Shown here: piece after piece, positions 1-16,252 of the stretch
How the letters are laid out: each line of letters starts with the position of its first letter
Numbering within the stretch: position 1 is the first letter of the stretch
Origin: Candidatus Krumholzibacteriota bacterium
GTDB taxonomy: Bacteria > Krumholzibacteriota > Krumholzibacteriia > LZORAL124-64-63
NCBI GenBank assembly: GCA_039714075.1
Contig: JBDLKA010000083.1
Location: forward strand, 1-16,252
DNA: 16,252 nt
Direction: 5' to 3'
The notes under the pieces: model-generated
What the model was told of the DNA's origin: nothing
The model's database searches: none
What the model saw: only the letters and a program-made list of their open reading frames with translations
Position numbers and translations under genes: made by a program

Positions 1-38
1 AACCCCCCGAACCGGGGACGCTCTTTGCCCGGCCGACC

Positions 39-845
39 CTACCGATAGTACCCCAACGCTTCGGGCATGCGTTCGTTCAGTTCGCGGATGCGCGTGGCGT
101 CGGATGGATGCGTGGACATGAACTCGGGCGGTTTGCCCCCACCCCCCGCGGACATCCGTTCCCAGAATTTGGGCGCCTCGCGCGGATCGAACCCGGCCAT
201 CGCCATGAAGATCAGGCCCATGTGATCGGCTTCGCTTTCGTGCTTGCGGCTGTAGGGCAGCATGGCGCCGTACTGGGCGCCCACGGCGAAGGCCGACATG
301 TAGATGGCCTGCGTCTCCTGGGGCTTGGACTTGACGGCTTCGGACAGGGCCATCCCGCCCAGCTGCAGGGCCATCTGCTGGCTCATGCGTTCGCCGCCGT
401 GTTCGGCGATGGCGTGGGCGATCTCGTGGCCCATGACCACCGCGACCCCGACATCATCCCGGCAGATCGGCAGGATGCCTGTATAGAAGGCCACCTTGCC
501 GCCGGGCATGCACCAGGCATTGGCCTGGTCGCTTTCGATGAGGTTGAATTCCCAGTCGTAGCCCTTCAGATGGCTGGACATGCCGTTATCCCGGAAATAC
601 TTCTCCACCGCGCCCTGGATGCGCACGCCGACCCGCTTGATCATGGCCGTGGCCTCGGCGTCGGTGCTGAGCTGGCTTTCGGCGATCACCTGGTCGTACT
701 GCTGGAAACTCATGGCGTTCATTTCACTGTCTGAAATAAGGCTCAGCTGCTTGCGTCCGGTGATCGGCACCGTGGCGCAGGCCACCAGCAGGACGGCCGC
801 CAGCAGCAGGATGGGGGCGGATATCATTATTCTATTGCGAATCAT
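39..845 (-). CDS. M48 family Zn-metallopeptidase lipoprotein (LoiP/YggG/Oma1-like)
   Basis: HEIAH zinc motif, NAWCMPGGKVAFYTG, YSRKHESEADHMG and EFMSTHPS motifs, and a lipobox LVAC followed by ATVPITGRKQL. Start moved to ATG at 845 because GGAGG lies just upstream on the minus strand. Confidence 0.93.
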   Translation of the reverse strand: MIRNRIMISAPILLLAAVLLVACATVPITGRKQLSLISDSEMNAMSFQQYDQVIAESQLSTDAEATAMIKRVGVRIQGAVEKYFRDNGMSSHLKGYDWEFNLIESDQANAWCMPGGKVAFYTGILPICRDDVGVAVVMGHEIAHAIAEHGGERMSQQMALQLGGMALSEAVKSKPQETQAIYMSAFAVGAQYGAMLPYSRKHESEADHMGLIFMAMAGFDPREAPKFWERMSAGGGGKPPEFMSTHPSDATRIRELNERMPEALGYYR

Positions 846-995
846 TTCGTTTCCTCCGATTACGGTACGGATCAGCAACCTAACCTGTGCCCAATCAGTT
901 TAACGCCCCGCCCCCACCCTTGCAATCGGATGATGGCTGGCCTAATCTCCGGGCCATTGAAATGTCGCCCCCGGCCATCCACCCCCAGGAGACCC

Positions 996-2402
996 ATGCG
1001 CCGCCTTTCTCTTTTCATCCTGTTGCTGGCCACAGGAATGGCCCCACACGCCGCCGCCCAGGACAGCCACTACTGGGACAACCAGTACGGCACCAAGGGA
1101 GAGCTGCTCGGCGGCGTGGTGGTTGGCAGCCGCAGCGACTTGAGCGCCACCTTCTACAACCCGGGGTGGATCGCCCTGCACGTCGACCCTTCTCTCCTGT
1201 TGACCACCATGGCCGCGGAAGCCTACTCCATCAAGCTGAAGGACGGGTTGGACCGGAGCGACGATCCGTCCAGTTCCACCGTCACCACCTCTCCGGGATT
1301 TTTGGCGGGCCGGTTCACCACCGGCAAGCACAGCGACTGGCAGTGGGCCTATTCCTATCTCCAGAAGGTCAAGTTCGAGTTCGATGCCACCGGCATCAGG
1401 GTCGATGAAAGCACGGCTCCGCCGCCGCAGGGCAACTTCTGGTTTTCCGGGGAGGCGTTCCGCAAGGCCACGGCCAACGAATACTGGTACGGGGCCACCT
1501 TCTCCCGGAAGATCCGCCCCAATGTCGGTCTCGGTTTTACCCCCTATGTCGTGCAGCGGTCCATGAGTTCACGCATCCAGGTTGCCGCGCAGGGTCTGGA
1601 CGGTGCCGAAAATTTCGCCCAGGCCTACGGTGTGGACGAGTACGACTTCTGGCATGTGCGCCTGTTGGCCAAGATCGGCCTGGCCATGGAAAAAGGGAAC
1701 ATGTCCTACGGGGTGACCTTGACCACACCCAGCCTGGGACTGTTCGGCAGCGGAAACGTTTATACGACCAGCAGTGTTTCGGGACTGGACCAGGACCAGG
1801 ACGGCAATATCGACGATCCCTATCTTTCGGCCAATCTGCAGGAGGGTCTTTCCGCCACCTGGAAGTCCCCCATGTCCCTGGCCTTCGGCGCGTCCTGGAA
1901 AGCCCACGCCACCGGCTGGCATCTGACGGTGGAATGGTACAATGCCGTAAAGACACGCCCGGCCATGGAAGCGGACGACTTCCTGTCCCAGTCCGGATCA
2001 CCCGGACAGAAGGTGGCGAATACCTACAATCTGAATTTCGGGGCCAAAAGCCTGATCAATTTCGGTGTGGCCTTCGACCATGCCTTCTCCGAAAAATTTT
2101 CCCTGTACGGCGCCTTCCGGTCGGATTTTTCGTCCCTCCCCGACGTGGACGCGGACGATCTGCAGATCGCCAACTGGGATCTGTGGCACCTCAGCTCCGG
2201 GGCCTCGTTCACCTTTCTCAACATCGAGTTCACCGCGGGATTGCAATACAGTTTCGGATCCGGCGACAACGAGCGCTTCCTCAATTTCAACCAGGATGAA
2301 AACGGCGATGTCCTGGGGGATTTCGGGATACATGAAATCACCTACCGGCGCCTGAAGGCGCTGATAGGATTCAATATGCCTTTCGGTGAAACGTCGGGTT
2401 AG
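996..2402 (+). CDS. Outer-membrane beta-barrel of the OmpP1/FadL/TodX-like type
   Basis: Signal peptide MRRLSLFILLLATGMAPHAAA. The N-terminal hatch-like motif YGTKGELLGG...DLSATFYNPG resembles FadL G-R-GMGGA...DASA.YYNPA. Many alternating amphipathic strands. AGGAG RBS precedes ATG 996. Confidence 0.72.
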   Translation: MRRLSLFILLLATGMAPHAAAQDSHYWDNQYGTKGELLGGVVVGSRSDLSATFYNPGWIALHVDPSLLLTTMAAEAYSIKLKDGLDRSDDPSSSTVTTSPGFLAGRFTTGKHSDWQWAYSYLQKVKFEFDATGIRVDESTAPPPQGNFWFSGEAFRKATANEYWYGATFSRKIRPNVGLGFTPYVVQRSMSSRIQVAAQGLDGAENFAQAYGVDEYDFWHVRLLAKIGLAMEKGNMSYGVTLTTPSLGLFGSGNVYTTSSVSGLDQDQDGNIDDPYLSANLQEGLSATWKSPMSLAFGASWKAHATGWHLTVEWYNAVKTRPAMEADDFLSQSGSPGQKVANTYNLNFGAKSLINFGVAFDHAFSEKFSLYGAFRSDFSSLPDVDADDLQIANWDLWHLSSGASFTFLNIEFTAGLQYSFGSGDNERFLNFNQDENGDVLGDFGIHEITYRRLKALIGFNMPFGETSG

Positions 2403-2514
2403 ACCGCGGAAATTTTAGTTGGCCCGCGCCCGGGCCCTGGCGTAGGTTGTAGTCATTCAGTTCCCATCCGGTCCCCCGGGGCCGATCGTTTGCCTTTATT
2501 GCGGAGGTGTTCCC

Positions 2515-3069
2515 TTGTACAGCGCGCGAAACCTTTTCTCCGGACTGCTGGTTCTGGTTCTGCTGGCTTCGCTTGCCGGCTGCTCGAACCTGTCGGTCAA
2601 TTACGATTACGACCAGAACGTCGAGTGGTCCAAGTTCAAGACGTACGGCTGGATCGATGTTCCCCTGCAACCCTCCGACCCCACCGGCCCCCTGCAGGAT
2701 ACGGAATTGCTGCGTAAGCGCATCCACAACTCGGTCGCCTACGAGATGGAACAGCGCGGCATCGCCCCGGGCGACAACCCCGACCTGCTGTTGGTCTACC
2801 ACCTGGGAGCCAAGGAAAAGATCCAGGTCACCGATTGGGGTTACCGCTACTCCGACTATTACTGGGGATACGGGGGGCGGCAGATCGACGTCTACCAGTT
2901 CACCGAAGGCTCGCTGGTCCTCGATCTGATCGACGCGGAATCGAAAAGCCTGGTCTGGCGCGGTACCGGCACCGGCATCGTGGACCAGTCCAAGAGAACG
3001 CCCGAGGAAATGCAGGACCGGGCGGACAACGTCATCAACAAGATCATGGAAAGTTTCCCGCCGCACTAG
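2515..3069 (+). CDS. DUF4136 domain lipoprotein
   Basis: Lipobox LAGC, then DYDQNVEWSKFKTYGW, PDLLLVYH and EGSLVLDLIDAESKSLVWRGTG, typical of DUF4136. GGAGG at 2503-2507 precedes the TTG start. Confidence 0.88.
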   Translation: MYSARNLFSGLLVLVLLASLAGCSNLSVNYDYDQNVEWSKFKTYGWIDVPLQPSDPTGPLQDTELLRKRIHNSVAYEMEQRGIAPGDNPDLLLVYHLGAKEKIQVTDWGYRYSDYYWGYGGRQIDVYQFTEGSLVLDLIDAESKSLVWRGTGTGIVDQSKRTPEEMQDRADNVINKIMESFPPH

Positions 3070-3078
3070 CGGGCGGGT

Positions 3079-3096
3079 TCCCGTCAGGGGACGGGA
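3079..3096. terminator. Short hairpin between convergent DUF4136 and HDOD genes
   Basis: TCCCGTC-AGGG-GACGGGA perfect 7-bp stem in the 27-bp gap between two stop codons. No U-tract. Confidence 0.4.
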
Positions 3097-3990
3097 TCAT
3101 TCGGCGTAGTCCCGGAAGATCCCGTCCAGGCCCACCAGGTTCTGCCTGATGTCCCAGATGACCTGGCCCCACTTGTCCTCCGGCAAACCGATGAACTCCC
3201 CCATTTCCCGGAATTTTTCCCAGGGCACATCCTCGCTCAGATTGATGTCCTGCTTGCGGCCAAGACCCCAATGGGCGCAGATTTTTTCGGCCAGGCCCAA
3301 AACGGCCGCGCCGAGGTTCCAATCGCCCGCCTGCGTATAATCGTGATGATGCCTGACACAGGCCGTGATCGATTCCGGCAGATTCCACTGGTTCAGGATG
3401 TACTCCCCCAGCTCGGCGTGGTTCAGGCCCACGGCCGCGGTTTCGTCCCGGCGATCGACATGCTTTCCGTCCATCGGCGGCAGGAATTCATCGATGATCA
3501 ACTGGCCGACATCGTGCAACAGCCCGGCCACATAGGCTTCCTCGCTGCGCAGGGTACACTCCGGGGAGGCATCCACCAGCACCCGGCTGGTCTGGGCGAC
3601 GCCCAGGGAATGTCTCCAGAATCCCCTGTCCGGGTCGTAGTCGTAATTCAGCAGGGAACGTCGCGTCAGCCCCTCGGTGCTGACCGCGAACACGATTTTC
3701 TTCAGATTTACCAGGCCGATCAGGACCACCGCTTCGGGAATGGAATTGATGGAGCGCGAACGACCGTACAGCCCGCTGTTGGCCAGCTTCAACACCCGGG
3801 CCACCAGGGCCTGGTCCTTGCTGATGACCGCTTCGAAATCCCTGGCGGTGAAATATTCACGCTGGGACAGTTCCAGGAACTCGAGGACCACCGAATTCAG
3901 GCTCGGCAGGGTCTCCATTTTTTCCAGAACCTCGAACCTCAGGTTTCGCCACGGTCTTTCCGCAACAACCGGTGTCGAAGGAGCGTTCAT
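3097..3990 (-). CDS. HDOD domain signal-transduction protein
   Basis: LPSL, ISKDQALVARVLKLANSGLYG, SIPEAVVLIG, FWRHSLGVA, AGLLHDVG, NHAELGEYILNQWNLPESI and RHHH motifs. Confidence 0.92.
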   Translation of the reverse strand: MNAPSTPVVAERPWRNLRFEVLEKMETLPSLNSVVLEFLELSQREYFTARDFEAVISKDQALVARVLKLANSGLYGRSRSINSIPEAVVLIGLVNLKKIVFAVSTEGLTRRSLLNYDYDPDRGFWRHSLGVAQTSRVLVDASPECTLRSEEAYVAGLLHDVGQLIIDEFLPPMDGKHVDRRDETAAVGLNHAELGEYILNQWNLPESITACVRHHHDYTQAGDWNLGAAVLGLAEKICAHWGLGRKQDINLSEDVPWEKFREMGEFIGLPEDKWGQVIWDIRQNLVGLDGIFRDYAE

Positions 3991-4550
3991 TTGAATTCTC
4001 CGTTCGAGTCCACATCAAGGACGATTCCCACGTCGTCTCCGTCACAGGGATTGATGGTGCCGGGCCTGGCCCACAGCCGGCCCGGAAAGGTGTCCGATTT
4101 CCGGTTGGGCCCGGTGGACAACACGGCGATGGCCGTGTCCGTCATCATCACCAGGTAGGGCCGGCCCCAGGGATCGAGGGGAATGTCCTTGAGCCAGGAG
4201 CCGCCGGTAGCGGGGTGGCCGAGGGGAGATCCCGCATCGGAAAGACCCGCCGCCATGGTGGTGTTCGTCTTGTATCCGCCGGCCCGCCCTTCCAGGAGAA
4301 CCGTCAGATCGATGACCCCGTCGGAATTCCGCGGCCACCGCCCGGTATCGGCATGGTAATCCAGGACCGACCTGGCCAATTCCGTTGCTTCGGCCTTCGC
4401 CCTGACCGGGCGTTCCTCGGGAATCAGGCCGCTGAGGAGATTCCACGCCAGCAGCCCCGTTCCCGCCAAAAGGACAATTCCAAGAAGGCCCTGGAATCCC
4501 ATAAATGATTTTTTGAACACAGGTTTCCCCGTTTTTTGTCTGTTCCCCAA
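3987..4550 (-). CDS. Type II secretion GspG-like (T2SSG domain) membrane-anchored protein
   Basis: N-terminal hydrophobic helix, then L..Y..DTGRWP, WLKDIPLDPWGRPY, VLSTGPN and DDVG, all GspG C-domain motifs. Start uncertain: GTG 4550 or ATG 4502. Confidence 0.7.
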   Translation of the reverse strand: MGNRQKTGKPVFKKSFMGFQGLLGIVLLAGTGLLAWNLLSGLIPEERPVRAKAEATELARSVLDYHADTGRWPRNSDGVIDLTVLLEGRAGGYKTNTTMAAGLSDAGSPLGHPATGGSWLKDIPLDPWGRPYLVMMTDTAIAVLSTGPNRKSDTFPGRLWARPGTINPCDGDDVGIVLDVDSNGEFK

Positions 4551-4728
4551 CAGGATTAAAGGTCAATTCCGGCTTAAAATCCGGATCCAAGGGGTATTTC
4601 ACCCACCCCGGAGGTATGCAACCTCCGTTCCAGTCCCTGCGGCCGCGGGCCCGGAAAGGGGCAAAAACCATGAATTTGGCAATATTATGGGGCTGAAGAC
4701 GTTTTCACGGGGGGCCGGATTTTCTGGT

Positions 4729-5520
4729 TCAAACCTCTTTTTTGGGCAGGGTGCCGTCCAGGGCGTCCCGCAGAATGCCTTTGATCTCTTCGCTGAAGTC
4801 CTTGCCGAGCATCCATTCCAGGTAGCTGCGCCCGCGCTGATCGGCGACCACCGCGTTCAGGGATTTGCCCTGGAACTTGCCGAAGGTGAATTCGGCTTCG
4901 CCCTGGTCGTTCCACAGGAACTTGCGCTTGCGGTCCACGTAACGGCCCTCGTCGGGATTGCAGAAGCGGTGCAGGGCGCCGACCTCGTCCGGCACCTCGT
5001 CGTACCGGGCGATCTGGGCGTCGAGGATTTCCAGGGTGGCTTCGGTATCGGCCAGGGCGTTGTGGGCGCCGGTCAGATCCTTGCCGCAATAAAGCCTGTA
5101 GGCCGCGGTCAGGTCGCGCCGCTCCATGGCGTGGAAGATCTTCATGGCGTCCAGGTGCCGGACGCCGGGAAAATCCATTTCGCTGCCCGCGCGCTTCAGT
5201 TCCGCCTGGAGCAGGGGCATATCGAAATTGACCGAATTGAACCCGGCCAGATCCGCTTCGGCGAGATAGTCCTCCACCTCGCGACGGATCTGACTGAAGG
5301 TCGGTTTGTCCCGGACGTCGGCGTCCTTGATCCCGTGCACGGCCGAAGCCTCCGGCGGAATGGGCTGCTCGGGATTGACCAGGGTCTCGAAGGTGGTGCG
5401 GCTGCCGTCGGGATCGACCCGGATCATGGCGATCTGGACGACCCGGTCCTTCTCCACGTTGATGCCGGTGGTCTCCAGGTCGAACACCACCAGCGGGCGG
5501 GTGAGCTTCAGATTCTGCAT
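4729..5520 (-). CDS. DnaQ-like DEDDh 3'-5' exonuclease with C-terminal DUF3820-like domain
   Basis: ExoI VVFDLETTG, ExoII GFNSVNFD and ExoIII AHNALADT. C-terminal FTFGKFQGKSL...YLEWM. Confidence 0.9.
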   Translation of the reverse strand: MQNLKLTRPLVVFDLETTGINVEKDRVVQIAMIRVDPDGSRTTFETLVNPEQPIPPEASAVHGIKDADVRDKPTFSQIRREVEDYLAEADLAGFNSVNFDMPLLQAELKRAGSEMDFPGVRHLDAMKIFHAMERRDLTAAYRLYCGKDLTGAHNALADTEATLEILDAQIARYDEVPDEVGALHRFCNPDEGRYVDRKRKFLWNDQGEAEFTFGKFQGKSLNAVVADQRGRSYLEWMLGKDFSEEIKGILRDALDGTLPKKEV

Positions 5521-5546
5521 GACGGCCTCTCCCGGGGACTATGACA

Positions 5547-5578
5547 AGGAGCCTGCCTCCCGGTGGAAACAGGCTCCT
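5547..5578 (-). terminator. Hairpin downstream of ilvE (probable terminator or processing stem)
   Basis: Minus-strand AGGAGCCUGUUUCC-ACCG-GGAGGCAGGCUCCU, a 14-bp stem whose G-U pairs form only on the minus strand. Weak U tail (UGUCAU). Confidence 0.6.
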
Positions 5579-5604
5579 GGGAAAACCGACTGATCGACGG
5601 AGGA

Positions 5605-6678
5605 TCAGACGTTTTCTAACACGGGAACAACGTGCACCCACTCGGGATGGTGCTTGCTGTTCCCCGCGTGAATCCCGGTCAGTGTAACACGAAGCTTCTC
5701 CGTAAGCTCCCCTTCTTTTCCATTTGCGATCTGATGGTCGGCGCCCTTGAAGTGGATCACACCGACGGGAGTGACCACGGCCGCGGTGCCGCAGGCAAAG
5801 ACTTCCTTCAGCTTGCCGGTGTGGGCGTCTTCGCATACCTCGGCGATGTTGGGCGGATCTTCGACCCAGTTGTATCCCATGTCCTTCAAAAGGATGCCCA
5901 CCGAATCGCGCGTCACCCCGTTGAGGATGGTGTCGCCGGCGGCCGCCGTGATCACCTTGTCTTCGTAAACGAAGGCGATGTTCATGGCGCCCATTTCCTC
6001 GACGTACTTCCTCTCCTTGGCGTCCAGCCAGATGATGTTGTCGTAGCCGGCGTCCTGGGCCTGCTGGATGGGCAGAAGCGACGCCGAGTAGTTGCCGCCG
6101 GTCTTGGCGAAACCGGTGCCGCCTTCGACCGAGCGCACGAACTGCTCCTCGACGCGCAGCCGCAGGGGATTGATGCCCCCCGCAAAGTAGGACCCCACCG
6201 GCCCGATGATGATGTAGAAGATGTAGTCGGTCGAAGCCTTCACGCCCAGACCCGTCTGGGTCGCGATCATGGTCGGCCGGATGTACAGGGCGTTGGGACT
6301 TTCGGGCACCCATTCACGATCCAGATCGATGAGCTGGTCCAGCGCCCGGATGAACAGGTCCGGATCCACCTGGGGCATGCACATGCGCTCGCAGGAAATG
6401 TTGAATCTGGTCACGTTCTTGTCGGGGCGGAACATATGCACCGAACCGTCGTCACCGTTCTGGTAGGCCTTCATGCCCTCGAAGATTTCCTGGCCGTAGT
6501 GCAGCACCTTGGCCGCCGGATCGAGGCTGAAGTTGCCGTAGGGAATGATGCGCGGGTCGCGCCACTGCCCGTCGGAATAATCCATGACGAACATGTGCGG
6601 CGTGAAGATCTGGCCGAATCCGTAATCCCCGTCGGGGGGCGACTGGGGATTGGGGTTCCTGGTGATTGGAATGTTCAT
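5605..6678 (-). CDS. ilvE: Branched-chain amino acid aminotransferase (class IV PLP enzyme)
   Basis: FGQIFTPHM, LHYGQEIFEGMKAY, LYIRP, AKTGGNY (PLP Lys), EEMGAMN, ILNGVTRDS and EVFACGTAAVVTPV. GAGGAGG RBS precedes ATG 6678. Confidence 0.96.
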   Translation of the reverse strand: MNIPITRNPNPQSPPDGDYGFGQIFTPHMFVMDYSDGQWRDPRIIPYGNFSLDPAAKVLHYGQEIFEGMKAYQNGDDGSVHMFRPDKNVTRFNISCERMCMPQVDPDLFIRALDQLIDLDREWVPESPNALYIRPTMIATQTGLGVKASTDYIFYIIIGPVGSYFAGGINPLRLRVEEQFVRSVEGGTGFAKTGGNYSASLLPIQQAQDAGYDNIIWLDAKERKYVEEMGAMNIAFVYEDKVITAAAGDTILNGVTRDSVGILLKDMGYNWVEDPPNIAEVCEDAHTGKLKEVFACGTAAVVTPVGVIHFKGADHQIANGKEGELTEKLRVTLTGIHAGNSKHHPEWVHVVPVLENV

Positions 6679-6832
6679 CCCGTCCTCCTCCTGGCATTTC
6701 GGGCGGAAAGTGAAGGCCGCGGCCCCCGCCACGCCTCAAACCCGAAAAAGGTGTGAAATCACCCTGTATAGAGGGTTTTCATGCTTCAAATTTCGTCATT
6801 TGCGGTGATGAAAGCAAGAATTGGCGCTGGGT

Positions 6833-6876
6833 ATAAAAATACCCGGATGGCCTCTTCGCCCAAGAGACCATCCGGG
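6833..6876 (-). terminator. Intrinsic terminator closing the candidate sRNA
   Basis: CCCGGAUGGUCUCUU-GGGCG-AAGAGGCCAUCCGGG 15-bp stem followed by UAUUUUUAU. Confidence 0.82.
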
Positions 6877-6970
6877 CGGGGGGTGCGACGGAATCGGGTT
6901 CGCCCTTCCGACTCCGCCGCTTTTCAATCCGGCCCCTCGCTCTAAAAGCCGGATTTGGAGGTGTCGCTTG
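6833..6970 (-). ncRNA. Candidate sigma54-dependent small RNA (~138 nt, three stem-loops)
   Basis: Begins 12 nt after a GG-N10-GC promoter. Unpaired 5' CAAGCGACACCUCC, SL1 6955-6926, SL2 6920-6885, SL3 6876-6842, then UAUUUUUAU. Stem irregularities are G-U pairs on the minus strand. No credible ORF. Confidence 0.7.
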
Positions 6971-6980
6971 CCCTGAATAA

Positions 6981-6996
6981 TGCAAAGTTGGTGCCG
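6981..6996 (-). promoter_or_regulatory. Sigma54 (RpoN) -24/-12 promoter
   Basis: Minus strand CGGCACCAACTTTGCA versus consensus TGGCACG-N4-TTGCW, with exact GG-N10-GC spacing (GG 6995-6994, GC 6983-6982). Confidence 0.8.
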
Positions 6997-6997
6997 G

Positions 6998-7141
6998 ATT
7001 TATGGGACACACAGTAACCAACCATGACAAAACAACTTAAGGAATTCGGGCTGTTTTGGGGTCCATTATATTTCTTCTGAATGCCGCCAAAGTGTCCCAT
7101 AAATGTGTCCCGTTTTTGGGCAACCGTGGGACACCGGGACA
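6998..7141. promoter_or_regulatory. Putative enhancer (bEBP UAS) array and AT-rich bending segment
   Basis: Perfect 13-bp inverted repeat ATTTATGGGACAC (6998-7010) / GTGTCCCATAAAT (7092-7104). Further boxes are GTGTCCC 7105-7111, GGGACAC 7128-7134 and GGGACA 7136-7141. An AT-rich segment lies between, at about 7015-7080. Confidence 0.55.
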
Positions 7142-7443
7142 GCCCAAACCCGCCCGCCGAGGGACCTTACCGGGGGGCAGGGGAACTTTTTCCATCGCTC
7201 CGGGTATGGAAGCAGGACCGCAGGTTTTTCAGAAACCCGGTCCCGACATTTTTTCGTCAACCTCATTTTTTCCGGAACGGACGGCGGCAGAATTACCATA
7301 TGACCCCTTGTTAGCCCTACCGGTTCGAATCTCTTGGCAAAATTTTGATGATCTCCACAGTCCTCCCGGCCTACCCCTGGGGCCCGCGGCTGTTCACGAT
7401 CAATGCGAATCAGTGATTCAAGTCACCTTCCTAGGGGGTTGCC

Positions 7444-8166
7444 ATGTCGAAACCAAGGCTCTGCTTTATCCTTCCCGGTGTCCTTTTCATTCTGATGTTT
7501 CACGGTTTCCCGGACGGCGGCGGCCGGCTGCTGGCCCAGGAGGACTCCAATCTCGAAGTGGGCGGATCCCTTCCCTTGACCGAGGGGGAATCCGGTTGGT
7601 TCCCGGAACTGAATGTCCTGGACGCGCGGTTGGCTCTGTCCGCCCAGTACAACCACTTCACCGGCGAAGACATGCGTGATACCTATGGCGGGCTGCCGAT
7701 GATCGCCGCGGCCTTTTCTTTTCGGGCCTCCCGGTATTCGCGGGTCTTCGTTTCGGTCGGCTACGGCAAACAAACCGGAGACCCCTATTACAACACTCCC
7801 GGTATCAACGCCGAGGACCACATCAAGGTGCGTTACCTCCCCGTCCAGTGGGGCATGAAGGCCGATCTTGCCCGGAGCACCCGGATTCATGTCTACATCG
7901 GCGCCGCGGTGGAACTCGCCTGGATGGAAGAAACCATTCCCCTGCTCGGCAACGAGGGAACCGTGGCGGAAACGTCCTCGACCGGTATCAACGGCGGCTA
8001 CAACCTGACCTTCGGACCCGAATTCGTATTGGGACAGGGTGGCCGGGCCGTGGGCCTGGAAATCGGCTGGGGCGGGTCCAAGGGCAGCGTCACGACTCGA
8101 GGCCATTCTCACCAAATCGACATGACCGGATTCCGGGGGCGGTTGTATCTCGCCCTCGCGCTTTGA
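7444..8166 (+). CDS. Outer-membrane beta-barrel protein (small, OmpA/porin-like 8-strand type)
   Basis: Hydrophobic N-terminal signal. Alternating strands such as RVFVSVGY, IHVYIGAAVEL, GYNLTFGPEF and VGLEIGW, with final strand GFRGRLYLALAL. GGGGG RBS-like stretch. Confidence 0.65.
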   Translation: MSKPRLCFILPGVLFILMFHGFPDGGGRLLAQEDSNLEVGGSLPLTEGESGWFPELNVLDARLALSAQYNHFTGEDMRDTYGGLPMIAAAFSFRASRYSRVFVSVGYGKQTGDPYYNTPGINAEDHIKVRYLPVQWGMKADLARSTRIHVYIGAAVELAWMEETIPLLGNEGTVAETSSTGINGGYNLTFGPEFVLGQGGRAVGLEIGWGGSKGSVTTRGHSHQIDMTGFRGRLYLALAL

Positions 8167-8178
8167 GGAGGATGCACC

Positions 8179-9222
8179 ATGCGAAACTCGATTTATTCCC
8201 TGCTGACAGTCCTGGCCGTCCTGGCCGCCCTGGTGCTGATCCCCCCCCCGATGGTTTACGCCGACGGCGGGTTCTTATTCCCCCAGGATGCGTTCATGTA
8301 CGAACCGGTGCAGCGGGCGCTCATCGACTACGACAGTGAGAACCACACGGAGCACCTCAGCATCCAACCCGGGTTCAGGGGTGACGCCAGGGCTTTTGCC
8401 TGGATTGTCCCGGTGCCCAATCTGCCTGAATTGACCTTGGCCGACAAACAGCTCTTTTGGGATCTCGACGCCCTGACCCGGCCGGTCCACCGCTCCCGGG
8501 ACGGTGACTGGGACTGTTGGGGAAACCGGGGAATCTACAGCCCCGATTACGCGGATGGTGGATTCGAAATCCACTCCTCCCAGCTGGTGGGTTACTACCA
8601 GACCCTGGTGCTGTCGGCCACCGAGGCGCCGGAACTGCTGGAATTCCTGACGACGCTGGGATTCCTGCACGAGGACAACCTGGAATCCGCCACCACGATC
8701 ATCAACGACTATGTGGAGCGGTCGTGGTACTTCGTCGCCATGCAGGTGGACAGCACGGCCCTGGCGGAAATCAACCCGGGCGGCTACTACGGCTACTATT
8801 CCGGAAATTTGGATCCCATCAGGCTGGCCTTTGCTTCGGACGAAATCATCTATCCCATGAAAATCTCGGCCATGAGCGCCGCCGATGTATCGACGGTCCA
8901 CCTTTACGTGAAGACGGACCACCGCATGACCTTTTCCGGCGCGAGCACCCACTACGCCAACCGCTTTTCTGCCGGAGAGCTCAATGAGCTTTCCCGGTTC
9001 ACGAGCTTGCGTTCGATTTTTCAACCGGGGGATTTCCTGACCAAACTGCAGCGCGGTTATCTTCCCGAGCAGATGGTTGAAGACATCATCCTGGCGCAGG
9101 CCGCCACCGATGACGAATTCCACCTGATCATTTACGGCGGCTTTCCCTGGACCGGAATCCTGTTGATTTCAATGCCGGTCGCCGTGGCTCTCAAGAGGCG
9201 GTTTTGGATCAGAAGGGAGTAG
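8179..9222 (+). CDS. DUF2330 domain protein with signal peptide and C-terminal TM anchor
   Basis: YADGG after the signal peptide, QRALIDYD...EHLSIQPGFRG, FAWIVPVPNLP, LFWDLDALTRP, YVERSWYFVAM, LDPIRLAFASDEIIYPMKIS. C-terminal TM followed by KRR. GAGGAGG RBS in the 12-bp gap after the barrel gene. Confidence 0.8.
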   Translation: MRNSIYSLLTVLAVLAALVLIPPPMVYADGGFLFPQDAFMYEPVQRALIDYDSENHTEHLSIQPGFRGDARAFAWIVPVPNLPELTLADKQLFWDLDALTRPVHRSRDGDWDCWGNRGIYSPDYADGGFEIHSSQLVGYYQTLVLSATEAPELLEFLTTLGFLHEDNLESATTIINDYVERSWYFVAMQVDSTALAEINPGGYYGYYSGNLDPIRLAFASDEIIYPMKISAMSAADVSTVHLYVKTDHRMTFSGASTHYANRFSAGELNELSRFTSLRSIFQPGDFLTKLQRGYLPEQMVEDIILAQAATDDEFHLIIYGGFPWTGILLISMPVAVALKRRFWIRRE

Positions 9223-9320
9223 GCCGGTTTCCGGCGGGAGGGTATGGCCGAACCCGCCAAGTCTTCATATGCTGAATTTTGGGGGTCGTCGGTAGGTGTT
9301 ATCTGGCGAAGGGATTGATA

Positions 9321-10616
9321 ATGGACCGACGCCCCCCGTCCCCGAAATTATTCAGCGCCGTCCCGGCTCCGCCGGTGATGCTGCTGCCCCTGCTGCTGAT
9401 AGTCTTCCTGCTGGCCGGTTGCAGCGACGACGACGCCGTCGTCGAGGTGATTCCTCCGGCCGGCCCCGCCCCCGTTCTCGCTGCCGAGCCCGAATTCTCC
9501 CCGGGGCTTTCGAACACCGTTTCCTGGTCCCTGCCCGAGGGTGAGAAAGCCGGTGACCTGGAGTTTCTCGTCCAGCGGTCCGGCGATCCCCTGTTCGACG
9601 CGGAGGTGGTGGAAAGCGGTTGGATTGCCGAGTCGTCCTTCGAGTTCACCGGCCTGGAACACGCCTCGACCCATCATTTCCGGGTCCGCGGCCGCAATCC
9701 GCAGGGAGCCAAAACCGAATGGTCGTCCAGCCAGGCATCCACCCAGGACGCGGTTCCTCCGGTCGCCGCACTGACGGAGATGAAAGCGGAACAGACCAGC
9801 CTTTTGTTCACCTTCGAGCTGTCCGCGACCGACCAGGATAGCGGGGTCGAGGAAATCGAGCTCTGGTTCGGACTGGAAGGCGCCGAAGCCGAGCTTTACG
9901 GGGTATTCCCTCCCGGCCAGGTTTCCTTTCAGGCGACCGGGGGGGGAATCCACGAGTTCATTCCCCTGGCCGTTGACGTGGCCGGCAACCGGCAGGACTT
10001 GGCCGCCGCCACCGTCCAGGAGACGATTGTGCCCGAGCCCATCATCATCACCGACAGGCGCGGGGAAGACTTCGACATCACCGCGGCGGTGCTGGAATAC
10101 CGCATGGGCGAAACCTTCTGGGAGTTCGGGCTGGGCCGCTACACGATCCGGCCCATCATCGACCCCCTGATGGTCGGTCCAGGCCATCACGCATACCCGG
10201 ACGAAAACGCCATCACCCCGATCCTGGGCGTCAAGTACGATGACGATATTCGCGCCTACAAGATCGGCGACATGATGAACAGGGAGGTGGTCGACGACGT
10301 CGTCAACGGCATTCCCATTGCCGTCTGCTACTGACCTCTCTGCGATTCGGTTGTGGTCTACAACCGCGTACTCGACGGAGAAACCCTGACGATCGCCGCC
10401 AGCGGCTGGACCTGGCATCAGATCTTCGTGCTGCAGGATTATGAAACGGGAAGCCTGTGGTTCCCCGGCCTGTCCTTTCCCGGAGGCACGGATTTCCTGC
10501 TCTGCGTCGCGGGTCCCCACCAGGGTCGAAAACTGTGGGCCAGGGACTCGGCCCGCGTCACCTGGAAAGGCTGGCATTCGTTCTACCCTAATTCCCTCAT
10601 CATGCACACGAAGTAG
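9321..10616 (+). CDS. Lipoprotein with FN3 + Ig-like stalk and C-terminal DUF3179 domain; predicted selenoprotein (TGA 10332-10334 = Sec)
   Basis: ORFs 9279..10334 and 10353..10616 share a frame and read ...REVVDDVVNGIPIAVCY-(TGA)-PLCDSVVVYNRVLDGETLTIAASGW...FVLQDYETGSLW, matching the DUF3179 pattern YCPLC..A..YDR....L.F.vSG....LVM.D.ET.SLW. A SECIS hairpin follows the TGA. Lipobox LAGC (Cys 9420-9422). Alternative start ATG 9378. Confidence 0.85.
10341..10370 (+). promoter_or_regulatory. Bacterial SECIS element
   Basis: UGCG(AUU)CGGUUGU-GGUCU-ACAACCG-CGUA hairpin. The G-starting apical loop begins 21 nt after the UGA. It closely resembles the E. coli fdhF SECIS core GGUUGCAGGUCUGCACC. Confidence 0.8.
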
Positions 10617-10622
10617 CCCGCC

Positions 10623-10655
10623 GCCGCCGGGCCCTCGCGCCCGGCGGCTCTTTTT
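10623..10655 (+). terminator. Intrinsic terminator after the DUF3179 selenoprotein gene
   Basis: GCCGCCGGGC-CCTCGC-GCCCGGCGGC 10-bp stem followed by TCTTTTT, just after TAG at 10614-10616. Confidence 0.82.
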
Positions 10656-10675
10656 ACCCTAACCCGTTTTATACG

Positions 10676-10704
10676 TTGCGGTTGGGGTTTTTCTGTGATA
10701 TCCT
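10676..10704 (+). promoter_or_regulatory. Putative sigma70-type promoter of the kinase gene
   Basis: TTGCGG-17 bp-TATCCT with an extended TG, located just downstream of the terminator. Confidence 0.5.
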
Positions 10705-10787
10705 GATCAACGAGGGAGCCAAGTTTCGCCCGAAACCGATGGTCACGTATATCCACGGAACTGCTGATGATTGGGACCGGGGGCCTC

Positions 10788-13379
10788 ATGCAGGAACGGA
10801 TGGTATCCCACTACAAGATTCTCGAATGCCTGGGTGGCGGGGCCATGGGCCAGGTATTCAAGGCCGAAGACACCCTCCTGCACCGACCCGTCGCGCTGAA
10901 ATTCCTGCCCGCCGAGCTGACCGAAGACGAGGAGGCCTCCCGGCGCTTCATGCGCGAGGCCCGGGCCACATCCTCACTGGACCATCCCAACATCTGCGCC
11001 ATCCACGAAATTGCCCAGGCCGACGACGGCTCCTGGTACATCGCCATGGCCTGGTACGAGGGCCGGAACCTGAAAAAGGTGTTGAGCCGGGGCGCCCTCC
11101 CTCCCGAGCAGGCCCTGAGTTACGCCCGGCAGACGGCTCTCGGTCTGGGCGATGCCCATGACCATGGCGTGATCCACCGCGACATCAAACCGGCCAACCT
11201 CATCGTCACCGACCGGGACGACGTGAAGATCCTCGATTTCGGGCTGGCCCGGCTTCTGGGCAAGGCCCGCCTGACCAGGACCGGCACGGTGATGGGTACG
11301 GCGGCCTACATGTCCCCCGAACAGGCGCGCGGCGAGGACGTGGGCACCAGTTCGGACATCTGGTCCCTGGGGGTCGTGCTCTACGAAATGCTTTCGGGGC
11401 AGGTGCCGTTCGACGGCGACAGCGATGTGGCCATGATCTATTCGGTGCTGCACTCGGACCCGGCTCCCCTACCCCAGCCGGTGTGCCGGAACAGCAAGAT
11501 CTGCACGGACATCATCCATAACTGCCTGGCCCGCGATCCGGGGGACCGCTACCCTTCGGCCCATGTCCTGGCCGACGACATCGAGTCGGCCATGGAGGGT
11601 TCCAAGACGTCGTTCGGCAGCAAGCCTTCGGGCTCCTCCATTTTCGCCCCTCCCGGCCGGCCCCGCTGGCACCGGTTACTGCCCGCCCTTGTCGCCCTGG
11701 TGCTGTTGTTGGCCCTGGCCTTCCCGCAATCGCGCAGCTTCCTGCGCTCGATCGTTCCTTTCGCCTCCGGGCCGCGACCGGTCGGCGTGGCCGTGATTCC
11801 CTTCCACCTTACCGGGGATGTGGACGACGCCACGGCCTTCGGCCTGGGATTGAGCAACACGATCAACGACCGGCTGGCCGGACTGGAACAGCATTCCGGC
11901 CGGTTCTGGGTCGTGCCCGCGGGGGAAGTCAAGCGACGACAGGTCGTGGATGACGACAGGGCGCAGACGGTTCTGGGAGTCCAGCAGATCATCACCGGCA
12001 CGGGGAATCTGAGCGGCAAAACCATCAACCTGACCTTGACCGTTCACGACACCCGGGACAATTCCTACCAATCCAAGGTATTCCGGGATTTCTCCGGCAA
12101 CCTGAAAATCTGGCAAAGCGACCTGCTGTCCTGGCTGGCGGGAATCATCGATCCTGAACTGGAAGCGGTTCCGGACAGGTTTACCGGCGCCCAGAACACA
12201 ACCATTCCTTCTGCGTTTCTTGCTTATCAGCGCGGATTCGGCCATCTGGCGGAAGCTTCCGCCGGCCCCGACGACGAGCACACCGTAGCCGCCCTGCCGT
12301 ATCTGGAGCGGGCCGTGGCCAACGACTCTTCCTTTTCCTGCGCCTGGACCCAGCTGGGCCGGGCGGTTTTCTTCAGGTATGGACCCGCCGATTCGGTCAG
12401 GGTTTCCGAGGCCGAGGCCTACCTGGCCACCGCCGTCCGGCTGGACAGCACCGCCGTGTGGCCCCACCACTACCTGGGCACTCTCCGGGCCCGGCTCGGC
12501 GATACCGACGCCGCCCTGGGTGAATACCGCCGGGCCCTGGCCCTGGATCCCCGGCACGCGCCGACCCTGAACAGCCTGGCCAATATGTATTACTGGAACG
12601 GGGAAGAAAAACGCGCCGAAGCCGCCTTTGATCGGGCCATTGACGCCCGCCCATATTATCCGCGGGCCCACAGGAATGCCGGAGCGTTTCACTACCAACG
12701 GGAGGACATGGAAAAAGCACGGGAGAATTTCCAAGCCATGGTCGAATTGGTCCCGGACGACGAACTAGGCTATCGAATGCTGGGGATCATCTACTACGGA
12801 GAGGATGATTACGAGAACGCGGAAACCATGTTCAAGCGTTCCCTGGCCCTCAAGGAAACCAATGGAACCTACGCGAACCTGGGCACACTTTATTATTATG
12901 ACCAGCGGTACACCGACAGCATCGTCATGTCCCAAAAAGCCCTGGAACTGGGGCCCGACGACTTTGATACCTGGCGCACCCTGGCCGCCGCCTACTATTT
13001 CGCCCCCGGTTTCGAGGATTCGGTGCGTCCGGCCTATGAAAAAGCCATGGAACTGCTCCGGGTCGAAATGGCCCTGTATCCTGAGAACCCCGGTTTTAAA
13101 GCGGATCAAGCGTCTTTCTACCATAAGCTGGGAGAACCCGAGACCGCCCTGGCGATCCTGTCCGATCTGGAAACCAATCATTCCGACCTGGATCCCTGGA
13201 TCATGTTCAGCATGGCTTCCACCTATGAAGAGCTCGGCGACCGCGACCGGGCCCTGGACTGGCTGGAGAATGCCCTGGAAAGGGAACTTTCATTCAAGAG
13301 GGTGGAACGCTATCCGGTTCTGAAAAACCTGCAGTCGCATCCGCGGTATATCGCTTTGCGAAAAAAGTATGAGCAGTAG
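10788..13379 (+). CDS. Hanks-type Ser/Thr protein kinase with TM helix, TolB_N-like domain and TPR repeats
   Basis: LGGGAMGQV, VALKFL, HRDIKPAN, DFGLA, GTAAYMSPEQ and SDIWSLG. TM LLPALVALVLLLALAF, then VAVIPF, then multiple TPRs. Start ATG 10788 (10767 also possible). Confidence 0.95.
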   Translation: MQERMVSHYKILECLGGGAMGQVFKAEDTLLHRPVALKFLPAELTEDEEASRRFMREARATSSLDHPNICAIHEIAQADDGSWYIAMAWYEGRNLKKVLSRGALPPEQALSYARQTALGLGDAHDHGVIHRDIKPANLIVTDRDDVKILDFGLARLLGKARLTRTGTVMGTAAYMSPEQARGEDVGTSSDIWSLGVVLYEMLSGQVPFDGDSDVAMIYSVLHSDPAPLPQPVCRNSKICTDIIHNCLARDPGDRYPSAHVLADDIESAMEGSKTSFGSKPSGSSIFAPPGRPRWHRLLPALVALVLLLALAFPQSRSFLRSIVPFASGPRPVGVAVIPFHLTGDVDDATAFGLGLSNTINDRLAGLEQHSGRFWVVPAGEVKRRQVVDDDRAQTVLGVQQIITGTGNLSGKTINLTLTVHDTRDNSYQSKVFRDFSGNLKIWQSDLLSWLAGIIDPELEAVPDRFTGAQNTTIPSAFLAYQRGFGHLAEASAGPDDEHTVAALPYLERAVANDSSFSCAWTQLGRAVFFRYGPADSVRVSEAEAYLATAVRLDSTAVWPHHYLGTLRARLGDTDAALGEYRRALALDPRHAPTLNSLANMYYWNGEEKRAEAAFDRAIDARPYYPRAHRNAGAFHYQREDMEKARENFQAMVELVPDDELGYRMLGIIYYGEDDYENAETMFKRSLALKETNGTYANLGTLYYYDQRYTDSIVMSQKALELGPDDFDTWRTLAAAYYFAPGFEDSVRPAYEKAMELLRVEMALYPENPGFKADQASFYHKLGEPETALAILSDLETNHSDLDPWIMFSMASTYEELGDRDRALDWLENALERELSFKRVERYPVLKNLQSHPRYIALRKKYEQ

Positions 13380-13425
13380 GCGGCTCGCTGCGGCGGGTCA
13401 TTAATTGAAGAGAGGGAGGAATGAT

Positions 13426-13881
13426 ATGAGTCCGAAAAAGATCAGACCCTACTACAAAGAGAACAACCAATCCTCAGATCCGAAAAAAGTTTACAAGGTC
13501 GATGTTTCCCCCCAGCAAGTGGAAGCTGGTGAAACCGTCGAAATCCTGATCAACTGCGAAAAGGGATTCTCTGTCTACATTCCCTATGAGGGGGTGTTCA
13601 ACGCCCAGGTCTTCGAGGCGGAGAAAAACCCGCTCTGGGCTGTGGACGAGGACGAGAAAAAGACGAAGGCCGAACTGCAGGCCGCTTCCGGAAGTGGCGA
13701 TAGCGATGCCGAAGGCGCCACCCTCGAAGCGTCCAAGGAGACGTTGTGGGGGGTCCGCATGACCCGAATCGCCAAAGAGAACGAGTCCCCCGTGGATGAA
13801 ATGCCGTATTGCATCCACAGCAAGGATCTCAACAACTTCGCCGTGGCGAATTCCCCTCCGGTGATGGGTTTGAAACCCTGA
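13426..13881 (+). CDS. Hypothetical protein (151 aa) downstream of the kinase
   Basis: Strong GGGAGGA RBS before ATG 13426, protein-like composition, and a terminator follows. Confidence 0.75.
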   Translation: MSPKKIRPYYKENNQSSDPKKVYKVDVSPQQVEAGETVEILINCEKGFSVYIPYEGVFNAQVFEAEKNPLWAVDEDEKKTKAELQAASGSGDSDAEGATLEASKETLWGVRMTRIAKENESPVDEMPYCIHSKDLNNFAVANSPPVMGLKP

Positions 13882-13898
13882 TCAAGGCCTGGACAGAC

Positions 13899-13936
13899 CA
13901 ACGCCCCCGCGCCTGACGGCTTCGGGGGCGTTGTTT
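13899..13936 (+). terminator. Terminator hairpin between convergent genes
   Basis: CAACGCCCCCG...GCC-TGAC-GGC...CGGGGGCGTTG followed by TTT. May act in both directions. Confidence 0.7.
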
Positions 13937-13955
13937 CCTGCGGCGGCTTGGAGCG

Positions 13956-15743
13956 TTATTCCACCAGGGTGATCGAACGCGTCCGGACGACTGTCTCGCC
14001 ACCCATCCGCACCATCATCCGCACCTGATAGACACCCGAGGCTACCTGGCGGCCGGCACGGTCGGTGCCGTCCCACATGGCGTTGAAGGGGCCGGTCTCG
14101 AAATGACCGGAAACCAACCCGCGCACCAGGTGCCCGCGCGCGTCGTAGATGTTCAGCTCCACGGCGCCGGGCCGGTCCAGTTCGAACCTGATTTCGGTGG
14201 ACGGATTGAAAGGATTCGGAATGTTGGGCATGAGCCGGGCGTCGCCGGCCGTCGGCGTCTGCGGTACCGGCGACAGCGGGTTGAACACCGTGAAGTCGGC
14301 CACCCTGGGAGCATGATCGCTGGCGTCGGTGGTATCGTATTGCTGGAGTCCGTGGGCGGCCAGATTCGCCGGGGTCATGGTCCGGGTTTCCAGAACGTAG
14401 TGGTTGTGCAGATCGAGCACGCTGTCGGTGTACATGACATAGTCCAGCACTCCGGGGTAGTAGGTGCTGAAATCGTTGCGCCAGGTGTAGCCGGCCCGGA
14501 AGTCGGGCTGCCGGGACAGAGGATTGATAAAGTTGGAGCCGTCCCAGTCCGGCGCCGCGTCGGCCCCGTAGGTTCCCTCGTCCTGGATGTCACCGGTGAT
14601 GATGGTGTCCAACTGCTGCCGCCAGCCGACGAGATTCAGATCGCCGCACAGGACAAAAGGCGTGCCTTCGGGCACCGTGACCACGCCGCCTGCGGTTTTG
14701 GCGTCGCGCAGGAAGCCGATCACCGAGTCGGCTTCGTTCTGCCGGTCCTGGTCGGCGGTGCAGCAGCGCCAGTGGTTGGCGATCAGCAGCAGGTCCTTGT
14801 CCGAGACCGCGCCCAGGTCGAGCAGGGCCGCGGTCACCCGGTAGCCCGGATTCACTTCCCAGCTCTGTAGGATGGGATAGCGGCTGACGATGACGTTGCC
14901 CGCGTCACGCATGACCGCGTACCAGTCTTCGCCGGCCCCGCTGGGAAGATGCTGCTCGATCATGTCGCGCACTTCGGTCGCGTTGTGGTACCACACTTCG
15001 TTCACCACGACCACGTCGGGGTCCATGGCGTCGAGCATCCGGTTCTGGGCCGACTCCGCCGAGCCGCCATCGAACAGGCCGTCGCTTTGCACGTTCCAGG
15101 TGGCGATGCGGATGTGGGCGGGATCATCGCGCGTCAGCGCCAGACCGGGTGTGGCGATGGAACCGGCCGTGAAGGTGTAGGCGATGCTGCCCGAGTTCGG
15201 CGCCACGTCGCCCGAGTCGGTATCATAAAAAATGAACCTGATGTCGCCGCCGTTGAAAAGGGCCTGCCCTCCGGCCGGAATCGCGTCCCGGCGAAAAGCC
15301 ACCTCGAATTCCGTGTTGCTGACGGTGGGTCCAATCATCAACCCGACATCGGCGTGCTCCACCGTGTAGGTGCTCCCGGGCTTGAAGGTGCCCTCGCGCC
15401 AGCCGAATTCCCACATCAGCTCGGCGCCGATCCCATTGAAGGACGTCCCCGTACCGGCGTTCATGTCGGTGTCGATATAGAGCCGCATGTTCTGCTGCTC
15501 GTCCGGCTGGACATTGCCTTCGGTTTCGAACCGGATGTAGAGATAGTCCTGGTCGTTGGCCACCCAGATCCGGCCGAAATCCACGGTTCCCGAATCGTCG
15601 TTCGAGTCGTCGTGGACAGCGGTCAGGCCCGCCCAGTCGTCAAAATTGCCATCCAGGTGGATGGGTTCCAGATTGGCCAGGGCAAACCCGGGCACCAGCA
15701 GGCAGAACAAGGCACAGGCGATAATTCGGGAGGAGATGGACAC
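13956..15743 (-). CDS. Secreted endonuclease/exonuclease/phosphatase (EEP) protein with N-terminal DOMON/CBM9-like domain and C-terminal FlgD-Ig/secretion-signal-like domain
   Basis: Signal peptide; LDGNFDDW...WVANDQDYLYIRF...LYIDTD; EEP motifs ATWNV, DVVVVNE, GDLN, LDY and SDH; C-terminal PNPFNPSTEIRF...IYDARG...WDGTDRAGRQVASGVY. GTG start. Confidence 0.85.
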   Translation of the reverse strand: MSISSRIIACALFCLLVPGFALANLEPIHLDGNFDDWAGLTAVHDDSNDDSGTVDFGRIWVANDQDYLYIRFETEGNVQPDEQQNMRLYIDTDMNAGTGTSFNGIGAELMWEFGWREGTFKPGSTYTVEHADVGLMIGPTVSNTEFEVAFRRDAIPAGGQALFNGGDIRFIFYDTDSGDVAPNSGSIAYTFTAGSIATPGLALTRDDPAHIRIATWNVQSDGLFDGGSAESAQNRMLDAMDPDVVVVNEVWYHNATEVRDMIEQHLPSGAGEDWYAVMRDAGNVIVSRYPILQSWEVNPGYRVTAALLDLGAVSDKDLLLIANHWRCCTADQDRQNEADSVIGFLRDAKTAGGVVTVPEGTPFVLCGDLNLVGWRQQLDTIITGDIQDEGTYGADAAPDWDGSNFINPLSRQPDFRAGYTWRNDFSTYYPGVLDYVMYTDSVLDLHNHYVLETRTMTPANLAAHGLQQYDTTDASDHAPRVADFTVFNPLSPVPQTPTAGDARLMPNIPNPFNPSTEIRFELDRPGAVELNIYDARGHLVRGLVSGHFETGPFNAMWDGTDRAGRQVASGVYQVRMMVRMGGETVVRTRSITLVE

Positions 15744-15788
15744 GGGCGAGCCTTTCCGGATGAGTAAACGGGCGATAACCGGTGAACT

Positions 15789-15817
15789 ATTATATCATTT
15801 TACGTTCGAGAATTCAA
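15789..15817 (-). promoter_or_regulatory. Sigma70-type promoter of the EEP gene
   Basis: Minus strand TTGAAT-17 bp-TATAAT with extended TG. Overlaps the 3' end and stop codon of the HNH ORF. Confidence 0.7.
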
Positions 15818-16252
15818 AACCCGGCCGCTTGGACCCGTGCCCGCCTCCCCGTTCATGCCACAGCCGGTGGCAGGACCCGCAGAGGGTCACCAGGTTTTCC
15901 GCTTGGTTGGTTCCCCCATGCTGCCGCGGGTTGATGTGGTGCACTTCAAGGAACCTTGTGCGTCCGCAACCCGGGGCCCGGCAACGGTGTTTGTCCCTGG
16001 CCAGCACCTCCCGGCGCACTCTTGGGGGAATTGTCGTCGTGTTGCGGCCTTTGTGTTTGCACACCGCTGCGTCGCAGCGGATTCGTTCTGATTCGGCCCT
16101 GTTCAACTCGCGCTCCCCAGCGTCGGTTTGAACCGTCATCCGACCGGTTTCTTCATTTTCGTGAACGTGGATCTGCACCGGCGGACGACCGGAAAAGTGT
16201 CCCCGGGGACACTTTTGGCCCTGTAACTCCTTTGTTTCCAACAGAGCCGCCA
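15795..16252 (-). CDS. HNH endonuclease, DUF222/13E12-type C-terminal part (5' truncated by window edge)
   Basis: RIRCDA...TIPPRVRREVLARDKHRCRAPGC...EVHHI...GGTNQAENLVTLCGSCHRLWH. The frame is open to the window edge. Confidence 0.88.
   Translation of the reverse strand, partial: AALLETKELQGQKCPRGHFSGRPPVQIHVHENEETGRMTVQTDAGERELNRAESERIRCDAAVCKHKGRNTTTIPPRVRREVLARDKHRCRAPGCGRTRFLEVHHINPRQHGGTNQAENLVTLCGSCHRLWHERGGGHGSKRPGFEFSNVK

Follow-up and report, generated by a model that had tools for sequence, protein, structure and literature searches.

The question raised by this locus is whether the DNA upstream of ilvE, on a 16,252-nt stretch from a Candidatus Krumholzibacteriota bacterium (the window, meaning the whole stretch that was analysed), contains a small RNA gene in its own right, and if so, what switches it on and what its product may do. 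An earlier note, made from the letters alone, had read positions 6833-6996 of the minus strand as a small RNA of three hairpins driven by sigma-54, with an exposed anti-Shine-Dalgarno (anti-SD) 5' end. Having followed this reading through folding, comparative genomics and searches of the source genome, we find that the locus is a conserved, structured minus-strand small RNA gene, predicted to yield a transcript of ~137 nt, and that it lies upstream of ilvE (Table 1). As for its function, the interpretation we favor, at about an even chance, is an independent gene driven by a sigma-54 activator, whose RNA most likely acts in trans by pairing with Shine-Dalgarno (SD) sequences.

Table 1. Coordinates of the small RNA locus and the neighboring ilvE gene within the window
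Feature	Position	Strand	Details
Small RNA gene	6833..6970	minus	~136-138 nt, predicted ends; model R1 = 155.7 bits
Unpaired 5' CACCUCC (anti-SD core)	6957..6963	minus	CCUCC = nt 10-14 of the RNA
SL1	6926-6955	minus	loop motif AGCGAGGG, in 43/44 homologues
SL2	6885-6920	minus	loop motif GGGCGAAC, in 40/44; 43/44 if GGGYGARC is counted
Unpaired C-rich linker ACCCCCC	6878..6884	minus	run of at least 4 C in 39/44
SL3 terminator hairpin and U-tract	6833..6877 (hairpin 6841-6877)	minus	loop GGGCGAA
Sigma-54 type -24/-12 promoter CGGCACCAACTTTGCA	6981-6996	minus	GG-N10-GC, TGC at -12
Promoter-proximal fifth half-site GTGTCCC	7003..7009	minus	14 nt ahead of the -24 GG
A/T-rich stretch, recurrent TAAC/TAAG..TTG element	7020..7060	minus	by eye, promoter-anchored alignment
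Upstream activating sequence (predicted)	7093..7141	minus	TGTCCC-GG-TGTCCC, 16 nt, GGGACAC, 6 nt, GGGACAC
ilvE (class IV aminotransferase)	5605..6678	minus	ATG at 6678; SD AGGAGGAGGA at 6683-6692
ilvE promoter-like boxes TTGCTTTC ... GACGAAATTTG	6787..6817	minus	downstream of the RNA terminator; putative promoter

Structure and conservation of the RNA

The sequence reads as the earlier note had described it. Both the minimum free energy and the centroid folds of the RNA consist of exactly SL1, SL2 and SL3 (-72 kcal/mol, z = -4.61), a stability reached by none of 200 shuffles, and the minus-strand terminator called by the terminator scan is SL3 with its T-run, that is, a conserved GC-rich stem of 16 bp followed by a U-tract. 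The plus strand of the same locus folds more weakly (-61.1 kcal/mol, z = -2.57). The earlier note had pointed out that the irregular stem positions are G-U pairs in this orientation, and this argument extends to the relatives, where 23 of the 44 homologues have U-G at pair 27/43, 20 have U-G at pair 28/42 and 18 have G-U at pair 67/88.

A covariance model of the RNA matched 46 of the 91 genomes of the same family, 44 of them strongly (68-160 bits) and with one copy per genome, while the phylum sample outside the family gave no strong match to the model. The 44 homologues come from 9 genera, and when they are aligned, 95.2% of the cells are paired, a share that drops to 81.6% for shuffles and to 26-55% for slid controls. 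Compensatory double changes occur in 27 of the 37 base pairs, the observed values being reached by none of 500 shuffles; they are found in all three stems, including 8 of the 11 core pairs of SL2 and 12 of the 14 pairs of SL3, so that the covariation for which the earlier note had proposed to look is indeed present. Since the homologues differ in length by numbers that are not multiples of three, a coding function is argued against. Two genomes, G092 and G056, have divergent two-hairpin relatives of the RNA, also upstream of ilvE. Weak matches to the model were observed outside the family in G137 (30.9 bits) and G109 (24.5 bits). A pattern scan of the genome contigs with GAGCGAGGG-N24-32-GGGCGAAC proved too unspecific, giving at least 120 loci, most of which had arisen by chance in genomes rich in GC; when 100 of the 120 listed loci were rescored with the model (L138-L157 left out), only L049 was genuine.

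With respect to known families, the Rfam comparison that the earlier note had suggested (Rfam 15) gave no match to the window at gathering thresholds and none in the 1-kb region at E up to 10; RgsA, the best sub-threshold match, is on the wrong strand and scores 14.9 bits, where its threshold is 88.4. The RNA sequence has a single full match in its own genome, all others being no longer than 24 nt with E of at least 0.05, which disposes of the multicopy REP/MITE-like repeat that the earlier note had named as a way for its reading to fail.

Promoter, enhancer array and candidate activator

The -24/-12 promoter is found where it had been claimed, and since the -12 GC has its C at 6982, the predicted start of transcription falls at about 6970, again as proposed. 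All 43 loci that have upstream sequence carry GG-N10-GC with TGC at -12, located 20-27 nt ahead of the point where the RNA model starts. For the stricter pattern GGCAYN5TTGCW, 0.15 matches per window are expected; it occurs at least once in 29 of 200 shuffles and has 26 matches genome-wide. What puts the promoter above chance is that promoter, enhancer and stems are conserved in relatives, and not the single-sequence match. The genome also contains the rpoN gene that this reading calls for (one Sigma54_DBD match, 214 bits), along with 17 strong Sigma54_activat matches.

Upstream of the promoter, four TGTCCC/GGGACA half-sites lie at -146, -138, -116 and -103, counted from the -24 GG, at positions kept in most loci, and at least two half-sites are present in the enhancer zone in 38 of the 43. 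The promoter-proximal half-site, at -14 or -13 and in either orientation, is shared by 26 of the 43 loci. Between it and the distal array, the A/T-rich stretch may be a putative DNA-bending site of the IHF/HU type. Among the 26 strict promoter matches in the genome, only that of the RNA is preceded by five half-sites within 200 nt, all the others by none or one, and an equally dense cluster exists at only one other intergenic place, on contig C115. A cluster of half-sites on contig C16 was rejected as merely a terminator palindrome. The palindrome GGGACATGTCCC occurs four times in the genome, three times within coding frames and once at the activator gene described below.

The cluster on C115, the only other one with five sites within 170 nt, lies upstream of a sigma-54 promoter, TGGCACTTCTCCTGCA, and a gene for a sigma-54 activator carrying GAFTGA, Sigma54_activat and HTH_8. 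Its N-terminal sensor domain has no Pfam match, and Foldseek returned nothing at E <= 0.001. The domain model, with pLDDT >87 over residues 1-130, is GAF-like, with Z scores of 9.4-9.8 to the GAF domains of Aquifex Nlh1/Nlh2 and 8.7 to that of NifA, although roadblock/LC7 (LAMTOR) folds tie with GAF at equal Z. At the loci of its orthologues, at least two half-sites are found upstream in 19 of 30 and a sigma-54-type promoter match in 18 of 30; the other 11 have at most one exact half-site, two of them having merely 114-186 nt of upstream sequence and the remainder coming mostly from one genus, g39. Sensor-domain orthologues (E <= 5e-42, the next best match being at 7e-29) occur in 39 of the 91 genomes, 38 of which have the RNA, while six RNA-positive genomes, with completeness of 66-91%, have no strong activator match. 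Since this co-occurrence may reflect a single clade, it is weak evidence by itself. No activator gene was found beside the RNA, where the upstream neighbors are an EamA transporter, a hydrolase, a DUF4440 protein or proteins with no Pfam match.

The earlier note had supposed that an enhancer-binding protein controls the RNA; to this the present analysis adds, in silico, a conserved upstream array and a candidate cognate activator, the GAF-like-AAA+-HTH protein of C115. Control of the small RNA by a sigma-54 activator is thus well supported in silico. In the pathway that we envision, a dedicated and probably ligand-sensing activator, for which the C115 protein is the candidate, would bind the TGTCCC/GGGACA array ~100-150 bp upstream and contact sigma-54 RNA polymerase at the -24/-12 promoter, giving rise to a transcript of ~137 nt that stops at SL3. 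The same motif at its own gene hints that the activator would switch on its own expression too.

Mode of action

The 5' end of the RNA reads CAAGCGACACCUCC and is unpaired, and the CACCUCC within it does equal the anti-SD core, as had been asserted, since it matches the 16S rRNA 3' end of this genome, GGATCACCTCCTTTCT (...CACCUCCUU). Ahead of start codons, positions -14 to -9 are enriched in SD-like words. CCUCC is kept at nt 10-14 in 39 of the 44 homologues and CUCC in 42, two of the five homologues without CCUCC (L195 and L202) lacking even CUCC; the two-hairpin relatives in G092 and G056 have no obvious CCUCC. In the reading that we favor, the RNA most likely acts in trans, with the unpaired 5' CCUCC and the C-rich linker pairing with the purine-rich SD regions of selected mRNAs, whose translation initiation would thereby be blocked. 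In such a molecule the three hairpins would give stability, and the conserved GRGCGA loops could give a protein or tertiary contact. Judged from the sequence, an anti-Shine-Dalgarno mechanism is plausible. Since CCUCC can pair with any strong SD, the seed leaves the specificity of such an RNA unaccounted for. In this one genome, targets were sought by exact complementarity, by matching GGAGGYGYC to start codons and by running RNAduplex against 10,217 candidate start regions, and no target stood out; the best-scoring sites were mostly internal and had no functional theme. Three of the matches would make plausible targets, namely a Peptidase_S74-domain protein, an M3 oligopeptidase and a third protein whose family is unknown; no theme connects them. 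Hfq was not found in the genome, which is 92% complete.

What blocking of ribosome-binding sites does not account for is that all three hairpin loops, sharing GRGCGA and kept in 41-43 of the 44 homologues, are better conserved than the seed. No other part of the RNA is as well conserved as these loops (AGCGAGGG 43/44, GGGYGARC in SL2 43/44 and RGCGA in SL3 41/44, against 39/44 for CCUCC), and this includes the loop of the terminator, whereas such loops normally drift. The two-hairpin variants, too, have lost the seed but still have GCGAGG and GGGCGAA/GGGCAAA loops. It can therefore be asked whether three near-identical loops (G-R-GCGA-R) on a sigma-54-driven RNA serve to titrate an RNA-binding protein, as a decoy or sponge. 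One CsrA and three RRM proteins are candidate binders in this genome, and few CsrAs of canonical function are predicted in Krumholzibacteriota, as far as described in PMC13443453. By inspection, the loops have no conserved GGA, so the RNA is not a canonical CsrA sponge, and the class of sRNAs that titrate CsrA/RsmA was rejected for the motifs AGCGAGGG, GGGCGAAC and RGCGA. Moreover, CsrA is present in 86 of the 91 family genomes irrespective of the RNA, so that there is no signal of co-occurrence; three sites are few for a sponge; and the protein partner is still a candidate only. On balance we consider titration unlikely. In its most specific form, a three-site decoy for an RNA-binding regulator of the lineage, possibly a non-canonical CsrA or RRM protein, placed under a metabolite-sensing activator of the GAF type whose regulon in this genome appears to comprise only two promoters, that of the RNA and its own, the idea is a speculative one that we would offer only tentatively.

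Linkage to ilvE

SD pairing in trans, the reading that we prefer, also has to be weighed against a role in cis, since ilvE is the next gene on the same strand in 40 of the 44 RNA loci, while the upstream neighbors fall into at least five unrelated arrangements. The RNA could be a conditional leader of ilvE, acting through read-through of the terminator or through transcriptional interference with the ilvE promoter, or the adjacent ilvE ribosome-binding site could be its main target. The divergent RNA variants are likewise upstream of ilvE, the SD of ilvE (AGGAGGAGGA) is strong, and in the G099 variant both SL3 and the ilvE promoter box are missing, so that the sigma-54 unit runs directly into ilvE. 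Against this, the 16-bp terminator stem and its U-tract are conserved, and neither an antiterminator nor an alternative pairing was seen in the predicted folds. There is no leader peptide, the hairpins stand in a row rather than forming a junction-type aptamer, and by inspection the complementarity to the ilvE start region is limited to a generic GGAGG. In addition, ilvE has a conserved promoter-like box of its own: in genera that lack the RNA, 19 loci also have a TTGAYTT-type box upstream of ilvE, and the enhancer cluster is absent from all 19. At the four loci away from ilvE the RNA is intact (92-123 bits). Because the ilvE box is present with or without the RNA, and the RNA persists unlinked, the RNA seems autonomous from ilvE, and we regard a cis role as quite improbable. 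Nevertheless, having ilvE as the next gene in 40 of 44 loci suggests a functional link of some kind, beyond what a trans-acting sRNA would need.

To the remaining alternative, that this is no RNA gene but a repeat element or a bidirectional terminator with chance structure and a fortuitous promoter match, we give next to no credence: the promoter pattern alone is indeed not significant in one window, as the shuffles show, but the locus is single-copy, it is conserved in 9 genera with compensatory changes in three stems, promoter and enhancer are kept in position across loci, and the divergent orientation of the upstream gene leaves nothing for the hairpins to terminate.

Comparison with known small RNAs

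Qrr1-5/LuxO and GlmY/GlrR are signalling pathways in which an activator works through sigma-54 and the chief output is a small RNA. The sites of GlrR are TGTC-N10-GACA, and the TGTC/GACA cores here resemble them, but the spacing of the half-sites differs. The present RNA differs from both Qrr and GlmY in having no Rfam match, and from Qrr, which needs Hfq, in coming from a genome in which Hfq was not found. CrcZ of Pseudomonas, which depends on sigma-54 and the activator CbrB, titrates Hfq via repeated motifs, and RsmY/Z titrate RsmA. The three loops here are likewise a repeated motif, but one of GRGCGA and not A-rich or GGA. The C-rich anti-SD sRNAs RsaE/RoxS of Firmicutes have other promoters, and their C-rich motifs are often in loops. 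Our RNA resembles them in having unpaired C-rich tracts (CCUCC, CCCCCC) suited to SD pairing and differs in that these are located in the 5' tail and the linker.

A close parallel in overall design is described for Myxococcus, where sigma-54 activators controlling non-coding RNA are on record, and where, as far as PMC5684412 describes it, Pxr of M. xanthus is predicted to form three stem-loops and to be transcribed from a sigma-54 promoter preceded by an enhancer-binding region, its distribution being confined to one clade. Three stem-loops, a sigma-54 promoter with upstream sites and restriction to a single clade are thus common to both, going by that account. By the same account, pxr is directly downstream of the gene for the NtrC-like PxrR (Nla19), whereas here the activator is not adjacent. 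The candidate in our case has a GAF-like domain, not a receiver domain; the phylum is another one; none of the neighborhood types examined has a gene for an activator or a kinase beside the RNA; and the loops are invariant, not only SL1/SL2, the two RNAs being set apart here on these features and not by sequence comparison. In Desulfovibrio vulgaris, comparative genomics was used to predict the regulons of sigma-54 activators, on the basis of upstream sites held in common and a -24/-12 promoter, and the single-component activator DVU2359 has an ncRNA as a listed target, in the account of PMC4641369. Compared by description, the D. vulgaris ncRNAs are like ours in having a dedicated activator with a non-coding RNA as its regulon; they belong to another phylum and, as described there, adjoin their activator genes, which this RNA does not.

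Significance

The small RNA is a fresh example of an already known type of regulator, in a bacterial lineage that is uncultured. A search of the literature for small RNAs of Krumholzibacteriota found none described. We know of no cultured, genetically tractable member of the phylum. The locus offers a complete and testable module, made up of a sensor-activator, an enhancer motif, a promoter and a structured RNA output. Comparative genomics defines these parts closely enough for all of them to be reassembled in a heterologous host. The loop motif, conserved three times over, could also be a sign of a new RNA-protein partnership. More broadly, the finding is one more indication that a small RNA under the control of a dedicated sigma-54 activator recurs as a design across distant phyla.

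Results

The minus-strand element upstream of the ilvE gene could be read and folded as an earlier note had described it, with a sigma-54-type promoter, three hairpins and a terminator (see table). The minimum free energy and centroid folds of 6833-6972 are identical three-hairpin structures (-72 kcal/mol; z = -4.61, none of 200 shuffles being equally stable), the plus-strand fold is weaker (-61.1 kcal/mol, z = -2.57), and SL3 with its T-run is predicted as an intrinsic terminator on the minus strand. The note's argument for that strand was borne out, since U-G and G-U pairs are frequent in an alignment of 44 homologues, and its expectation of novelty agrees with Rfam 15, which gave no match at gathering thresholds in the whole window and, with the limit relaxed to E = 10, only chance-level matches in 6500-7500. 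A multicopy REP/MITE-like repeat, the alternative that the note had raised, was ruled out because the 341-nt region is single-copy in G000, the assembly to which the window belongs (4.06 Mb, 92% complete), where all other matches to it are at most 24 nt long (E >= 0.05). A coding reading is unlikely, as the lengths of the homologues (127-152 nt) differ by numbers of nucleotides not divisible by three.

Positions of the features discussed, in the window or, where a contig is named, in assembly G000
Feature	Position	Strand	Remark
-24/-12 promoter CGGCACCAACTTTGCA	6981-6996	-	read from sequence
Predicted +1	~6970	-	C of the -12 GC at 6982
RNA, 5' to 3': CAAGCGACACCUCC, SL1, GAAAA, SL2, ACCCCCC, SL3, U-tract	3' of promoter	-	
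ilvE leader hairpin, ACCC..loop..GGGT, then GATTTCACACC and T-run	6700-6790	-	3' of the ilvE boxes
ilvE ATG	6678	-	preceded by AGGAGGAGGA
Divergent upstream neighbour	7444-8166	+	no Pfam family; 280-nt gap to enhancer
DUF2330 gene	8179-9222	+	3' of divergent neighbour
Locus L227: activator gene P0001 (503 aa) with its promoter and half-sites	C115 ~8700-10450	-	half-site search of G000
Perfect palindromic terminator AAAAAGAGGTGTCCCCGGGGACACCTCTTTTT	C16:48915-48945		carries the enhancer's heptamers
Four genes sharing ribosome-binding region AGGAGGCGTCATG	C30:8313, C38:8721, C69:8939, C123:9827		~340-420 aa

Within the genus, six of the seven remaining genomes gave BLAST homologues, as did three other genera. 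With 10 sequences as its basis, a covariance model matched 46 of 91 family genomes, once per genome apart from G093; 44 matches were strong (68-160 bits) and fell in nine genera, a genus having the RNA in all or none of its genomes, and two were weak (G055 and G092). The two identical, equal-scoring copies in G093 (7% contamination), on contigs C62 and C235, are probably an assembly or binning artefact. Among 151 genomes sampled across the phylum, strong matches were confined to this family, with only two weak ones outside it (30.9 and 24.5 bits). Standard pairs fill 95.2% of 1599 cells of the 44-sequence alignment, which is model-fitted and so favours pairing, shuffles averaging 81.6% and slid controls 26-55%; 27 of 37 pairs have changed on both sides, and none of 500 shuffles equalled the observed value on any of five measures. 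An independent MAFFT/RNAalifold analysis of 10 sequences recovered the same three helices, with compensatory pairs at 13 of 37 positions, so that compensatory change is seen in both alignments. The RNA is, as predicted from these comparisons, a real and new small-RNA family.

The promoter pattern alone is expected 0.15 times per window, occurs in 29 of 200 shuffles and has 26 strict matches in G000; within one sequence it falls short of significance, and the case therefore rests on comparison with relatives. There the sigma-54 promoter stood: GG-N10-GC, its -12 element being TGC, precedes the model start by 20-27 nt in all 43 loci with upstream sequence, and G000 encodes rpoN together with 17 strong sigma-54 activators. 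Anchored to this promoter is an array of four half-sites, numbered from the -24 GG: two of TGTCCC (near -146 and -138) and two of GGGACA(C) (near -116 and -103). This zone has two or more exact half-sites in 38/43 loci and degenerate versions in the remaining five; a fifth half-site lies 13-14 nt 5' of the GG in 26/43. Part of the interval between array and promoter is A/T-rich, with TAAC..TTG recurring in it, and may be a bending site. Array and promoter together form a standard activator-dependent promoter architecture, and none of the 26 strict matches but this one, which has five, has more than a single half-site in the 200 nt upstream.

In none of the neighbourhood types covered is the RNA flanked by an activator gene, and what lies upstream of it differs, with several arrangements unrelated to one another. 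Intergenic clusters of five half-sites within 170 nt occur at only two places in G000, the RNA locus and contig C115, where the five include the palindrome GGGACATGTCCC and lie ~125-175 nt upstream of a sigma-54-type promoter, TGGCACTTCTCCTGCA, followed by the P0001 gene. A cluster on C16 was set aside as a terminator palindrome, which is probably unrelated to the activator. With this candidate and the conserved array, the enhancer-binding-protein control proposed in the note gains a plausible agent. P0001 has Sigma54_activat, AAA lid and HTH_8 domains and a GAFTGA loop. Its N-terminal domain of 130 residues has no Pfam match; modelled at pLDDT above 87, residues 1-130 resemble the GAF domains of Aquifex Nlh1/Nlh2 (Z 9.4-9.8) and NifA (8.7), a GAF-like assignment that is provisional because roadblock/LAMTOR folds tie with it. 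Upstream of 30 orthologues, 19 loci had two or more half-sites in the nearest 330 nt and 18 had a sigma-54-type promoter match; the 11 loci with at most one exact half-site are two short on upstream sequence and, for the rest, mostly from genus g39.

Close orthologues of the sensor domain (E <= 5e-42) occur in 39 of 91 family genomes, 38 of which have the RNA; in the exception, G002, the contig ends 169 nt upstream of ilvE, the RNA's expected place. The next best match in any other genome is 7e-29, and a strong one is absent from six RNA-positive genomes (66-91% complete). The RNA-positive genera are probably one clade, since their IlvE proteins are the most similar (73-91% identity, against 61-74% in others), so that co-occurrence alone is weak evidence; the rare enhancer motif shared with the activator gene is the stronger argument.

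The ilvE gene lies downstream of the RNA on the same strand in 40/44 loci. Of the other four, three belong to genus g3 and have a different gene, in convergent orientation, 3' of the RNA; in the fourth, G100, ilvE is 1.4 kb away. RNA scores in these four loci are 92-123 bits. Between terminator and ilvE stand conserved promoter-like boxes, TTGAYTTC and (G/C)ACGAWWT, the former resembling the TTG/TAnnTTTG promoters of Bacteroidota and Chlorobi. Upstream of 19 ilvE genes from genera without the RNA the TTG-type box recurs, the enhancer cluster is found at none, and a sigma-54 promoter with hairpins is found at one, a divergent two-hairpin variant in G056. The RNA unit would thus be an add-on to an ilvE gene with a putative promoter of its own, and an obligatory leader seems less likely. 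Shorter two-hairpin versions in G055 (L203), G092 (L204) and G056 (L268) keep GCGAGG and GGGCGAA-like loops and have no clear CCUCC. A natural variant in G099 (L196) is without SL3 and the ilvE boxes, so that the sigma-54 unit runs into ilvE. The small ilvE leader hairpin, conserved in the window's genus and several others, could represent a cis element of ilvE in its own right.

Discussion

The RNA is C-rich where it is unpaired, with CCUCC at nt 10-14 in 39/44 sequences (CUCC in 42/44) and four or more consecutive C in the SL2-SL3 linker in 39/44. The anti-Shine-Dalgarno (SD) identity claimed for the 5' CACCUCC held against the genome's own 16S rRNA 3' end, ...GGAUCACCUCCUUUCU. The lineage uses SD-led initiation, SD-like words being most frequent 14 to 9 nt ahead of the first ATG in long frames (8% at most per position, background ~1%), so the unpaired C-rich parts could mask SD sites, and anti-SD pairing is the most economical mechanism and probably the one in use. 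CCUCC alone confers no specificity, and searches for extended complementarity in G000 gave no convincing or thematically coherent targets. The region AGGAGGCGTCATG, one base off a perfect match to the G000 seed, is common to four genes with signal-peptide-like N-termini that may be paralogues.

The best-conserved elements of the RNA are its loops, with AGCGAGGG in 43/44, GGGCGAAC in 40/44 (43/44 with one-letter variants) and RGCGA in the terminator loop in 41/44. The G-R-GCGA-R motif, present on every hairpin, suggests that they share a ligand: a protein, or else a tertiary or kissing contact made several times over. This would suit the main rival, less likely than pairing, that the RNA titrates a protein. 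Conserved GGA is missing from the loops, and 86/91 genomes have CsrA irrespective of the RNA. G000 encodes one CsrA and three RRM proteins, and Hfq was not found in this 92% complete assembly. Masking of SD sites accounts neither for the motif carried by all three loops nor for the persistent linkage to ilvE.

On the side of control, a P0001-type activator would sense a ligand and drive both the RNA promoter and its own gene, which is probably under positive autoregulation, and its regulon in G000 appears to be these two promoters only.

Small RNAs driven by an activator and sigma-54 are an established kind, as in Qrr/LuxO, GlmY/GlrR, CrcZ/CbrB and NrsZ/NtrC. Myxococcus Pxr is reported to combine three stem-loops and a sigma-54 promoter, all predicted, with an enhancer region by pxrR (PMC5684412); the Desulfovibrio vulgaris sigma-54 regulome includes four ncRNAs, one being the sole listed target of a single-component activator (PMC4641369). 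From both, the present RNA is set apart by a candidate activator that is unlinked and, provisionally, GAF-like. Among the literature matches listed, no small RNA of Krumholzibacteriota was found described, and the paper pairing the phylum with "small RNA" concerns CsrA. The present RNA represents a new small-RNA family, with a putative dedicated sigma-54 activator and enhancer.

Follow-up and report, generated by a model that had tools for sequence, protein, structure and literature searches.

DUF3179, in the form UxxC/T, is tabulated as a prokaryotic selenoprotein family in two reviews, which credit it to Zhang and Gladyshev 2007 (PMC9312934, PMC13188914); the available text passages of that 2007 study (PMC1976440) do not contain the DUF3179 name, so that the correspondence with a family name used there is tentative. 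In the SECIS of Escherichia coli fdhF, a hairpin within the coding region comes directly after the UGA, with 11 nt between the UGA and the stem and an apical loop of GGUC. The locus described here lies in the window, the stretch of 16,252 nucleotides that was analyzed. Its product shares with the known selenocysteine (Sec)-containing DUF3179 proteins (PF11376) an exported location, Sec as the first residue of U-P-L-C and a SECIS hairpin directly after it. It differs from them in that its DUF3179 domain is half-size (positions 26-149 of the 292-position profile), carries a conserved extra N-terminal extension, and forms the C-terminal part of a fusion that begins with a lipobox and continues with an FN3 domain and an Ig-like domain. 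Furthermore, the stalk-less relatives of this subfamily carry V, Q, A or R at position U+3, in contrast to the Cys or Thr given in the reviews. The statement in a first-pass annotation of the window that Sec-containing DUF3179 members are known is thus in line with the reviews; the reviews had already counted this family among the selenoproteins, the novelty is confined to the architecture with its two-domain stalk, and current knowledge of selenoproteins is not overturned.

We found a single 431-codon frame on the forward strand with one in-frame TGA, which lies between an ORF at 9279/9321-10334 and an ORF at 10353-10616. When the TGA is translated as U, the frame yields 431 residues, with U338 within AVCY-U-PLCDSVVVYNR. 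Orthologues share an M-x-R-R-P start, which supports ATG 9321 as the start codon. As the first-pass annotation had noted, GTG 10353, the start of the downstream ORF, lacks a Shine-Dalgarno-like purine run in front of it, and the sole terminator-like site in 9100-10800, a hairpin at 10623-10648 followed by a T run, comes after the TAG rather than after the TGA. Elsewhere in the window TGA works as an ordinary stop: it closes 4 of the 9 genes, and it is internal to one gene only, that at 9321-10616. We conclude that 9321-10616 is one real gene that gene callers have wrongly split.

Features of the selenoprotein gene and its product (positions in the window)
Feature	Position	Strand	Basis
Shine-Dalgarno-like AAGGGA	9309..9314	+	6 nt upstream of ATG 9321; direct sequence reading
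Whole selenoprotein gene	9321..10616	+	431 codons plus TAG, one in-frame UGA; translated with TGA=U
Lipoprotein signal peptide (predicted), residues 1-34	9321..9422	+	charged n-region then hydrophobic run; pattern only
FN3 domain, about residues 52-143	9474..9749	+	Pfam fn3, AF2 model, Foldseek
Second Ig-like/FN3-like beta-sandwich, about residues 146-236	9756..10028	+	AF2 beta strands, Foldseek tandem FN3
Subfamily-specific N-terminal extension (VPEPIIITD...FGLGR...)	10029..10214	+	many invariant columns; outside Pfam DUF3179 match
DUF3179 match, residues 299-430	10215..10610	+	PF11376, E 2.5e-23, 83.4 bits, profile 26-149 of 292
Rieske-like beta-sandwich core (predicted)	~10239-10565	+	VIA-align of C-domain model
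UGA read as selenocysteine (U338)	10332..10334	+	27/30 orthologous loci TGA, 3/30 TGC
C341, second residue of the U-P-L-C motif pair	10341..10343	+	invariant in 20 stalked orthologues
SECIS upper hairpin (predicted)	10348..10366	+	7-bp stem 10348-10354/10360-10366, loop GGUCU 10355-10359, 13 nt past UGA
C395, distal conserved Cys (LLCVAGP)	10503..10505	+	invariant in 20/20 stalked orthologues
Intrinsic-terminator-like hairpin, 10 G-C pairs, then T run	10623..10658 (hairpin 10623-10648)	+	sequence scan

The first-pass annotation had read the locus as a mis-split gene for a 431-residue selenoprotein with Sec at position 338, and comparison with orthologues bears this out. The codon at U338 is TGA in 27 of 30 orthologous loci and TGC in the other 3; all 30 stay in frame, with the frame kept beyond the TGA and the stop at an identical position. 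U338 is aligned to Cys in three sequences (P0003, P0004 and L015) and to U in a canonical DUF3179 paralogue. Similarly, full-length matches across the genomes of the phylum have the same TGA in 11 of 12 cases. Among 38 database homologues, 35 span only 63-78% of the query; 15 of the 38 were aligned, and 13 truncated proteins end exactly before U338 while 2 full-length proteins have Cys there. Past the TGA, differences across eight orthologues are distributed over the codon positions as 154/132/272, and 8/8 share the place of the stop. From these results, we conclude that the TGA at 10332-10334 is almost certainly a selenocysteine codon. A nonsense pseudogene, an assembly or sequencing error at the TGA, or a genome in which TGA stands for a standard amino acid throughout would account for a lone in-frame stop that divides the frame and for the two pieces given by gene callers, but such an explanation has next to no probability and is effectively refuted: the TGA recurs in 27 of the 30 loci, which are independent and come from many assemblies, and in the 11 of 12 full-length phylum matches, the downstream frame is conserved, the hairpin that follows covaries, and TGA ends both 4/9 window genes and the gene of the paralogue.

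A further alternative is that the UGA mostly terminates, in which case a 337-residue, stalk-only lipoprotein would be the main product and Sec read-through a minor, selenium-dependent isoform. SelB-dependent recoding is generally incomplete, and the 337-residue product would retain the two stalk domains behind its lipobox, together with some 100 residues of the C-terminal domain. We nevertheless consider this alternative very improbable: the 93 codons past the UGA show coding constraint up to a stop that is itself conserved, the Cys-form orthologues make the full protein constitutively, and a cut at residue 337 would break the beta-sandwich in the structural model.

The hairpin that the first-pass annotation described, CGGUUGU-GGUCU-ACAACCG, is present at 10348-10366 and covaries. 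Pairing is seen in 97.6% of cells across 24 distinct orthologous sequences, with double changes in 6/7 pairs; this level of pairing is matched by 0/500 shuffles, and slid controls pair at 20-58%. In the apical loop, the G at column 31 and the U at column 34 are invariant. The TGC form has SHGVFER in place of SVVVYNR, and in that register the hairpin is gone. As with the fdhF element, the coding region itself contains the hairpin, which comes directly after the UGA and has G-G-U-C in its apical loop; with a spacing of 13 nt and a loop of GGUCU against 11 nt and GGUC, the label "fdhF-like" was a fair one. Unlike in the fdhF SECIS, the upper stem as folded by RNAfold has no bulged U. The lower helix that RNAfold proposes lacks conservation, with just 74% pairing across orthologues, and we do not claim it. 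The folding energy of the hairpin is weak when taken alone (z -0.56 on 75 nt; z -2.24 on 66 nt, with 6/200 shuffles folding equally well), and as proof of the hairpin by itself it was dropped as not significant. When 10200-10500 was compared with Rfam, allowing E values up to 10, no SECIS family was returned and only 4 unrelated rows at chance level. The covariation and position of 10348-10366 lead us to predict that it is a SelB-dependent SECIS.

We found the Sec machinery in the same genome, which is 92% complete. The look-up proposed at the outset returned tRNA-Sec (68.5 bits; called SeC (tca) by ARAGORN), SelA (368 bits), the SelB wing domain (54.6 bits) and SelD (364 bits), 4/4 above their curated cut-offs, and the gene for SelD has its own in-frame TGA, i.e., it encodes a Sec-containing SelD. 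The genome also contains a second DUF3179 gene, the canonical paralogue of 305 residues, which has the motif W-U-PLCH with the same 13-nt spacer and hairpin, and which is itself terminated by TGA. A DsbD-type membrane reductant carrier is encoded there as well.

The N terminus of the protein has the features of a lipoprotein. The lipobox consensus is [LVI]-[ASTG]-[GA]-C; judged by pattern, the L-A-G-C34 encoded at 9411-9422 fits it, and G33 and C34 are invariant in 20/20 full-length orthologues. Residues 52-143 matched Pfam fn3 (PF00041) at 17.3 bits in the window protein, under the cut-off of 25, and at 31.2 bits (P0036) and 27.2 bits in orthologues, over that cut-off. A PDB search with a full-length profile matched titin FN3 domains; only FN3 domains were matched, with nothing for the DUF3179 part. 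In the AF2 model, the FN3 region is all-beta with pLDDT >90, and an FN3 fold for residues 52-143 is thus supported at the level of the model. Foldseek returned tandem FN3 pairs with an E value of 1.4e-8 that match about 200 columns, i.e., FN3 plus the second domain. For the second, Ig-like domain, an NCBIfam search gave no equivalog and only a weak, sub-threshold OmpL47-type domain match (24.2 bits vs a cut-off of 40). The architecture of a lipobox, an FN3 domain and a second Ig-like domain that had been proposed from the first reading therefore holds, given the invariant C34, the AF2 model and the tandem FN3 matches. The FN3 domain is missing in 4 short-stalk orthologues, and the two stalk domains recur together, as one repeated module, in giant ORFs from the phylum. 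The half-size DUF3179 domain is found C-terminal to FN3-Ig stalks, to a Kre9/KNH-like Ig domain or to a Sortilin/BNR-like propeller, and also on its own, and may be regarded as a portable unit.

The read-through protein matched PF11376 at 83.4 bits (cut-off 27 bits), with U aligned to the Cys of the Cys-form orthologues, and all 22 C-domain orthologues (22/22) matched this profile. The DUF3179 assignment of the first-pass annotation thus stands in family membership, with a qualification as to extent: the match covers only the first half of the profile, 26-149 of 292, and the protein ends there. Correspondingly, the 305-residue paralogue aligns to the window domain only over residues 41-192. 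The N-terminal extension of the catalytic domain is present in the stalk-less relatives too. A protein-atlas search with the natural Cys homologue P0003 found short DUF3179 clusters only, with a best score of 0.90.

We next consider the motif residues. U338-P-L-C341 agrees with the UxxC/T form of the reviews, which have Cys or Thr at +3. Among Sec-bearing stalk-less relatives in the phylum, U+3 is Cys in 0/14, which counts against a UxxC redox mechanism; that Sec is conserved in the phylum with the "xxC" cysteine dispensable likewise argues against a simple CxxC-type mechanism. The equivalent of C395 is retained in 14/16 stalk-less relatives and in the paralogue, and 2 stalk-less relatives that lack the stop have Arg at the U position and keep the distal Cys. 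The "UxxC redox domain" of the first-pass annotation is therefore borne out in its U-P-L-C motif and weakened by the stalk-less relatives and by a Rieske-like fold; its oxidoreductase role is one that we infer.

The fold of the C-terminal domain was assessed from its model, which is all-beta with a pLDDT of 91. Rieske-type domains fill all of the top 38 VIA-align rows, with Z scores of 6.5-3.5 over model residues 74-182. Against Rieske-type [2Fe-2S] domains (3gce_A, 3dqy_A, 2qpz_A, and the NirD-like 3c0d_A), the core gave Z 6.5-6.2 and an rmsd of 2.8-3.6 A, with 91-97 residues aligned in chains about 105 residues long. The Foldseek and VIA-align matches listed for this model include no thioredoxin-fold chain, and a Foldseek search of the C-domain against the PDB returned nothing at E <= 0.001. 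Among the matches listed, the modeled core thus most resembles Rieske-type domains rather than a thioredoxin fold. The likeness is one of fold only, as far as the model indicates: unlike Rieske domains, the aligned orthologue sequences lack the CxH and CxxH ligand motifs, PF00355 (Rieske) matches 0/22 members at E up to 10, and the hhalign probability for a match to 12 Rieske domains is 1.1%. Sequence homology to Rieske proteins was accordingly set aside as not detectable by Pfam or hhalign. We found no mention of a Rieske-like fold in three papers that name DUF3179.

These matches raise the possibility that the Sec site binds a soft metal or metalloid (e.g., Hg, As, Cu or an Fe-S-type center) at the loop tip of the Rieske-like sandwich, and that the protein is an envelope or surface module for binding or sensing rather than a thiol/selenol oxidoreductase. 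The top 38 structural matches are metal-cluster domains throughout, three thiol/selenol residues (U338, C341 and C395) are conserved, and a U with a distal Cys but no U+3 Cys, as in the stalk-less relatives, suits a set of ligands better than a CxxC-type dithiol. Set against this are the missing Rieske ligand motifs and the Pfam and hhalign results above, a Z score of about 6 that is middling by the tool's own scale, and the finding of no metal-handling genes adjacent to this locus or to the related loci examined. We hold this version of the function to be a tentative one, possible but with the odds against it.

On the basis of what is shown here, namely how the gene is built, its signals for Sec coding, the order of domains and the fold class, we propose the following model. 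SelB with Sec-tRNA(Sec) would recognize the hairpin, such that the UGA is decoded as U338. The 431-residue product would be exported and lipid-anchored at C34, with FN3, the second Ig-like domain and an all-beta domain of about 195 residues arranged outward from the membrane; the last would consist of the first half of DUF3179 plus the subfamily-specific extension. U338 of U-P-L-C341 would lie at the end of a beta strand in the Rieske-like sandwich, with C395 as the third conserved Cys, and Sec would serve as a redox-active or soft-metal-binding center outside the cytoplasm. In the stalked clade, C341 may act as a resolving partner and form a selenenylsulfide, recycling may occur via the reducing pathway of the envelope, and the stalk may keep the active site off the membrane. 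As the best explanation of the whole, we assign a probability of about 0.88 to 9321-10616 encoding an exported, lipid-anchored selenoprotein whose Sec is predicted to be redox-active or soft-metal-binding outside the cytoplasm.

A more specific version would place the protein on the cell surface. The mature N terminus, C-S-D-D-D-A, contains an S-D-D-D-A after the lipidated Cys that resembles the Bacteroidota lipoprotein export signal (LES), of which the consensus in B. fragilis is SDDDD (PMC5080379); the present organism belongs to another phylum, and an LES here is putative at best. At least 2 acidic residues at +2 to +6 were counted by eye in 11/20 orthologues, which vary in this stretch. 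It is conceivable, and in our view improbable, that the LES-like sequence flips the protein to the outer face, where a Rieske-derived selenol site would reduce or bind extracellular substrates such as particle-bound disulfides, metals or metalloids. The FN3-Ig stalk that carries this site would have been taken over from giant adhesin-like proteins of the phylum. If true, DUF3179 would be a Sec/Cys derivative of the Rieske sandwich.

The gene neighborhood was also considered. Upstream of the gene are a DUF2330 gene and an unidentified ORF; the next neighbors, on the other strand, encode an aminotransferase of class IV and an exonuclease of the RNase T-like kind, and downstream there is a Ser/Thr kinase-TPR gene. 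Synteny holds only for the aminotransferase and for the kinase (or an EEP-family gene), and none of these neighbors is a redox partner. Neither this locus nor those of 16 stalk-less relatives, which were hand-picked from the phylum matches rather than drawn at random, have a conserved redox partner gene next to them; the 62 ORFs scanned around them include no recurrent thiol-redox gene. A MutY-like gene adjoins 5 of these 16 loci, which is plain synteny.

For a large orphan family, these findings offer several leads: the portable module, the predicted Rieske-like fold, and a Sec that is conserved while the "xxC" Cys is dispensable. They also call for a correction of annotation, both of the split gene and of the orthologues stored as fragments. 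The catalytic half and the Sec are hidden from family searches because protein sets store fragments cut at the UGA; the publicly stored proteins of the orthologues, too, are pieces of about 330-340 residues that end at the UGA.

The gene reads as one frame of 431 codons, from ATG 9321 (AAGGGA lies 6 nt upstream) to TAG 10614-10616, with TGA 10332-10334 as its sole interruption. Translated with this TGA as selenocysteine (Sec), as the first-pass annotation had proposed, the product contains ...IAVCY-U-PLCDSVVVYNR..., with Sec at residue 338 (U338). A standard ORF listing cuts the gene in two (9279/9321-10334 and 10353-10616), and we found nothing like AAGGGA ahead of GTG 10353, in agreement with the claim that the downstream piece lacks a ribosome-binding site. 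The terminator had likewise been placed after the TAG, and one terminator-like element was found there; with this terminator of its own, the gene looks monocistronic. Because all homology lies on the + strand, the opposite-strand ORF of 419 codons (9348-10607) most probably only shadows the true coding frame. The window has a G+C content of 60.9%. A reassigned code was considered and rejected: TGA terminates 4 of the 9 window genes, and no other internal TGA was found in them.

Features of the selenoprotein, its gene and the neighbouring genes
Feature	Position	Strand	Remarks
Lipoprotein signal peptide	residues 1-34	+	lipobox L-A-G-C
FN3 domain	residues about 52-143	+	AF2 model, Pfam in orthologues, titin FN3 profile matches
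Second Ig/FN3-like sandwich	residues about 146-236	+	Foldseek
Catalytic domain	residues 237-431	+	DUF3179 match plus conserved extension
SECIS hairpin CGGUUGU-GGUCU-ACAACCG	10348-10366	+	starts 13 nt after UGA
Terminator-like element	10623-10648	+	followed by T run; sole such element in 9100-10800
Unknown ORF	7444-8166	+	upstream of selenoprotein gene
DUF2330 gene	8179-9222	+	upstream of selenoprotein gene
Class IV aminotransferase	5605-6732	-	syntenic in 13 loci
Ser/Thr protein kinase, C-terminal TPR repeats	10767-13379	+	downstream; syntenic in 11 loci

Searching 5.8 billion proteins, we obtained 38 matches, including the window's own 337-residue fragment; query coverage was 95-96% in 2 and only 63-78% in 35. 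Among the 15 matches that were aligned, all 13 truncated homologues stop one residue before U338, and both full-length homologues (P0003 and P0004) carry CPLC at this site, placing the predicted Cys opposite U338. At the DNA level, we assembled 30 orthologous loci: metagenomes supplied 17, and species-representative genomes, almost all of them Krumholzibacteriia or Krumholzibacteriota MAGs by label, supplied the other 13. The anticipated TGA/TGC alternation was present: the U338 codon is TGA in 27 loci and TGC in 3, the latter being identical over the Sec-codon stretch and probably representing one lineage. All loci continue in frame past the Sec codon (PLCD...AASGW...ETGSLW). Over the 93 codons after the TGA, eight orthologues of equal length show 154, 132 and 272 differences at codon positions 1, 2 and 3, respectively, and all eight stop at the same position. 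Assembly errors or decay disrupt the frame in two loci: L035 is frameshifted shortly ahead of the TGA (about 3381-3452), and in L016 the frame is lost or diverged past the AAS motif (after about 4030); both keep the TGA. A profile search of 208 genomes of the phylum gave 267 matches, and among the 150 listed, 12 cover the whole profile, 11 with exactly one TGA and one (in genome G129) with none.

The folding energy of the hairpin after the UGA is by itself unremarkable (z -0.56 over 75 nt; z -2.24 over 66 nt, equalled by 6 of 200 shuffles). The 7-bp stem is paired in 97.6% of cells in a set of 24 distinct sequences that carry the TGA, with changes on both sides in six of the seven pairs (for example, C-G in 13 sequences versus U-A in 10) and with loop positions 2 (G) and 5 (U) invariant. 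Slid registers paired in 20-58%, and none of 500 shuffles matched the stem pairing, a count that is not a probability, given that related sequences from a coding region were compared. In L042, the locus that diverges most, a hairpin of wholly different sequence occupies the same register, and the TGC form reads SHGVFER in place of SVVVYNR and has no hairpin at that site; judged from these sequences, the two observations are independent arguments for a SECIS element. A lower helix predicted by RNAfold pairs in only 74% and hence is not claimed, and an Rfam scan of the hairpin region gave no family match. The element had been described as fdhF-like, which is a fair label given its geometry: in E. 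coli K-12 fdhF, the UGA is followed by 11 nt and an upper stem that contains a bulged U and is capped by the loop GGUC, compared with a 13-nt spacer and the stem loop GGUCU here.

All four components of the Sec machinery that were sought are encoded in the window's genome (4.06 Mb, 260 contigs, 92% complete): tRNA-Sec (68.5 bits, cut-off 47; ARAGORN call SeC(tca)), SelA (368 bits), SelB (640 residues, wing-3 domain 54.6 bits) and SelD (364 bits). The SelD gene (G000:C31:20863-21777, locus L011) has a single in-frame TGA, and this selenophosphate synthetase is probably itself a selenoprotein. A second DUF3179 gene of canonical length (G000:C126; L044 1363-2277), encoding 305 residues with a signal peptide, reads W-U-PLCH at the aligned site (TGA at L044 1690). 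Its SECIS (13-nt spacer, CGGGCGU-GGUUC-ACGUCCG) has the same geometry as that of the window gene.

The proposed lipid anchor and stalk were also supported. Within the lipobox L-A-G-C, G33 and C34 are invariant in 20 full-length orthologues, and AF2 models the full-length protein as all-beta (pLDDT 86.5), including the predicted FN3 domain. Pfam FN3 scores 17.3 bits in the window protein, below the cut-off, two orthologues reach 31.2 and 27.2 bits, and the profile matches titin FN3 domains; for the second Ig-like domain, the best Foldseek matches are tandem FN3 pairs (E 1.4e-8). In four orthologues the FN3 domain is missing and the stalk is shorter. Among the matches listed, the FN3-plus-Ig pair (profile positions about 33-225) repeats in phylum ORFs of 800-2,774 residues from many genomes, for example G005:C55, G163:C14, G158:C44 and G161:C898, with tandem copies reaching at least eight in a row; elsewhere in the window's genome it is listed once (G000:C166:916-1476). 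Given this recurrence, the stalk looks like a repeat unit borrowed from giant surface-type proteins. At its mature N-terminus, the protein reads C-S-D-D-D-A, similar to SDDDD, the signal for export of surface lipoproteins in Bacteroides described in passages of PMC5080379. Surface exposure is only a possibility, since at least two acidic residues occur at +2 to +6 in just 11 of the 20 orthologues (counted by eye on the alignment) and the rule for this signal is established only for Bacteroidota, a different phylum.

The assignment to DUF3179 stood in part: the Pfam match spans residues 299-430 and reaches only positions 26-149 of the 292 in the profile. In the canonical paralogue, residues 41-192 of 305 align, placing U opposite U and a Cys opposite C395. 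On these two ranges, the catalytic domain is the first half of DUF3179, following a strongly conserved extension (VPEPIIITD...FGLGR). Modelled alone, it reached pLDDT 91 and pTM 0.85, and Foldseek against the PDB gave nothing at E <= 0.001. In a structural search against representatives, the top 38 rows were all Rieske-type [2Fe-2S] domains; the best, 3gce_A, aligned 94 of 104 residues (rmsd 2.9 A) over model residues 74-182, or protein residues 307-415, with Z 6.5, and the search tool warns that Z below 8 may reflect a common arrangement. By sequence, a Rieske Pfam search with E up to 10 matched none of 22 catalytic-domain members, the hhalign probability against 12 Rieske domains taken from related genomes was 1.1%, and Rieske CxH and CxxH ligands are absent. 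We therefore call the modelled core Rieske-like in fold only. Going by its place within the aligned segment, U338 would sit close to the first loop that binds the cluster.

Among the matches listed, those to the catalytic domain alone come from other families of the phylum and lie in ORFs 226-400 residues long, most of which contain a single TGA. Sixteen such stalk-less relatives were hand-picked and fetched, 14 flagged with a TGA (L046-L058, L061) and 2 without. The TGA lies at the U position in all 14, followed by P-L-V, P-L-Q, P-L-A, P-L-R or P-P-A, and none has Cys at U+3. In L059 and L060, the two that lack a stop, Arg rather than Cys occupies the U position and the distal Cys (corresponding to C395) is kept, as it is in 14 of the 16 overall. 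By these counts, UxxC is characteristic of the stalked clade and canonical DUF3179, and within the phylum Sec is the residue retained. In one relative each, a short Sec-DUF3179 domain follows a Sortilin/BNR-like region (L061 4259-5518, -) or a Kre9/KNH-like Ig domain (L048 2040-3074, +). As a lead only, a feature search with a natural Cys homologue pointed to other phyla, where it matched short DUF3179 clusters (179-209 residues) with a top score of 0.90.

With the recoding, export and lipidation signals, the domain order and the fold class in place, we infer that the U338 selenol would probably work outside the cytoplasm. It may form a redox centre, in which C341 would resolve a selenenylsulfide in the stalked clade. 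Alternatively, U338 could serve with C341 and C395 as a soft-metal or metalloid ligand set on the Rieske-like scaffold, a reading that both the fold of the core and the missing U+3 Cys in relatives favour; we regard this as the less probable role and prefer the redox centre only modestly. The window's genome encodes a DsbD-type membrane reductant carrier, and no recurrent thiol-redox gene was found among 62 ORFs near the 16 stalk-less relatives.

DUF3179, with the motif UxxC/T, is tabulated as a prokaryotic selenoprotein family in PMC9312934 (2022) and PMC13188914 (2026), which in the relevant passages both credit Zhang & Gladyshev 2007; passages of that paper do not use the name DUF3179. The name appears as a table entry in an Idiomarina paper. 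We regard the protein as a known kind of selenoprotein in a new architecture. In the literature searched, we found no description of the Rieske-like fold, the half-size module or the architecture with a stalk. Our results correct the annotation of the window gene and some 35 database fragments, and offer a few modest leads on an orphan family.

The unknown ORF and the DUF2330 gene (7444-9222), which separate the selenoprotein gene from the aminotransferase, occur beside the former in only 2 of 30 loci (L028, L029) and so have the look of an insertion when compared with most of the orthologous loci. An RNase T-like exonuclease lies further upstream on the other strand, and in other loci an EEP-family protein replaces the kinase as downstream neighbour. 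The aminotransferase frame is 77-90% identical in 13 loci, versus 54-72% for the opposing frame 5632-6756 (+), which we read as a shadow ORF, the minus-strand aminotransferase being the real gene; in this 61% G+C window, long shadow ORFs oppose real genes both there and at 9348-10607 (-). The other window genes include an EEP-family nuclease/phosphatase with a C-terminal FlgD-type Ig domain (13956-15743, -), a fragment of an HNH endonuclease gene at the edge of the window (15795-16250, -) and an HDOD-domain protein (3097-3990, -).
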